Positions 1 through 64,000 of a DNA stretch of 64,000 nucleotides are shown here, one piece after another (the first letter of the stretch is position 1; each line of letters opens with the position of its first letter). Location: the NCBI GenBank assembly GCA_937912125.1, contig CALDOK010000192.1, forward strand, positions 15,146-79,145, in the 5' to 3' direction. The position numbers were made by a program, and so were the translations under genes. This stretch comes from an uncultured Pseudomonadota bacterium. Lineage in GTDB: Bacteria; Myxococcota_A; UBA796; JAFGLY01. The notes under the pieces are model-generated. The model saw nothing but the letters and a program-made list of their open reading frames with translations. It made no database searches and was not told the origin of the DNA.

Positions 1-2
1 TG

Positions 3-191
3 GCCGGGCGCTGCTCGGGCTGCAGCGAGTGCGAGCGGGCCTGCCCCGAAGGCATCCCCATCCACCTGCTCAACCACTTCCTGGCCGGCGTGGTGCGCGA
101 CGCCTTCGATCACGTTGTGGGGGACGATCCCGACGCCCCTGCCCCCGTGGGCGCCTTCCGCAAGGATGACGCCGAGGAGTTCATCGTCTGA
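3..191 (+). CDS. 3' fragment of a 4Fe-4S protein, FlxC-like (5' end outside window)
   Basis: Not in the ORF track. Frame 3 reads AGRCSGCSECERACPEGIPIHLLNHFL...DDAEEFIV* with a CxxCxxCxxxCP motif; its TGA overlaps the next ATG (TGATG at 189-193). Confidence 0.8.
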   Translation, partial: AGRCSGCSECERACPEGIPIHLLNHFLAGVVRDAFDHVVGDDPDAPAPVGAFRKDDAEEFIV

Positions 192-1279
192 TGTCCGAGC
201 CCTCGAACCTCAAGCACATCGACCGCGCGCAGCTGGCTGGCCTGGTGGAGGCGCTGGCTGGCGCTGGCACTGCGGTCATCGCTCCGGCCCTTCGCCACGA
301 CGCCCGCGGCACCGTGGGCTACCGCACGGTCACCACCATGGCGGACGTGGTGCTGGACAAGCGCCCCGACAACGCCCTCAAGTCCTTCTTCCTGCCCCCC
401 ACCGAGCCCCTGCTGCACTACGAGCGCCAGGGCAAGGACGTCACGCTCACGCCAGTGGACCCCAGCATCGGGCCGCGGGTGGTGCTGGGCGCGCTGCCCT
501 GCGACGCCGCGGGCCTGCCCATCGTCGATAGGGTCATGGACTGGGACTACCGGGACGAGCCCTGGTTCGGCCGGCGTGACGCCACCACCGTCATCGCCCT
601 GGCCTGCGACAAGGCCGACTCCGCCTGCTTCTGCACCGGCGTGGGCCTAGCCCCTGACGGCGCCTCTGGCTCCGATCTGTTGCTGGTGCCCGCGGGCGAT
701 GGCTTCCTGGTCGAGGTGTACAGCGACAAGGGCCAGGCCCTGGTCGACCTCCACCCCGCGTTCTTCGGCGAGCCCAGGGATCAGGAGCAGGCCCAGGCCT
801 TCCGGGCTGGGCTCGGCGCCGCGCTCTCCCACGCCGACGGTCTCGACCCCGCGGCGGCCCGGGCATGGATCGAGGGCCACTTCATCGACCCCGCCTGGCC
901 CGCCTTGGCGCTGTCCTGCCACGGCTGCGGCGCCTGCGCCATGGTCTGCCCCACCTGCCACTGCTTCGACATCGTCGATGAGCAAGAGGGCGTGGCCAAG
1001 GGCACCCGGCGGCGCAACCAGGACTACTGCCAGTACGGGCTGTTCACCCTCCACGGCGCGGGCCACAACCCCCGCGGCGACCAGGGCGCGCGTATCCGCC
1101 AGCGGGTCAGCCACAAGTTCGCCATCTACCCCGACCGCTTCGACGCCATCCTCTGCACCGGCTGCGGCCGCTGCTCCCGGGCCTGTGCCGCGGGCATCGA
1201 CATGTTCGAGGTGGTGGAGCGTCTGGCCGGGCTGCAGGCGGACATCGACGAAGAGACCCCCACGGGAGGTGACCTGTGA
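191..1279 (+). CDS. 4Fe-4S dicluster protein, AsrA/FlxB/sulfhydrogenase beta family
   Basis: CHGCGACAMVCPTCHCF and CTGCGRCSRAC motifs, plus the LKSFFLPP and CFCTGVG segments typical of AsrA/FlxB. Confidence 0.88.
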   Translation: MSEPSNLKHIDRAQLAGLVEALAGAGTAVIAPALRHDARGTVGYRTVTTMADVVLDKRPDNALKSFFLPPTEPLLHYERQGKDVTLTPVDPSIGPRVVLGALPCDAAGLPIVDRVMDWDYRDEPWFGRRDATTVIALACDKADSACFCTGVGLAPDGASGSDLLLVPAGDGFLVEVYSDKGQALVDLHPAFFGEPRDQEQAQAFRAGLGAALSHADGLDPAAARAWIEGHFIDPAWPALALSCHGCGACAMVCPTCHCFDIVDEQEGVAKGTRRRNQDYCQYGLFTLHGAGHNPRGDQGARIRQRVSHKFAIYPDRFDAILCTGCGRCSRACAAGIDMFEVVERLAGLQADIDEETPTGGDL

Positions 1280-2106
1280 ACCTCTACCATCCCCACCTGA
1301 TGCGGGTCACCGAGCGCATCGACGAGACCGTGGACACCGTCACCCTGCGCCTGGCGTTCCAGGATCCAGCCGTCGCCGAGGCGTTCGAGTTCCGCGCGGG
1401 GCAGTTCGCCGAGTACTCGGTCTTCGGCGAGGGCGAGTGCACCTTCTGCATCGCATCGGCCCCCACCCGGCTGCCGCTGATCGAGTGCTCCTTCAAGAAG
1501 GTCGGCAAGGTCACCACGGCGCTGTCACGGCTCGAAGTGGGCGACACCATGGGCTTCCGGGGCCCCTACGGCAACCACTTCCCCGTGGATGCCTGGAAGG
1601 GCAGGAGCCTGGTGTTCATCGCCGGTGGGATCGGGCTGGCTCCGGTGCGCTGCGTGATCGACAACTGCCTGGACCGCCGGGACGAGTTCGGCGATGTCAC
1701 CATCGTCTACGGCGCCCGCTCGGTGTCCGACCTCGTCTACAAGGGCGAGCTCGAGGCCTGGGCTGCCCGCGCCGACGTTCGCCTGGTCAAGACCGTCGAC
1801 CCCGGCGGTGAGACTCAGGACTGGGACGGTCAGGTCGGCTTCGTGCCCACCGTGCTGGGCGACGCGGCCCCGACCTCCGACAACGCCGTGGCCATCGTCT
1901 GCGGTCCGCCCATCATGATCAAGTTCACCCTGCCTGTGCTCGACAAGCTGGGCTTCTCCCAGGACCAGGTCTACACCACCCTCGAGAACCGCATGAAGTG
2001 CGGCCTGGGCAAGTGTGGGCGCTGCAACATCGGGCGCGTCTACGTCTGTAAAGACGGCCCCGTGTTCACGGCCGCCCAGGTTGCGGAGCTGCCGGCCGAC
2101 ATGTAG
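1276..2106 (+). CDS. FAD/NAD(P)-binding [2Fe-2S] oxidoreductase, AsrB/FlxA/sulfhydrogenase gamma family
   Basis: RGPYGN, IAGGIGLAP, CGPPIM and MKCGLGKCGRC...CKDGPVF motifs; GTGA overlap with the upstream gene. Confidence 0.9.
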   Translation: MNLYHPHLMRVTERIDETVDTVTLRLAFQDPAVAEAFEFRAGQFAEYSVFGEGECTFCIASAPTRLPLIECSFKKVGKVTTALSRLEVGDTMGFRGPYGNHFPVDAWKGRSLVFIAGGIGLAPVRCVIDNCLDRRDEFGDVTIVYGARSVSDLVYKGELEAWAARADVRLVKTVDPGGETQDWDGQVGFVPTVLGDAAPTSDNAVAIVCGPPIMIKFTLPVLDKLGFSQDQVYTTLENRMKCGLGKCGRCNIGRVYVCKDGPVFTAAQVAELPADM

Positions 2107-2171
2107 CGGGCGTCGCTTCGCGATGCAGGGCAGGGGTTTACCCTCGCCTGCTCGGCGGATAGCCTCACGGC

Positions 2172-3821
2172 GTGATCCGTCCCCCAGAAGGCAGTCGTCA
2201 CCCCCTTCGCGCCCAGCTGTGGCGTGAGGCGCCGCTGCTCGTGGGTTTGCTGCTGGGGCTGGGCTTCATGCTGCACCCCGGCTGGGCGCGCTTCGACTAC
2301 CCCCACGGGGCGGACTGGGACAGCTACCTGGGCTCGGCGGCTCACCTGTGGATCGACGCCGGCGCCTTCCGCTACAACGACTGGCGACAGCCGCTGTACC
2401 CCTGGCTAGTGGGGTGGCTGGGCTCGGGCGGCTCCTATGTGCTCGCGGGGCAGGTCTTGGCCCTGCTGGGTTCCCTGGGCACCGTGACCGGGGCTGGCCT
2501 GCTGGGGCGGGCCCTGTCCACGCCCTGGGCGGGCGGCCTGGCTGCGCTGGCCACGGCCATGCTGTCGGTGGTGCTGGACGGGTCCTGGTGGGTCAATCCC
2601 TACCCGGTGGTGGGCGCGCTCACGGCGCTTGCCCTGGCCTCGGCGGCCTGGTGCTGCCGCTGGCCCAGTGTCCTGCCGGCGGTGTTGGCGGGGGTGTTCG
2701 GGGGCCTGTGCCTGGCCATGGACCCCCGCGGACTGCCCGTAGCCTTGGCGGTGCCCTTGCTGGTGGCGCTGGGGCCTGGGGCATTGCGCCGGCGGGGCCT
2801 GCTGGTGGGGCTGGCCTTGCTGGGCCTGGCTGGGGGCAAGCTGCTGGACCACGGCCTGCAGGCCCACTACGGGATCGAGCTTCGCCCCATGGCCTCCCAG
2901 CTGGCGCTGCAGCACCAGGAATCCAGGGGGCCCGGCGCGGCCATGGACGAGGTCGCTGTGCGCGAGGCGCGCGTCTGCCGCGAGTCCCTCGGACAGGACC
3001 TAGGGCTCGGCACGCTGCTGGGTCCATGTGCCCGCCAGCGCCTGGCCCTGAACCTGCGGAACCTGCGCCGGTACTCCCACCTGCCTCCCTTGCTCCCTGC
3101 GCTGGTGCTGCTGGGGCTCTGTGTGGTGCCCGGGATCTGGGGGCGGCGCTCGTCCGCGGCCTCGGCGTTGGTCTTCCTGCCCTCGGCCGCGAGCTTGATC
3201 GCGGGCATGGCTTGGGTGCCCTACGTGGATCGATACCTGCTGCCCAGCGCCGCGCTGATGGGCTGCCTGGCGCCGGTGGTCCTGACGCGAGGAGGCGCGC
3301 TGGCGGCGCGTCGCTGGCCTGAACGCCCCTGGGTCGCGGGGCTCGGCCCGCTGATAGCCGCCGGCTGGGTGGTGGTGGTGTTTCCCACCGTACACCCGGG
3401 CGACTTCGTCAGGCCTGTCAGCCACATCCTCCGCCGCAAGGCCGAGCTGCCGGCGCCCGTGGACCCCCGCCAGGCGCTGGCGGACTGGGCCGTGGCCACC
3501 GTGGGTCCGGACGACCTGCTGCTGGACTGCGCCGAGCTGCACCTGGAGATCCTCCTGCTGCCTCGGAGCCTGTCGGTCTGGGATGCACCGCCCCACGATC
3601 CCCAGTGTCGCCAGCGCATGAAGCAGCCGCCCTCCATCGCCGGGCAGGTCTGGCTGGTCAGCCTGCACCAGCGGGGCCTGACCCCCGATCCCAGGCTTGT
3701 CAGCCCCGAGTGGCTCGCCGCGCGGGGGTGGGAGGAGCAGCCGCTGGAGCTCGAGCTGGAGCCCGGCACCCACGCCGCTCGACGGGCCAGCTGGCTGCGG
3801 CGCTGGCGCTGGCCCCGCTGA
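2172..3821 (+). CDS. Polytopic membrane protein, probable GT-C fold glycosyltransferase (ArnT/PMT-like)
   Basis: About 10 hydrophobic segments; first loop GADWDSY...RQPLYPWL and a late DRYLLP motif resemble GT-C enzymes. Confidence 0.55.
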   Translation: MIRPPEGSRHPLRAQLWREAPLLVGLLLGLGFMLHPGWARFDYPHGADWDSYLGSAAHLWIDAGAFRYNDWRQPLYPWLVGWLGSGGSYVLAGQVLALLGSLGTVTGAGLLGRALSTPWAGGLAALATAMLSVVLDGSWWVNPYPVVGALTALALASAAWCCRWPSVLPAVLAGVFGGLCLAMDPRGLPVALAVPLLVALGPGALRRRGLLVGLALLGLAGGKLLDHGLQAHYGIELRPMASQLALQHQESRGPGAAMDEVAVREARVCRESLGQDLGLGTLLGPCARQRLALNLRNLRRYSHLPPLLPALVLLGLCVVPGIWGRRSSAASALVFLPSAASLIAGMAWVPYVDRYLLPSAALMGCLAPVVLTRGGALAARRWPERPWVAGLGPLIAAGWVVVVFPTVHPGDFVRPVSHILRRKAELPAPVDPRQALADWAVATVGPDDLLLDCAELHLEILLLPRSLSVWDAPPHDPQCRQRMKQPPSIAGQVWLVSLHQRGLTPDPRLVSPEWLAARGWEEQPLELELEPGTHAARRASWLRRWRWPR

Positions 3822-3863
3822 GAGGGCTCCGCCAGGGGGCGTCGAGTCGGATACGGTGACAGC

Positions 3864-6800
3864 ATGCGATGCTCCCTCCTCGGCTTGGCGCTGCTCGTCC
3901 ATGGCTGCGATGCTCCCGTCCCGGTCGCTCCTGGCGACTCGGGCGTTGGGGACAGCCGCCCCACCGACCCCGAGACCATCCCGGGCATCGAGGACACTCA
4001 GGCCTGCCCCCGTGTGATCATCAGCGAGGTGGTCAGCTCCAACCGGGACAGCCTCGAGGACGGCGACGGTGACAGCTCCGACTGGATCGAGCTGTACAAC
4101 GCCTCGGGTGGTGCCGTGGAGCTCGAAGGGTGGGCCCTGTCGGACGAGCCTGGCCAGCCCGACACCTGGGGCTTCCCAGCGCTCACCCTGGGCCCCGGCG
4201 CGTTCCTGCTCGTCTTCGCATCGGGGCGTAGCGAGGATGCTCCCGTGGGCGAAGTCCACAGCAGCTTCCGCCTGAGCGCCGAGGGGGAGACGCTGCTGCT
4301 GAGCTGCTCGAGCGGCCTCGCGGACCGGGTCGAGATCCCCGCCCTGGGCGAGGACATCGCCTTCGGTGTGGAGCAACGGGTCAGCGAGCAGACCCTGCTC
4401 GGGGCCGGTGACGGTGCTCTGCTGCAGCTGGATCCCGCCCTGGGCTGGGAAGCCCCGGACCTGGACGACAGCAGCTGGATCCCGGTGATCCTGGGGGTGG
4501 GCTTCGACGGGCTGGCCAGCGACTCGGAGCCCGCCGATGTGGCCATGTTCGCCACCACCACGCAGTCCTCCGATGGGTACTCGCGCACGGGGGATCAGGC
4601 GGTGGACGGGGAAATGTCCACCTTCTCCCACACCGCGGACGGCGATCTCGAGCCTTGGTGGCAGGTGGACCTGGGGGGGCTGTGGTCCGTCGACTCCGTG
4701 CGCCTGCACAACCGCGGCGAGTGTTGCCCCGAGCGGCTCTACAACATCACGGTCAGCTTGCTGGACGCCGACGGCCTCGAGCTGTGGGCCAGTGATCTGC
4801 TCAACCCCACCGCCGAGGGCACGGTCCCCAGCGACCCCGGCGCGCTGCTCGAGGTGCACCCGGAGGAGCCCGTGGTGGCGGCCGCTGTGCGGGTGGCCAA
4901 GCATGCGGTCGGCGGAGCGGGCAGCAGCGAGTGGCTCAGCCTGGCGGAGGTCCAGGTGATGGCGGTCCAGGCATCGCCCTACACCGACGCCATCGCCACC
5001 GACCTGGGAGCGCTCATGCACGGGCTCACAGCCCGGGCGGGCCTGCGATCCTGGGTGACGCCGCCGGCCGAGGCTCCGGACCGCGCTCTGCTGCGGGTGG
5101 CCTACGACGACGGCTTCGGCCTGTGGCTGGATGGCGAAGTGCTGGCCGGGGCCGGCCTGGGCGAGATCCAGGCCAGCACCGAGCACGACGGCGCGCTGAT
5201 CGAGCTCCACGTCCTGGACCCCCAGGCCTTCGACGGGGCCCAGGGATTGCTCGCCATGGAGGTCCAGAACCTGAGCCCCGCGGACGACGACCTGCTCTTC
5301 ACGCCCGAGCTGGCGCTGCAGTGGATGGATCTGGGCGAGCTCCGCTACTTCTCGACGCCCACCCCGGGTGAGCCCAACGGCACCGGCTGGGAGGGGATCG
5401 TCCAGGCTCCGGAGGTCGACCATGCGCGGGGGTTCTATGACCAGCCCACCCCCGTGGACCTGTGCGGCCCCACCCCGGGGGCCTCCCTGGTCTACACCAC
5501 CGACGGCTCCGTGCCCGAGCCCGACAACGGCGTCACCGTCGCCCCCCCCAACGAGGCCGGGTTCGCCTGCGTGACCGTCCCCGTCGACACCACCACCGTG
5601 CTGCGGGCGGCGGCCTTCCGCAGCGGCTGGGGCGACAGCCCGGCCGTGGCCCACAGCTACATCTTCCTCGCGGACGTGGTCCGCCAGCCCGAGCAGCCCT
5701 CGGGCTTGCCCAGCACCTGGGACGGAATCAGCCAAGCGGCGGTCAGCGCGGACTACGCCATGGACCCCGAGGTGGTGGACGATCCGGCCTACGCCGAGGA
5801 CCTGCTCCGGGGTCTGCAGGCCATCCCCACGCTGTCCATCTCCATGCCTCCCGACGACCTGTTCGGCGAGGAAGCCGGGATCTACATCCACAGTGAGCAG
5901 CGGGGCGACGACTGGGAGCGGGCTGCCTCCATCGAGCTGCTGGAGCCCGATGGCGGGGGGTTCCATGAGCACTGCGGCCTGCGGATCCACGGGTACGGCT
6001 GGCGCTCCCACAGCAACACCAAGAAGCACTCCTTCCGCCTCGAGTTTTCGTCGGCGTACGGCGCCCGCAAGCTCGACTACCCCCTCTTCCCGGACGCGCC
6101 GGTAGACCGCTTCGACAGCATCGTGCTGCGGTCCCAGGGCAGCCGGGGCTGGCAGGACTTCCGGGACCCGGAGCAAGCCCAGTACCTGCGGGACGCCTTC
6201 GCCCGGGACACGGCTCGGGACATGGGCAAGGTGGACGGGCATGGCCGGCACGTACACCTGTACCTCAACGGTCTGTACTGGGGGCTGTACCAGCTGGTGG
6301 AGCGCCCCGACGCCGGCTTCGGCGAGGAGTACTTCGGCGGCGACGACGAAGACTACGACGCCATCAACCGTCGCACCTCCACCAACGAGGCCATCGACGG
6401 CACCCTGGAGGCCTATGACGCGCTGCTGGCCCTGGCCGACCAGGACGTCACCGACCCCGCGGTCTACGACGCCATCCTCGCCGTGCTCGATGTGGACGAT
6501 CTCATCGACTACATGCTGATCCACCAGTACACGGTCAACCGGGACGGCCCGTGCTGCTTCTACCACAACAACATGCGCGGGCTGCGGGAGCGGCGCGACG
6601 GCGCCCTGTGGCGCTTCTTCGTGTGGGACATGGAGTACAGCATCTGGGAGGCCAGCGATGACACCAACGTCGAGGTGGACATCGCCGGGGCCATCTCCCA
6701 CGTCTACGCCCGGCTGCGGCTCAACGCCGACTTCCGCGCCCGCTACGCCGAGCGCGCGGCCCAGCACCTGGGGCCCGGCGGCGCCCTCGGCGTCGAGGCC

Positions 6801-7010
6801 AGCACCGCCCGCTGGCTCGCCCGCAGCGACGAGATCGTCGATGCGGTGGTGGCCGAGTCGGCCCGCTGGGGCGACACCGACCGCGAGCCGCCCTACACCC
6901 GCGACGGGGAGTGGATGGCCGAGCACCAGCGGCTGCTCGGGGAGTTCTTCCCGTACCGCAGCGCCCAGCTCGAGCAGCAGCTCATCGACGCGGGCTTGAT
7001 GGAGCCTTGA
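3864..7010 (+). CDS. Lipoprotein with lamin-tail domain, F-type lectin domain, FN3-like domain and CotH kinase domain
   Basis: Lipobox LLVHGC; ISEVVSSN...DWIELYN (LTD); SHT...WWQVDL...NRGECCPERL (F-lectin); YTTDGSVP; KKHSFRL, LYLNGLYWGLYQLVE, HNN and WDME (CotH). Confidence 0.85.
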   Translation: MRCSLLGLALLVHGCDAPVPVAPGDSGVGDSRPTDPETIPGIEDTQACPRVIISEVVSSNRDSLEDGDGDSSDWIELYNASGGAVELEGWALSDEPGQPDTWGFPALTLGPGAFLLVFASGRSEDAPVGEVHSSFRLSAEGETLLLSCSSGLADRVEIPALGEDIAFGVEQRVSEQTLLGAGDGALLQLDPALGWEAPDLDDSSWIPVILGVGFDGLASDSEPADVAMFATTTQSSDGYSRTGDQAVDGEMSTFSHTADGDLEPWWQVDLGGLWSVDSVRLHNRGECCPERLYNITVSLLDADGLELWASDLLNPTAEGTVPSDPGALLEVHPEEPVVAAAVRVAKHAVGGAGSSEWLSLAEVQVMAVQASPYTDAIATDLGALMHGLTARAGLRSWVTPPAEAPDRALLRVAYDDGFGLWLDGEVLAGAGLGEIQASTEHDGALIELHVLDPQAFDGAQGLLAMEVQNLSPADDDLLFTPELALQWMDLGELRYFSTPTPGEPNGTGWEGIVQAPEVDHARGFYDQPTPVDLCGPTPGASLVYTTDGSVPEPDNGVTVAPPNEAGFACVTVPVDTTTVLRAAAFRSGWGDSPAVAHSYIFLADVVRQPEQPSGLPSTWDGISQAAVSADYAMDPEVVDDPAYAEDLLRGLQAIPTLSISMPPDDLFGEEAGIYIHSEQRGDDWERAASIELLEPDGGGFHEHCGLRIHGYGWRSHSNTKKHSFRLEFSSAYGARKLDYPLFPDAPVDRFDSIVLRSQGSRGWQDFRDPEQAQYLRDAFARDTARDMGKVDGHGRHVHLYLNGLYWGLYQLVERPDAGFGEEYFGGDDEDYDAINRRTSTNEAIDGTLEAYDALLALADQDVTDPAVYDAILAVLDVDDLIDYMLIHQYTVNRDGPCCFYHNNMRGLRERRDGALWRFFVWDMEYSIWEASDDTNVEVDIAGAISHVYARLRLNADFRARYAERAAQHLGPGGALGVEASTARWLARSDEIVDAVVAESARWGDTDREPPYTRDGEWMAEHQRLLGEFFPYRSAQLEQQLIDAGLMEP

Positions 7011-7022
7011 GCGGGGTGGTGG

Positions 7023-9137
7023 TCAGTCGCTCCGCGTGGCGCCCTGGAAGCCCCACTCCCCGCTGGGGGCTCGGGTCCAGGTGAGGACCAGCTCGGTGAG
7101 CCTGGTGTCGGCGTGGAGCATGATCACTGTCGGGCCCTCGTCGTCGAAGTTGGCCACGTCGTCGAAGCGCACCCGGATGCGACCCTGCTCGATGCGGTTG
7201 TCGGCGACCTCGTAGCTCTGGCCGCCGGCTTGCAGGCGGAACACGGGTGCCAGCACCGAGACCAGGTAGGGCAGGTCGATGTGTACGTCGTCCTTGCCCA
7301 GATCGGAGCTCGTGGCCAGCAGCGCGCCGTCGTCCAGGCTGGCCAGGCTCAGGTCCACCAGATGGTTCTCGGTGGCCTGGGGGCGCGAGGCCGGCGACCA
7401 GCGCTGCTCGGCCCGCTGGCGCATACGCTCCTCCCGCTGCCGGTGGGCCTGGTCGCGCTTGAAGGTGACGGTGTCGACCCACGCCACCGCCTCGTTGGAC
7501 ACCAGCACGGCGCGGATCGTGGCCACATCGTCCACGCCCTTGCGGTCGCCGCCCAGGTCCAGCAGGACCTCCACGTCGTCGAAGTTCGTGATGTCGTGGG
7601 CCGCGAGCACCGGCTCGGTGCGCGGCGCGAAGGTCTCGTAGTCATCGGGGTGCATGTCGGTGAAGTGCAGGCAGAGCACCAGGCTGGCGTTGTGCAGGCT
7701 GCGCTCGCTGCGGTTGTCCACCGCGACCTTCAGCTTGCTGCCGAGCATGGCCTCCTCGACCTCGAGGTCCAGCCAGCCACGCTCGGGCAGGATCAGCTGG
7801 TAGTCGTCCTGCAGGAAGGTCTCGCAGAACTGCAGGTCGCGGATCACCAGATCCCACTGACCCTGGGCGCGCCGCCGGGCGAAGTGGTCCATCACCTTCT
7901 TGCGTCCGGTCTCCACGTCACCCTGCTCGAAGGCCAGGCGGGCCAGCTGAAGGTCGGGGCTGAACCAGGCGGCGCCCAGCATGGAGGACTTGTACAAGGC
8001 CAGCACCAGGTTGCCCTCGCGGGACTTGCGCAGGAAGGTGCGGCTGCGGGCGCGGTAGGGGTCGAGCATGTCCTGGAGCAGCTCAGCCTGCTTGGGGTAG
8101 GTCACCGCGGCCTGCTCGAGATCCAGGCGGGCTGCCTTCAGGTCGCCGCGATGGGCGAACATGACTCCCCGCAGCAGGTAGGCTGGTGCCGACGCGTCGG
8201 CGTGTTCGTCCAGGTAGGCGTCCAGGATGCGCTGGGCCTCGTCGGGGTCCTCGGGGCTGGCGGTGTCGCCCTCGATCAGGGCCAGCGCCAGCAGCAGGTG
8301 GGCCTCGCGCTCGTGGGGCGCCAGCTCGATGGCTGCGCGGGCGGCCTGGGCCGCCGCCTCCCAGTCGCCGTCGTTCACGGCCAGGTAGGCGCGATCCCGA
8401 AGGTCGCAGAGCTTGCCCCACTCGTCCAGGTAGCGGTGGTAGATCCGGGCATGCGCGGTCAGGGTCTCGATCAGCTGCTGTTCGATCTCCATGACCTCCC
8501 GCAGCAGCCGCTGGTGGTCGGCCTGTTGCCCCCTCCAGTCCTCGTACACCTGGCGCACGCCCTCCTGGTCGATGCCCGCCTTGGCGATCTGCACCGACCC
8601 TCCACCGCCGGTCAGCGGGATGGACAGGCCGGCGTCACCCCCGACCTCGAGCTTGGACATCATCAGGACGTTGAGCACCGGGCCCATGTGCTTGACCAGG
8701 GCCCAGGTGGCGGCTTGGTCTTCGGCCTCCACCTGCCGCGCGTAGAGCTGGAACAAGACCTCCAGCACTTCGGCGCGCGCCTGGAGCACCTCGGCGGGGA
8801 CGTGGCGGTAGTCCTTCAGGGCCATGGTGGAGAGGTACTCCTCGAGGGAGCCCCCGCTGGCCATGGTGGCGTCGATCTCGTGGAGCACGCGGACGGTCTC
8901 GTCCAGGTCGTAGTCCGCCTGCTGGGTCTGCTGGGCGCGCGCCTGCTCGATGCGGTCGAGCACGGGCTCGAAGCTCTCCCGCGCCCGCTCCTCTTGCCGC
9001 TGGACCGCCTGCCACGCGGACCACCGACTCCAGCCGAACAGGCCCAGGGCCAGCAACACGACCAGGACCGCGAAGCCCTGGCAGCCGCTCATCCACCGGC
9101 GACGTCTCCACTGGACCTCGATGTCATCGCTGCTCAT
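7023..9137 (-). CDS. Membrane-anchored TPR-like helical-repeat protein of unknown function
   Basis: N-terminal TM (FAVLVVLLALGLFGW), coiled-coil and TPR-like segments (ARAAIELAPHEREAHLLLALAL); GAGGAG RBS upstream. Confidence 0.7.
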   Translation of the reverse strand: MSSDDIEVQWRRRRWMSGCQGFAVLVVLLALGLFGWSRWSAWQAVQRQEERARESFEPVLDRIEQARAQQTQQADYDLDETVRVLHEIDATMASGGSLEEYLSTMALKDYRHVPAEVLQARAEVLEVLFQLYARQVEAEDQAATWALVKHMGPVLNVLMMSKLEVGGDAGLSIPLTGGGGSVQIAKAGIDQEGVRQVYEDWRGQQADHQRLLREVMEIEQQLIETLTAHARIYHRYLDEWGKLCDLRDRAYLAVNDGDWEAAAQAARAAIELAPHEREAHLLLALALIEGDTASPEDPDEAQRILDAYLDEHADASAPAYLLRGVMFAHRGDLKAARLDLEQAAVTYPKQAELLQDMLDPYRARSRTFLRKSREGNLVLALYKSSMLGAAWFSPDLQLARLAFEQGDVETGRKKVMDHFARRRAQGQWDLVIRDLQFCETFLQDDYQLILPERGWLDLEVEEAMLGSKLKVAVDNRSERSLHNASLVLCLHFTDMHPDDYETFAPRTEPVLAAHDITNFDDVEVLLDLGGDRKGVDDVATIRAVLVSNEAVAWVDTVTFKRDQAHRQREERMRQRAEQRWSPASRPQATENHLVDLSLASLDDGALLATSSDLGKDDVHIDLPYLVSVLAPVFRLQAGGQSYEVADNRIEQGRIRVRFDDVANFDDEGPTVIMLHADTRLTELVLTWTRAPSGEWGFQGATRSD

Positions 9138-9159
9138 GGTCGCTCCTCGGGCCGGGTCA

Positions 9160-10428
9160 TCAGCGCCGCAGACGGTAGGACAGGGTCAGCTGGGCGCGAC
9201 GCAGCTGGCTGGCGATGGTCAGCCAGCGGGTGAGGGAGGCGCCCAGCTCGTCGCTGCCTCCCCAGCGCTCCTGAGTGGCGGCGCGCAGCTCGGCGTCGCC
9301 GTCTTCGCGAAGGGCCCAGGCCCGCAGCATGGCGCGGGCCGCGGGCGCGTCCAGGCCGCGGCGGGGGGAGTAGAGGGGCAGCAGGCCATGGGGCGGCACC
9401 CCGGCCGCGGCACCACCCCGCACGATGCCCCCCTCGCTCTGCACCAGGTAGAGCACCCGATCGTACCCGGCGCGCAGCACGCAGCGACCGTCGGGTGGCG
9501 GCAGAGCCTCTTGCAGGGCGCGTGCCGCTGTGTATAGGCGCGCCGCCCGGGCGCCCCGATCCGCGCTGCGCCCACGCATGGCCAGCCGGTGGCGGGAGGC
9601 CGCCAGGTGGTCGGCCAGGGCGCGGCGCAGCAGGCTGGATGCCTCCTCGGCCGATGCGGGGGGCTCGGTGGCCCAGGGCTCCATCAGCTGCGTCAGAGGG
9701 TGCAGCGCGCCGGGATCGAGCATGAGGAGGCAGGCTGCCAGCTGGCTGATGTCCGCCCGGGGACACGCCTCGCCGGCCAACGGGTCCAGCCAGACCAGGG
9801 TGGCGCGCTGATCGCTTAGCAGGATCTGCTGGGAGCCCAGGGTGCGCATGGCGAGCCCGCGCCGCTGCATGGCCTGCAGGGTCTCGAGCCCCGTGCCCAG
9901 CCAGCGGATCAGCAGCTGGAGATCGGGCGGATCTTCCGCGGGCAGCAGGGATGCGAGGGGCACCCCCGCCAGGCGGTAGGCCACATGGGGGCAGCCGCCG
10001 TGGGCTTGGAAGCGCATGGGTGCCAGGCCCCGCAGGCCCGTAGCGGCGCGGATGCCCCGCTCGATGCGGCGAAGCAAGATGGGATCCCGCTGCCACTCGG
10101 GCCGCAGGCAGCGCACGGCCCCCTGCTCACCGCTGTCCTCCCACCACCCGTGCCAGGTGGATGTCCAGGCGTCATGGGCCATCAGTCGGTCCCGGCGCAG
10201 CCCTTCGACTACCCTGGGCAGGCCTTCCTCGGCGCGCTCGACGGCGCGGAGCCAGAGCAGTGGAGGGTCCAGCGCCTGCAGGCGCTCGGGGTGCCCGTCG
10301 GCCAGGGCCTCGACAGCGGCCCGCTGCTCGCTCGGAGGACGATCCATGGTGCAGCCGGCCTCGCTGAGGAGGTCGGGCAGGCCGCGTGGGATAGGATCAC
10401 CAAAGCTGTCGTAGAGGACTTTCACCAT
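9160..10428 (-). CDS. Protein with a degenerate Ser/Thr kinase-like domain (probable pseudokinase); start uncertain
   Basis: AVRCLRPEWQRDPILLRRIERG and LETLQAMQRRGLAMRTLGSQQILL...LVWLD follow kinase subdomain spacing but lack VAIK-Lys, HRD and DFG. Confidence 0.55.
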   Translation of the reverse strand: MVKVLYDSFGDPIPRGLPDLLSEAGCTMDRPPSEQRAAVEALADGHPERLQALDPPLLWLRAVERAEEGLPRVVEGLRRDRLMAHDAWTSTWHGWWEDSGEQGAVRCLRPEWQRDPILLRRIERGIRAATGLRGLAPMRFQAHGGCPHVAYRLAGVPLASLLPAEDPPDLQLLIRWLGTGLETLQAMQRRGLAMRTLGSQQILLSDQRATLVWLDPLAGEACPRADISQLAACLLMLDPGALHPLTQLMEPWATEPPASAEEASSLLRRALADHLAASRHRLAMRGRSADRGARAARLYTAARALQEALPPPDGRCVLRAGYDRVLYLVQSEGGIVRGGAAAGVPPHGLLPLYSPRRGLDAPAARAMLRAWALREDGDAELRAATQERWGGSDELGASLTRWLTIASQLRRAQLTLSYRLRR

Positions 10429-11728
10429 GGCGCAGAGCATGCCACGGAACGCCACGCCGGGTCAGCCGTCCGAGCTGGGCGTCCGACCTCCGCCTGGGAT
10501 CCGTCGCGTCCTGGTGCTGGCCCTGTGGGTGGCCTCGCTGCTGGTGTCGCTGGGGGCCGACCAGCCCCTGCCGGAACGCCCTGCGGGTCAGCCTGCGGCG
10601 CTGTCCGTGGCCATGGCCCTCGAGCTGGCGCTGTTGGCGGAGGGGGACTGGGACTCCACCCCCGGCAGCCTGGAACAGGCCCGCGCCTTGTTCGGACGTC
10701 CTGATCTGGTCCAGGCTCAGGTCCGAGACTTGGCTATAGAGGCCGCTCGGTCCTGGTCTGGTCGCACCGAGCCGGCGCGGCGCCTCTACCTCGCCTGGAT
10801 CCGCGTGCAGCGGGCGGATGAGCGTCTGGCCACCCTGGAGGTCGAGGGGGCGGTGGGTCAGCTGGCGCGCACCGGGCTGGTGGCCGAGTTCTGCGGAGCT
10901 CTCGGGGGCAGCACCCATCTTCCGCCCAACCAGGCGGTGGGCCTGCTGGCCACCAGCGCGGCGACCCACGACGCCGTCTTCGCCCTCGAGCGCGTGGGGG
11001 CCGCCCTCGAGGCCATCGTGCCCACCACGCTGCTGGGAGCCCACCAGCTGGTGGCCTGGCGGACCCTGCTGGCGGTGGCGCGGGTGCCCGGGCCGGTGGC
11101 CGATCTGCGCATCCCCAGGGCGCAGGGCCTGCCCCTCGAGCGCCCGGTGGCCCCCCTGATCCGGGTGGAGCCCGAGCGGGTCATCCTGTCCAGCCGCGCC
11201 CTGGTCTCGTGGTCCAAGGGCCAGCTCGTGGTGGACCAGGGCCCCGTCGCCGAGTCCCTCGACAGCTGGTCGCCCAGCTCCTGGCAGCGGTGGCAGGCCA
11301 TCGCGCGGCGACGGTCGGAGCTGTCGCTGGCCGGGATCACCGTGCTGCCGCCAGCAGACGCCCACCGTGCGGGTCAGGTGCTCACCCCCAACATCGCCGC
11401 TGATCCCGATCTACCCGTAGAGCGCCTCGTCCAGATCATGGGATCCCTCCACGCCGAGGGCGTGGAGCAGCTCTGCCTGCTCGTGCGCCCCGCCGAGCAC
11501 CTCGAGGTGCGCCAGGTCTGTGTGCCCTTCGTGGCTGGTGTCCCCACAGGAGGCGTGGTCTGGCGCCTGGGCCCGGGTGGGCTCTACACGGATCAACTCC
11601 CGTCAGGCGGGCAGGACGCCTGGGTGGTCGCGCAGCCCGGTGCTCGGGTCGAAGACCTGGTGCTGGCGCTCGAAGAAGCGCACCACGCGGGCCGCTCCCT
11701 GGGGCTGGCGGCCCGGGAGGGCATCTGA
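10427..11728 (+). CDS. Exported or membrane-anchored hypothetical protein with a C-terminal ExbD/TolR-like segment; start uncertain
   Basis: Hydrophobic segment VLVLALWVASLLVSLG; NIAADPDLPVERLVQIMGSLHAEGVEQLCLLV resembles the ExbD periplasmic domain. Confidence 0.5.
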   Translation: MAQSMPRNATPGQPSELGVRPPPGIRRVLVLALWVASLLVSLGADQPLPERPAGQPAALSVAMALELALLAEGDWDSTPGSLEQARALFGRPDLVQAQVRDLAIEAARSWSGRTEPARRLYLAWIRVQRADERLATLEVEGAVGQLARTGLVAEFCGALGGSTHLPPNQAVGLLATSAATHDAVFALERVGAALEAIVPTTLLGAHQLVAWRTLLAVARVPGPVADLRIPRAQGLPLERPVAPLIRVEPERVILSSRALVSWSKGQLVVDQGPVAESLDSWSPSSWQRWQAIARRRSELSLAGITVLPPADAHRAGQVLTPNIAADPDLPVERLVQIMGSLHAEGVEQLCLLVRPAEHLEVRQVCVPFVAGVPTGGVVWRLGPGGLYTDQLPSGGQDAWVVAQPGARVEDLVLALEEAHHAGRSLGLAAREGI

Positions 11729-12298
11729 CTAGGCATCACTGGCGGCGGCCCGGTGCTCCTGGAGCACCAGCAGGCGGCCGGAGTCGATGCTGTGGCGGAG
11801 CTGCTCGACCTGATCGACGCCCTCGACGGTGATGGACAGGCTGCCGCTCTGCTCGCGGTCGATGAAGCCCTTGGTCCGGAGGTACCACAGGTGGAACTCG
11901 AGCAGCTCGATGGGGACGTCCAGCAGGGAGGATAGACCGTAGTCCCCCAGCCCCGGCGAGCGGGGAGAGCGCCTGCGCTGGGTGTACAGCAGCGACAGGA
12001 TCTTGGTGCGGATCTCCTGGTCGTCCACCAGCACGCCGTCGTCCGAGGCCTCGCTCACCAGCTTCCACTGCCCGTCCCAGTGGTGCTTGTGTTCCACGTC
12101 GTAGCTGGCGCGCTGCACCGGGTCGCACAGGATCTCGTGACCGGTCACCAGCCGGGCGAAGCGGGCGGCGTCGCCGGTGTCCTGGTTGTCGGGGTGGTAG
12201 CGCTTGGCCAGGTGGCGAAAGACGCGCGTGATGGTGTCCTGGTCGGCGTTGGAGCTGACCTGGAGCTGTTCATAGTGGTCCACGAAGCCTGGTTTCAT
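11729..12298 (-). CDS. J-domain protein with a C-terminal winged-helix-like domain (189 aa)
   Basis: DHYEQLQV...LAKRYHPD...RASYD J domain; ATG at 12298 with GAGGA RBS. The ORF-track extension to 12781 is not coding in this frame. Confidence 0.88.
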   Translation of the reverse strand: MKPGFVDHYEQLQVSSNADQDTITRVFRHLAKRYHPDNQDTGDAARFARLVTGHEILCDPVQRASYDVEHKHHWDGQWKLVSEASDDGVLVDDQEIRTKILSLLYTQRRRSPRSPGLGDYGLSSLLDVPIELLEFHLWYLRTKGFIDREQSGSLSITVEGVDQVEQLRHSIDSGRLLVLQEHRAAASDA

Positions 12299-12330
12299 GG
12301 GGGCGTGTCCTCGTGGTCGGTCGCGCCCGG

Positions 12331-12351
12331 CGCTGCGGGGAGTCCGCAGCG
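12331..12351. other. Perfect 8-bp stem-loop in the intergenic region
   Basis: CGCTGCGG-GGAGT-CCGCAGCG; no U-tract, so function is unclear. Confidence 0.35.
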
Positions 12352-12480
12352 GGACGGGACCCGTGATCCGATGGTAGCCGAGCCGGCCGAGCCCACCCGG
12401 CCGAGACAGCGCGGCTGTGGGCACAGCTACCGAGTCGACCCGGACGGCTCCGGCGCAGCGATGGGGTGGCGAGCCTGTCG

Positions 12481-13128
12481 CTACTCGTCGTAGACGTACG
12501 CCTCGAGCATCGACTGGTACCAGGCGGTGTCGATCTCGGCGACGAGGGCGCCGCGGTCGATGATCGTGGAGTTCGGCACGGTGATGCTGGGATCCCAGCG
12601 CGCGAAGACCTCTCGGTTGGGGTCCGAGAGGATGGGGAAGCTGAGGTTCTTCTCGGCGGCGTAGGCGGCGGCCTCGGCCGAGGTGGTGTCGTACATCACC
12701 ATCAGGGGGATGAAGCCGTCGGGGCCGTATTCCTGGAAAGTCCACTCCAGACCTGGAGCGTTGCCTGCGCAGCCGCTTCAACTGAATCCAGCGAACTCGA
12801 TCAGCACCACCCGGCCGCAGAAGTCATGCAGCGACACCGTGTCGCCGTACTGATCTTCGAGGGCGAAGTCGAAGGCCACCTGGCCCTCGCCGTTGCCGGT
12901 GGCCTCGATGGTGTCGTTGCACTCGCTGTCCTTGCGCCAGCCACCTGCGTAGGGCTGGTCCTGGGCGTCCAGCGGGTCGCTGCCGGCGTCCTGCTCGGCG
13001 CCGTTGGTGAAGCCGTCGCCGTCTTCGTCACCCGACGGGTCCAGGCCCTGGCCACCCCCGGTGTCGTCCTTGTCAGGATCTCCGCAGGCCACGAGGCCGA
13101 GCAGGCTGAGGAAGGCGAGCCAGCGCAT
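12481..13128 (-). CDS. Selenocysteine-containing thioredoxin-fold (TlpA/AhpC-TSA redoxin) lipoprotein, 215 aa, UxxC motif
   Basis: ATG 13128 with GGAGG RBS; lipobox LGLVAC; DFALEDQYGDTVSLHDFCGRVVLIEFAGFS-TGA(12780-12778)-SGCAGNAPGLEWTFQEYGPDGF...NLSFPILSD. The two ORF-track fragments are in one frame, separated only by this TGA. Confidence 0.88.
12744..12759 (-). promoter_or_regulatory. Bacterial SECIS-like hairpin
   Basis: GCTCCA-GGTC-TGGAGT begins 19 nt after the UGA; its core CAGGTCTG matches the apical part of the E. coli fdhF SECIS as I recall it. Confidence 0.8.
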
Positions 13129-13218
13129 GGAACCTCCTGCGTGGTGGGTGCTCGTTGGGCTCAGCATAGGGCCCACGCTTCCGGGACACAAGGGCGCCGC
13201 GAGGGGCTGACGGATCCC

Positions 13219-15732
13219 TCACTCGTCGATGTAGCCCAGGGCCTCGAGGTGTTCGTTCATGCCACCGTCGTTGGCCTCGAGCTCGCCCTCATGGGGGTAG
13301 GGCAGGGGGCTTTGGTGGAGGGTGAGGGTGAAGCGGTGGTCGCCCCTGCCTGCGGTCACCAGGGTCTGACGCCGGGCTAATACCAGGCTTGGATCCCGCG
13401 CACGGGGCGAGCGCTGGCCGGTCCAGCTGTCCTCGCCGCACTCCACCACAAGCTGCAGATCAGCGACGTCCAGGGGGTCGCCCACGGGCTGGACGAAGAT
13501 CTCCCGCGGCAGGTACAGGCCGTCGCCCTGGGCGACACTCAGCTCGCTGCCCGCCAGCACTGGGTTGGCCATGTCGCCGGTGAGGGACAGGGGGTGCCAG
13601 GCCTGCTCGAAGCCCGCCCCGTGGTGCAGCGTGACCCGCCCCTCGAAGTCCTGGACGATGCGGCCGTCCCCCGGGCCGTACAGGCGCCAGACCGGGCGGA
13701 CTTCGCGCTCCAGGGCCTGGGCCAGCAGGGGAGGAAAGCGCTGCAGGTCGGCTTCGGGTGTCCCGGCGAGATCCTGCAGCTCGTCCGGGTCGGTCCGCAG
13801 ATCGTACAGCTGCTGGGTTCCGCCCCTGGCGACCCACTTGAGGCCCTCGGGCGCCAGCACGCCCCAGGCCTCGTCGTCGTAGAGCAGGCCCCCGAAGAAG
13901 TGCGCGCGCGCGGCCAGCTCCTGCATCGCCTGGGTGTCGCCCTTTGCCGCGGGCAGCAGGGAACGCCCAAGCAGATCCTGGTGACCTTCAGCGCCCAGTT
14001 GATCCAACAGGGTGGGGGTCAGATCCAGCAGGGAGACGGGGACCTCCACCCGCCCAGGCGGCAAGCCGGGAGCCCGGATGGCCAGGGGGACGCGCAGCAG
14101 CTCGTCGTACAGGGTGTGGCCGTGCTCCACGCTGCCGTGCTCGAAGAACTCCTCCCCGTGGTCTGAGAACACCACCACCACGGCGTCTTCCCGCAGTGAG
14201 CCCAGCAGGCGCTCAAGCTCGTGATCCATGAAGAGGATGTTCTGGTCGTAGCGGCCAACCAGGTAGTCGCGCACCAGGTCCTGCCGCTCGCCGCGGAGAT
14301 TCAGCCCCCGCAGCCCGCGCCGGTTGATCTTGCCCGCCAGCCCCTCGGGTTCCTCGCCTGCCCAGCGTCCCTGGTAGGCCTCGGGCTCGTTGTAGGGCAT
14401 GTGGGGGTCCATCAGCTGGACCATCACCATGGCGTCGCGGTCCTTGTGGCGATCCAGGAAGGCGATGGCGCGGTCCACCTGCTCGTCCGCCGGCGCCAGC
14501 AAGTGGTAGCCATACCAGCCCCAGCCGTGGCCCATGTCGAAGGCGGAGGTGAGGAAGGCGTTGGCGACGAAGGCGCCGGTGACGAAGCCCAGCTCGGCCA
14601 GTCGCTCTTGCAGGGTGACGGCCTGGCCCCAGGCACCCTGGGGCATGCCCGTGAGCAACGCGCGCGCGGAGGGGAGAGTCCACGAAGAGGTGGCGCGGGC
14701 GTCGTCGAAGACCGCGGCTCCCGACATCCAGGCGTCCAGGGCCGGAGTGGTGGGGCGCTCGTAGCCGTAGGCGCCCACGTGGTCCCGGCGCAGGGTGTCC
14801 ACGAAGACCAGCACCACCTGCCGCGGGCGCTGGCTGGGCGAGTAGACCACCGGGTTGGCCAGGAAGACGTAGTCCAGCAGCGGGCTGTCCCCCGGCTCGC
14901 TGATCAGCTCGAGCTCCACCTGCTGGCCGGCCCAGGCCTCGAGATCCGCCCGGATGGGATTCCAGCCGTCACATGCCAGGCGGTGGACCTTCAGCTCGGT
15001 CACCACGCCGTCGGCGTGGACCCGCAGCCGCAGCAGCGCGCCATCGGAGGCCAGGCCCTGGTCCACCGCGGGCTCCAGCAGGCGCGCCTCCAGATCCAAC
15101 ACGGCCCCCGGGGGCACCGTGACCCGCCACCGCGCCAGCCCCGGGGCGGGGAGCAGCACGCCGCGGCGGAGCTCGTCGTCCACACTCAGCTCCCGCAGGG
15201 CAAAGGCGGCCCCTTCCAGCGTCGAGCTGGCCGGGTCCAGGGCGTTCTCCCAGGCTGCAGCGGGTGGGTAGCGGACGCGGAGCGAGCCTGCGCGGGGGGG
15301 CTCCGAGCCCAGCGCGGGCCGGATCTGAAGCTCGCCGGCCCTGGCCCGCCAGGTGGTGAGCTCGGGCTGTGCGCTGCGATCCCAGTTGTAGACCAGCTCT
15401 TCGTCGTCGGGGCCCAGCAGCGCCATGCCATCGGGCGGCGTGCGCGTGGTGTGGCCGTAGAAGACCTGGCCTACGGGCAGGGCGACGCAGTACGCTTCGA
15501 GCCCTTCGTCCCGCCAGCAGCGCTCCGGTTCCTGGCGCAGGGTGGCGATGGAGGGCGTGGGCAGCCCGTGGGGGTGGTTGGTGGAGGGGAGCTCGAGGGC
15601 CACCAGGGCCTGGGGCTGGTGCGCGAGCAGCAGGGGCGCGGCCGGTGCAAACTCCGGCAGCGCCGCCGGGCATCCGAGCAGCTGCGTCGAGAGCAGCGCG
15701 AGCGCCGCGGGGAACCCCGGCCGCCCCCTCAT
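13219..15732 (-). CDS. Exported sulfatase-like (alkaline phosphatase superfamily) hydrolase/transferase, 837 aa
   Basis: Signal or lipobox ending LLGC; VDTLRRDH, SWTLPS, DPHMPY, FSDHGEEF, EHGHTLY and C-terminal LEALGY; ATGA overlap with the ABC-F stop. Confidence 0.85.
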   Translation of the reverse strand: MRGRPGFPAALALLSTQLLGCPAALPEFAPAAPLLLAHQPQALVALELPSTNHPHGLPTPSIATLRQEPERCWRDEGLEAYCVALPVGQVFYGHTTRTPPDGMALLGPDDEELVYNWDRSAQPELTTWRARAGELQIRPALGSEPPRAGSLRVRYPPAAAWENALDPASSTLEGAAFALRELSVDDELRRGVLLPAPGLARWRVTVPPGAVLDLEARLLEPAVDQGLASDGALLRLRVHADGVVTELKVHRLACDGWNPIRADLEAWAGQQVELELISEPGDSPLLDYVFLANPVVYSPSQRPRQVVLVFVDTLRRDHVGAYGYERPTTPALDAWMSGAAVFDDARATSSWTLPSARALLTGMPQGAWGQAVTLQERLAELGFVTGAFVANAFLTSAFDMGHGWGWYGYHLLAPADEQVDRAIAFLDRHKDRDAMVMVQLMDPHMPYNEPEAYQGRWAGEEPEGLAGKINRRGLRGLNLRGERQDLVRDYLVGRYDQNILFMDHELERLLGSLREDAVVVVFSDHGEEFFEHGSVEHGHTLYDELLRVPLAIRAPGLPPGRVEVPVSLLDLTPTLLDQLGAEGHQDLLGRSLLPAAKGDTQAMQELAARAHFFGGLLYDDEAWGVLAPEGLKWVARGGTQQLYDLRTDPDELQDLAGTPEADLQRFPPLLAQALEREVRPVWRLYGPGDGRIVQDFEGRVTLHHGAGFEQAWHPLSLTGDMANPVLAGSELSVAQGDGLYLPREIFVQPVGDPLDVADLQLVVECGEDSWTGQRSPRARDPSLVLARRQTLVTAGRGDHRFTLTLHQSPLPYPHEGELEANDGGMNEHLEALGYIDE

Positions 15733-17618
15733 GCGGGAGCCCCCGCGCTCAGCTGCGCGTCGAGATCTTCCCACTCCAGAAACAGCTCGGCGCTCCGCGC
15801 TTCTGCGGCCTGTCGCTCCTCGCTCAGGCCGCGCAGGGCAGAGAAGTCGGTGGCCGCCTGGACCATGGCTTGGTCCAGATCCTCGATGCGGGCGTCCAGG
15901 CGTTCGATCTCCACCTGGATGGCGGTGACCCGGCGCTCCATGCGGTCGCGGTCCCGGGACTGCCGCTTGCGCACGGCGTGGGCGGCGGCGCCCTCCGCGG
16001 CGCTGTCGCGCTCGGACTCCTCGCTGCGCAGCTTGGAGGCCTCGAAGAAGGCTGCGCGGGCGCCCTCGAACAGCTCGAGCCCTCCGCCCGAGACCATCGC
16101 GACGTGAGTGGCCACATGCTCCACCAGGTAGCGGTCGTGGGTGGCCACCACCACGGTGCCCTGGAACGCGGCCAGGGCCTCGGCCAGCACGCCCACGGTC
16201 ACCGCGTCGAGGTGGTTGGTGGGTTCGTCCAGCAGGAGCAGATCGTGCCGTCGCAGTGCGAAGCCCGCCAGCACCACCCGCGCCTTCTCGCCGCCCGAGA
16301 GGGAACCCACCGGGCGCAGGGCCGCGTCGCCGGACAAGCCCAGGGCGCCCAGCACGCTGCGGACCTGCTCGGGGCTGGCCGTGGGGGCGCGGGCCAGCAC
16401 CTGATCCAGGGCGCTGAGCTCCGTGTTGAGCTCCCGCGCGGCCTCCTGGGTGAAGACCCCCAGGCGGACCCCCTCTGCGACGCGTCGGCGTCCGCCCGAG
16501 AGGGCCAGGTGGCCGGCCAGGGCCCGCAGCAGCGTGGACTTGCCGCAGCCGTTGGGGCCCAGCAGGGCCAGGCGCGAGCCGGGCTCCAGGGCCAGATCCA
16601 GGCCCAGGAAGATGGGAGGACCCCCGGGCCAGCCGATGGTGGCGTCGGACAGCTCGACAGGCGCGGAGGCCACGGGCTCTGCAGGGGGGAGCCGGAAGCG
16701 CGGCGTCTGGCGCTCGCGGCTGGGAGCTTCCACCCGCTCCATGCGGTCCAGGGTCTTCTGGCGCGCGCGGGCCTGGGAGGCCCGATCCGCCTTGGCGCGG
16801 TTGCGGTCGATGTAGTCCTGCAGGCGGGCGATCTCTTTCTGTTGCGCGTCCCAGCTCGAGCGCTCCCGCGCCAGCTGCAGGCTGCGCTCCTTCATCCAGC
16901 CGTCCAGCTTGCCCCGGAAGGTCAGCAGGCGTCCGCTGTGGACCTCGGCGATGCGGTTGCAGACCTTGTCGAGAAGATGACGGTCGTGGGACACCACCAC
17001 CAGGGCGTGGGCGTAGCGCTCGAGGAAGCCCGCGAGCCAGCTGCGGGCGGCCATGTCCAGGTGGTTGGTGGGCTCGTCCAGCAGCAGGAGTTCGGGCTCC
17101 GACAGCAGCAGGCAGGCCAGCTCGATGCGCACCTGCCAGCCCCCCGAGAAGGCGTCGCAGGGGCGCCTCCAGTCCTCCTTGCGGAAGCCCAGGCCGTGCA
17201 GCACCTCGCCCACGCGCTCCTCGGCGGCGTACCCCCCGGCCAGCCTGAAGCGCTCGGTGGCCTCTCCCAGGGCGGCCGCGGCGCTGGTGTCGCCGTCCAG
17301 CACCGCCCGCTCGGCCCGGTCGAGCTCCTGCCGCAGGCGTCCCAGGCGGGTCATGGACGCGCGAGCTTCGTCCCACAAGGGCCGCTCGCCCCGGCTGGGG
17401 GGCTGCTGCCGCAGGTAGCCGAGGGCCAGCCCTGGGCGCAGCCGCACCGTGCCCCGCTCGAGGTCCAGCTCGCCTGTGATCACGCGGATCAGCGAGGTCT
17501 TCCCGCAGCCGTTGGGGCCCATCAGGCCCACCCGGTCACCCTGATGCACACCCCAGGAGGCGTCGACCAGCAGGTCGCGCCCTCCGAGGCTCAGGGTGGC
17601 TCGCTCGAACCGTAGCAT
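15729..17618 (-). CDS. ABC-F family ATPase (YheS/Uup-like)
   Basis: Two cassettes (GPNGCGKTS/FSGGWQ/LDEPTNHLD and GPNGCGKST/LSGGEK/LDEPTNHLD), no TM segments, C-terminal coiled coil. Confidence 0.93.
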   Translation of the reverse strand: MLRFERATLSLGGRDLLVDASWGVHQGDRVGLMGPNGCGKTSLIRVITGELDLERGTVRLRPGLALGYLRQQPPSRGERPLWDEARASMTRLGRLRQELDRAERAVLDGDTSAAAALGEATERFRLAGGYAAEERVGEVLHGLGFRKEDWRRPCDAFSGGWQVRIELACLLLSEPELLLLDEPTNHLDMAARSWLAGFLERYAHALVVVSHDRHLLDKVCNRIAEVHSGRLLTFRGKLDGWMKERSLQLARERSSWDAQQKEIARLQDYIDRNRAKADRASQARARQKTLDRMERVEAPSRERQTPRFRLPPAEPVASAPVELSDATIGWPGGPPIFLGLDLALEPGSRLALLGPNGCGKSTLLRALAGHLALSGGRRRVAEGVRLGVFTQEAARELNTELSALDQVLARAPTASPEQVRSVLGALGLSGDAALRPVGSLSGGEKARVVLAGFALRRHDLLLLDEPTNHLDAVTVGVLAEALAAFQGTVVVATHDRYLVEHVATHVAMVSGGGLELFEGARAAFFEASKLRSEESERDSAAEGAAAHAVRKRQSRDRDRMERRVTAIQVEIERLDARIEDLDQAMVQAATDFSALRGLSEERQAAEARSAELFLEWEDLDAQLSAGAPA

Positions 17619-17755
17619 GGCCGCGCCAGTAACCCGTGGGCAAGCGTTCAGGATCCGCGAGTACGGCATCGGCCGGGCTGCGGGGGGACGTAAAGTCCCC
17701 CAGCTGGGCGGCCGGCGACGGGGCGCCCCGCGCAGAGTGCCGGGCGCCTCGGGCG

Positions 17756-18034
17756 TCAGTCCACCAGCCCGTACTCGTGCTCGCACTCGACGATCAGGAA
17801 GGTGTCGCAGGCGGCGTCTTGGACGCAGGCGAGCTCGCCGGTCACGTCCGCGCCTTGCTCCTCGTACCAGGCGCAGCCCTGCAGGCAGGAGTCGAAGCGG
17901 GGGTAGGCGCCGTAGCTGCAGGTCTCCACCAGCTGCTCGCAGAGGTCCTGGCAGTTCGCCGAGGCGTTGGCGGCGGACTCCGGTTCGCAGGCCGTGGTGG
18001 TGAGCAGCAGGAGCAGGGGCAGGAGGGGGCGCAT
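17756..18034 (-). CDS. Small Cys-rich lipoprotein (92 aa)
   Basis: MRPLLPLLLLLTTTAC lipobox, 8 further Cys (CxxxC...C...CxxxC...C...C...C); GGAAG RBS. Confidence 0.8.
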   Translation of the reverse strand: MRPLLPLLLLLTTTACEPESAANASANCQDLCEQLVETCSYGAYPRFDSCLQGCAWYEEQGADVTGELACVQDAACDTFLIVECEHEYGLVD

Positions 18035-18047
18035 GGGATCTTCCTGG

Positions 18048-19223
18048 CTAGCGGAGGGAGGCGGTGCCGAGCACGCCGATGGACACCACTGACTCGACGT
18101 AGGACTTCGAGGCTGGATTGGCGGTCCACTCGATGATGTAGCGGTACATGTAGACGGCGACCAGCGTGCCGGGGGCGTAGGCGCTGAGGGAGGAGGCGGG
18201 GATGGTGATGGAGCCGTTGTCGTAGTCGCGACACAGCACGGTGCCGATGTAGTTTCCTGAGGTTCCGTCGTACATGCCGAGCATCGCAACGAAGGTGCCT
18301 GTCACGCCGAAGGGGCTGTAGGAGATCGTGGTGCCCTGGCGGCTCATCTGGGCATCGAAGGCGCAGTAGTTGGTACAGGTTCCGCCCAGGAAGCGCGGCG
18401 TGGCGACGTACAGCAGCTCGTTGGGGGTCACGCTGGTGATCATCTGCCCCGTTGTCACCGCGTCCACGATGGTGAACGGACCCCAGTCGCCGCCGTCAGC
18501 CGCTTCGAGGTCGTAGGCGGTGTTGCGCTGGAAGTCGCTGTCGGTGAGCGAGCCTGCATCGTACTGGGCTTGGCCCCCCACGGTGGTGCGGGTGAGCGTG
18601 AGGCTGCGGCTGCCCGCCGTGAGGTGGATGTTGGTGCCGATGTCCAGGTAGCTCGATGCCGGGGGCGTGTTGCTCGGGTTGGACACGCAGCTGCCAGGGT
18701 CGGGCAGCCAGGAGGTCCAGGTGGTGGCCGTGGCATTGTGGAACGCCGCGAACGCGCTGACCTGGGGCGATGTGGCGCCGAAGCACTCGGTGCAGGCGAT
18801 CTGCAGGTGGCTGAACTCCACCACGCCGCCCACGCCGTCGATGTCGCCGCCCGAGGTGTCGTCGGGGATGACACTGTCGCTGAAGGTGTAGCCGCCCGGG
18901 ACGGTCACCTCGCCCAGGCTCGAGCGCACCACCACGTCGACCTCGAGCTCCATGCCCGCGTTGGGGGCGGTGACGGTGATGGCGCCGCCGTCCAGGATGG
19001 TGGCGTCCACCACGGCATTGCCGAAGCTCACGCTGACCGTGCCCTCGAAGCCGCCGCCGGTGATGGTGACCAGGTTGCCGCCGGCGGTGGGCCCATAGTG
19101 CGGATCCACGTCGCCTACCCACAGGCCCTCGGGACCCGAGTCGACGTTGGGCGCCAGGAACAGATCACCGCAGCCGCCCAGGGCGGGCGCCAACAGGATC
19201 AGCGCCAGGAGCCAGGACCTCAT
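18048..19223 (-). CDS. IPT/TIG-domain lipoprotein
   Basis: Lipobox ALGGC; VDPHYGPTAGGNLVTITGGGF...VSFG...ITVTAP...GYTF is an IPT/TIG signature; ATGA overlap with the upstream gene. Confidence 0.85.
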   Translation of the reverse strand: MRSWLLALILLAPALGGCGDLFLAPNVDSGPEGLWVGDVDPHYGPTAGGNLVTITGGGFEGTVSVSFGNAVVDATILDGGAITVTAPNAGMELEVDVVVRSSLGEVTVPGGYTFSDSVIPDDTSGGDIDGVGGVVEFSHLQIACTECFGATSPQVSAFAAFHNATATTWTSWLPDPGSCVSNPSNTPPASSYLDIGTNIHLTAGSRSLTLTRTTVGGQAQYDAGSLTDSDFQRNTAYDLEAADGGDWGPFTIVDAVTTGQMITSVTPNELLYVATPRFLGGTCTNYCAFDAQMSRQGTTISYSPFGVTGTFVAMLGMYDGTSGNYIGTVLCRDYDNGSITIPASSLSAYAPGTLVAVYMYRYIIEWTANPASKSYVESVVSIGVLGTASLR

Positions 19224-20311
19224 TCGGCGGTGTCCCCTCCCATGCTGCCCAGGGGGTCGTAGATGAAGTAGCCGACGCCCGACTCGCCGCCCCAGGTGTC
19301 GGTGACCCACAGGTGGATGCGGTCGCCTACGCGGTTGGCCGCCACGGCACCGACCTCGCCTTGCGGGGTCTGGTTGATGGGGATGCGCTCTTGCTGGACC
19401 TCCCAGGTGTCGCCGTCGCTCGAGGTGGCCCAGCCCAGGAACATCTGGCTGGAGGTCTGGTACCCGACGTTGACCTCCCAGTCACCGAAGCCCACGAAGA
19501 ACATGTACCAGGAGCCCGCCAGCTCCACGACTGCGGTGCTGATGAAGCCCTCGTCGTACCAGGAGTTCGGGGGGCCCGCGGGGATCATCTGGCGTTCCCC
19601 CATGGTCCAGGAGAGGCCATCGGCGGACGACATGGCATACATCGAGCACGCGGTCTCGCCCATGTTGTAGCCGGCGACGTAGCCCTTGTAGCCGCCCACG
19701 GTGCCCAGGCTCAGCCCCAGGGGCCAGCAGCCGTTCACCATGCCGCCCGAAGAGGGATTGACCAGGTCGAAGACCGGGTCGGAGAGCTCCCAGTCGAGGC
19801 CGTCCACGGACGACGCGGTGCCGAGCTTCCACTCGCTGCCCACCACGTTGTACCCACCGTAGAGGATCAGGTACTGCATGGCGGTGGGGTCCCAGACCAC
19901 CTGCATGCCCTGCATCCCGTCGTGGTTCCAGGCCCGGAAGTCCTCGGGTTCCTCCAGCAGCGGGTTCGAGGGGTAGGGTGTCCAGGTGGTGCCGTCGTCG
20001 CTGATGGCGTAGCCCAGGCCGTAGTCGCCGTACTCGCTGCCTACGGGCGCCCCGATGTACCACATCTGGTAGAAGGGGTGCCCCACGACCTCGGTGACGT
20101 TGAAGGTGGTGTTGCCGATGGCCCCTGCCCAGGTCTCGCCCGAGGTGGTGAAGACCGGGTTGCAGTCGTACGAGTAGAAGTCCGAGTCCAGGACGCGGGT
20201 GAAGTCGCACTCGGTGACGTCGCCGGGGTCGATGTCAGGTGGCGCTGGGATCACCTCGTAGTCGGACGGACAACCGGTCAAGACGAGCGCGAGAACCAGG
20301 GTTGGGCGCAT
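19220..20311 (-). CDS. Lipoprotein with a five-bladed beta-propeller glycosidase-like fold (GH32/43/130-like)
   Basis: Lipobox VLTGC; repeated Asp-box-like motifs AISDDGTTW, ASSVDGLDW, MSSADGLSW, ATSSDGDTW; GGAGG RBS. Confidence 0.75.
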   Translation of the reverse strand: MRPTLVLALVLTGCPSDYEVIPAPPDIDPGDVTECDFTRVLDSDFYSYDCNPVFTTSGETWAGAIGNTTFNVTEVVGHPFYQMWYIGAPVGSEYGDYGLGYAISDDGTTWTPYPSNPLLEEPEDFRAWNHDGMQGMQVVWDPTAMQYLILYGGYNVVGSEWKLGTASSVDGLDWELSDPVFDLVNPSSGGMVNGCWPLGLSLGTVGGYKGYVAGYNMGETACSMYAMSSADGLSWTMGERQMIPAGPPNSWYDEGFISTAVVELAGSWYMFFVGFGDWEVNVGYQTSSQMFLGWATSSDGDTWEVQQERIPINQTPQGEVGAVAANRVGDRIHLWVTDTWGGESGVGYFIYDPLGSMGGDTAE

Positions 20312-20455
20312 GGGGCCTCCAGGTCGGCATCTCCATTGAGGATAGCGGCTCCCATGGCCGCTGGCCACGGCCTGGGACGCCGTGGTGCACGCTGGCAGGC
20401 GCGCTGCGGCTGCAATACTGCTTCGGAGAGCTGCGCGCGCTGCGCTGGAGGCACG

Positions 20456-22480
20456 GTGATCGGAAGTCGATTCGGGCGGTACCGCGTAGAGCAAGAGCTC
20501 GGCAGAGGCGACTTCGGGGTCACCTGCCGGGCGGTGGATGTGGAGGGCTCGGGTCGCGAGCTGGCCTTCAAGGTCGCCCACGCCCACCTGTGCCAGGACG
20601 ATCTCTTCCAGGCCCTGCTGGAGCGCGAGTGCGCGCCCCTGCGGGGCCTGCGGCATCCGGGCATCGCCGCCTTCCAGGGCCTGACGGCCGAGGGCGGGCA
20701 GCTGGTGGCCGCCCGCGAGCTGGTGGCGGGCGAGGATCTGCGACGCGTGATCGCGCGGGGGCGCGTACCTGTGGAGCACGTGCCCGGCCTGCTCGAGCTG
20801 GCCCTGCGCGCCCTGGCCCATGCCCACCAGCAGCGGGTGATCCACGGCGACATCAGCCCCACCAACATCTTCTGGTGCTACGACGGCAGCCTGCGGCTGA
20901 CCGACTTCGGCCTGGCCAGGGCCGTCCATGTGGCCGAGGCCACCCGCACCGGCGCACCCTCGGGCCACGCCGACTACATGGCGCCCGAGCTGGCTGAGGG
21001 CGTGCAGAGCGCGCGCTCGGACCTCTACTCCATCGGCCTGATCGCCTACGAGTGTCTGGTCGGGCACCCCGCCTGCGAGCCTGGCGACGCCGCGAGCAAG
21101 GCCGCGTGGCATCGCAACAAGGGCCTGCCCGACCCTCGCGTCGAGCAGCCCGACTGCCCTGACTGGCTCGCTCGAGTCCTGATGCAGCTGGCGGCCATCG
21201 AGCCCTCCACCCGGCCCAAGGACGCCGATGCGGCGCTGATGCTGCTGCGGCCGGTGCGGGCGCCCACCGTCGGCGACTCCAACCTGGAGCCGTCCACCCA
21301 GATCGGCTCGTCGTCTTCGGGCTTGGTGCCTCCGCCTCCCCCGGAGCGCACGCCTCCCGCCCCGCCGACCATCGAGCGCCCCGTGCTGGAAGACACCGTG
21401 GCCACCACGGCCCCCGAGGGCTTCGGCGGCGGCGGATTCAGCGCCAGCGCCGGCTTCGGAACCGGCGGCGGCTTCGGTCGCACCGTCACCGAGGCTCCCC
21501 CGGCCAGCGCTCCCTCGGCCCCGCTATCGTCCAGCCCCGGCCTGCCTTCGCCTCCTCTCGCAACTGGGGCCCCGGTCTCGGCCACCGCCGCTGCCGGGGT
21601 GGCCGCGCCCCGCGTGCCGGCCTCCGCCAGCGCCCGCGGCGTGGATCGTCGGCTCGACCCTCCCACCGCCCAGGAGCGGGCGCTCGCGGCCAAGCGGGAG
21701 CGAATCCGGGTCGCCGTGTTCTGGTCCGTGGCTGTAGGGGTCCTGCTGGTCAGCGTCGTGGCCTTCGTGGGCTACCGGGCCATCGAGGCCCGGCGCTTGG
21801 CTGCGGCGAGGGCCACAGGTCCCGACTTCGATCCCGAGCTGCTGCTGGGTGGGGGCTACGACCGCTACGGCGAGCCGCCGGAGGTCGAGAAGCCCGGTGG
21901 TGGTGGCCGGTCCAGCGCGGGGAACGACGATGACGTGGCTGCCACCGATCCCAACGCCAAGGCTGCGGTCCAGCAGCGTCCGGCCGCTGGCGCCAACGAC
22001 GAGCGCTACCTCTTGGGAGGAGGGGCCGAGGCCACGGGTGAGTATGGTCACCTCAGCCTGTCCTCCAACCCCATCGGCGCACGCATCTGGGTCGACAACC
22101 AGGAGCTGGGCTACACGCCCCTCGAGGCCCACAGCCTGCGCGAAGGGCGCCATGTGGTGCGCCTCGAGCTCGAGGGCTTCGCCTGGTCCAGCCAGGCGGT
22201 CGAGGTGCGCCGCGGCGAGCTTGTGGATCTGGGCAACGTCACCCTCGAGCGCGAGGTGGTCGCGGCTGGGCCGGTGCTGCTGTGGAGCGTCGAGCTCGAG
22301 GGCTCCAGCGTCTTCGTAGACGGCACCCACGCCGGCAGGATGCCTGTGGTGGTCGAGATGACCCCTGGGCCCCACACCTTCTTCGTGCAGCCCAGTCAGG
22401 GAGAGCCGATCGAGCTCGAGCTCATCGCCTACCCCGGCACGGACGACGACCCAGGCCGTCTCCAGTTGGAACCGCGCTGA
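20456..22480 (+). CDS. Membrane Ser/Thr protein kinase with C-terminal PEGA domains
   Basis: GTG after GGAGG; GRGDFG, AFK, HGDISPTN, DFG, YMAPE; Pro/Ala linker, one TM, then SNPIGARIWVDNQELGYTP (PEGA). Confidence 0.9.
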   Translation: MIGSRFGRYRVEQELGRGDFGVTCRAVDVEGSGRELAFKVAHAHLCQDDLFQALLERECAPLRGLRHPGIAAFQGLTAEGGQLVAARELVAGEDLRRVIARGRVPVEHVPGLLELALRALAHAHQQRVIHGDISPTNIFWCYDGSLRLTDFGLARAVHVAEATRTGAPSGHADYMAPELAEGVQSARSDLYSIGLIAYECLVGHPACEPGDAASKAAWHRNKGLPDPRVEQPDCPDWLARVLMQLAAIEPSTRPKDADAALMLLRPVRAPTVGDSNLEPSTQIGSSSSGLVPPPPPERTPPAPPTIERPVLEDTVATTAPEGFGGGGFSASAGFGTGGGFGRTVTEAPPASAPSAPLSSSPGLPSPPLATGAPVSATAAAGVAAPRVPASASARGVDRRLDPPTAQERALAAKRERIRVAVFWSVAVGVLLVSVVAFVGYRAIEARRLAAARATGPDFDPELLLGGGYDRYGEPPEVEKPGGGGRSSAGNDDDVAATDPNAKAAVQQRPAAGANDERYLLGGGAEATGEYGHLSLSSNPIGARIWVDNQELGYTPLEAHSLREGRHVVRLELEGFAWSSQAVEVRRGELVDLGNVTLEREVVAAGPVLLWSVELEGSSVFVDGTHAGRMPVVVEMTPGPHTFFVQPSQGEPIELELIAYPGTDDDPGRLQLEPR

Positions 22481-22689
22481 CGCCCGACGCGCGCCCTGGC
22501 GACCCCCGCTGAGCGGCCCAGCGCGTGCCCGCGAGATGTGTCCGAAGTGACAAGTTGCACCATCGATATGGTCGATGTCGCAGATTGTCTGAGATCCAGG
22601 TGGATCACGGGATTCCACTGCTGTATAGTAGCGATGACCGCAGTGGCGCGCTGCGCGAAGCGTACGTACACCTCCAGGGAGGCACCCAG

Positions 22690-24588
22690 ATGTCCACCAA
22701 GACCCTCACCATCCTCGCTTCTGTCGCCCTCATCGGCTGTCAGGGCGCAGGCTCCACCCTCGATCAAGAGATCGGCCGCATCGGTGGCTTCGTCTACGAT
22801 CTCGATGGCAACCCGGTCGCCGACGTCACCGTCGAAGTCCAGGGCCTCGAGGCCACGACGAACGCCAGCGGCTACTACCAGCTGGGCGACATCCTGCCTG
22901 CCTCGGCGATCCCGGTGACCTTCCACAAGGACGGCTACGCCACGGGCTATTCCCGCGCCGAGCTGATCTCTTGGGAGTTCGTGTCGGTCAATGGCACCAT
23001 CATGCCCATCGACGGCACCGCCACCTTCGACGCCTCCGTCGGCGGCACGGTGGAGATCGAAGGCGTGAGCATCACCTTCGCCTCCGACAACATCCTCACC
23101 ACCAGCGGCGAACTCTACACGGGCGAAGTGGTCGTCTCCTCCACCCACGTCAACCCGCACACCTCCGAGATCCTCGGCGCCCCCGGCGACCTCACCGCTT
23201 GGCGCAAGGTCACCGACGCGGGCAAGGACGACAGCTACACCCTCAACCAGCTGGTCTCCTACGGCATGATCAACGTCACCCTCGAGACCCCCGAGGGCGA
23301 AGAGGTCGAGGTCGATCCCACCCAGCCGGTCGATGTGTCCATGCCCATCGACAACGGCGAGTACCCCGACGTGTACCGCCTCGATGTCGGCGACACCAAC
23401 GACGTGTGGTCCTTCGACCCTGAGCTGTCCCGCTGGGTGGACGACGGCGTGGGCACCATCGCCGAGACCGATGATGGCCTGGCCTTCGAGTTCCAGGCGT
23501 CCCACTTCTCCTGGTGGAACTGCGACCAGGGCTACGTGCCCACCTGCGCCACCGGCTACGTCTACGACGTGCTGGACTTCCCGGTCCGCTCCGCCGAGGT
23601 CACCTGCACGGGCTCTCAGACCAACTCCACGGTCTACACCGACGAGAACGGTCTGTACGTCTGCACCGTCATGGTGGGCGACACCATCAACGTCACCGCC
23701 ACCACCACCGTGGGTGGCCGCAACTGGTCCGAGACCGAGGGCGGCGTCTACCTCTACGGCTACGGCTCCTCCGCTGCCGATTGCCAGCCCATCGACGATC
23801 TGGACATCCAGGTCTGCCGTGAGACCGGCGTCATCACCGGTGGCAACTTCACCGCCTCCTCCGGAAAGGGCGGCGAAGAGTACCAGGTCGACCTCATCGA
23901 GGCCGCCTTCTGGGAGCCTCAGGGCGACCCCATCCTCTGCGAGGATCCCTGGAACTCGCTGGACGACAACGAGTGCACCATGGCCCACCCCGACGAGGTC
24001 GAGAAGTGGGTCGACAATGGCGACACCATGGTCGAGGCCTACGAAGATGGCCGCTCGGTCGGTGACCACCTGACCATCAGCACCTCTCGCGAGAACTTCG
24101 AGATGGACCGCGACTACCTCGACGGCAAGCCCTGGTACCGCTGGGACGAGTACGAAGAGGAAGGCATCTTCGAGGACAACGACGACATCGACATCCAGGC
24201 CCCGGGCGATCGCGGCGACTACATGGGCAGCTTCTCCAAGGAGAACTTCACCCGTATGCCTCCCGCCACCCACGTGGCCCCTGGTGAGTACGAGGGCACC
24301 TACGACGGCGGCAGCCTGGACGTCGAGTACGATGGCGCCAACAACGACGCCAATGGTGTCGTGGTCTTCGTAGCCTCTGAGAACGCCTACGAGGACGAGA
24401 CCTGCATGTGTCGGTTCAATGATGACGGCAAGATCTCGGTGCCCTCGAACTACATGAACCAGCTCGACAGGGGCATGGGTGCCATCACGATCGCCCACCT
24501 CGAGAACCACTGGACGGAAGGCCCCGATGGCCTGCCCATCCGCGTGCAGCTGTTCTCCGGCACCATGATGTCGGTAGACTTCGAGTAG
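22690..24588 (+). CDS. Acidic lipoprotein with carboxypeptidase-regulatory-like beta-sandwich domains
   Basis: GGGAGG RBS; lipobox ALIGC; GFVYDLDGNPVADVTV...TTNASGYY; HFSWWNCD motif; strongly biased codon usage. Confidence 0.82.
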   Translation: MSTKTLTILASVALIGCQGAGSTLDQEIGRIGGFVYDLDGNPVADVTVEVQGLEATTNASGYYQLGDILPASAIPVTFHKDGYATGYSRAELISWEFVSVNGTIMPIDGTATFDASVGGTVEIEGVSITFASDNILTTSGELYTGEVVVSSTHVNPHTSEILGAPGDLTAWRKVTDAGKDDSYTLNQLVSYGMINVTLETPEGEEVEVDPTQPVDVSMPIDNGEYPDVYRLDVGDTNDVWSFDPELSRWVDDGVGTIAETDDGLAFEFQASHFSWWNCDQGYVPTCATGYVYDVLDFPVRSAEVTCTGSQTNSTVYTDENGLYVCTVMVGDTINVTATTTVGGRNWSETEGGVYLYGYGSSAADCQPIDDLDIQVCRETGVITGGNFTASSGKGGEEYQVDLIEAAFWEPQGDPILCEDPWNSLDDNECTMAHPDEVEKWVDNGDTMVEAYEDGRSVGDHLTISTSRENFEMDRDYLDGKPWYRWDEYEEEGIFEDNDDIDIQAPGDRGDYMGSFSKENFTRMPPATHVAPGEYEGTYDGGSLDVEYDGANNDANGVVVFVASENAYEDETCMCRFNDDGKISVPSNYMNQLDRGMGAITIAHLENHWTEGPDGLPIRVQLFSGTMMSVDFE

Positions 24589-24607
24589 TCCCTCCCTTCG
24601 CGCCATG

Positions 24608-24640
24608 ACAGCCCGGGGCTTCGGCCTCGGGCTGTTTGCT
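24608..24640 (+). terminator. Probable intrinsic terminator
   Basis: 12-bp stem ACAGCCCGGGGC-TTCG-GCCTCGGGCTGT (one G-U pair, cUUCGg loop) followed by TTGCTT, 20 nt after the stop. Confidence 0.7.
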
Positions 24641-24751
24641 TAGGGGAGTTGGTGGCGGGGATCGCCATGTTCACAGCCCGCGGCATTCGGATCTTTCACT
24701 CGGCGCGGAGCGTGATAGGGGCCGCGCTCACTTTCGCGATCGTGGTGGTTC

Positions 24752-26302
24752 ATGTCAGAGCGTTCCGTGAACGAGCAGCTCCGTGGGCTCAGGCAGCAAG
24801 CGCGCCTTGGCGGTGGTGCCAAGCGCATCGAAGCTCAGCATGGCAAGGGCAAGCTCACCGCCCGTGAGCGCGTCGAGCTGCTGCTGGATCCCGGCTCCTT
24901 CGAGGAGCTGGACTTGCTGGTGGAGCATCGCTGCACCGACTTCGGGATGGAGTCCAAGCACTTCGCCGGTGATGGCGTTGTGGCCGGCTACGGCACGGTC
25001 GGTGGGCGGATGATCTTCGTCTTCGCGCAGGACTTCACCGTCCTGGGCGGCTCGCTGTCCGAGACCCACGCGGCCAAGATCTGCAAGGTCCAGGACATGG
25101 CGGCCAAGATGGGCTGTCCGATCATCGGCCTGAACGACTCGGGCGGTGCCCGCATCCAGGAGGGCGTCGCGGCACTGGGCGGCTACGCCGACATCTTCCT
25201 GCGCAACACCATGGCCTCGGGGCTCGTGCCCCAGCTCACCGGCATCATGGGGCCCTGCGCCGGTGGGGCGGTCTATTCGCCAGCGCTCACCGACTTCATC
25301 GTGATGGTCGAGAACTCTTCCTACATGTTCATCACCGGCCCCAAGGTGGTGAAGACCGTACTCAACGAGGTGGTCAGCTCCGAGCAGCTGGGAGGGGCTG
25401 TGGCCCACGCCACCCGCAGCGGCGTGGCGCACTTCACCGCCCCCGGCGACGGGCAGGCAATCGCGCTGCTCCGCCAGCTGCTGAGCTACATGCCGCAGAA
25501 CAACATGGAAGATCCTCCGGTGGTCCCCACCGACGATCCCCCGGATAGGGCGGATGCCTCCCTGGACACCGTCGTCCCCGAGGACCCCAACCTCCCCTAC
25601 GACATCCGGCTGGTCATCGGCAGCGTCGCTGACCGTGGCTCGTTCCTCGAGGTCCAGGCGGCCTGGGCACCCAACATCGTGGTGGGCTTCGCTCGACTCG
25701 ATGGCCGCAGCGTGGGCATCATCGCCAACCAGCCGCAGCACCTGGCCGGTGTGCTCGACATCAAGGCGAGCATCAAGGCGGCTCGCTTCATCCGCTTCTG
25801 CGACGCCTTCAACATCCCCTTGCTCACCTTCGTGGACGTGCCCGGCTTCCTGCCCGGGACCGCCCAGGAGCACGGCGGCATCATCCTGCACGGGGCAAAG
25901 CTCATCTACGCTTACTCCGAGGCTACGGTCCCAAAGGTCACCGTCATCACCCGCAAGGCCTATGGCGGCGCCTACTGTGTGATGTCCTCCAAGCACCTTC
26001 GGGGCGACGTCAACCTGGCCTGGCCCACCGCCGAGATCGCGGTCATGGGCCCCAAGGGTGCGGTGGAGATCGTCTTCCGCAACGAGCTCAAGGCCGCCGA
26101 CGACATGGCCACGCGCCAGGCCGAGCTCGAGCAGGACTACAAGGACAAGTTCGCCAACCCCTACGTGGCGGCTCGCCGGGGCTACGTCGATGACGTGATC
26201 CAGCCCCGCAGCACCCGGAGGGCGGTCATCCGGGCCCTGCGCATGTTGGCCACCAAGAAGGACACGAACCCCGTGAAGAAGCACGGCAACATCCCCCTCT
26301 AG
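24752..26302 (+). CDS. mmdA: Acyl-CoA carboxyltransferase subunit (methylmalonyl-CoA decarboxylase alpha / PccB-like)
   Basis: [44 protein letters not shown] and KKHGNIPL; operon context. Confidence 0.85.
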
Positions 26303-26307
26303 CCCCC

Positions 26308-26748
26308 ATGGTCTCCATGCAGCTCAACAGCTGGTTGTCGACACAGGCCACGCCGCCTGTCGCCGAGCCCACCCTGCGGGGGCTCGAGGCCATCGCTGCC
26401 GCCGACGGTTGGATGGTGGCGCTGGTGGGCATGAGCATCGTCTTCGTCGCGCTCTTCCTGCTCTTCCTGGTGATGGTCGGGCTGCGTCGGGCGCTCGAGC
26501 CCCGGCTTGCGTCCCGCCCGAGGGCTCCTGCCCCCGCATCCGCTCCGGTCCAAGACAGCCCATCCGCAGGTCCTCCCAGCCTGTCACCCAAGCTCGTGGC
26601 TGCCGTCGCCACCGCCATCAGGCTCGAGCAGCGGCGTCAGGCGGCCTCCATGCACTCGCCTCAGAGCGTCGCCGGCTCCGGCTGGGTGGCCGCTCGCAGC
26701 CTGCAGTGGGCCTCCCACCAGCAGATCTTCCTCCGCCCCCGCCGTTGA
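26308..26748 (+). CDS. mmdD: OadG-family membrane subunit (decarboxylase delta/gamma)
   Basis: LVGMSIVFVALFLL TM segment, Pro/Ala linker, LVAAVATAI and a conserved W near the C-terminus. Confidence 0.8.
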   Translation: MVSMQLNSWLSTQATPPVAEPTLRGLEAIAAADGWMVALVGMSIVFVALFLLFLVMVGLRRALEPRLASRPRAPAPASAPVQDSPSAGPPSLSPKLVAAVATAIRLEQRRQAASMHSPQSVAGSGWVAARSLQWASHQQIFLRPRR

Positions 26749-26764
26749 GAAGGGAGAGCACACC

Positions 26765-27187
26765 ATGGCTACGTGGAACATCGAGATCGACGGAACCAGC
26801 TTCGAGGTGGACGTGCAGTCCCTCGAGGCCGGCCGGGCGACCGTCATGGTCGACGGTCAGCACTACGACGTGGGCTGGGTCGAGCCCGAGGGCGCCAGTC
26901 CGGTGGTCAGCCCGGCCCCGCAGGCCGCCTATGCCCCCTCGGCGGCTGCTCCCGCCGTCGCCAGGCAGGCGCCCAAGGGCGTGGTGGCGTCGCCGCTGCC
27001 TGGGCTCGTGCTCGAGCTCCTGGTCAAGCAGGGCGACACTGTCCAGAGCGGCGATGTCGTGGCCAAGATCGAGGCCATGAAGATGGCCAACGAGGTGCGC
27101 TGCAACCTGGCGGGCACCGTCACCGAGGTCGTCGTCCGGGCCGGTGACACGGTGGACGAGGGCGCCCACCTGCTGCGCATCGGGTAG
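26765..27187 (+). CDS. mmdC: Biotin carboxyl carrier subunit
   Basis: SPLPG...EAMKMANE biotinylation motif; AGGGAG RBS. Confidence 0.88.
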   Translation: MATWNIEIDGTSFEVDVQSLEAGRATVMVDGQHYDVGWVEPEGASPVVSPAPQAAYAPSAAAPAVARQAPKGVVASPLPGLVLELLVKQGDTVQSGDVVAKIEAMKMANEVRCNLAGTVTEVVVRAGDTVDEGAHLLRIG

Positions 27188-27193
27188 CCCGCC

Positions 27194-28318
27194 ATGGAGA
27201 TGCTCGCCGACCTCTACTACTTCACAGGCTTCGGGCAGCTGGATCCGCGGCACCTGATCATGATCGCCGTGGGCCTGATCTTCATCGCCCTGGGCATCGT
27301 GAAGCACTACGAGCCGCTGCTGTTGGTGCCCATCGGCTTCGGCGTCCTGGTGGGAAACATCCCCTTCGCCCCCGAGATGACCCTGGGCATCTACCAGGAC
27401 GGCTCGGTGCTCAATTACCTCTACTTCGGGGTCATCAAGGGCATCTACCCGCCGCTGATCTTCCTGGGCATCGGCGCCATGACCGACTTCAGCGCCCTGC
27501 TGTCCAACCCCAAGCTGGTGCTGCTGGGGGGCGCGGCCCAGGTGGGCATCTTCGTCACCTTGATTGGCGCGCTGTTCATCGGGTTCACGCCGGCCGAAGC
27601 CGGCGCCATCGGGATCATCGGTGGTGCGGACGGCCCCACGGCTATCTTCCTGTCGTCGCAGCTGGCCCTGCACCTGCTGGGTCCCATCGCCATCTCCGCC
27701 TACTCCTACATGGCGCTGGTGCCTGTGATCCAGCCGCCCATCATGAAGCTGCTCACCACCCGCAAGGAGCGGCTGATCCGTATGAAGCCGCCCGGACAGG
27801 TGAGCAAGCGGGTCAAGATCGTCTTCCCCATCGTCACCTTCCTGGTCTGTGCCTTCATCGCGCCGGGCGCCATCGCGCTGCTGGGGATGCTCTGCTTCGG
27901 CAACCTGCTCAAGGAGTGCGGGGTCACCGATCGCCTGGCGGCCACGGCGCGCACCTCGTTCATCGACGCTGTCACGATCCTGCTGGGGCTCACGGTGGGG
28001 GCCAGCACCCAGGCCGACGTCTTCCTGACCTGGAAGTCGGTGGCCATCTTCGCGCTGGGCGCGGCCAGCTTCGCGGTGGCCACCGCCGGTGGGGTGATCT
28101 TCGCCAAGCTGATGAACCTGGTGCTGAAGGACAAGCTCAACCCCCTGGTGGGCGCCGCGGGGGTCTCTGCTGTGCCTGACTCTGCCCGGGTGGTCCAGAT
28201 GGTGGGCATCGAGGAAGACCCGAGCAACCACCTGCTGATGCATGCCATGGGGCCCAATGTGGCAGGCGTGATCGGGTCGGCTGTGGCTGCGGGGGTGCTG
28301 TGGGGGGTCCTGACTTAG
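27194..28318 (+). CDS. mmdB: Na+-translocating decarboxylase beta subunit
   Basis: YEPLLLVPIGFG, IGIIGGADGPT, AYSYMAL, GVSAVP and HAMGPNVAGVIGSA. Confidence 0.92.
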   Translation: MEMLADLYYFTGFGQLDPRHLIMIAVGLIFIALGIVKHYEPLLLVPIGFGVLVGNIPFAPEMTLGIYQDGSVLNYLYFGVIKGIYPPLIFLGIGAMTDFSALLSNPKLVLLGGAAQVGIFVTLIGALFIGFTPAEAGAIGIIGGADGPTAIFLSSQLALHLLGPIAISAYSYMALVPVIQPPIMKLLTTRKERLIRMKPPGQVSKRVKIVFPIVTFLVCAFIAPGAIALLGMLCFGNLLKECGVTDRLAATARTSFIDAVTILLGLTVGASTQADVFLTWKSVAIFALGAASFAVATAGGVIFAKLMNLVLKDKLNPLVGAAGVSAVPDSARVVQMVGIEEDPSNHLLMHAMGPNVAGVIGSAVAAGVLWGVLT

Positions 28319-28477
28319 GGGTCGGGCTGGACCGAGGGATGCCTGCTTCGAAGACGTCCTCGCTTCGGCTGGGCTGAGGTTGAGTCGGCGCGCCGGTGGC
28401 CGGGCCGACCCCGCGCCCAGCACGCTGCTGACTGCCGAGAGAGCTTGGTGGGCGCTCTAAGAAAGATCCAGGCAGCA

Positions 28478-28502
28478 GGAATGGATAGGTGAGGGGTTCG
28501 TA
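28478..28502 (+). promoter_or_regulatory. Candidate ECF sigma promoter (autoregulatory)
   Basis: GGAAT-N16-CGTA ends 12 nt before the sigma factor ATG, which has no obvious SD. Confidence 0.4.
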
Positions 28503-28514
28503 CCGTCGGGCATC

Positions 28515-29009
28515 ATGTCAGCCACATTCACCGAGCTCCTCGCGTCCTCCTACCCCCGGGTTCATCGCTGCACCCTCGGGATGCTGGGCGATGAGCAGGA
28601 GGCTCGTGAGGTCGCGCAGGAAGCGCTGCTCAAGGCTTGGAGGGCGCGGGAGAGCTACGATCCCGGCCGGCCCTTCTACCCGTGGCTGATCACCATCGTG
28701 CGCAACCTGTGCCGGGACACGCGCGCGCGTCGTCCCCGCCGTCCCTTCGTCGGTGTGGACACCGAGCGGGTGGCCTCGAGCACGCCGAGTCCGCTGGCTG
28801 TGGTCAACAGCCACGAAGCGCAGGCGCGGGTCCGGGTTGCCATGGACCAGCTGCACCCAGATCACCGCGAGATCCTGGTCATGCGGCACTTCGAGGACCT
28901 CAGCTACGCCGAGATCGGCGAGCTCCTCGGGGTGCCTCAGGGCACGGTCATGTCGCGGCTGTTCCGCGCCCGCAAGGCGCTGGTGCGCATCCTCGAGGAG
29001 GCCCCATGA
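28515..29009 (+). CDS. ECF RNA polymerase sigma factor
   Basis: EVAQEALLKAW, FYPWLITIVRNLCRD and LSYAEIGELLGVPQGTVMSRLFRAR. Confidence 0.93.
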   Translation: MSATFTELLASSYPRVHRCTLGMLGDEQEAREVAQEALLKAWRARESYDPGRPFYPWLITIVRNLCRDTRARRPRRPFVGVDTERVASSTPSPLAVVNSHEAQARVRVAMDQLHPDHREILVMRHFEDLSYAEIGELLGVPQGTVMSRLFRARKALVRILEEAP

Positions 29010-29440
29010 AGCAGGAACGCTACGAGACCCTGACGGTGATGGTGGTGGACGGAACGGCCTCACCCGCCGAGCGTGAAGAGCTCATGGCCTGGGTCGTGGA
29101 CAAGCCTGAGCTGCGCAGAGAGCTCGAGAGCCACCAAGCCGTCAAGGCGGTCACCGACGGCTGGGTGGACCGGCTGATGGTGGACCTCGCCGAAGACAAG
29201 GTTCAGCAGAGCGGGGCTCACAAGCTGGGCGTGGGCTTGGGCCTGGGGGTGCTACTCACCAGCCTGCTGGCGCTGCTGGGCTGGGGCCTGGGCCAGCTGT
29301 TCCTCGACCCCGAGGTGCCCATCATCGTGCAGCTGAGCGTGGCGGGCGCCACCCTCGGCTTCCTCGTGCTCCTGGGTGTCGTCATCCGGGGCCGTCTGAA
29401 TACCCACAAGTCCGACAAGTACAAGGATGTGATCCGATGA
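29006..29440 (+). CDS. Probable membrane anti-sigma factor (2 TM segments, no zinc ligands)
   Basis: ATGA coupling to the sigma gene; DGTASPAEREEL anti-sigma-like N-terminus without HxxxCxxC; two hydrophobic helices. Confidence 0.75.
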   Translation: MKQERYETLTVMVVDGTASPAEREELMAWVVDKPELRRELESHQAVKAVTDGWVDRLMVDLAEDKVQQSGAHKLGVGLGLGVLLTSLLALLGWGLGQLFLDPEVPIIVQLSVAGATLGFLVLLGVVIRGRLNTHKSDKYKDVIR

Positions 29441-29820
29441 CCGCTGACCAAACCGCGACCGAAGCTGCTGCAGACCTGGCCCATCGCCCTGCAGGGGACA
29501 TGCTCCTGGTCACCACCGATGAGATCGCGGGCAAGCGCATCGTGAAGGTGGTGGGCCTGGTGCGAGGCAACACGATCCGCGCGCGTCACGTCGGGAACGA
29601 CATCCTGGCTGGCCTCAAGACCCTGGTGGGCGGTGAGATCACTGAGTACACCAAGATGATGGCCGAGGCCCGGGAGCAGGCGCTGGACCGCGTGCGCGCG
29701 GAGGCTCTCGAGCGGGGCGCCAATGCGGTGGTCGGGCTGCGGGTCACCACGGCCATGGTGATGACTGGAGCCGCCGAGATCCTGGTGTACGGCACCGGCG
29801 TGGTGGTCGAGGACGCGTAG
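29437..29820 (+). CDS. YbjQ/UPF0145 family protein
   Basis: GLVRGNTIRARHVG, GGEITEY, AREQAL, GANAVVG and YGTGV. Confidence 0.9.
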   Translation: MTADQTATEAAADLAHRPAGDMLLVTTDEIAGKRIVKVVGLVRGNTIRARHVGNDILAGLKTLVGGEITEYTKMMAEAREQALDRVRAEALERGANAVVGLRVTTAMVMTGAAEILVYGTGVVVEDA

Positions 29821-29893
29821 ACCTTAGGCGTCCCCGTGGGCGCGCTTCGGCGGTTAGGGGTGGCTCGTACCCGTCCAACGCCCGGAGTGCGAC

Positions 29894-30475
<582 letters not shown>

Positions 30476-30502
30476 ACTCCACCCTCTGTATGCGGAGGCT
30501 CC

Positions 30503-31489
30503 ATGTCGCGAGCGCGGCCGTTTCGCTTCGACCGTCGGGAGGGTGTGTTCCACCTGCTCGACCAGCGCCTGCTGCCCATGCAGGAGCGCTGGATTCAGGC
30601 ACGCAGCGCCGCGGACGCGGCGGACGCCATCCGCACCATGGTGGTCCGAGGCGCGCCCGCCATCGGGGTCACCGCAGCCTACGGCATGGTGCTGGCGCAG
30701 CTGTCGGGCGAGGATCTTCCGGCTGCGGATCACGGGCTGCGCGGGAGCCGGCCCACAGCGGTCAACCTCTCCCACGCGCTGGATGCCATGCGGCCCCACT
30801 GGGGTGACGAGCGGGCCATGCTGCGGGCCGCCGAAGAGGTCTGGACCGAAGTGGAGCTCACCGAGCGGGCCATCGGCCTACACGGTGCTGCGGTGCTGAG
30901 GGGGCAGGTGCTCACCCACTGCAACACCGGCCCCCTGGCCACGGGGGGCTATGGCACAGCCCTCGGGGCCATCGTCGAGGCGTTCCGCCAGGGTCGGGTG
31001 CGCCATGTCTGGGTCGACGAGACCCGTCCCTACATGCAGGGCACCCGCCTCACCACCTGGGAGCTGTCGCGCTTCGGTGTCCCCTTCACGTTGATCACCG
31101 ACAGCACCGCGGCCTGGATGATGTCGCAGGGGCAGGTGGACGCGGTGATCCTCGGCGCCGATCGCATGGCCATGAACGGCGACTTCGCCAACAAGATCGG
31201 GAGCTATGGCCTGGCCGTGCTGGCTCGTTACCACGGCATCTCCTTCTACACGGCGCTGCCCACCAGCACGGTCGACCCCCAGCTGCGGACCGGGGCCGAC
31301 ATCCCCATCGAGCAGCGCGACGGTGATGAGCTTCGGTGCGTGGGCCCCCATCGCTTGGCCAGCGCTGACGTTCCTGTGGCCAACCCAGCCTTCGACGTGA
31401 CGCCCCACCACCTGATCACAGGGGTAGTGACCGAGCGAGGGGTGCTCTACCCTCCCTTTGACGAGGCGCTGCGGGGAGCCCTGGACTGA
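30503..31489 (+). CDS. mtnA: S-methyl-5-thioribose-1-phosphate isomerase
   Basis: VRGAPAIG, RPTAVNL, LTHCNTGPLAT, DETRPYMQG, GADR, ANKIG and NPAFDVTP. Confidence 0.93.
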   Translation: MSRARPFRFDRREGVFHLLDQRLLPMQERWIQARSAADAADAIRTMVVRGAPAIGVTAAYGMVLAQLSGEDLPAADHGLRGSRPTAVNLSHALDAMRPHWGDERAMLRAAEEVWTEVELTERAIGLHGAAVLRGQVLTHCNTGPLATGGYGTALGAIVEAFRQGRVRHVWVDETRPYMQGTRLTTWELSRFGVPFTLITDSTAAWMMSQGQVDAVILGADRMAMNGDFANKIGSYGLAVLARYHGISFYTALPTSTVDPQLRTGADIPIEQRDGDELRCVGPHRLASADVPVANPAFDVTPHHLITGVVTERGVLYPPFDEALRGALD

Positions 31490-33075
31490 TGCGCGGCGGC
31501 CGTGCCTTGCGCTGGCTGGCGCGTGCGCTGGCCCTGGCGGCGATCGCCGCCGCCTGCTTTGGGCTGACCTATGGGGTGATGCACCGGCCTTGGGAGCGCA
31601 TGGTGCCGTACCGCGAGGACCCCGCGGCGCTGGCTTCGGATCGAGATCTGGTGCTCGCGGCCGTGGACGAGCTCCCCGCGGGCACCGGGCTGGGCCCCGA
31701 CATCGTCATGGTCGTCCTGGACACGCTGCGCGCCGATCACCTGGAGCTGTACGGCTACCCGCACAGCACCATGCCCAGGCTGACCAGCTGGGCAGCGCGC
31801 GGCCGCGTACACGACGCGTTCACCTCGACCTCCTCGTGGACGCTCCCCGCACACGCGTCCCTGTTCACGGGCCAGTACCCCAGCACCCACCGGGCCCACG
31901 GTCGAACCCTCGAGGCCGATCATCTCAGGCGCCTGATCACCGGGCGGAGCGGCATGCGGGTCCTCGAGAGGCCCCTCGGCGAGCGCTCGGTCACGGTGGC
32001 GGAGCGGCTGTGGGAGCAGGGCTACACCACCATCGGCATCGCCGCCAATCGGGCATTTCTGTCTAGCGTCTGGGGGCTCGACCAGGGCTTCGACGTCTGG
32101 GTCTGTGAGCAGGTTCAGGGAGGGGCGACCTACCTGCCCTACACCCGTGCCGACCGCATCACGGCCATGAGCCTCGAGGCGGTGGATGCCACCCTGCCGG
32201 ATCTGGTCTTTCCCGAGCAGCCCGGGCGCGCGCCAGTGTTCCTGTTCGTGAACTATATGGAGCCCCACGGGCCCTATGTGCCCCGCGAGGGCTATGTCCG
32301 CGACCCCTCGGCGCTGCGGTGGATGTACCGCTCGGGGAGTGCTCGGGACCGGCTGGCCGTGCAGGTGCTGTCCGAGAAGAAGGCGCTGCCACTGGACGTC
32401 AAGGCAGCCTGGCAGGAGGCCTACGATGCCGAGCTAAGATTCCTGGACGAGCAGCTGGCCCTGCTGCTGGTGGGCCTCGAAGAACGCGGCATCGGACCCG
32501 ACGCCCACATCATCATCGCCTCGGACCATGGGGAGTACTTCGGGGAGCACCAGCTCCTGGCACACTCCAAGGACCTCTACCAGCAGGCCCTCAGGGTGCC
32601 CTTGATCGTCCGGGGCCCTGGAGTGGAGCCCGGCCGTGACCCACGACCGCTGCAGATCCAGGACCTCGCCGCAGAGATGATCGCTGTGGCGGGGGCCGAG
32701 CCCCTGGAGCGGGCCGAGCCCAGCGGTGAGCTCCAGGTGGCCGAGCTGTACGGCAGCCGCGGCCGGGACCTGCGCAACGGGCGCTACGGCAGGCGGTTCA
32801 ACCGTGTGCGGCGCGCCTTCTTGCAGGGCGACCGCAAGGTGATCCTGGGGAGTGACGGGAGCTTCGAGGCCTACGATCTGTCGCTGGATCCGAGCGAGAT
32901 GGAGGATCGCAGCGACGAGCCCTGGGCGCTCGAGCTGGCCGCCCAGGCCCAGGCCTGGATGGCCGCGCGGGGCATCGACGATCAGGTGCCCCAGCCGGAT
33001 CAGGAGGACGACGAGGAGGCCGAGGTGGATGACGCCAACCTCGAGGCGCTGCGCGCGCTGGGCTATGTGGACTGA
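31489..33075 (+). CDS. Membrane-anchored sulfatase-like (alkaline phosphatase superfamily) hydrolase/transferase
   Basis: N-terminal TM; LDTLRADH, SWTLPAHASLFTG, EPHGPY, SDHGEYFGEH and LRALGY. Confidence 0.87.
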   Translation: MRGGRALRWLARALALAAIAAACFGLTYGVMHRPWERMVPYREDPAALASDRDLVLAAVDELPAGTGLGPDIVMVVLDTLRADHLELYGYPHSTMPRLTSWAARGRVHDAFTSTSSWTLPAHASLFTGQYPSTHRAHGRTLEADHLRRLITGRSGMRVLERPLGERSVTVAERLWEQGYTTIGIAANRAFLSSVWGLDQGFDVWVCEQVQGGATYLPYTRADRITAMSLEAVDATLPDLVFPEQPGRAPVFLFVNYMEPHGPYVPREGYVRDPSALRWMYRSGSARDRLAVQVLSEKKALPLDVKAAWQEAYDAELRFLDEQLALLLVGLEERGIGPDAHIIIASDHGEYFGEHQLLAHSKDLYQQALRVPLIVRGPGVEPGRDPRPLQIQDLAAEMIAVAGAEPLERAEPSGELQVAELYGSRGRDLRNGRYGRRFNRVRRAFLQGDRKVILGSDGSFEAYDLSLDPSEMEDRSDEPWALELAAQAQAWMAARGIDDQVPQPDQEDDEEAEVDDANLEALRALGYVD

Positions 33076-33076
33076 C

Positions 33077-34330
33077 ATGGAGTACCCAGCCGGCGCAAAG
33101 GAGACCTCGAGCCCCTCCTCGCAACCCCGCGGGTGGAGCTGGCCGCAGCTCCTGGCCCTGGCGGCGGCCCTGGCGGTCGCGGCGGTCACCGTGGTGATGA
33201 ACCCGCAGTTCCAGCATCGACCTGCATCCGGGCCTGTGGACATGATGCCGCTGCTGTTGGGGGCCAAGGCCATCATGGCCGGCCTGGACCCCAACGATCC
33301 AGTGGTGCTCGAGGGGCTGTACCGTGAGAGCACCGACATCACCGTGAGGGTCCACGGCTTCCACAACTACTACCCGCCCACGGCGTCGCTGCTGATGACG
33401 CCCTTGAGCTTGCTGCCCTACAAGCTGCTGGTGGACCTGTTCTACTGGGGGGGGATGTTGGCCTTGGTGGGCGCCGCATGGTTCCTGGCCCGCGCGGGCT
33501 CCTCGCGGGGGGCGCTGGCGGGCGTGGCCGGCGCCCTGGTGGTCGGGTCGGTGTTCCTGCAGCTGCGGCTCGCCAGGGTGGCGCTGCCCATGGGGCAGGT
33601 CAGCCCCTTCGTGGTGCTCGCGGCCGCCATCGCCCTGTGGGGCTTGGCGCGGGGCCGTGGCCGCTGGGGGCTGGCCGCTTTCGCCCTGGGCGGCGCCGTG
33701 AAGTATTTCCCGCTGCTGCTGCTGCCTGCGGCTCTGGCAGGGCGTCGCTGGCGCTGGCTGGGGGCAGCCGTGGCCCTGGCGGCTACGCTGGTGGTGTTCA
33801 TGTGGGTGTGGCGAGACGGCACCGGGGGTCTGATGCCCAAGTGGATCTTCGGGGCCACTCGGTTCGTCTTGGATGAGCCGATGATGGCCTGGGCCCACAA
33901 AGGCCCGCCGTGGCTCATGTGGCTGTGGAGGGGCCGGGTGCCCGGCCTGGGATCCCTCACGCTGGCGCTGGTGGGTGTGGCCGCATGGCGCCGGGCTGGG
34001 ACGACGCTGACCACCGCCTGCGGCGGCCTGATGCTGGCCTGGGGTGGGGCCTGCATGGCAGGTGGGCACCACTACCACGAGTCCATCATGATCCTGCCGG
34101 CGCTGGGCTTCGTCTTGACCTGGCCCGCCGTGCGGGGCCCCCGGCTGCTGCAGTGGCTCAGCGCGGCCACGATGCTGGCTGCCCTGTTCGTGTTCAACGC
34201 CTACTCTCGCCACGTCCCGGTCAACCCGCCCCACTGGCTGCCCCTGTCCTACATCACCTGGCTGCTCTGCGCTGTCCGCTGGGTGTGGGCCTACCGCTGG
34301 GAGCGCATCCAGGCGGGTCGGTCCAGCTGA
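33077..34330 (+). CDS. GT-C membrane glycosyltransferase, GT87/DUF2029-like
   Basis: NYYPP, GQVS, AVKYFP and HYHE motifs in a multi-TM protein. Confidence 0.75.
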   Translation: MEYPAGAKETSSPSSQPRGWSWPQLLALAAALAVAAVTVVMNPQFQHRPASGPVDMMPLLLGAKAIMAGLDPNDPVVLEGLYRESTDITVRVHGFHNYYPPTASLLMTPLSLLPYKLLVDLFYWGGMLALVGAAWFLARAGSSRGALAGVAGALVVGSVFLQLRLARVALPMGQVSPFVVLAAAIALWGLARGRGRWGLAAFALGGAVKYFPLLLLPAALAGRRWRWLGAAVALAATLVVFMWVWRDGTGGLMPKWIFGATRFVLDEPMMAWAHKGPPWLMWLWRGRVPGLGSLTLALVGVAAWRRAGTTLTTACGGLMLAWGGACMAGGHHYHESIMILPALGFVLTWPAVRGPRLLQWLSAATMLAALFVFNAYSRHVPVNPPHWLPLSYITWLLCAVRWVWAYRWERIQAGRSS

Positions 34331-35937
34331 GCCCGGCGCAGCAGGGGCAGCAGCGCCACCAGGACCAGCCACCAGGGCGGGCGCCCACCCGCCGTGCTCG
34401 CGCAGTCGCAGCCACCATCGGGATCGGGGCTTGGCCCGGTGTCTTCGCTGGTGCTCGGGCCGGTGTCGGCGTCCCAGACCAGAGAGAGCAGCTGATCGCC
34501 GTCGTCGGAGCTCAGCTCGAGGCCCGAGGCGCCCGGGGGCAGGCTGCTGCTGAGGAGGCCGAGATCGATGCTGGGGCTGCGGATCAGGGGGACTGGCTCG
34601 GCGGCGTCCCGGAGGGCTTCGCTGACCTGCACCTCGAGCGAACCGGCGAGGGAGACGGTCCCATGGACCGTGACGGGGGCGGAGTCGGCCTGCTGCGCCG
34701 AGATCTGCAGCGTAGCCTCGGAGCCCAGGCTGTAGTCGCTCTGGAGGTCCAGCGTGTCCGAGACCATCAGGGTGCCAGCCAGGTGCGTCAGGCTGCCCAG
34801 ATCTCCCGAGCCGATGTCGAGCGAGCCACCCTGCAAGACCACCTCACAGCCGTCGGTGCAGCTGGCCATGCGGGTGACACTGAGGGCGCCGCCGTCGAGC
34901 AACCACAGGCGTCCAGCGCCGGCTTGGGACTCCTGATGCGTCGCACCCACCAGCACCAGATCGAGCTCTCCGGCGTCGTGAGTCACGCTCACCGCAGGCC
35001 GGGTGATGGTGTCGGAGATGATGACCCAGCTGTCGAGGTCGTCGAGCTCTACCTCCACGTCCTCGGGGCTCTGCCAGTCCTCCCAGGCGAAGGCCCAGCG
35101 GTAGGGGATCTGGCCGAAAGGTTCGTCCAGGACGGTACGATCGGCGGCGTCGCGCAGGGTGGCGGCCAGGGCCTCGTCCACGCCCGGGGGGGGCTGGACC
35201 TGGGCCACGCTGCGTCCTGTGAGGGCGGCGGCCGCGCTGATGGCGGCCAGGTAGGAGCCAGCCAGGGAGGGATGGCTGCCGTCGGAGGAGTACAGCGCCG
35301 TGAAGTCCGTCTCGCCCGAGCTCGGGTCCAGGCCCGCCTCCTCCAGGTCCTGGTGGATGGTGCGCCAGGCGTGTCCCGCGGGGATGACCCATGGCTGGCT
35401 TCCGTCGGCGGCGCAGGCCAGAGCATAGGCAAGGTAGCCCTCGGTGAGGCGCTCCTGCATGGTGAGGAAGTCGGGATAACGGTCGGGGTTGCCGCTGTCG
35501 CCGTCGCGGCGACCCCAGGTGAGCAGGAAGACGGTCTCGGCGCCGCCATCCTGGATGATGTCGTCGAGGATCAGGGCGCCATCCCGGCTGGCCTGCCACT
35601 GGCTGTTGCTCTGGGGAAAGCCCGGCACTTGGCTCTGGTCCTGCAGCACCACCCAGTCCCAGGAGCCGGCCTCGGCGCCGGTGACCAGGGCCTCGCGCCA
35701 GGGGGTGGCGCCGTTGGTGCCGTCGGCCTGGGCGGCGTGTTGGTCCAGGGTGGCGCCCCCCTGGGTGAGGGGATGGCCTTTGACCTGGGACCAGCCGGGC
35801 ACGGTGCCCTCGAGGGCTTGGGCCACCAGCTCGTGCAGGCTGTTCTGCGCGGTGTAGGAGTTGCCCACCATGATCAGTCGGGCATCCTCGGCCACGGAGG
35901 AGGGCAGGGTGGCCAGCAGCAGCATGGAGGTCAACAT
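34291..35937 (-). CDS. SGNH-like (DUF4886-like) hydrolase with a beta-rich stalk and MYXO-CTERM-like anchor
   Basis: VGNSYT, VVLQDQSQ and DGSHPS; C-terminal GGCDCAST...WWLVLVALLPLLRR; AAGGAG RBS. Confidence 0.82.
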   Translation of the reverse strand: MLTSMLLLATLPSSVAEDARLIMVGNSYTAQNSLHELVAQALEGTVPGWSQVKGHPLTQGGATLDQHAAQADGTNGATPWREALVTGAEAGSWDWVVLQDQSQVPGFPQSNSQWQASRDGALILDDIIQDGGAETVFLLTWGRRDGDSGNPDRYPDFLTMQERLTEGYLAYALACAADGSQPWVIPAGHAWRTIHQDLEEAGLDPSSGETDFTALYSSDGSHPSLAGSYLAAISAAAALTGRSVAQVQPPPGVDEALAATLRDAADRTVLDEPFGQIPYRWAFAWEDWQSPEDVEVELDDLDSWVIISDTITRPAVSVTHDAGELDLVLVGATHQESQAGAGRLWLLDGGALSVTRMASCTDGCEVVLQGGSLDIGSGDLGSLTHLAGTLMVSDTLDLQSDYSLGSEATLQISAQQADSAPVTVHGTVSLAGSLEVQVSEALRDAAEPVPLIRSPSIDLGLLSSSLPPGASGLELSSDDGDQLLSLVWDADTGPSTSEDTGPSPDPDGGCDCASTAGGRPPWWLVLVALLPLLRRAQLDRPAWMRSQR

Positions 35938-35986
35938 GGTGGGCTCCTTGGACGACCGAGGTGGGCGCCCCACTCGGTGATCCCTC

Positions 35987-37162
35987 CTAACCCTCCAGGA
36001 AGTGCTCCAGATCTGAGCGCGTGGGCTGGTAGTCCGGGCGCGGCCTGCCGATCCAGGTGCAGAGGTAGCCGTCATGGACGCGCTGCCCGGCGGTCTGGGC
36101 GATGGAGAGTGGGGTCGGAAGGGCGGGCGGGCGGCCGTGGTCCCGCTGGTAGTCCAGTGGGCAGTAGGGGTCTTTGGTCTCCAGGCTGCCGTGGACCAAC
36201 CACGCTCGGGATGCGCAGCCTCCGCGGCAGGCCTCGAGCCAGGGGCAGTCGGCCTCCTGGCAGGCTCTGGGAACCCGCCGTCTGCGGGCCCCGAACCGGG
36301 TGAAGGGCTCGCTCTGGACGATGGCCTGGGCGGGGTCCTCGAGCAGGTCGCCAGTGCGGAAGTCATGGCTGTAGACGCAGGGACTGAGGGGCACGCAGCC
36401 GTCGGCGCTCCGGCCCTGCACGCGGAACGAGCTGTGGCCGCATGGGCAGCCCGTGGCCGGCAGATCCACCACGGCGGCCAGGCAGGCATCCCCCAGTGAG
36501 ATGCAGTCGCTGTGGCGCATCAGTCGCGCGAAGCCCTCGAAGAAGGCGTCGCGGCTGGGCATGTTGGCCAGCAGTGCCGGCTGCACCGGCTGGAGCGTGT
36601 TGACCCGCAGCTCACACCCCAGCAGCCAGGCCAGGTCCATGAAGCCGTCGATGGTCTCGGCGGTGAAGCTCTCGCGGGTGGCGCAGGTGACGATGGCGCA
36701 GGGGATCCCGAGCTCGCGGCAGCGCTGCAGTGCGCGGATGACCGAGCTGAACAGCGCCGCGCCGCGGTGCTGGTCGTGCCGTCGCTGGGTTGGGAAGTCC
36801 AGGGAGAAGTCGATGTCGTTGAGGGTGGAGAGGGCGCCCGGGTGGTGGTCGTGCAGGGCGTGGAAGCTGGCGCCGTTGGTGGTGAGCCCCACCGCCAGGC
36901 CGGCCCGGTGCAGGCGCTGCAGCAGCCAGGGCAGCCGGCTGTCCTGGAGCTGCGGGCCGTGGGTGAAGATGGGCTCGTTGCCCCCCAGGTTCACCGAGCA
37001 CACCCCCAGCGCCACCAGCTGCGCGATGACCCGCTCCAGCTCCTGCTCATGCAGCCCGCGAGGCTGGTGCTTTCGCTGCTCGCGGCTGTAGCAGTGGGCG
37101 CAGTGGGCGTTGCAGTGGCTGCCGATGGTCCAGCCGACGTTCCGAAAGAGGGTGTTGCTCAT
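35987..37162 (-). CDS. Radical SAM enzyme with SPASM domain (391 aa)
   Basis: CNAHCAHC, GGNEP and TTNG; C-terminal CPCG...SPC...CQEADCPWLEACRGGCASRA...DPYCP. Confidence 0.9.
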   Translation of the reverse strand: MSNTLFRNVGWTIGSHCNAHCAHCYSREQRKHQPRGLHEQELERVIAQLVALGVCSVNLGGNEPIFTHGPQLQDSRLPWLLQRLHRAGLAVGLTTNGASFHALHDHHPGALSTLNDIDFSLDFPTQRRHDQHRGAALFSSVIRALQRCRELGIPCAIVTCATRESFTAETIDGFMDLAWLLGCELRVNTLQPVQPALLANMPSRDAFFEGFARLMRHSDCISLGDACLAAVVDLPATGCPCGHSSFRVQGRSADGCVPLSPCVYSHDFRTGDLLEDPAQAIVQSEPFTRFGARRRRVPRACQEADCPWLEACRGGCASRAWLVHGSLETKDPYCPLDYQRDHGRPPALPTPLSIAQTAGQRVHDGYLCTWIGRPRPDYQPTRSDLEHFLEG

Positions 37163-37274
37163 GCTCTGCTGCTGTGTGGTTCGGCTGAGCCTACCAGCCC
37201 TGACGCCACCGCGGGACGGTGAATCCAGCACCGGGCTGTTGGCGCGTGCGGGCCCCTCATCGAGACTGCGGGTA

Positions 37275-37296
37275 ATCGTATAGAGTATTATACAAT
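37275..37296. promoter_or_regulatory. AT-rich inverted repeat, candidate operator or promoter
   Basis: ATcGTATA-GAGTAT-TATACaAT in a conspicuous AT island, about 110 nt upstream of the radical SAM gene. Confidence 0.55.
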
Positions 37297-37335
37297 AAAT
37301 ACCTACAGCCGACCTGTGTCGCCCTGGAGGACACC

Positions 37336-37521
37336 GTGAGTGTGGAACCGCTCGGATCGCAGGACAACAACCGGCGGACATTGCTGCTGGTGGTCTTGGC
37401 CGCCGTGTTGATGCTGGCCTGGGTGCTGGACGCCCAGCGGCGCATCGAGGCGCGGCATGCCATGGGGCCCGCGCCGAGGCGCGCGAGCCAACCCGCTAGA
37501 AGCTCGGTCTACGATCTGTGA
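37336..37521 (+). CDS. Small single-TM protein (61 aa)
   Basis: GGAGGA RBS before GTG; RRTLLLVVLAAVLMLAWVL hydrophobic helix. Confidence 0.55.
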   Translation: MSVEPLGSQDNNRRTLLLVVLAAVLMLAWVLDAQRRIEARHAMGPAPRRASQPARSSVYDL

Positions 37522-37527
37522 GCCGAG

Positions 37528-38091
37528 CTATGGCGCCACGCCGCCGCCGCTGATGGCGATCTCGAGGGTGGGGTGGTCGGGGTCGTCGCTGACCAGGGTC
37601 AGGGTGGCGGTGTAGCTGTCCGGGGCCACGGGAGAGAAGACGACCTCGATGGACAGCTGCTCGTAGGTGGCCAGCTCAACGGGGGCCGTGGCGGTGATGG
37701 TGAACACGCCGGCGTCATCGCTGAGGGTGATGCTGGAGAGGGTGAGGGGGACGGGGCCGTTGTTGCTCACCAGCAGGGTCTGGGTGGCGGCCGTGCCCAC
37801 CGCGACGGCGCCAAAGGCGAGCTCTGTGCTGTCGACCTCGATGTCGGGCTGTGCGTAGCTGTCGCTGTCCCAGCCGGCGTCGTAGCACATGACCATGGCG
37901 GAGTCGTGTTTGTCGAAGCAGCCCGCGGCGACGGCGCCCAGGCCCAGCAGCAGCCCGCCAAGGCGCAGCTTGGCCTTGAGCAGGCCGTAGCTGCGGCCCC
38001 CACTGGCCCACAGCAGGGCAGACACCAAGGCGAAGGCCAAGCCGATGCCAAGCACTGCGGCTCCAGTCCACCAAGCGCGCTCTTCCATCAC
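37528..38091 (-). CDS. Putative lipoprotein with extended leader, MVMCY motif and ASH/choice-of-anchor-D Ig-like domain
   Basis: GGAGGAG RBS; TM1, SGGRS..LLKAKLRLGGLLLGL, VAAGC; LAFGAVAVG...VSNNG...VVFSP...SDDPD. Confidence 0.8.
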   Translation of the reverse strand: MMEERAWWTGAAVLGIGLAFALVSALLWASGGRSYGLLKAKLRLGGLLLGLGAVAAGCFDKHDSAMVMCYDAGWDSDSYAQPDIEVDSTELAFGAVAVGTAATQTLLVSNNGPVPLTLSSITLSDDAGVFTITATAPVELATYEQLSIEVVFSPVAPDSYTATLTLVSDDPDHPTLEIAISGGGVAP

Positions 38092-38145
38092 TCCTCCAGG
38101 GGTTGCATGCTGCCCATCATAGCAGGCTTCGGGTAGGATGACGCC

Positions 38146-39174
38146 ATGCGCTCAGCCTGGCTCATCACAGCGTTCCTGACGGCATGTCCGGCCCCTTCAT
38201 CCTCGGACAGCGGACCGGATCGGCCCTTCGTCTACCCCCTGGATGATCTGCTGCGGGTGCAGCACCTGCAGGTCAAGGGCACCCACAACTCCTACCACCA
38301 GGCGCCCGATCACGACGCCGTCGCCGAGTGGAACTACAGCCACGCGCCGCTGAGGGAGCAGCTGAGCTGTGAGGGCGTGCGGCAGTTCGAGCTGGACATC
38401 CACCAGCGGTCCAGCGGCGGCTTCGACGTGTTCCACGTCCCTGTGCTGGACGAAGGCACCAGCTGCGCCACCCTGCGGCAGTGCCTGGGGGATCTGCGCT
38501 CCTGGTCAGACGCCAGCCCGGGCCACCACCCCATCTTCGTGATGATCGAGCCCAAGAACGGCTACCGGGAGGACGAGGTCGAGGACTACCTGGCGGAGCT
38601 CGAGGCCGCCATCGACGACAGCTGGCCGGATCGGCTGCTCACGCCAGATCTGGTGCAGGGCCACCACCCCGACCTGGCCACGGCGCTGGCCGCCGATGGC
38701 TGGCCGACCCTGGGAGAGGTGAGGGGGCACCTGCTGCTGTGGCTGCTGGATCGCGGCGGCTTCAGCGAAGCCTACACCCGCGGCGGCACAGACCTTGGCG
38801 GTCGCCTGATGTTCCCCCTGTCCGAGCCCGGAGACCCCTTCGCGGCTGTGATGATGCGGGACGGGCCCGAGGGAAACGTCGAGGCCATCCAAGCCCTGGT
38901 GCAGGCGAACTACCTGGTCCGCACGCGCTCGGACTCGGGCGGCGTGGAGTCGGAGTCTGATGGGGAGGCCCGGCGCGACGCAGCCTTGGAGTCGGGGGCC
39001 ACGATGATCAGCACGGACTACCCCGCGCCGGTGGAGGGCAGCGACTACTGGCTCAGGCTGCCCGAGGGCACACCGTCACGCTGCAACCCGATGACGGCGC
39101 CGCAGGAGTGCAGCTCGGAGGCCCTGGAGGATCCCAGGGCCATCGACCATCGCTGGTGCTGGCCGTCGGGCTAG
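38146..39174 (+). CDS. PI-specific phospholipase C-like phosphodiesterase lipoprotein
   Basis: Lipobox LTAC; GTHNSYH, GVRQFELDIH, VFHV, IEPK and ISTDYP. Confidence 0.85.
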   Translation: MRSAWLITAFLTACPAPSSSDSGPDRPFVYPLDDLLRVQHLQVKGTHNSYHQAPDHDAVAEWNYSHAPLREQLSCEGVRQFELDIHQRSSGGFDVFHVPVLDEGTSCATLRQCLGDLRSWSDASPGHHPIFVMIEPKNGYREDEVEDYLAELEAAIDDSWPDRLLTPDLVQGHHPDLATALAADGWPTLGEVRGHLLLWLLDRGGFSEAYTRGGTDLGGRLMFPLSEPGDPFAAVMMRDGPEGNVEAIQALVQANYLVRTRSDSGGVESESDGEARRDAALESGATMISTDYPAPVEGSDYWLRLPEGTPSRCNPMTAPQECSSEALEDPRAIDHRWCWPSG

Positions 39175-39182
39175 CCGCTGGG

Positions 39183-40505
39183 CTAGCCGATGCGGCGGCA
39201 CTCGAGGTAGAAGCGCTTGTCCTGGGCTTCGCCCATGGAGAAGGTCTTGCGGGGCAGGGCACCGTCGAGGATCACGGAGCGGAACAGCTCGCCCTTGTCC
39301 ATGCCGGGCAGGTAGAAGCCAGCGTTGCCTGGCTTGTTGCCCAGATCGTGGACCACGTCGGTGCCGTGCACGTAGTCCAGCTCGCCGGCGCCGCCTGCGG
39401 CCATCCACTTGTCCAGGAAGCCCTGCAGGCTGCCCACGGACAGCTCGGTGGGAGGGGCGCTGAGCTCGACCACAGACAGGCCGCTCTCGAGGATCATGCC
39501 GAAGCGCTGCAGGCCCGCGGGCGCGCCATCGACGGAGGCCACCATGGCCTCGACGGAGGCGGCGGAGGTGATGGTGATGCCGGCGCCAAACTCCGCCTGC
39601 ATGTCGGCCACCAGGTCTCGCCGCAGCTCGAAGATCACCCGATGGATGGGCTCGAACTCGAGGGAGGCGTCGTAGATGTTGACCAGCTCGACCAGGGCGT
39701 AGCGGGTGGGGGACTGCATGGCGTCTGGGCCCAGCTGTTCCTTCGTGGACTCCCAGATGGCCTTGGCGGTGGCCAGGCTGTGGTTGCCGTCGCCCATGGC
39801 GTACAGCAGCACGGCGGCGTCATCGAGCCCGTAGCGCTGCAGGAAGGCGGACCGCTCGCCCAGGGCGGCCAGGGCGCCCATGGTGGCCTGCTCGGTGGCC
39901 AGGTCGTCCACCCGCCAGCCGCGGATCCGGCCGGAGCCCATCATCAGCTCGAAGTCGTAGATGGAGGTGAGCTCGGCGGTCTTGGCGGCCAGGGCGCCGA
40001 TGACCGTGTCGGCGGGATCGTCGATGAGCACCATGATGTGGGGGGCCTCGAGGGGTGCGCCCTGCCGGATGCGGACCCGGGGGGGCAGCCGGTCGACGAT
40101 GGTGCCCTCGGTGGCCCGCACCAGGCTGGTGGAACCCTTGGTGAAGTCGTACTGCTCGAGGTCGATGCAGAGCACCAGGCCGCGGCGCACGCTCTGGCCC
40201 ACCTGGCGCTCGAGGTAGACCAGGCCGTCATGGGGTTCGAAGAGGTCCTGGTCGATGTAGCCTTGCATGGCCTCGCGGATGGCCTGGATTCGGGCCTGGG
40301 GCTCTTCCTTGCCCAGGAAGACCTCGGGGTAGACCATGCGCAGAGTGGAGGGAGCGGCGCCTACGAGGTCGTCCGCGGCCTGCCAGTACTCGGGCTGGGA
40401 GGTGAACTGGTCGCAGGCCACCACGGCCCACTTCTCGAGGGAGTTTCCAGGGCGGGGGATCAGGATGGTGTCCACGGCGACACCGGCAGCAGGGTAGGTC
40501 CGCAT
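39183..40505 (-). CDS. DUF1015 family protein
   Basis: WAVVACDQFTS, RATEGTI..RLPPR, AMGDGNHSLATAK and LPRKTFSMG...KRFYLECR. Confidence 0.85.
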   Translation of the reverse strand: MRTYPAAGVAVDTILIPRPGNSLEKWAVVACDQFTSQPEYWQAADDLVGAAPSTLRMVYPEVFLGKEEPQARIQAIREAMQGYIDQDLFEPHDGLVYLERQVGQSVRRGLVLCIDLEQYDFTKGSTSLVRATEGTIVDRLPPRVRIRQGAPLEAPHIMVLIDDPADTVIGALAAKTAELTSIYDFELMMGSGRIRGWRVDDLATEQATMGALAALGERSAFLQRYGLDDAAVLLYAMGDGNHSLATAKAIWESTKEQLGPDAMQSPTRYALVELVNIYDASLEFEPIHRVIFELRRDLVADMQAEFGAGITITSAASVEAMVASVDGAPAGLQRFGMILESGLSVVELSAPPTELSVGSLQGFLDKWMAAGGAGELDYVHGTDVVHDLGNKPGNAGFYLPGMDKGELFRSVILDGALPRKTFSMGEAQDKRFYLECRRIG

Positions 40506-40793
40506 GGCGAGGGCTCCGGAGCTCAGGGGTGGTCGCGCCAGGGCGCGTGGGGCAGCCCCTTCTAACCGCTGCTCACCCTGCTGGAGGCTGATCGATGGCA
40601 CCCCGCAGGTCGGTCGTGGGCCCCTCGAAGCCTCCCTGCCTGCGCCTGCACGTCGGGTGTCCTGTGTCAGTCTCCGCGCAGGTCTCGGCTGCGGAAGATC
40701 AGCGCTGCGCTGCTCGGCGAGTCATCGGTGTGCATGGTGGAGATAGTTGCCGCCGCTGCGGCGCGAAGCCTGCCGCATCTGTCGGGAGCCGCC

Positions 40794-42929
40794 ATGGCCA
40801 GCTGCATCTACGTCACCTCCACCCACGCCGGCAGCGGCAAGACCAGCATCGCCCTGGGGCTGGTGGGGCTGCTGGAACGAAGCCTGGGCCGCGTGGCCTA
40901 CTTCAAGCCCATCAGTCAGCCCCTGCCTCCGGGCGCGGTGGGCGACATCCAGCTGATCAAGGAGGCCCTGGGCTTGCCCTACCAGCTCGGCGAGATGGGC
41001 GTGTTCACGTCGGATCAGGTGCGGCAGGCGGTGTCGGCCGGGCGCTTCGACGAGGTGGTGGACACCATCCTGGAGGCCTACCAGGCCCTGGCCGAGCGGG
41101 CGGACTTCGTGGTCATCGAGGGCACCGACTACGAGGGCGCGATGGCGAGCTTCGAGTTCGACATCAACGCCGAGCTCTCGAAGAACCTGGGCGCTCCCGT
41201 GGTGCTGGTGGCCGACGCCGAGAGCGCCTTCGAGACCACCCTGACCGGCAAGGTGCGCGACCCGCGGGCCTTCGAGACCATGCTCGAGAACGTGCGCCTG
41301 GTCAAGGAGAACCTCGAAGAGCGGCGCTGCGAGCTGCTGGGCCTGGTCTTGAACCGGGCCAACCCCGGATCGGTGGCCGATATCCGCTTGATGGCAGCGG
41401 AGCCCCTGCGGCAACTTGGCATCCGCATCCTCGGCGCCGTGCCCCGAAGCGACAGCCTGGACAAGCCCACCCTGGGCGAGATCGCCCAGGCGCTGCAGGC
41501 GCGGCTGATCTCGGGCAGGGATCGCCTGGACGTGGTGGCCCAGGTGGTACATGTGGCTGCCATGGGGCTCGATCAGGTGCTCGCGCGGCTCGAGCGAGGC
41601 GTGTTGGTGATCCTGCCGGGTGATCGCAGCGACCTGCTGCTCGGCCTGGGTGCGGCCTACGGCTCGGCCTCGGTGCCCTCGCCCTCGGGCCTGGTGATCA
41701 CCGGCGACATCCCCCTGCGGCCCGACACCGAGCGGCTGTTCCTGGACCTCACCCGCCGGGAGATGCCGGTGATGGCGGTGCCTTGGAGCAGCTACGAGAC
41801 GGCCTTGAAGGTCAGCGCGGTCAAGGCGCGCCTGGACCCGGGCCAGCGCACCCGCATCGAGCTGGTCAAGAGCCTGGTGGAGGCGCACGTGGACGTGGCC
41901 CCCATCCTGGCGCGGGCAGCGGACGGCGTGGACCAGCAGCGGGTCACCCCCAAGCAGTTCTTGCACCGCATCACGGACATGGCTCGCAAGCAGCGGCGCC
42001 ACATCGTGCTGCCCGAAGGCATTGACGAGCGGGTCCTGCGGGCGGCCGAGGTGGTCAAGGTGCGCGGCCTGGCGCAGCTCACCCTGCTGGGGCAGACCGA
42101 CGAGCTGCGGCGCCGCATCGCGGCCTTGGGGCTCGACCTGGACGGAGTGGAGATCATCGACCCCGCCAGCTCGCCCTGGCGGGAGGACTTCGCGCTCGAG
42201 TACCAGCGGCTGCGCGCTCACAAGAACCCCACCTTCGAGCAGGCCTTCGATCTGATGGCCGATCCCTCCTACTTCGGCACCATGATGGTGCAGCTGGGGA
42301 GGGCCGACGGCATGGTCTCAGGCGCCATCACCACCACCGCGGCCACGCTGCGGCCGGCCCTGGAGTTCGTCCGCACGGTGGAGGGCACCAGCATCGCCTC
42401 CAGCGTGTTCTTCATGCTGCTTCCCGACACCGTGCTGGTCTACGGCGACTGCGCCGTGAACCCCAACCCCAGCGCCTCGCAGCTGGCGGACATCGCGCTG
42501 GCCAGTGCAGGCACGGCTCGGGCATTCGGGATCGAGCCCCGGGTCGCCATGCTGTCCTACTCCACAGGCGCCTCGGGGCGCGGCTCGGACGTGGACAAGG
42601 TGCGGGCGGCCACCGCCCTGGTGCGCGAGCGGGAGCCTGGGCTGGCCGTGGAAGGCCCCATCCAGTACGACGCGGCCATCGACCCGGCTGTGGCGCGCAC
42701 CAAGCTGCCCGACAGCGCCGTGGCCGGCAACGCCACCGTGTTCGTCTTCCCGGATCTGAACACCGGCAACAACACCTACAAGGCCGTGCAGCGCGCGGCG
42801 CGCGCCATCGCTGTGGGCCCGGTCATGCAGGGCCTGCGCAAGCCGGTCAACGACCTGTCCCGCGGCTGCTCCGTCCCCGACATCGTCAACACCATCGCCA
42901 TCACGGCGGTGCAGTCCCAGCGCTTCTGA
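40794..42929 (+). CDS. pta: Phosphate acetyltransferase, long form (BioD-like + DRTGG + PTA domains)
   Basis: GSGKT, IEGTD, PGDRSD, IVLPEG, GDCAVNPNP, MLSYSTG, QYDAA and NDLSRG. Confidence 0.95.
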   Translation: MASCIYVTSTHAGSGKTSIALGLVGLLERSLGRVAYFKPISQPLPPGAVGDIQLIKEALGLPYQLGEMGVFTSDQVRQAVSAGRFDEVVDTILEAYQALAERADFVVIEGTDYEGAMASFEFDINAELSKNLGAPVVLVADAESAFETTLTGKVRDPRAFETMLENVRLVKENLEERRCELLGLVLNRANPGSVADIRLMAAEPLRQLGIRILGAVPRSDSLDKPTLGEIAQALQARLISGRDRLDVVAQVVHVAAMGLDQVLARLERGVLVILPGDRSDLLLGLGAAYGSASVPSPSGLVITGDIPLRPDTERLFLDLTRREMPVMAVPWSSYETALKVSAVKARLDPGQRTRIELVKSLVEAHVDVAPILARAADGVDQQRVTPKQFLHRITDMARKQRRHIVLPEGIDERVLRAAEVVKVRGLAQLTLLGQTDELRRRIAALGLDLDGVEIIDPASSPWREDFALEYQRLRAHKNPTFEQAFDLMADPSYFGTMMVQLGRADGMVSGAITTTAATLRPALEFVRTVEGTSIASSVFFMLLPDTVLVYGDCAVNPNPSASQLADIALASAGTARAFGIEPRVAMLSYSTGASGRGSDVDKVRAATALVREREPGLAVEGPIQYDAAIDPAVARTKLPDSAVAGNATVFVFPDLNTGNNTYKAVQRAARAIAVGPVMQGLRKPVNDLSRGCSVPDIVNTIAITAVQSQRF

Positions 42930-42938
42930 GGGTTCGCC

Positions 42939-44147
42939 ATGAAGGTCCTGGTCATCAACGCCGGCAGCTCCTCCATCAAGTTCGAGCTCTACGCCATGCC
43001 CCAGGAGCAGGTGCTGGCCAGCGGCCTGGTGGAGCGCATCGGAGAGTCAACCAGTCGCCTGGTGTGGCGGGACGCTCGGGATGGGCGGCACACGCTGGAG
43101 CGCCCCATCCAGGACCACGCCGCGGGGCTCGAGCTGGTGCTCTCCTTGCTCTGCTCCGGGACCGATGCGCCCATGGAGAGCCTGGACGAGATCGGTGCCG
43201 TGGGGCACCGGGTGGTCCACGGCGGCGAGGCCTTCTCCCAGACAGTGGGCGTCACCGCCGAGGTCGAGGCTGCCATCCAGGCCCACGCGGTGCTGGCCCC
43301 TCTGCACAACCCGCCCAACTTGCTGGGCATCCGCGTGGCCCGCCAGGTCCTGCCCGACGTGCCCCAGGTGGCCGTCTTCGACACCGCCTTCCACCAGACC
43401 CTGCCGCCCCACGCCTACCTCTACGCTCTGCCCGCCGAGCTGTACCGGGAGCACCGCGTGCGCCGCTACGGCTTCCACGGCATCTCCCACCGCTTCGTCG
43501 CTGGACGCGCGGCGGCCCTGCTGGGGCGGCCCCTGGAGCAGCTGCGGCTGATCTCCTGCCACCTGGGCAACGGCGCCAGCATCTGTGCCATCGAGGCGGG
43601 CCGCTCCGTGGACACCTCCATGGGCATGACCCCCCTCGAGGGCCTGGTCATGGGCACCCGCTGCGGGGACCTCGATCCCGCGATCCCCTTGTATCTGCAG
43701 CGTCAGCTGGGCATGGACGCCGCCGAGGTGGACCGCCTGCTCAACAAGCGCAGCGGCATGCTGGGCCTGAGCGGCCGCAGCAACGATCTGCGGGAGCTCG
43801 AGCAGGCCGCGGAGTCCGGTGACGCCGACGCCGCGGTCGCGATGCAGGTCTACTGCTACCGCATCCGCAAGTACATCGGCGCCTACACCGCGGCGCTCGG
43901 CTCGGTGGACGCGCTGGTCTTCACTGCAGGTGTGGGTGAGAACTCGGACGTCGTACGTGCGGCCGTGCTCGAGGGGCTGGCGCCCATGGGCTACGCTCTG
44001 GATCTCGACGCCAACCGGGGCTTGCGGGGCCGGGAGGCGGACATCTCCGCCGTGGACTCTCGCGCTCGCGTGCTGGTGATCCCCACCGACGAAGAGCTGC
44101 TCATCGCACGGGATACCTACGCCCTGGCCGGGCACCGCGCGAGCTGA
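42939..44147 (+). CDS. ackA: Acetate kinase
   Basis: INAGSSSIK, GHRVVHGG, APLHNP, FDTAFH, RYGFHG, HLGNG and FTAGVGEN. Confidence 0.96.
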   Translation: MKVLVINAGSSSIKFELYAMPQEQVLASGLVERIGESTSRLVWRDARDGRHTLERPIQDHAAGLELVLSLLCSGTDAPMESLDEIGAVGHRVVHGGEAFSQTVGVTAEVEAAIQAHAVLAPLHNPPNLLGIRVARQVLPDVPQVAVFDTAFHQTLPPHAYLYALPAELYREHRVRRYGFHGISHRFVAGRAAALLGRPLEQLRLISCHLGNGASICAIEAGRSVDTSMGMTPLEGLVMGTRCGDLDPAIPLYLQRQLGMDAAEVDRLLNKRSGMLGLSGRSNDLRELEQAAESGDADAAVAMQVYCYRIRKYIGAYTAALGSVDALVFTAGVGENSDVVRAAVLEGLAPMGYALDLDANRGLRGREADISAVDSRARVLVIPTDEELLIARDTYALAGHRAS

Positions 44148-44179
44148 GGGATCGGGTCAGGCCCGGCGTGTGTGAGCGT

Positions 44180-45061
44180 TCACTCGGTCCCGAGGAAGGT
44201 GAGCAGGCGCTCGTTGACCTCGGCGGCCGCGTCGTGCTGCACCCAGTGGGTGGCCTGGTCGAACCAGTGCAGCTCGGCGTTGGCGCAGTGGGCTAGGCTG
44301 GGCTGGACCAGGTCGGCCCCCAGGGCGCTATCGAGCCTGCCCCAGAGCACGGCGGTGGGCGCTCGGATGAGGCCGGGGATGCGGGGGGCGGGGTGACGGA
44401 TCATGGCGCGGTACCAGGCGAGCATGGCCCGGATCGCGCCGGGCTGGGTCCAGGCCTGGCGGTAGACCTCGAGGTCTTCCCGGGAGAAGGAACCCTCCTT
44501 GCTGCTGCCCTTCATCATGCCAACCAGTACACCGGCGCGTCTCCGGCCCAGCAGCCACTCCGGCAGCCAGGGAAGCTGGAAGAAGAGCATGTACCAGGAG
44601 CGCATCAGCTGGCGGGGGTTGGTCCACAGGGCCCGCAGCAGCACCGAGGGGTGAGGCACGTTGAGGATGGCCAGCCGCTCCACCCGCGCTGGCGCCCGCG
44701 CGGCCAGCCGCCAGGCCACCGCCGCGCCCCAGTCGTGGCCTACCACCGCCGCGCGCTGGAGGCCGTGGGCGTCAAGCAGCCCCAACACGTCGTCTACCAG
44801 CAGATCGATGCGGTAGTCCCGCACCGCGGTGGGCTTGGCGCTGGAGTTGTAGCCGCGCTGATCCGGGACCAACACCCGATGGCCCGCGCGGACCAGGGCG
44901 GGGATCTGGCGACGCCAGCCGTACCAGAGCTCGGGGAAGCCGTGCAGGAGCACCACGGGCGGCCCGTCGATGGGGCCGGCGCGCACCACGTGGAGGGTCA
45001 CCGCGCCCACATCGACCAGCGCATGCTCGAGGGGGATGTCGTCGATGGACTCGATGTTCAA
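44180..45061 (-). CDS. Alpha/beta hydrolase, epoxide hydrolase-like
   Basis: LHGFPE, DQRGY, GHDWGA, SWY and HWVQHD; TTG start. Confidence 0.9.
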   Translation of the reverse strand: MNIESIDDIPLEHALVDVGAVTLHVVRAGPIDGPPVVLLHGFPELWYGWRRQIPALVRAGHRVLVPDQRGYNSSAKPTAVRDYRIDLLVDDVLGLLDAHGLQRAAVVGHDWGAAVAWRLAARAPARVERLAILNVPHPSVLLRALWTNPRQLMRSWYMLFFQLPWLPEWLLGRRRAGVLVGMMKGSSKEGSFSREDLEVYRQAWTQPGAIRAMLAWYRAMIRHPAPRIPGLIRAPTAVLWGRLDSALGADLVQPSLAHCANAELHWFDQATHWVQHDAAAEVNERLLTFLGTE

Positions 45062-45209
45062 GGTGCACCTACGCTTGTGGCGACCAAGCTACCCCGGGCG
45101 GGCTTGCCGGACAGGGAATGTCACCGGGCCTGTAGCCTGGCCCGCAGTCACCCGACGCTGGTGCGGGCAGTGGCTCCGGACTACGCACTGCTCTCTTGGA
45201 GGTGTGATC

Positions 45210-47846
45210 ATGTCCAGCATCCCCCCCCTGCCTGGTCCCCGGGTTCCCTACGACCCCCAGGCTCCCTGGCCCTGCATGCGCGGCAATCCTCGCAACACCG
45301 GCCGCTCTCCTGTCGTGCGTGGTGACGCCGGCTTCGAGAGGGCTCCGTCCATGGCCTTCCGCTGCTGGCCGACGGGAAACGGGATCTTCTCCACCCCCAT
45401 CATCGGCGCCGACGAGACCATCTACGTTGGCTCGGCCGACAGGCACTTCTACGCCCTCGATCCCCACAGCGGCGAGCAGCGCTGGCGCTTCGAGACCGGC
45501 GAGTGCATCGACTGCGCGGGCTGCATCGCCGAGGATGGCACCGTCTACTTCGCGTCCTGCGACGCCAGCCTCTACGGCATGGCCCCCGAGGGCGACATGC
45601 GGTGGAAGCTGACGCCCTTCGCCAAGCGCCGTCACTTCTCGCCCTCCACCATCTACTGGTGGGAGGCCAATGTGGTGCTGGGACCCAACGGCTGGCTGTA
45701 CGCCGGCAACGACGACTTCAACTTCTACGCCATCCAGCCTGGCGGGGACATCCAGTGGGCTCAGCTCACGGGCATGCACATCTGGACCGCGCCGGCCTTC
45801 AGCGACGACGGTGCGGTGTACTTCATCAGCTTCGATCTGATGCTCTACGCCCTGGACTCCGCCAGCGGACAGCTGCGCTGGCGCAGCGACATCGGGAACT
45901 TCGCGGCTTCGTCTCCTGCGATCGGGCCCAGCGGTTCCATCCACTTCGGCAGCTTCGATGGCTGCGTCTACGCGGTGGAGCCCTACGGCGGCAGCATCGC
46001 CTGGAAGCGGTCGACCGGCGGTCCCATCTACGCCACCCCGGCCATCGCCGAGGACGGCACCCTCTTCATCGGCTCCTCCGACGGCAGCTTCTACGCCATC
46101 GCGGCCGATGGGCGGGTGCTGTGGTCGTTCTACACGGGGGACGCCATCCGCTGCTCGGCGGTGATCGGCCCGGACCCCGAGGGGCGCTGCGACTACCTGG
46201 TCTACTTTGGTGGGGGCAATGGCCTCATCTACGCCCTCGAGCCCGGAGGGCTGCGGCGCTGGTCCTTGGACTCGAAGGCGCTGGGCGCTGGGGGGGACTA
46301 CCCCAACATCAACGCCAGCGTCGCGCTGGGCCGCACCGGCCTGTCCACCGCCAACGCCAACGGTGACGTGTTCTTCGTGCCCTACCACCTCTACCTCGAC
46401 GCGCCTGATACACCAGGCATGTGTCGCGAGCAGGGGGACGGCTACCCCAGCGACGGGGCGCTGCTCTACGCCATGACGCCCGGTGGTCGCATGGCCGCGC
46501 GGCCTCTGCCCGACGAGCCTGGTGACGAGGCACCGGAGATCCTGGCCGAACCCGGTCAGGTCCTGAGCTTCCGTGCGCTCTCCCGGGTTGGCGGCCACAC
46601 CCTGCCGGTGCGCATCGAGCCAGGCAGCTTGGATGTCACCGTGGTGCCCAGCCGGCCCTTCAGGGCCACGGTACAGCCCGACGGTGGCCAGCTGAACCTG
46701 GTCTTCGAGGGGCCGGCGCCGAGCCTCGAGGCCTGCGCCATCAGCGTCAGCGCCAGCTTCGTGGACGCGGAGCGCAGCGGAGAGCTCCGGGGTGCGCTGC
46801 GCACCTTACCCCTGGAGGCCCCCAGCACCGCGCCGGCCATCACTGAGCTCGCGGGCCTGCCCTTCGACATCACCCACATGTCCATCTTCGACCCCACCAT
46901 CGTGCCCAGCCTCGACCAGATCGGCATCGCCAGCCTGAGCATCCACGTGCGGGTCGTGCACGTGGACCAGGACAGCGGCAGGGTGGTGGCCTGGGGGCTG
47001 CAGCGCTTCGGCCAGGACGAGCAGGGCGAGCACGTGCAGATCTCCATGCCTCGCCACCTGACCTACGCCTTCGGGGGCCACTACCGTGACGGGCACCTGC
47101 AGCTCGAGGCGCGGGGCTGCCGCTTCGAGACCACGGCCTTCCCTGTGCCCCTGGATCTGCTGCGCTTCACCGGCGCATGGGACGGTGAGCACGGCCCACG
47201 GGCGGGGGCCTCGCTGCTGTACGAAGTGGACGCAGGGAGCCGCCTGCGCGCTCTGGTCCCACTCTCCCGTGAGCGGGTGGACACCAGAAAGCGGCCCTGG
47301 CGCGTGCGCCGGAATCTTGACTGGAAGGGCCTGGCCGGCTTCGTGCGTTCCTGGGTTCCCGGCATGGACACCCTGGGCTCGACGCTCTCCCAGGCATCCA
47401 AGGGCGCCGCGCGCTCCCTGGCCCTGGCCCTTCGGCTTCCCAGGCGAGAGCTGTACGGCCCCTGGGGCCTGGTGGGCGAGGACGGGTGGAGCCGTGGGGT
47501 CGGCACCTTCCGCACCCGGGCGTCGGAACCCGTCCCCCTGCCTGCGCTGGCCGTGGAGCTGTTCGGCTATGATGCAAAGCGACACACCGTGGTCGCTGAT
47601 GTGTCGCTGGTGGGCGTCGCGGATCGCGCGCTGAGCGCTGCTGTGCCAGGCATCCTGCTCATCGACATCGATCGCGCGGTGCCGGTCCCCCTTGACTACG
47701 CGGGGGCTACCACCATCGACGCCCAGCCCGAGCAGGGCCGCTGGACCGTGCAGCTGCAGCTGCCTCGAGCCATCTCTCCCCGTGGACGAAGGTGGAGGGC
47801 GCTGCTGCTGTTCGATCTCGAGACCTTGGCCGAGGTGGAGATCTAG
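45210..47846 (+). CDS. PQQ-like beta-propeller repeat protein with a long unknown C-terminal region
   Basis: GGAGG RBS; repeated STPxIGxDGTxYxGSxDxxFYA...W blades; no signal peptide. Confidence 0.8.
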   Translation: MSSIPPLPGPRVPYDPQAPWPCMRGNPRNTGRSPVVRGDAGFERAPSMAFRCWPTGNGIFSTPIIGADETIYVGSADRHFYALDPHSGEQRWRFETGECIDCAGCIAEDGTVYFASCDASLYGMAPEGDMRWKLTPFAKRRHFSPSTIYWWEANVVLGPNGWLYAGNDDFNFYAIQPGGDIQWAQLTGMHIWTAPAFSDDGAVYFISFDLMLYALDSASGQLRWRSDIGNFAASSPAIGPSGSIHFGSFDGCVYAVEPYGGSIAWKRSTGGPIYATPAIAEDGTLFIGSSDGSFYAIAADGRVLWSFYTGDAIRCSAVIGPDPEGRCDYLVYFGGGNGLIYALEPGGLRRWSLDSKALGAGGDYPNINASVALGRTGLSTANANGDVFFVPYHLYLDAPDTPGMCREQGDGYPSDGALLYAMTPGGRMAARPLPDEPGDEAPEILAEPGQVLSFRALSRVGGHTLPVRIEPGSLDVTVVPSRPFRATVQPDGGQLNLVFEGPAPSLEACAISVSASFVDAERSGELRGALRTLPLEAPSTAPAITELAGLPFDITHMSIFDPTIVPSLDQIGIASLSIHVRVVHVDQDSGRVVAWGLQRFGQDEQGEHVQISMPRHLTYAFGGHYRDGHLQLEARGCRFETTAFPVPLDLLRFTGAWDGEHGPRAGASLLYEVDAGSRLRALVPLSRERVDTRKRPWRVRRNLDWKGLAGFVRSWVPGMDTLGSTLSQASKGAARSLALALRLPRRELYGPWGLVGEDGWSRGVGTFRTRASEPVPLPALAVELFGYDAKRHTVVADVSLVGVADRALSAAVPGILLIDIDRAVPVPLDYAGATTIDAQPEQGRWTVQLQLPRAISPRGRRWRALLLFDLETLAEVEI

Positions 47847-47894
47847 CCGGCGCCTCATCCCTGCGCTTCGGGATATCCGTCCATGGAGGTGACC

Positions 47895-48677
47895 ATGAGC
47901 ACTCGCATCTACTACTTCACCGGAACTGGAAACTCGCTGTGGGCCGCGCGCGTGCTGGCCGAGCGGCTCGACGCGGCGCCGCCCGTCTCCATGGTGGGGG
48001 CGCTCCGCGAGGACGACCTGGCGCCTGCCGAGGACCGGATTGGCCTGGTGACACCTGTCTACATGTATCGCCTGCCCCACTTGGTGGTGGACTTCGTCAA
48101 GCGCCTCCAGACCAAGGCGCCGGTGTTCCTGGTGGTCACCGGCGGCGGCGATCCCGGCGACCTGTTCGTTCACGCCCAGGAGCTCTTCGGTGCGCGCGGG
48201 CTCGACCTGGCTCAGGGCCTCTACCTCACCGTGCAGTCCAACTACCTCCCATTCGGCGGAGCGCCCGAGGAAGACGTCTTGGCGGAGCGTCTGGCCGAAG
48301 CATCGGCCCGGCTGGACGATCTGGCCGGTGTCGTCCAGCGGGGGGAGCGTCGGCTCGACCGCGATCACGACCGCTTCCGCGCCTGGGTGCACCCCGGGCT
48401 GCTGTATCGCCTGGGCTACAAGTACATCTCCGTGAGCGACAAGAGCTACCGGGTAGACGACAGCTGCAACGGCTGCGGCATCTGCGCCCGCGTCTGTCCC
48501 GTCGACAACATCGCCATGGTCCAGGAGCGGCCCAGCTGGAAGAACGTTTGCCAGCAGTGCATGGCCTGCATGCAGTGGTGCCCGAAGGTGGCCATCCAGG
48601 TCAAGGAAAAGACCAGGGGCCAGCGCCGCTACCACCACCCGGAGGTGCGGGTGAAGGACATCATCGCGCAGCGATAG
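47895..48677 (+). CDS. EFR1-family flavodoxin/ferredoxin fusion
   Basis: YYFTGTGNS, CNGCGICARVCP, CQQCMACMQWCP and RYHHP; GGAGG precedes ATG 47895. Confidence 0.88.
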   Translation: MSTRIYYFTGTGNSLWAARVLAERLDAAPPVSMVGALREDDLAPAEDRIGLVTPVYMYRLPHLVVDFVKRLQTKAPVFLVVTGGGDPGDLFVHAQELFGARGLDLAQGLYLTVQSNYLPFGGAPEEDVLAERLAEASARLDDLAGVVQRGERRLDRDHDRFRAWVHPGLLYRLGYKYISVSDKSYRVDDSCNGCGICARVCPVDNIAMVQERPSWKNVCQQCMACMQWCPKVAIQVKEKTRGQRRYHHPEVRVKDIIAQR

Positions 48678-48699
48678 GCGTGCGCTCGGCGGCCGCCCC

Positions 48700-50391
48700 T
48701 CAGGGCTTCATCGAGTAGGCGCCATCCAGGGCCAGCACCTGCTGCCACACGCGCTCGCGGCGGGCGTCGTCAGCGACGGGCCTGCGGATCATCTGCTTGG
48801 CCAGCAGGCGCTGAGTGCGGGTGGCGGCGGGCTTGCAGTACAGCTGCAGCGCGAACCTGGAGAAGTCCCGGACCATGGTGTCGAAGATCTGGTCCACCAG
48901 GTCGTCGTCCACGGCACTGAGCTTGGCGTTCTCGAGGATCAGCTGGCCGTAGGCCACCAGGGTGAACAGCTCACCCAGGATCAGCAGGAAGTCGAAGTCC
49001 GCGGCCTGCTCCTTGGAGGGGCGCGCCGAGAACAGCAGGCCCTCGAAGATCAGGACCTGCCGGCGGAACCGGCGCACATTGGGCAGGTCCACGCTGCGGT
49101 AGGTGCGGCGATAGCCGTGGAACTGGATCTTGCTCAGGCCCTTGGTCGGGCCCTGACGCCACAGGAAGTCGTCGTCGTCGGGCCGCATCATGCGGGGGAT
49201 CTCGGGGAAGTCGCCGGGGGAGAAGAAGAAGTTCTTCATGAACTTGATGACCAGCGCCATGTTGACGTGCACCGTGCCCTCGAGCTTGGGCAGGGCGCGG
49301 ATGTCTCGGACGACCATCTCGAAGACCAGGTCCTTCTCGAAGCCGCGGGCGGCGATGACGTCCCACAGCAGGTCCATGACCTGTTCGCCCTGGGTGGTCA
49401 CCTTCATCTTGACCATGGGGGTGTACAACAGGTAGCGCCGGTCGCTGGGTGACGCCGCGCGCACGTAGTCGGAGGCGCGCTGGGCGAACAGCCTCATGGC
49501 CGTCAGGCGAGCGTAGGCATCGACGAACAGCTGCTGGATGTGGGGGAAGTCGGTGACCGCGGAGCCGAACAGGTGGCGGTGATGGGCGTGGCTGATGGCC
49601 TCGTAGAAGGCGTGGCTGCACAGCCCGATGCTGGCCCAGCCCAAGTTGAACTTGCCCACATTGACTGTGTTCAGCGCCATGTCCCAGGCCTCGCGGCCCG
49701 TGGCCAGGACCTCGTCGTCGGCCACCGGGTAGTCGTCCAGCCGGTACTCACCCACGTAGTTCTGGGAGTTGCAGATGTTCTTGACGCACTCGTAGTGTCG
49801 CCGCTGGGAGTCCACCGCGAAGAAGCAGTACTCGTCTGTGTCTCCAAGCTTGCCGAAGGTGGAGATCCACGCAGCCCGGTTGGCATTGCCGATGTAGTAC
49901 TTGCTGCCCTGGGCCAGGTAGCCGCCTGCGTCCTGGGGGTAGAGCCGAGTGGAGGTGGAGTAGATGTCGGCGCCGTGGTCGCGCTCGGACAGGCCGAAGC
50001 CGAACACCCCGCCATCCCGCAGGGCCTGGGCCGCCCGCTGCTTCATGGTGGCGTTGTCGGTCATCCACAGGGGACCCAGGCCCAGGATGCTCACCTGCCA
50101 GGTGTACCAGTACGCCAGGCCGTAGAAGGCAAGGATCTCGTTGAAGGCGCAGTTTCGGTGGGTGTCCCAGCGGGTGGTGCCGTCGCCCTGAGCCTTCGGG
50201 GTGAGCAGCTGGGCGAAGATGCCGTGTTCGCCTTGGAACGCGATGAAGTCTTCGTAGAAGGTGCGCTCGTGGTCAGCCTTCTTGAGCTGCGCCTTGCCGC
50301 GATCCTCGAAGAAGCCGATGGTCTTCTTCATGATGTCGCGGGAGGGAGCGTCGAGGTGGTGGAAGGTCTCGGTGCTGGGATTGAAGAGCAT
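48700..50391 (-). CDS. Acyl-CoA dehydrogenase family protein
   Basis: FGLSERDHGAD, GSKYYIGN, GKFNLG, AARGFE and LPKLEGTVHVN. Confidence 0.88.
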   Translation of the reverse strand: MLFNPSTETFHHLDAPSRDIMKKTIGFFEDRGKAQLKKADHERTFYEDFIAFQGEHGIFAQLLTPKAQGDGTTRWDTHRNCAFNEILAFYGLAYWYTWQVSILGLGPLWMTDNATMKQRAAQALRDGGVFGFGLSERDHGADIYSTSTRLYPQDAGGYLAQGSKYYIGNANRAAWISTFGKLGDTDEYCFFAVDSQRRHYECVKNICNSQNYVGEYRLDDYPVADDEVLATGREAWDMALNTVNVGKFNLGWASIGLCSHAFYEAISHAHHRHLFGSAVTDFPHIQQLFVDAYARLTAMRLFAQRASDYVRAASPSDRRYLLYTPMVKMKVTTQGEQVMDLLWDVIAARGFEKDLVFEMVVRDIRALPKLEGTVHVNMALVIKFMKNFFFSPGDFPEIPRMMRPDDDDFLWRQGPTKGLSKIQFHGYRRTYRSVDLPNVRRFRRQVLIFEGLLFSARPSKEQAADFDFLLILGELFTLVAYGQLILENAKLSAVDDDLVDQIFDTMVRDFSRFALQLYCKPAATRTQRLLAKQMIRRPVADDARRERVWQQVLALDGAYSMKP

Positions 50392-50485
50392 GTGCACCTC
50401 AGGCGGGGGACGGGATCTCGTAGCCTCGGTGGAGCTCCGGGCCCAACTCTGCGTTCGCCCTCCTGACCTGGGACAGCTTGGAGCT

Positions 50486-52138
50486 TCAGCCCAGCCCGGA
50501 CACCGCGAGCATGTGGTCCAGCCGGTGGTCGACGGTGTGGTCGCGCAGCACCCGCTCCCGCCCTCTGCACGCGATGGCGGCGGCCTCTTCGGGGTGTGCC
50601 AGGAAGTGACGCACCTTGGCCTCGAGATCGGCGTAGGAGCGCCAGGAGACGATCTCGCGGCCTGGCTCGAAGAGTTCGTGCAGGTGTGGGCTGTGCTCGG
50701 CCAGCACGAAGCCGCCGCATGCGAGCACGTCGAACACGCGCATGGTCACGATGTCTCGCTGATACAGCCGGTCGATGTCCAGGCTGATGGTGCTGGACTG
50801 GTAGATGTGGTTGATCTCCTGGCCGTGTCCTGCCCGGCCTCGGTACCGGCCTCCACCCTGCTCGATGAGCCTCCAGCCTTCGTCTCCCCAGGCCTGGGCA
50901 CCGAAGCCTGCGAGGCCCACGACGGTGTTCAGGCGCTTCTCCGCGGCGGCCGTCTCGCCCAGCATCAGGCCGGGGTCCCCGAGCCCGGCGGCGATGCTGG
51001 CCTGGCGAAAGCCTGGGAGCGCCGCGTCCAGAGCCTCGGAGACCAGGAAGCGACCGGGGTGTTGCCGCTGCAGGGCAAGGACGCGCTGTGGCAGATCCTG
51101 GGGTGGGCTCGAGCCTCCCTGAGCGGTCCAGCGGTCCAGCGCCCCGTCGAAGCGCGCTCGCAGCCGCCTGGCTTGGAGCAGCATGGAGGAGCCGACGAAG
51201 CTGACGGTGGCGGCGTAGGGGTGGTCTGGGGGCAGGGGACCGGGCGCCCGGGTGCGGGGGTTGCTGGCCAGGGGCATGTACTCGACATGCTCGAACCCGC
51301 CGGTCTGGTAGCGCTGCACGTTGTTGGGATCGTGCGTGAAGACCCACACGTGATCTGTGGTGCCTCGTGCGCGGGCGCTGTCGATGGTCGGGTCCACCTC
51401 CCAGCAGATCAGCGGGAGCCCCGCCGCCCTGCAGGCCTCGGCCATGCCGCTGGTGTAGTTGATGGTGGCCGCCATCGAGGCCTGCGCCAGGCGGGCGTTG
51501 TGGGCGATCTCCTCGACAGCGTGCCGCTCCACCTCCCAGGGCAGCACCGTGAAGCCTCGGTGCCTGAGCGCCTCGGCCAGATCGTCCACGAACAGCTCCC
51601 CCGTTACCATCAGCGCGCGCTTGGAGCCCACGCCGTGGTCCAGCAGCGCCCGCTCCATGCCGTGGACCTTGTCGAGCACCGGGTGGCTCACCACCGCGGA
51701 CTCCCAGGGCAGGTGTCGCAGCAGATCCGAGGCCAGCGCCAGGCGCAGGCGGCCGGTCCTCAACGCGGCCCCCCAGTCGTGGCGCGCCAAGGCCACCCGC
51801 AGCAGCCAGGGGTCGCGATCCCAGGCCACTACCGTGGCGCGGGGCCAGCGCTCGAGGGCCGCCTGGACAGTCTCGCCCAGCCCGACGCCGAAGCACAGCA
51901 CCCTGCGCGGCTCTCCGTGTGGAGCCAGCATCGCCTGCGCGGCCTCGCTCCCGAGGCTCAGGGGCACCCAGCGGCGGCCCAGCCGGTACACCACCGGCCC
52001 CCCCTTGTCGTCGGGGAGGCGACGCAGGTGGCTGTCGTCCACGGGCAGGTGGAGCCGCGCTGCGAGGCGCTGGTCCTGCGCAGCGAGAGCGGCGAGGCGC
52101 TCACGCAGACGGTCGGTGTCGGGACGCAGGGGCTGCAT
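50486..52138 (-). CDS. CgeB-like glycosyltransferase with an N-terminal Maf/methyltransferase-like region
   Basis: YMPLASNP, VSFVGS, MRVFDVLACGGFVL and DHTVDHRL; N-terminal CFGVGLG. Confidence 0.8.
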   Translation of the reverse strand: MQPLRPDTDRLRERLAALAAQDQRLAARLHLPVDDSHLRRLPDDKGGPVVYRLGRRWVPLSLGSEAAQAMLAPHGEPRRVLCFGVGLGETVQAALERWPRATVVAWDRDPWLLRVALARHDWGAALRTGRLRLALASDLLRHLPWESAVVSHPVLDKVHGMERALLDHGVGSKRALMVTGELFVDDLAEALRHRGFTVLPWEVERHAVEEIAHNARLAQASMAATINYTSGMAEACRAAGLPLICWEVDPTIDSARARGTTDHVWVFTHDPNNVQRYQTGGFEHVEYMPLASNPRTRAPGPLPPDHPYAATVSFVGSSMLLQARRLRARFDGALDRWTAQGGSSPPQDLPQRVLALQRQHPGRFLVSEALDAALPGFRQASIAAGLGDPGLMLGETAAAEKRLNTVVGLAGFGAQAWGDEGWRLIEQGGGRYRGRAGHGQEINHIYQSSTISLDIDRLYQRDIVTMRVFDVLACGGFVLAEHSPHLHELFEPGREIVSWRSYADLEAKVRHFLAHPEEAAAIACRGRERVLRDHTVDHRLDHMLAVSGLG

Positions 52139-52204
52139 ACCGACAGCTTAGCCTGGCCGCCCCCGCCAGTCCGAGATCGCCGGGGGCTTGGGTCTTGCAG
52201 GCCC

Positions 52205-53011
52205 CTATCGGCGGTCCGTGCTCTCGAAGATCCGGTCGGCGGAGCTGGCGATGAAGCCCTGATACAGATCGCCGCTCGCGTCGGGGTGGCGCTGGGCGAA
52301 CTCGTAGTAGCAGCCCGGGACCTCGAGGGGGCCGTCGGCGAGCTGCACCTGGACCACGTTGGCCACGGTCGAGGACTGCTCCAGTAGCTGGACGGGGCTG
52401 CCCTTGATCAGACCCCCAGCCCTGTTGAGCTCGAAGCCATTGGCCATCAGCAGGGTGTTGACCTCCTCGAGGCTGTCGAGGGTCTCGAGGGCGTTGACCA
52501 GCACGGTGAAGTGGTTGGGGCGGAAGCCGTGAGCCGCGACCCAGGCGGCGTACTCGCTGACCTCGGCCAGCCGGCGCCAGGTGGCATGATCCACCGACCA
52601 GGGGCGGCCGCTGGTGCAGAAGGCGAAGTCATGTGTCGTCGCTGGATCCACCTGGGCGACGAGGTCGGCGATGATCTCCTGGATGTCGGCAGGCATCGCG
52701 TCGACCAGCAGCTCGCTGATGAACACCTTGGGTCGCCCTGGCGCGTCGAAGTGGACCGCCCGCAGCTTCTTGGCGGGGAAGGTGTAGTGGCCGCACTCCT
52801 GGTAGCCGCTGGCCAGGAAGGGACGAGCCAGGGCCTCGATCCCTACCGGGGCCAGGCTGTAGGTGCGCAGCGCGATGTGGTCGTTGACCACGCGCTCGCC
52901 CCGAGCCTCGAAGAGATCGCGCACGGCGCGCGCCTGGGGGTTCATGCCCAGGTAGTCCTGCCACATGTGGTTCAGCAGTGCGTCGAGATCGTGGATGGTG
53001 TCAGCGCTCAT
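52205..53011 (-). CDS. DUF1338 family protein (2-oxoadipate dioxygenase/decarboxylase, HglS-like)
   Basis: NDHIALRT, PKVFISEL, SEYAAW, NHFTV, LEQSST, YEFAQR and ADRIFEST. Confidence 0.85.
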   Translation of the reverse strand: MSADTIHDLDALLNHMWQDYLGMNPQARAVRDLFEARGERVVNDHIALRTYSLAPVGIEALARPFLASGYQECGHYTFPAKKLRAVHFDAPGRPKVFISELLVDAMPADIQEIIADLVAQVDPATTHDFAFCTSGRPWSVDHATWRRLAEVSEYAAWVAAHGFRPNHFTVLVNALETLDSLEEVNTLLMANGFELNRAGGLIKGSPVQLLEQSSTVANVVQVQLADGPLEVPGCYYEFAQRHPDASGDLYQGFIASSADRIFESTDRR

Positions 53012-53013
53012 GG

Positions 53014-54633
53014 TCACTCCAGCGTGTGCGTTGGGGCGGAAAAGAGGACTCCGGGGGCCAGGCTCCAGCCGGGGTCGAGGGCGGCCTTGGTGGCGCGCAG
53101 CTGATCCATGGCCTCGGGGCCTCGGGTCATGACCAGCATGCGTTGCTTGAGAGGGCTCCGACCCACCCCATGCTCCGACAGGGGACAGCCGCCCAGGGCG
53201 ATGGCCTGTGCGGCCAGCTCCAACAGGGCCGCCTCGCCTGCGGCCATGTCGGCGGCGGAGGTGGGCAGGGCGTTGGGGTGCACGTTGCCATCGCTGATGT
53301 GCCCATAGATGCAGGCCTCGAGCCCATGCTCGGCGAAGACGCTGCGGTAAGCATCCAGCATGGTGGCGAAGTGCTCGAAGGGGACGATCATGTCGCCCCC
53401 CAGCTTGTGGACCGCGGGGTCCTGGCGCTGGTGGCGGAGCAGCCACTCGCTCACGGCCAGGGGGATGGCCTCGCGCACCGCCGCGAGCTGGGCCTGCCTG
53501 CTGCTCTGCTCAGGCAACGCGAGCTCGGTGGTCTCCAGGGCATCGTGGGCCAGCAGGGCGTCCACGAGATCCGCGATGGGGCCCTCGGGAGCGCCGGCGA
53601 AGGCGCTGTCCAGCTGGCCCATCACCGCCTCGTCTCGAGTCCCTGCGGGCAGCTCATGCACCAGCAGCAGCGCAGCACTGGCGCCCTCGGGCACGGTGAC
53701 CCGCAGCTCCTCCAGCTTGCCCTCCGCCTGGATCAGGGCCAGGCACCGGGCGTCGAAGTACTCGATGCTGCGCACGGCCAGACCACCAGGGCGCTCTCCT
53801 TGGCCCGTGAGCCGAGACCGCTCGCGCAGGGTCCGGGTCAGGGCCACAGCGCTGGCATCGTCGGGCAGGAAGACCAGGGCCAGCAGCTCCGTGGGCAGGG
53901 GGCGCAGGGAAAGCTCGACCTCGGTGATGATGCCCAGGGTGCCCTCGGAGCCGATGAACAGGTCGATGGGGTCCATGGGGTCCCGCACCATGTAGGCGGC
54001 GGACGTCTTGCGCAGCTGTGGGGAGAGGGCCGTGGGGATGGGCACGGAGAGGCAGCGCTCCCCCAGCAGCTCCAGGATGTCGCCCGGATGCATCCGGTGT
54101 TCCCCCCGCGTGATCTCCAGCACTTCGCCGTGGCGCAGCGCGACGCGGATGCGTTGGACCCAGTCGCGGGTGGTGCCGTAGGCGAAGGTCGCCGCGCCCG
54201 CGGCGTTGGTGGCCACGTTGCCGCCGATGCTGGCGCCGTCGTGGGTGGGGGCGGGCGGGTAGTATAGGCCGTGCTCGGCCAAGGTGGCATGCAGCTCGGC
54301 CAGCACCAGCCCTGCTCCTGCCACGGCGCGGGAGGTCTGGGGGTCGACCCTGAGGTGGCGCAGGCGCGCCAGGGAGATGACCACCTCCCCGCAGGGGGTG
54401 GCGCCCCCGGTGAGGCTGGTCAGGGCACCCTGGGGAAGCACGGCCGTGTCCGGGTTGGCTCGCAGCCAGGCGCAGAGCTCTTCTTCGCTCCGGGGCTCCA
54501 CCAGCCCCGAAGCTCCGCTGCCCTCCATGGCCGCGGCGTCGCGGGCCACGGCCTCGAGGCGGTCGGGGTCCCTCACGGTGGCCGGAAGGGCTCGCTGGGC
54601 GGGTCGCTGCAGGGTCAAGCGTACGGTGGACAT
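53014..54633 (-). CDS. FAD-linked 2-hydroxyacid dehydrogenase (GlcD/D-2-hydroxyglutarate dehydrogenase family)
   Basis: SLTGGATP, IGGNVATNAAG, GSEGTLG, GHISDGNVH and EHGVG. Confidence 0.88.
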   Translation of the reverse strand: MSTVRLTLQRPAQRALPATVRDPDRLEAVARDAAAMEGSGASGLVEPRSEEELCAWLRANPDTAVLPQGALTSLTGGATPCGEVVISLARLRHLRVDPQTSRAVAGAGLVLAELHATLAEHGLYYPPAPTHDGASIGGNVATNAAGAATFAYGTTRDWVQRIRVALRHGEVLEITRGEHRMHPGDILELLGERCLSVPIPTALSPQLRKTSAAYMVRDPMDPIDLFIGSEGTLGIITEVELSLRPLPTELLALVFLPDDASAVALTRTLRERSRLTGQGERPGGLAVRSIEYFDARCLALIQAEGKLEELRVTVPEGASAALLLVHELPAGTRDEAVMGQLDSAFAGAPEGPIADLVDALLAHDALETTELALPEQSSRQAQLAAVREAIPLAVSEWLLRHQRQDPAVHKLGGDMIVPFEHFATMLDAYRSVFAEHGLEACIYGHISDGNVHPNALPTSAADMAAGEAALLELAAQAIALGGCPLSEHGVGRSPLKQRMLVMTRGPEAMDQLRATKAALDPGWSLAPGVLFSAPTHTLE

Positions 54634-54735
54634 CGTGTACTCCGGGCTGGCCAGCGCAAGCTAACCACGCCGATGGTGTGCGAACGTCCTCTGCTGTGAG
54701 CCACCCCACCCGTCAGTGGGGTCAGCAGGTCGGGA

Positions 54736-55962
54736 TCAGGGAAGCGCCAAGCTGGCCTGGACCGTGTCGGCGATCATGGCCCCCACCGTCCCGTGCCCTT
54801 CTGGGCTGAAGTGCAGGCAGTCGACGAACCAGGCTTGGGGAGGGACGCTGTAGCTCTCCAAGGTCAGCGCCTCGAGATCCAGCAGCGTGGCGCCGCCCTC
54901 GCGAGCGGCGGCGCGTACGGCGTCGGTCATGGTGGCGTCCGCCCGCATGGGCGAGGGGTCCGTGGCCAGGGCTCGGCGCAGGTCGTCCGCAGCCCGTGGG
55001 TCACCGTCGTTACTTCGCAGCCGACCCCGGGCGTGGAGCAGCTCTGCGCAGTCAGGGTGGGCCTGGAGGGCTCGCTCGAGGGCGGGGAGCTGGTCGTGCG
55101 GGACAGGCCTGCTCCCGTAGGTCTCGAGATCGATGATGGCTCGAGCCTCGGGGCAGCCACGGCCGATGGGTCGGCACATCAACCAATTGGAGATGGGCGT
55201 GACCAGGACGGTCTGTACTCCTCGCTTGGCGGCCTGCTGGGTGATGGCTACGAGGTTGCGCTGCAGGGCCTCGGCCGCCAGCAAGCGCTGGCCGTCGGAG
55301 ATCGGCAGGTGGGGCTCTCCAGGCTGCGGCCGCCTGCGCCCGTCGCCGCTCTCGCCGGCTCGGGGCGAGACCAGATCGCGCAGCAGCAGGTAGGCTCGGC
55401 TGCGCCACAGCAGCAGGCGCAGGCGCACCTGCACGGCACCTCCGAAGCTGCCGTAGCGCTGCTCTTGCAGGGTGTTGCCCAGATCGTTGTGGCCTGTGTA
55501 GATCACCAGCAGCTCGGGGCCGAAGGACAGGGCCTCGAGGGCCAACTGCCGGATGTCGTGGCTGTCCAAGCCAGGGTTGCCCAGGTTGAGCGCCTCGATG
55601 GCGACGCCCCGCTCGGCCAGGGTGCGGGCGGCGGCGGCGGGCAGCTCGAGATCGGTGGCGATGCGGCTGCCGCCGTGCATGGAGGAACCCCCCAAGAAGA
55701 CCACACGGGGAAGGCCGGGGATGGCCTGGGCGGCGAAGCTGACAGGCTCGGAGCGGTCCTGGTAGCGAGCGACCACGGTCCCTTCCACCTGCTCGAAGCT
55801 GGGCCGCTGGCTGTCCCAGCGCTGCCACAGGCCTGGAGGGTCCGGGGGAGAGCCCATGCCTGCTCGAGCCAGGCCTTCCACAGCGAGCAGCAGCAGGGCG
55901 GCGGTGGCCAGGCCCAGCAGGGCTCGGAGCGGGCGTGAGCGGCGGATCGGCGTGGTGGGCAT
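54736..55962 (-). CDS. Membrane-anchored SGNH/GDSL hydrolase with a TPR-like insert
   Basis: LLLAVEGLAR anchor; FLGGSS, NLGNPG, YTGHND and DCLH. Confidence 0.82.
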   Translation of the reverse strand: MPTTPIRRSRPLRALLGLATAALLLLAVEGLARAGMGSPPDPPGLWQRWDSQRPSFEQVEGTVVARYQDRSEPVSFAAQAIPGLPRVVFLGGSSMHGGSRIATDLELPAAAARTLAERGVAIEALNLGNPGLDSHDIRQLALEALSFGPELLVIYTGHNDLGNTLQEQRYGSFGGAVQVRLRLLLWRSRAYLLLRDLVSPRAGESGDGRRRPQPGEPHLPISDGQRLLAAEALQRNLVAITQQAAKRGVQTVLVTPISNWLMCRPIGRGCPEARAIIDLETYGSRPVPHDQLPALERALQAHPDCAELLHARGRLRSNDGDPRAADDLRRALATDPSPMRADATMTDAVRAAAREGGATLLDLEALTLESYSVPPQAWFVDCLHFSPEGHGTVGAMIADTVQASLALP

Positions 55963-56087
55963 TACGGCTCGGTTGGGCTGGTTCCAAGCCTAGCGGCGCA
56001 CCTCATTGTGCGCCAGCTTGGCTCGTTCGGGCTATGGGCTGCGCCCCCCGGGCCTGGCCAACATCCGTCCAGCCTCATGAGGTGAGC

Positions 56088-56765
56088 ATGGATCGTTGGG
56101 AGCTGGTCGATAGCTCGCCCTTGCCCGATGGCCGCGGGATGCTGCGCCTCATGCGGCTGGGGCACGAGATGTCCATCGACGTGGGCGGACAGCAGCTGAT
56201 GGGCTCTTGGGCCCACGCGTCGGAGGATGCTCTAGGCGAGAGGTCCTGTGATGTCGTGCGACAGTACGCGCAGGCCCGCGTCCTCATCGGCGGCTTGGGC
56301 ATGGGCTTCACGCTGGCCGCGTCGCTCGAGCGGCTGGGCGAAGACGCCAGCGTGGTGGTGGCTGAGCTGATCCCGGCCGTGGTTCGCTGGAACCGCGGCG
56401 TGCTGGGGGCTGTGGCCGGTCGCCCACTGGATGACCCCAGGGTGGAGGTCTACGAGGGAGATGTCGCCGACAAGCTGGTGAACCAGGCGACGCCCTGGAA
56501 CGCCATCCTGCTGGATGTGGACAACGGGCCGGAGGTCTGCACCCACTTGGGCAACGGCTGGCTGTACACCCCGCAGGGACTCGCCGCCTGCTTCGATGCC
56601 TTGGCGCCTGGGGGCGTGCTGGGCGTGTGGTCGGCTTGGCATGACAGCACGTTCACGGACGTAGTCGTGGCCGCCGGCTTCCGAGTAGTGGTCTATCGGG
56701 TGCGGGCGCAGGGCTCTCAGGGAGGCGTGCGCCACGCGGTGTGGATGGCCTTGCGGCCCCACTGA
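56088..56765 (+). CDS. Spermidine synthase-like class I SAM-binding protein
   Basis: VLIGGLGMGFT, AEL, LLDVDNGP and PGGVLGVWSA; GAGG RBS. Confidence 0.82.
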   Translation: MDRWELVDSSPLPDGRGMLRLMRLGHEMSIDVGGQQLMGSWAHASEDALGERSCDVVRQYAQARVLIGGLGMGFTLAASLERLGEDASVVVAELIPAVVRWNRGVLGAVAGRPLDDPRVEVYEGDVADKLVNQATPWNAILLDVDNGPEVCTHLGNGWLYTPQGLAACFDALAPGGVLGVWSAWHDSTFTDVVVAAGFRVVVYRVRAQGSQGGVRHAVWMALRPH

Positions 56766-56773
56766 TCTGCGGA

Positions 56774-57553
56774 TCAGCCCTCGAAACTCAGGCCGTCACG
56801 CTTGACCTGCAGGGTGACCAGGCGCTGCTCCCCCGACGCGATGCGATGCACGACGAGCTCTGCCAGCTGTGGCGGCGCCCTGGGGGTGTAGTGCGCCGGT
56901 CGGTGGAGCAAGAGGACGGTGTCGAAGAGCTCGAGATCCAGCCCTCGGCGTCTGAGGTGCCCGAGCCCGGGCTTCATGCCTTCGCCGTCCAGCAAGGAGC
57001 GGTCGAGCGCCGTGACCAACAGCACGGCTACGTTGTGTTCACGCGCCAGCTCCTGGAAGCCGCAGAGTGTTCGTCGTCGGTCTTCTTTGCCGTACTGGGC
57101 GCTGGCCGAGTTGGTGTGGACTGGATCGACCACCACCAGCGCCAGCCCGGGGCTGTGGGCCAGGGCTTGCTGGGTTCCCTCGGCTACGGCTTCGTGCTGG
57201 AGGACCAGGCCGCCCACGGGGAACAGGTGCAGATCCCAGCGCTTGACGAGCTCGGTGAAGCCAGCGGAGCCCTGGCCCCGCAGGCTGGAGCGCGAGGGCT
57301 CCACGCCGCTGACGGTGGCGAACAGCCGCAGCAGGAGGTCACCGTTCTCGTAGAACGAGGTGAAGTACCCCGCAGCGGCACCCTGGGGCTCCCGCGCGGA
57401 GAGGGCCATGTTGATGGCCATGGTGCTCTTGCCCATGCCTGGCGCGCCCGCGAGCAGGGTTACGCAGCCGCGGTGCAGCGCACCGCCGTTGGAGTCCAAG
57501 CGTGCGATGCCAGTCTGAACGGCCGCGCCTTCCGGGCTCTCGAAGCCAGTCAT
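56774..57553 (-). CDS. Stand-alone, degenerate DnaB C-terminal ATPase-like domain; start uncertain
   Basis: TGIARLD, GAPGMGKST, LAREHNVAV and DTVLLLHR; no DnaB N-terminal domain. Confidence 0.72.
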   Translation of the reverse strand: MTGFESPEGAAVQTGIARLDSNGGALHRGCVTLLAGAPGMGKSTMAINMALSAREPQGAAAGYFTSFYENGDLLLRLFATVSGVEPSRSSLRGQGSAGFTELVKRWDLHLFPVGGLVLQHEAVAEGTQQALAHSPGLALVVVDPVHTNSASAQYGKEDRRRTLCGFQELAREHNVAVLLVTALDRSLLDGEGMKPGLGHLRRRGLDLELFDTVLLLHRPAHYTPRAPPQLAELVVHRIASGEQRLVTLQVKRDGLSFEG

Positions 57554-57669
57554 GGAAGCTCCATGCCAGAGAGAAGCTCGCGGAGCCGCATCAGTGGCTG
57601 CCGCCAGCATACCGCATCGGCGCTCTCGCCAGGACACGGCACGGGGGCCGATGAACTCGGCCCAGGGGT

Positions 57670-57888
57670 TCAGCGATCAGAGGTGTCGTCAGAAGAGGGC
57701 GTAGGGCTGGGAACATCCTGCCGAGCAGGCTGCTCCGAGCTGCCGGTCGCGACTCCAGCTTGCGGGGCGTCTTCGCTGGCCTTCGAGGCCTTGCGGGCCT
57801 CTCTCTCCGCGCGCTTGGCGGCCTTCTTGGAGGCCTTGTCGCGGTCCCTCTGCATTCGTTCGAAGCGGTAGTTAGGCTTGAAAGCCAT
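57670..57888 (-). CDS. Small basic protein (KPNYRFE...K/R-rich helix)
   Basis: MAFKPNYRFERMQRDRDKASKKAAKRAEREARK; lies directly downstream of the RRM gene. Confidence 0.65.
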   Translation of the reverse strand: MAFKPNYRFERMQRDRDKASKKAAKRAEREARKASKASEDAPQAGVATGSSEQPARQDVPSPTPSSDDTSDR

Positions 57889-57914
57889 GTCTTGCACATC
57901 CTACTGAAAATGAT

Positions 57915-57950
57915 CGAGGCGCCGTCTGGAGGGTCCCAGCCGGCGCCTCG
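57915..57950 (-). terminator. Stem-loop after the RRM gene, probable terminator
   Basis: Perfect 10-bp arms CGAGGCGCCG/CGGCGCCTCG plus an inner CTGG/CCAG pair, followed on the minus strand by ATCATTTT. Confidence 0.65.
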
Positions 57951-57975
57951 TTAGAATTCTTGTGGAGCAAAACGG

Positions 57976-58329
57976 CTAGTAGCCGCCGCCACCCCAGCCG
58001 CCACCGCGGCCACCACGATCGCCACCGCGGTCGCCACCACGGCCACCGCCGCGGCCGAAGCCGCCGCCGCCGCCGCGGCTCTGACGCTCCTGGGCCTCGT
58101 TCACGCGCACGGTGCGACCGTCGAGATCAGCGCCGTCCATCTTGGCGACTGCCTGGTCCTTGGCGTCGTCCGTCACGAAGGTCACGAAGCCGAAGCCGCG
58201 AGAGCGACCGGTGTCGCGATCCTTGATGACCACCGCCTCGGTGACCTCGCCGAACTCTTCGAAGGCTGCGCGAAGGCTGTCGTCATCCGTGGCCCACGCG
58301 AGGCCGCCAACAAATACTTTCTTGGACAT
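57976..58329 (-). CDS. RRM RNA-binding protein with a Gly/Arg-rich tail (117 aa)
   Basis: RNP2 VFVGGL, RNP1 RGFGFVTF and RGG repeats. Confidence 0.95.
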   Translation of the reverse strand: MSKKVFVGGLAWATDDDSLRAAFEEFGEVTEAVVIKDRDTGRSRGFGFVTFVTDDAKDQAVAKMDGADLDGRTVRVNEAQERQSRGGGGGFGRGGGRGGDRGGDRGGRGGGWGGGGY

Positions 58330-58760
58330 GTTCTCTCTTCTCTCGTCGTCTGGGGGCCGTTCAGCTCGATATTGAGCCGAAGACCCTGCGGTACACCGGG
58401 CGATGGGCGCCGGCAGCTCTTTGGCCAGGAGGGCCGTCTTCGTCGCAGGTTTCCACAAGAACGGACTCTCGAAGAAAGGACGTAGTGGAGAGTCTGCGTT
58501 CGAAAGCGCGACCGTATATCCCGTTGTACCGCCACTGCCCAACGAAGGGGCTGGTTCGGAGGGCGTGCGGCAGGTGGCCGCCGGGGCGTGGACGAAGCCT
58601 GCTGGCGCGCACGGACGTTCGTGGACGACCCGGGGTGTTGGAGGGGGCCCGCCAGGCAGGCGGCGCGAGCGTCGTGAGCTTCACGATTCTGCGTGTTTGT
58701 CCTTGCTCCATGCGCGGATGTAGCCCATGTGTCACCCATGCTTCGAGGAAGGAGGCTGCC

Positions 58761-61700
58761 GTGACCGATGAACCCACACCTGCATGGCGAAGCCAGGGTG
58801 AGGCGAGCCTTGACTGGCGCCTGCGCTTCGGGCACCTGCTCTCCAGCGCCCGAGACGCGGTGGCCTGCGTGCGCAGCGGGCAGACCATCTACATCGGCAG
58901 CGGCGCCGCAGAGCCCGGGTTCCTGTCCACCGCGCTGCTGGCCAGGGCAGGGAACCTGCGGGACGTGGTGGTGATCCACCTGCTCGGGCTGGAGGAGAGC
59001 CCCTTCGCCAACCCGAAGCTGGCGGTGAACTTTCGCGTCAACACCTTCTTCGTCGGGCGTGGCATGGAGGAGGCGGTGCGCGAAGGGCGGGCAGACTACA
59101 CGCCTCTGAGCGTCACGGAGCTGCCCCAGGCCATGAAGCGCGGCATCGTGCCCGTGGACGTGGCCCTGGTCCAGGTCAGCCCTCCCGACGCGATGGGGTA
59201 CTGCAGCCTGGGCATCTCGGTGGATGCGGGCATGGCCGCGGTGGAGCATGCCGGCCTGGTGCTGGCCCAGGTCAACGAGCAGCTGCCCGTCACCCACGGC
59301 GACTCGTCTGTACACGTCAGCCAGCTGCATGTGCTGGTGGATGGCAGCGCGCCGCTGCTCGAGGTCGAGTCCGAGGCTCCCGATCCCGTGTCGGTCACCA
59401 TCGGGCGGCTGGTGGCCGACATCATCCGTGATGGGTCTGTGCTTCACTTCGGCCGCAGCCCCGTCTCGGCGGCCACCATGCGCTTCCTCGAGCGTCGCCG
59501 GGACCTGGGCATCCACACCGACGTGCTCACCACCGACCTGCTGCGCCTGATCCAGTCGGGGGCGGTGAGCAACCGCTCCAAGGGAGTCCACCGGGGCAGG
59601 ACCGTGGCCACTACGGCCCAGGGCACCCAGGAGCTCTACCGCGCCTTGCACCACAACCAGGCCATCGAGCTGCACCCCGTGGACCACGTGAACGACCCCT
59701 GGGTCATCGCCCAGAACCCCAAGGTGGTGGCCGTGCTCGAGGTCGAGGAGCTGGACCTGAGCGGGAAAGCCCGCATCCAGGGGACCGTCTCCACCTCCAA
59801 GCGGGGCAGCCTCGGCGGCGCCCTGGACTATGTGGAGGGCGCCTCGCGCTCGGAGGGCGGCCTGGTGGTGCTGGCCCTCCCGTCCATCGATCCCGATGGT
59901 TCGAGGTCCCGCATCGTGGCGGAAGGCAGCGGACGGGGGGTGTTCCTTCCGCGCTCGAAGGTGGACATCGTGGTCACCGAGTATGGGTCGGTGCATCTGC
60001 GCGGGCTCTCCCTGCGCGAGCGCGCGGTGGCGCTGATCTCGGTAGCCCACCCACGCTTTCGCCGGGAGCTGATGGACCAGGCCAGGGGGATGCGCATCGT
60101 CGCCCAGGATCAGGTGTCCCAGCCCGAGCACGGCTGCGTCTACCCCCACCACTACGAGACCTCCCGCAGCTTCGCGGGCGGCCTCGAGGTCTTCTTCCGC
60201 CCGGTCAAGCCCTCCGACACGCGGCGCATCGAGCAGCTGTTCCACTCGCTGGCCCCCGAGACTGTGCGCATGCGCTGGCATGCCTCCCTCAACTCGCTGT
60301 CCCGGGCGACCCTGATGGAGATCACCAACATCGACTACTCCCAGGACATGGCCATCGTGGGCTTGGTGGGGCCGCGGGGAAACCGCCGGATCATCTGTGA
60401 GGGGCGGTGTCTGTACCAGCCGTCCACCCGCATGGGGGAGTTCGACATCCTGGTGCATGACGACTACCAGGGCCTAGGCCTGGGCAAGTTCCTGGCCAGC
60501 TACCTGATGCGGGTGGCCTACGCCCGCGGGCTGTACGGCCTGTTCGCCGAAGTGCTCCAGGACAACATGCCCATGCGGCACCTGCTTGACAGCGCTTGGC
60601 CCACGGCACGGGTGCGTCACGACGCGGGCCTGCGCACCTACACGGTGCAGTTCAGCCCAGCAGACAGAGGACGTCCCAAGGACGCCATCCTGATCCACAC
60701 TCCGCACTTTGGCGACTACTCCCTGGGGGACTCGCATCCCTTCGAGCCGGGGCGCGCCCGGAAGCTGTACGAGCTGCTCAAGCGCCAGGACTGGCTCTCC
60801 GAGCCGTGGATGCGGGTGGAGATGCCCCAGCCCGTGCCCGCCGAGGAGCTGGCGGGGTCGGTGGACCCCGGCTTCCTGGCGGCCATCAAGCGGGCCTCCG
60901 CGGGACGGATCGACCCCTCCTTGCTGGCCTATGGATTGGGCACCGAGGAGTGCCCCATCTTCCCCCGCCTGGCAGACTACGTGGGGCTGTATTGCTCGGC
61001 GACCATGACCGCCGTGCGGCTGATCCTCGAGAGCAACGCCAACGTGGTGTTCAACCCCCTGGGGGGGATGCACCACTCGAGCCGCAGCCGCGCCGAGGGT
61101 TTCTGCTACGTCAACGACGCCATCCTGGCCATCGACGCCCTGCTGGCGGCCGGCCACCGGGTGGTCTACATCGACATCGACGCGCACCACGGCAATGGGG
61201 TGCAGGACACCTACTGGAGAGACGATCGTGTCCTGGTGGTCTCCATCCACGAGTCTGGCAAGACCTTGTACCCGTGGAAGGGCTTCGAGGACGAGATCGG
61301 CGAGGGTCCGGGACGCGGCTACACCGTCAACGTGAGCCTGCCCGCGGGGGCGGATGACGAGGTGTTCCAGCGCGCCTTCGACGATCTGATCGTGGACCGT
61401 GTGCGGGCCTTCGCTCCCTCGGTCACCGTGGCGGTGGTGGGGGCCGACACACATCGCACCGACCCGCTCTCCCACCTGCAGCTCACCAACAACGGGATGG
61501 CCCACGCCATGGAGCACATCCGCGGCTTCAGCCCCCACCTGCTCATGCTCGGGGGCGGGGGCTACAATCCCGAGGCCACCGTCCGGGCTTGGGCGCGCAT
61601 GTGGGCGGCCGCCAATCGAATCGACGCCCTGCCTGACTACCTCACCATGCTCGGCGGAGTCTTCTTGGGCGAGCAGGACCTGGGCGGCGGTGACGTGGTG

Positions 61701-61793
61701 GACATGGCCTGGCGGGTCAGCGGTACCGAGAAGCAGGCCATGCTGGCCGAGGTTCAGCGGCAGGTGGACGCGGCCAAGGCCCGGGACCTCTGA
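58761..61793 (+). CDS. Three-domain fusion: acetyl-CoA hydrolase/transferase-like + GNAT acetyltransferase + HDAC/AcuC-family deacetylase
   Basis: AGGAGG RBS + GTG; GSGAAEP, VSPPD..GYCSLG, DLGIHTD, VTEYG; FRPVKPSD, EFDILV, QGLGLG; HPF, GGMHH, GFCYVND, DIDAHHGNG, GADTHRTDPL, GGGGY; one uninterrupted frame. Confidence 0.9.
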   Translation: MTDEPTPAWRSQGEASLDWRLRFGHLLSSARDAVACVRSGQTIYIGSGAAEPGFLSTALLARAGNLRDVVVIHLLGLEESPFANPKLAVNFRVNTFFVGRGMEEAVREGRADYTPLSVTELPQAMKRGIVPVDVALVQVSPPDAMGYCSLGISVDAGMAAVEHAGLVLAQVNEQLPVTHGDSSVHVSQLHVLVDGSAPLLEVESEAPDPVSVTIGRLVADIIRDGSVLHFGRSPVSAATMRFLERRRDLGIHTDVLTTDLLRLIQSGAVSNRSKGVHRGRTVATTAQGTQELYRALHHNQAIELHPVDHVNDPWVIAQNPKVVAVLEVEELDLSGKARIQGTVSTSKRGSLGGALDYVEGASRSEGGLVVLALPSIDPDGSRSRIVAEGSGRGVFLPRSKVDIVVTEYGSVHLRGLSLRERAVALISVAHPRFRRELMDQARGMRIVAQDQVSQPEHGCVYPHHYETSRSFAGGLEVFFRPVKPSDTRRIEQLFHSLAPETVRMRWHASLNSLSRATLMEITNIDYSQDMAIVGLVGPRGNRRIICEGRCLYQPSTRMGEFDILVHDDYQGLGLGKFLASYLMRVAYARGLYGLFAEVLQDNMPMRHLLDSAWPTARVRHDAGLRTYTVQFSPADRGRPKDAILIHTPHFGDYSLGDSHPFEPGRARKLYELLKRQDWLSEPWMRVEMPQPVPAEELAGSVDPGFLAAIKRASAGRIDPSLLAYGLGTEECPIFPRLADYVGLYCSATMTAVRLILESNANVVFNPLGGMHHSSRSRAEGFCYVNDAILAIDALLAAGHRVVYIDIDAHHGNGVQDTYWRDDRVLVVSIHESGKTLYPWKGFEDEIGEGPGRGYTVNVSLPAGADDEVFQRAFDDLIVDRVRAFAPSVTVAVVGADTHRTDPLSHLQLTNNGMAHAMEHIRGFSPHLLMLGGGGYNPEATVRAWARMWAAANRIDALPDYLTMLGGVFLGEQDLGGGDVVDMAWRVSGTEKQAMLAEVQRQVDAAKARDL

Positions 61794-62362
61794 AGCGGCG
61801 CTCGCAGCCAGAGGGACCACTGGACCGCGAAGCCCAGCGCGCCCGGGGCGCTCAGGACCGGCCCGAGGCCGCCTCGTGCGCCGATGGCCACAGGGCCGAG
61901 ATCCACCCCGAAGCCAGCCTCCAGCAGCAGCGGAGCGCGCAGCTGACGCGCGCTCAGCACCTGGAGCTCCAGGGGCAGAGCGAGGCCGAGGTCCAGCTCG
62001 CCTCGCGCCCCGCGCCGACCCAGTTGGATCGCGGGGGTGGCGCTCACGGCCAGGCCAGGGTCCACCATGGGTGCCAGCAGGCCGCCGGCCAAGAACAGAT
62101 CCAGGGCCCACGGGCCGGTCCCGAGGGCGACGCGCCGGCGGGTCCCGAGGGATGCCTCGATCGCAGCGGCGGGCAGCCTCCACGCGACCGCCAGGCCCAG
62201 CTCAGGCCGCAGCCACCAGGCCACACCGGCCTGAGGCCAGCCAGCCTGTAGCACCAGGCTCTGCCGTGGGTCGCCCTGGCGGAGGGTGATGGGGTCGGCT
62301 GCGGCTGGGCCTGAGGCGAAGGCTGCCAGGAAGAACACCAAGGTCACGGCCAGCGCGCGCAT
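61754..62362 (-). CDS. Exported hypothetical protein, possibly an outer-membrane beta-barrel
   Basis: Signal peptide MRALAVTLVFFLAAFASGPAAA; alternating amphipathic strands; TGATG coupling to the upstream gene. Confidence 0.6.
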   Translation of the reverse strand: MRALAVTLVFFLAAFASGPAAADPITLRQGDPRQSLVLQAGWPQAGVAWWLRPELGLAVAWRLPAAAIEASLGTRRRVALGTGPWALDLFLAGGLLAPMVDPGLAVSATPAIQLGRRGARGELDLGLALPLELQVLSARQLRAPLLLEAGFGVDLGPVAIGARGGLGPVLSAPGALGFAVQWSLWLRAPLQRSRALAASTCR

Positions 62363-63294
62363 CACCACCGCCCCTGGACGCCCGGGAAGCCACCGGCGTC
62401 GAGCTTGGCCGCGGCGCTGAGGTCGTCGTACAGGCTGGCGTCGAGCCAGGCGTCCAGTACCCGCCAGGCGTCTGTGCGGCTCTGTTCCGTGGGGCGGGTG
62501 GAGGCGCCGTCCCGGGACAGCTCCGACTCCGTGGCATCGTCGGTCCAGTCGTAGTGGTTCATGCCCTCGATGACGCCACCCCAGCGGGGCTCCGGAAAGC
62601 GCTCCCACTCGGGGTAGAACTCCTCGGGGGCCTTGCGGTCCTGGCTGCCTGTCAGCAGGAGGGAGGGGGAGCCGGCCATCGCCTCCACCTCGGTGCCACC
62701 CGCCGCGTAGGACGCCAGGATAGCGACCCCGTGTACGCGGGGGTCGGCGACCCAGCCCATGGCGGCCACCACGCCGCCCAGGGAGTGCCCCATGATGGCG
62801 ACGGGCCCATCCGGGTCGAGGGCCCCCTGGAGGGGGTCGCCATCCACCTCAGCGCGTTCGAGGGCCTCGTCCAGGGCGTAGGAGGCGTTGTCGGGCTCGA
62901 GGATGGCCAGCTGCACGCTGTGGCGAGGGGCCAGCACGACATAGCCCCGCGAGGCCATGTGCTCGGCCAGCCAGCGATACCGTTCCGTGTCGACGAACCC
63001 GCCCTGGATGCTCAGGACGCAGGGATAGGGGGCGCCGCTCGGGTCGAGATCCCCGCCTTCGAGGGCTGGCCAGGTGGCCTCGAAGCGCACGGCCTCGCTG
63101 ACCCTGGCCTGAGTGCGATAGCTGGCCCGGGCCACGCCGAAGGGCCCGCGCTGGCCGTCGTCGCCGGCGGCCTCGCCGTCGGGGGCGAGCACGAGCTCCA
63201 GCACCGGCGGCTGCGCGCAGCCCACCGTCAGCGCGATGAGAAGCAGAGGGCGAGTGAGTGTGTGCAGCGGGGTCAGGGGGCCTCCGGAGGACAC
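62362..63294 (-). CDS. Alpha/beta hydrolase lipoprotein (chlorophyllase/dienelactone hydrolase-like); start uncertain (63294 or 63357)
   Basis: LTVGC lipobox; ASRGYVV, GHSLGG, GSQD and GMNH give a Ser-Asp-His triad. Confidence 0.8.
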   Translation of the reverse strand: MSSGGPLTPLHTLTRPLLLIALTVGCAQPPVLELVLAPDGEAAGDDGQRGPFGVARASYRTQARVSEAVRFEATWPALEGGDLDPSGAPYPCVLSIQGGFVDTERYRWLAEHMASRGYVVLAPRHSVQLAILEPDNASYALDEALERAEVDGDPLQGALDPDGPVAIMGHSLGGVVAAMGWVADPRVHGVAILASYAAGGTEVEAMAGSPSLLLTGSQDRKAPEEFYPEWERFPEPRWGGVIEGMNHYDWTDDATESELSRDGASTRPTEQSRTDAWRVLDAWLDASLYDDLSAAAKLDAGGFPGVQGRW

Positions 63295-63353
63295 GGCGAT
63301 GCCACGGGGCTCGGCGAGCGCCCAGCGGCCCGGGACGACGGAGGGCGCTTCGC

Positions 63354-64000
63354 TCACCGCAGGCTGCGCCGTCGCACCGCGAGTCCAAGCAGCCCCAGCA
63401 GCCCGATGAAGGCTCCACTGCCTCCCTGGGCGGCGCTGCTGCAGTTGCAGCCGCCGCCGCCCTTGAAGAAGCCGTCGTTGTCGGAGTGGGGGCCGGTGTC
63501 GGGGAAGGAACCGGTGTCGTCGGTGGGATCGTCGGTGTCGTCGGTGGGATCGTCGGTGTCGTCTGGGGGGGCGTCGGTGTCGCCGGTGTCGCCCACCGGG
63601 TTGCAGTCGTCGTCGTACTCGCCGTTGCCGGGCCACACGTCCGCGTCGGTGTCGTCGCAGTCGTCGTCCACGTCGTAGCCGTCGCCGTCCTGGTCCAGGT
63701 CGTTGCCGTCGCAGTCCTGGTCCACGCCGTCGTACCAGATCTCGGTGGCGTCGGGGTTGATGGCCGCGTCCGCGTCGTCGCAGTCGGTGCCGCCCCAGGC
63801 CGCGTCGTCCCAGCCGTCGGCGTCGGCGTCGTAGTCCGAGCCTTCGCTGCAGTCCTGGTCTACGCCGTCGTACCAGATCTCGGTGGCGTCGGGGTTGATG
63901 CTGGCGTCCGCGTCGTCGCAGTCGTCGTCCACGTCGTAGCCGTCGCCGTCCTGGTCCAGGTCATTGCCGTCACAGTCGTTGTCCACGCCGTCGTACCAGA
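63354..64000 (-). CDS. 3' part of a surface protein with MopE-like metal-binding repeats and a MYXO-CTERM-like anchor (5' end outside window)
   Basis: DCDDADASINPDATEIWYDGVDQDC repeats; GGGGCNCSS...FIGLLGLLGLAVRRR. Confidence 0.9.
   Translation of the reverse strand, partial: WYDGVDNDCDGNDLDQDGDGYDVDDDCDDADASINPDATEIWYDGVDQDCSEGSDYDADADGWDDAAWGGTDCDDADAAINPDATEIWYDGVDQDCDGNDLDQDGDGYDVDDDCDDTDADVWPGNGEYDDDCNPVGDTGDTDAPPDDTDDPTDDTDDPTDDTGSFPDTGPHSDNDGFFKGGGGCNCSSAAQGGSGAFIGLLGLLGLAVRRRSLR
63512..63563 (-). repeat. 21-nt tandem repeat (about 2.5 copies) encoding DDTDDPT
   Basis: CGGTGTCGTCGGTGGGATCGT twice plus a partial third copy. Confidence 0.9.
63651..64000 (-). repeat. Coding repeats with alternating 138- and 123-nt spacing (261-nt super-unit)
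   Basis: CGTACCAGA ends at 63739, 63877 and 64000; 63651-63739 is near-identical to 63912-64000. Confidence 0.85.

Follow-up and report, generated by a model that had tools for sequence, protein, structure and literature searches.

An in-frame TGA in a putative lipoprotein gene is probably read as selenocysteine in a ResA/TlpA-type protein, one of 11 UxxC paralogues in its genome

A single TGA interrupts a reading frame on the minus strand of the 64,000-nucleotide stretch of DNA analysed here (the window), and we sought to establish whether this codon ends a gene or specifies selenocysteine (Sec) in a longer one. The sequence-only reading had proposed the latter, having seen two open-reading-frame fragments in frame across one TGA at the first Cys of a CxxC motif (FAGFS-U-SGC), and direct reading of the frame bears this out. 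The gene runs from 13128 to 12481 on the minus strand and comprises 216 codons, including the TAG stop (12483..12481). This complete coding sequence (12481..13128) specifies 215 residues with Sec at residue 117, and 20 orthologues align with it end to end. A Shine-Dalgarno-like GGAGG, read directly from the sequence (13133..13137, minus strand), lies 4 nt ahead of the ATG (13128..13126). The sole in-frame TGA is codon 117 (12778..12780, minus strand) in the context F-A-G-F-S-U-S-G-C, where U117 would occupy the nucleophilic position of the U-S-G-C motif and Cys120 (12769..12771, minus strand), present in at least 90% of 45 aligned sequences, would act as the resolving residue.

The TGA is kept at this codon in 20 of 20 orthologues, which share 45-100% identity. 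In a wider set of 40 paralogue and family rows, all 29 that bear the TGA read U-x-x-C, while 10 of the 11 TGA-free rows carry CxxC at the same site, as does a Cys form from the database (P0005). Homologues thus show both of the states that had been looked for at this codon, Cys and TGA, rather than the non-Cys residue that had been named as counter-evidence. Conservation also extends beyond the TGA: pN/pS is 0.30-0.78 downstream versus 0.34-0.61 upstream, and the downstream portion shows synonymous variation at conserved residues. With the protein conserved both before and after the UGA, translation probably runs on past it.

The same observations bear on whether the TGA is a plain stop, with the locus being a pseudogene, the product of an error in sequencing, or a pair of genes. 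Gene calling under translation table 11 does split the gene at the TGA, and the public protein databases contain only the resulting N-terminal stump. Annotation pipelines were expected to split the gene, and they evidently have: 11 of 12 relatives found in the databases are fragments, 118-166 aa long, and the three of these that were inspected all end at the residue before the TGA (...FAGFS). Against a plain stop stand the retention of the TGA in 20/20 orthologues and in 123 of the 150 family matches listed in the order, the lack of any start codon or ribosome-binding site positioned to serve a second gene, and downstream conservation as strong as that upstream. A TGC or TGG at this position in other sequence data would also have pointed to an error, but the assembled contigs carry TGA, with identical letters across it in contigs from three runs (two studies), one of which may be the source sample. 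We regard a plain stop as scarcely credible.

Reading UGA as Sec calls for dedicated machinery, which the sequence-only reading had implied would lie elsewhere in the genome. A profile search of the genome recovers all of it above cut-offs: selA (488 bits), selB (264 bits), and two selD genes (361 and 336 bits), the second of which itself contains Sec (U at ...C-A-G-U-A-A-K). The tRNA-Sec scores 60.6 bits and is called SeC by ARAGORN, with anticodon tca. TGA is otherwise an ordinary terminator in this lineage, ending 11 of the 20 orthologues at a conserved C-terminus, and the selA, selB, COX1, and DsbD matches have no internal TGA. These facts, the restriction of in-frame TGAs within the family to the CxxC position, and the presence of a dedicated tRNA-Sec all oppose a genome-wide reassignment of TGA to a standard amino acid (codes 4 or 25). 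Nothing beyond the open frame itself favors such a reassignment, and its probability is negligible.

Bacterial Sec insertion elements (bSECIS) are held to defined limits, which the available text of PMC13188914 gives as an apical loop of 3-9 nt with G in its first two positions, a stem of 4-16 bp, a UGA-to-loop distance of 16-37 nt, and a free energy of -7.5 kcal/mol or lower. The hairpin proposed earlier, GCTCCA-GGTC-TGGAGT, begins at the 19th base after the TGA as claimed, and an additional C-G pair extends its stem to 7 bp (CGCUCCA/UGGAGUG; 12743..12760, minus strand). Its 4-nt apical loop, GGUC (12753..12750), lies 24 nt from the UGA, and its energy is -10.3 kcal/mol, so that it falls within all of the limits given in that part of PMC13188914.

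Comparison among relatives yields further evidence for this element. The hairpin is built from codons that are rare in the gene yet fixed in the corresponding orthologue columns (GCT in 16/17, CCA in 12/19, and GGT in 13/19), the rest of the gene favoring GCC, CCC/CCG, and GGC instead. Across the orthologues, 89% of stem cells pair and three of the seven pairs have changed on both sides, counts that are not independent because the orthologues are related; shifting the partners by one to three columns as a control lowers pairing to 28-58%. The paralogues place a hairpin at the same position with unrelated stem sequences. When a hairpin is defined as at least 5 bp with a G-containing loop, centered at +24 to +35, one exists in 41 of 44 distinct TGA forms; 300 shuffling trials averaged 9.0 and never exceeded 16 of 44. 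Three of the 44 TGA forms lack such a hairpin and 4 of 10 Cys forms possess one. This definition is permissive at 70% GC. A metric based on the best hairpin in each sequence was set aside in favor of this existence test, being confounded by competing hairpins in 22 of 44 forms. In 39-nt windows, TGA forms fold modestly better than Cys forms (p ~0.02, the sequences being related). The fold of a single sequence is uninformative here: the 69 nt from the TGA fold no better than shuffled versions (z = +1.04, with 173 of 200 shuffles folding at least as well), and the minimum-energy fold of that region does not use the hairpin. We therefore relied on the position-specific and comparative tests. An Rfam scan of positions 12400-13200 returned chance-level matches only (best E = 2). 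Position, covariation, and the retention of rare codons thus support a SECIS-type element downstream of the TGA.

Taken together, the alignment of the UGA with Cys, the SECIS hairpin, the Sec machinery in the genome, and the conservation on both sides of the codon argue that the gene is Sec-recoded. Its predicted product is one 215-residue protein: SelB and tRNA-Sec would insert selenocysteine at the UGA of codon 117 under the direction of the hairpin, which itself forms part of the coding sequence.

The downstream half of this protein completes a thioredoxin fold. Residues 82-196 (12541..12885, minus strand) match Pfam AhpC-TSA (PF00578) at 57 bits against a cut-off of 26 (2.5e-15), and Redoxin (PF08534) scores 41 bits against 26.6. 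A profile search of the PDB finds ResA at E = 1e-23 with the active site and a conserved proline aligned: U117 and C120 coincide with the C-E-P-C motif of ResA, and Pro185 (12574..12576, minus strand; at least 90% conserved) coincides with the proline of its L-P-T-T motif, which we take to be the cis-proline of the thioredoxin fold. This agrees with the layout of TlpA/ResA/CcmG-type oxidoreductases, whose active site opens helix 1 and faces a conserved proline. The suggestion that the TGA occupies a TlpA-like CxxC position is upheld by this alignment with the nucleophilic Cys of ResA/TlpA-type proteins. AlphaFold2 models a single folded domain (pLDDT 90.2), for which Foldseek returns ResA and its relatives as top matches, with TM scores of 0.83 per target to 4nmu and about 0.8 to ResA. 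Among solved structures, ResA, TlpA, DsbE, and Etrx2, a lipoprotein of the pneumococcus, match it best by profile and fold. Sequence and model thus predict a ResA/TlpA-type thioredoxin fold with U-S-G-C as its CxxC site. Scores fall far short of the NCBIfam equivalog cut-offs for both ResA (48.1 versus 170 bits) and TlpA (19.9 versus 230 bits); the protein stays below the cut-off of every curated NCBIfam model and so is no equivalog of a characterized enzyme.

The N-terminus, M-R-W-L-A-F-L-S-L-L-G-L-V-A-C, reads by eye as a lipoprotein signal. Such signal peptides close with the pattern [LVI][ASTVI][GAS]C in bacterial lipoproteins. The lipobox claimed earlier is found as L-V-A-C at residues 12-15, preceded by R2 and a hydrophobic stretch, within a signal peptide at 13084..13128 (minus strand) recognized by pattern only, and Cys15 is the predicted lipidated residue. 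A [GAST][LT][VAC]AC sequence occurs in every orthologue row that covers the N-terminus, and 7 of the 11 UxxC paralogues of the genome have a lipobox (five by regular expression and two more by eye). Sequence patterns of this kind suggest export through the Sec translocon and lipidation on Cys15. Behind the signal, the calcium-binding segment described earlier as TSP3-like matches Pfam TSP3_bac (PF18884) at residues 34-55 (D-E-D-G-D-G...; 12964..13029, minus strand). This match is marginal at 27 bits against a cut-off of 25, and the Asp and Gly columns of this presumed calcium-binding repeat are kept in 19-20 of 20 orthologues. A short acidic tether with one such repeat would hold the protein at the membrane surface. 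Two further cysteines are conserved in TSP3-type members, Cys70 (12919..12921, minus strand; alignment column -47) and Cys104 of the L-H-D-F-C motif (12817..12819, minus strand; column -13). Both are Cys in 20 of 20 orthologues, and they are possible structural disulfide partners.

With its own conserved features, the TSP3 repeat and Cys70, the N-terminal part could be thought to constitute the main functional product, a 116-residue lipoprotein ending at the UGA, with read-through being minor or conditional on selenium. To our knowledge, Sec insertion is never fully efficient in bacteria, which counts for this reading. A stop at the UGA, however, would leave only the first core strand of the thioredoxin fold; the half beyond it supplies the rest of a single domain that is modelled with confidence, and purifying selection on that half is as strong as on the upstream one. 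A short form as the main functional product is therefore very improbable. The best explanation overall is a genuine Sec-recoded ResA/TlpA-type UxxC lipoprotein, one of 11 UxxC paralogues, to which we assign a probability of about 90%. The gene is thus supported as real, the original observation is confirmed, and nearly all of the interpretation first placed on it holds.

For the chemistry of this selenoprotein, we give about even odds, among the functional options, to a disulfide-reductase mechanism at U117 and Cys120. The U117 selenolate would attack a disulfide, or another oxidized sulfur, in an extracytoplasmic client; Cys120 would resolve the mixed selenenyl-sulfide; and the resulting Se-S bond would be re-reduced by a membrane electron carrier of the DsbD/CcdA type. 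The genome encodes two DsbD_TM proteins, both away from the UxxC gene.

A genuine selenoprotein at this locus could alternatively be a peroxidase, in which U117 would react at the cell surface with hydroperoxides, or with sulfenic or methionine-sulfoxide-type substrates, and Cys120 would resolve the selenenic acid by GPx- or Prx-type chemistry. In its favor, AhpC-TSA is the top Pfam match, 25 and 6 of 45 family members weakly match the NCBIfam models for thiol peroxidase and glutathione peroxidase, respectively, P0005 carries a precomputed PF00255 match, and the genome encodes three haem-copper oxidases, so the organism faces oxygen. The Prx signature nevertheless has Thr at the Sec position and its reactive residue at the position of Cys120 (TxxU versus UxxC), as given in the accessible portions of PMC13188914 and PMC1088965; measured against the PxxxTxxC/U form stated there, the site A-G-F-S-U-S-G-C has Sec in place of Thr and no Pro. 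The nearest solved proteins by profile and fold are, moreover, the reductases ResA, TlpA, DsbE, and Etrx rather than peroxiredoxins. We consider a peroxidase unlikely.

The xx dipeptide of UxxC varies widely among the paralogues (SG, PG, PS, GG, GA, NG, GL, PT, SS, TS, and RS). Variation of this dipeptide tunes redox potential in thioredoxin-fold proteins. Its spread here would suit a selenoprotein that, instead of acting as a reductase, oxidizes or isomerizes disulfides, or binds or chaperones soft metals or metalloids, and DsbA-like and DsbG-like UxxC selenoproteins are included in the tabulation available from PMC13188914. This protein nonetheless has neither a DsbA- or DsbC-type helical insertion nor a dimerization domain, its top structural matches are TlpA/ResA-class reductases, and the gene neighborhood revealed no metal-handling genes adjoining it. 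Such functions are decidedly doubtful.

Its immediate neighbors encode a sulfatase-family lipoprotein on the upstream side and, on the downstream side, a protein with a DnaJ domain. A search of genome contigs for related loci returned two same-genus loci and one fragment only. The adjoining, same-orientation sulfatase (64-65% identical) is retained in just those two same-genus loci, and we rejected gene context as a functional clue on that basis. In two loci from another family (L069 and L071), the sulfatase-like match is weaker (30-33%) and lies on the opposite strand within ~3 kb. A run search listed no RNA sequencing runs containing the stretch, and the single run labelled metatranscriptomic contributed no sequence across it.

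The UxxC gene is one of 11 copies in its genome. Across the order, 116 of 151 genomes contain a match to the family, and tandem arrays of family genes occur in relatives. An order-wide, previously undescribed multigene family of surface-tethered, TSP3-bearing UxxC selenolipoproteins would account for this distribution, a broader proposal to which we give a little under even odds. Standard gene calling cuts this gene and its many paralogues short, and curated NCBIfam models do not cover them, so that a whole group of putatively exported redox proteins is absent from the order's proteomes. If the proposal is true, large-genome and probably Myxococcota bacteria with genes for oxygen respiration possess a selenol-based extracytoplasmic redox network, which would mean lipid-anchored, extracytoplasmic selenocysteine in bacteria that have haem-copper oxidases. 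They would be selenoprotein-rich by way of one expanded family, against the published trend in which selenoprotein-rich bacteria are mostly anaerobes. The accessible text of PMC5029168 sets the threshold for "selenoprotein-rich" at six genes and reports that the Prx-like UxxC family averaged about one gene per genome in earlier surveys; this genome would pass that threshold through one family, with 11 UxxC copies plus a Sec-containing SelD. Natural pairs of Sec and Cys paralogues that share a genome could reveal the contribution of selenium to a thioredoxin fold working in an oxidizing compartment.

Among characterized proteins, the closest in fold are ResA, TlpA, CcmG/DsbE, StoA, and pneumococcal Etrx1/2, Cys-containing extracytoplasmic thiol-disulfide reductases with solved structures. 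Etrx2 is, by the title of its entry, a lipoprotein, in keeping with the predicted lipid anchorage of the UxxC protein outside the cytoplasm. Unlike the ResA-type reductases, the UxxC protein would use Sec where they have the nucleophilic Cys, its orthologue group carries Ser or Thr rather than Trp just ahead of the motif, and no cytochrome-maturation or Msr genes lie near the gene. ResA-like selenoproteins of related fold are also represented by two NCBIfam models, NF041054 (ResA-like WAxxUGC motif-containing protein) and NF040769 (SelL-related redox protein). The protein scores 21.4 and 19.9 bits against their respective cut-offs of 300 and 120, and weak matches occur in 11/45 and 9/45 family members; with a UxxC rather than a UGC motif, it is a member of neither.

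Among published selenoprotein families, the accessible tables of PMC13188914 include a Prx-like thiol:disulfide oxidoreductase (PF00578, UxxC/UxxU). Zhang et al. 2005 describe this family, in the available part of PMC1088965, as distantly Prx-like with a thioredoxin-like UXXC replacing TXXU, and Peng et al. 2016 count 32 genes in 28 organisms in the corresponding part of PMC5029168. Our protein shares with it the AhpC-TSA domain, above the PF00578 gathering score, and Sec at the first position of UxxC (U117-S-G-C120), a likeness of domain and motif; the prediction follows the same logic in both cases, a UGA aligned with Cys plus a SECIS. It differs in that a lipoprotein signal, one TSP3 repeat, and two additional conserved cysteines precede the domain, and in occurring as 11 copies in one genome. 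The same additions set it apart from the thiol-disulfide isomerase-like (cd02966) and Redoxin-family (PF08534) UxxC selenoproteins from marine metagenomes, which likewise combine a TlpA-like thioredoxin fold with UxxC according to their descriptions in the accessible part of PMC13188914. Selenocysteine in a TSP3 lipoprotein architecture was not found in the literature searched, though the supplementary tables of selenoproteome papers might list such genes, and nothing relevant was found on Myxococcota selenoproteins, as judged by titles and abstract openings. Since the class (Prx-like, PF00578, UxxC) has been in print since 2004-2005, the protein is best described as a further member or an architectural variant of it, and what is new is the expansion.

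The minus-strand gene opens with an ATG (13128..13126) 4 bases 3' of a GGAGG read from the sequence (13137..13133, same strand) and closes with a TAG (12483..12481). Its frame contains a single TGA, codon 117 at 12780..12778, in the context F-A-G-F-S-U-S-G-C, as the sequence-only reading had described; under table 11 the frame splits into ORFs of 137 aa and 73 aa. The N-terminus, M-R-W-L-A-F-L-S-L-L-G-L-V-A-C, combines a basic residue with a hydrophobic stretch and a lipobox, and Pfam places one bacterial TSP3 repeat at residues 34-55 (27 bits versus 25), so that both features proposed for this region, lipobox and TSP3 segment, hold. Pfam also recognizes an AhpC-TSA domain at residues 82-196 (2.5e-15, 57 bits versus 26) and a Redoxin domain (41 bits versus 26.6). 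TSP3-type members share a lipobox, one to three TSP3 repeats, the linker D-P-x-D-x-x-D-x-P-Y-x-G-G-W and two extra cysteines, Cys70 and Cys104. Each of these cysteines is kept in 20/20 orthologues, and we suspect that they form a structural disulfide.

The TGA is conserved far beyond this gene. When the read-through protein was searched against the six frames of its own genome, 16 matches were found at E up to 1e-3, nine of which carry exactly one TGA, and the taxonomic family gave matches in all 10 genomes. Among 40 family rows extracted from loci, 29 (28 distinct genes) have a TGA inside the match, and every one of these reads U-x-x-C at the active-site position; 10 of the 11 TGA-free rows have C-x-x-C there, mostly as W-C-x-x-C. 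The remaining row, L043, is a close paralogue (40% identity; related genome G007, contig C43, match 4397-4945) with neither TGA nor CxxC. Its active-site stretch reads S-G-S-Y-Q-H-E-G-T, and it is therefore apparently a redox-dead family member. In an order-wide sample of 151 genomes, 116 have a match at E up to 1e-15; among the 150 matches listed, beyond which there are 85 more rows, 123 have one TGA and 27 none. The orthologue set (the best 16 matches outside the family plus four family-level orthologues, 45-100% identity) has TGA at the same codon in 20/20, within E-[FY]-[ASG]-G-[FY]-[STG]-U-x-x-C. The extracted homologues thus have TGA or, with the single exception of L043, Cys at this position.

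Translation is clearly predicted to continue beyond the TGA. The orthologue alignment shows conserved residues with ordinary synonymous variation downstream of it, and uncorrected pN/pS, computed against five orthologues, ranges from 0.30 to 0.78 after the TGA and from 0.34 to 0.61 before it. Reassignment of TGA was rejected because 11/20 orthologues use TGA as the ordinary stop at the conserved C-terminus; housekeeping matches in the own genome are also free of internal stops. An assembly slip was likewise rejected, as positions 12778-12780 are covered without a differing letter by contigs of three sequencing runs from two studies (X1 record 2; X2 records 5 and 6; X3 record 8), one of which may be the source sample.

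A hairpin had been proposed 3' of the TGA. It is present at 12760..12743 on the minus strand and gains one further C-G pair, giving CGCUCCA-GGUC-UGGAGUG with a 7-bp stem and the loop GGUC. The bacterial SECIS model, as printed in the available part of PMC13188914, asks for 3-9 nt in the apical loop with a G in its first two positions, 4-16 bp in the upper stem, a UGA-to-loop distance of 16-37 nt and a free energy no higher than -7.5 kcal/mol; with a spacing of 24 nt and a local fold of -10.3 kcal/mol, the hairpin lies within all of these printed constraints. It encodes N-A-P-G-L-E with GCT in 16/17, CCA in 12/19 and GGT in 13/19 orthologues, while the rest of the gene uses almost exclusively GCC/GCG, CCC/CCG and GGC for Ala, Pro and Gly, a departure in codon choice that points to selection on the RNA.

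In the 20-orthologue alignment, 89% of hairpin cells pair, and only 28-58% do so when the partners are slid by 1-3 columns. Both partners have changed in three of the seven pairs (CG to UA, three times; GC to AU and UA to CG, once each); the covariation score was equalled in 7/500 shuffles and the count of both-side-changed cells in 0/500. Paralogues have a hairpin at this position too; its stem is unrelated in sequence and its loop G-rich (GGA, GGC, GGU, GUC, GUG, GGG). A hairpin of 5 bp or more with a G-containing loop, centred at +24..+35, occurs in 41 of the 44 distinct TGA forms, compared with a mean of 9.0 and a maximum of 16 across 300 shuffle trials; it also occurs in 4 of 10 Cys forms, which counts against it; since the sequences are related, none of the hairpin counts is to be read as a probability. 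The 69-nt region folds no better than its shuffles (z = +1.04), its minimum-energy structure lacks the hairpin, TGA and Cys forms differ modestly in energy over 39-nt windows (p about 0.02), and no Rfam family matches the hairpin region.

The own genome (9.27 Mb, 527 contigs, 69.5% G+C, 98.9% completeness) encodes the Sec machinery that had been expected elsewhere in it: selA (488 bits), selB (264 bits, with an extra match covering the model's C-terminal part), two selD copies (361 and 336 bits) and a tRNA-Sec (60.6 bits versus a gathering score of 47), which ARAGORN also reports as tRNA-SeC with anticodon tca. One selD copy (L010) has no internal stop. The second (L011, contig C97, about 21992-22924, minus strand) carries its own in-frame TGA, ...A-D-C-A-G-U-A-A-K..., and is therefore a predicted second selenoprotein of a classical kind, a Sec-containing selenophosphate synthetase. 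Overall, these comparisons show UGA 117 as a predicted Sec codon decoded through the hairpin and the SelB system, and the predicted product as one thioredoxin-fold domain whose nucleophilic position is Sec.

AlphaFold2, run on a 45-sequence alignment, gave a model with pLDDT 90.2 and pTM 0.82, with low confidence only at residues 1-30, which are signal peptide and tether. The best solved matches in Foldseek are Bacillus ResA proteins (TM 0.78-0.83 per target), followed by DsbE, Bacteroides and Geobacter TlpA-like proteins, SdbA and the pneumococcal surface lipoprotein Etrx2. The family profile matches ResA at 1e-23, aligning U117/C120 with C-E-P-C and P185 with the proline of L-P-T-T, which we take to be the cis-proline of the fold. 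No NCBIfam model reaches its cut-off: ResA scores 48 bits versus 170, TlpA 19.9 versus 230, the selenoprotein model WAxxUGC_long 21.4 versus 300 and a SelL-related model 19.9 versus 120. The protein is thus ResA/TlpA-like in fold and probably in chemistry, and is no equivalog of any named enzyme.

By its N-terminus, the protein would be exported by the Sec pathway, lipidated on Cys15 and held at the membrane through an acidic, calcium-binding tether. By analogy with its structural relatives, it may reduce extracytoplasmic clients at their disulfides or other oxidised sulfur, with Cys120 resolving the selenenyl-sulfide and electrons supplied by one of the two DsbD/CcdA-type proteins of the own genome; we give this joint reading a probability of about one half. 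A peroxidase-type role is unlikely: peroxiredoxins have a TxxU/TxxC site in the available parts of PMC13188914 and PMC1088965, whereas this protein, for all its AhpC-TSA match, has UxxC. An oxidase, isomerase or metal-binding role is a slightly weaker candidate still.

The gene neighbours at the locus suggest no client. Upstream lie a sulfatase-family lipoprotein and an ABC-F ATPase, and downstream a DnaJ-domain protein. The sulfatase-family gene (13219-15900, minus; Pfam Sulfatase 2.9e-35) is directly upstream on the same strand, with a lipobox-like N-terminus, ...L-L-S-T-Q-L-L-G-C. This neighbour, adjacent and in the same orientation, is kept only in the two same-genus loci (64-65% identical). 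At two loci from another family, L069 and L071, the sulfatase-like match is weaker (30-33%) and lies on the other strand, within a distance of about 3 kb. Elsewhere in the window are genes for a large CotH-kinase protein (3864-7010, plus), whose further domains are Lamin-tail, F5/8 type C and chitobiase C-terminal, and for a Ser/Thr protein kinase that has PEGA as its C-terminal domain (19313-22480, plus).

Searching the six-frame translation of the own genome with the alignment profile gave 33 domain rows in two groups: 22 include the thioredoxin domain (11 UxxC, 10 CxxC, 1 neither) and the other 11 match over TSP3 only. A lipobox was recognised in seven of the 11 UxxC genes (5 by regex, 2 by eye); of the remaining four, three are truncated at contig ends and one carries a long N-terminal region of another kind. 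This last member (V-Y-F-A-T-W-U-P-Q-C; contig C481, segment start 10380, U at segment residue 1310) has several hundred residues of the open segment ahead of the thioredoxin domain, with no TSP3 repeat and no lipobox nearby. Among the matches listed, related genomes hold tandem arrays of two or three TGA-bearing members, with three copies in a row on G076 contig C15 (36308-38482) and pairs at G082:C98, G015:C16, G107:C149, G099:C104, G036:C207, G133:C88, G032:C35, G081:C95 and G041:C10, a pattern suggesting that selenoprotein genes were duplicated locally and recently, each along with its SECIS element.

The ESM-Atlas clusters that contain P0005, a natural Cys homologue, bear the name AhpC/TSA-Redoxin-TSP3, and the phylum recorded most often for them is Myxococcota; NCBIfam side-matches of the family to CglD and MtsD are consistent with that phylum. 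Two same-genus assemblies (L080, L081) are titled 'uncultured Enterobacterales bacterium', which conflicts with 70% G+C and about 9 Mb and is at odds with the richness in TSP3 and serine/threonine kinases and the Myxococcota-centred family relatives; the title is probably a placeholder or erroneous label.

The sequence-only reading, a hidden selenoprotein that pipelines would split, was right as a whole: the gene is real, with a predicted Sec. In public protein collections the orthologue group is represented only by N-terminal fragments (118-166 aa), and 3/3 fetched end at the residue before the TGA (e.g. ...E-F-A-G-F-S). A literature search found neither an architecture in which a lipobox, a TSP3 repeat and the Cys pair precede the thioredoxin domain, nor the family expansion, nor a link between selenoproteins and Myxococcota, although supplementary selenoproteome tables might list such genes. 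The kind itself is known, because UxxC selenoproteins with an AhpC-TSA/TlpA-like fold are established predictions. The available part of a 2026 review tabulates a 'Prx-like thiol:disulfide oxidoreductase' (PF00578, UxxC/UxxU), a 'Redoxin family protein' (PF08534, UxxC) and a 'UGC-containing TlpA family protein' (PMC13188914), and the Sargasso Sea study, in the part available, describes 22 Prx-like sequences with a thioredoxin-like UXXC replacing TXXU (PMC1088965). Peng et al. (2016), in the part available, count 32 Prx-like genes in 28 organisms and call organisms with six or more selenoprotein genes 'selenoprotein-rich', most of them anaerobes (PMC5029168). The own genome has at least 12 predicted selenoprotein genes, 11 from this UxxC family, and three haem-copper oxidase subunit I genes. 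The single gene would not surprise a specialist; what merits recording is the order-wide, multi-copy family of predicted exported selenolipoproteins, which annotation systematically misses. By these comparisons, the gene adds a member of distinctive architecture to an already known class of predicted selenoproteins.
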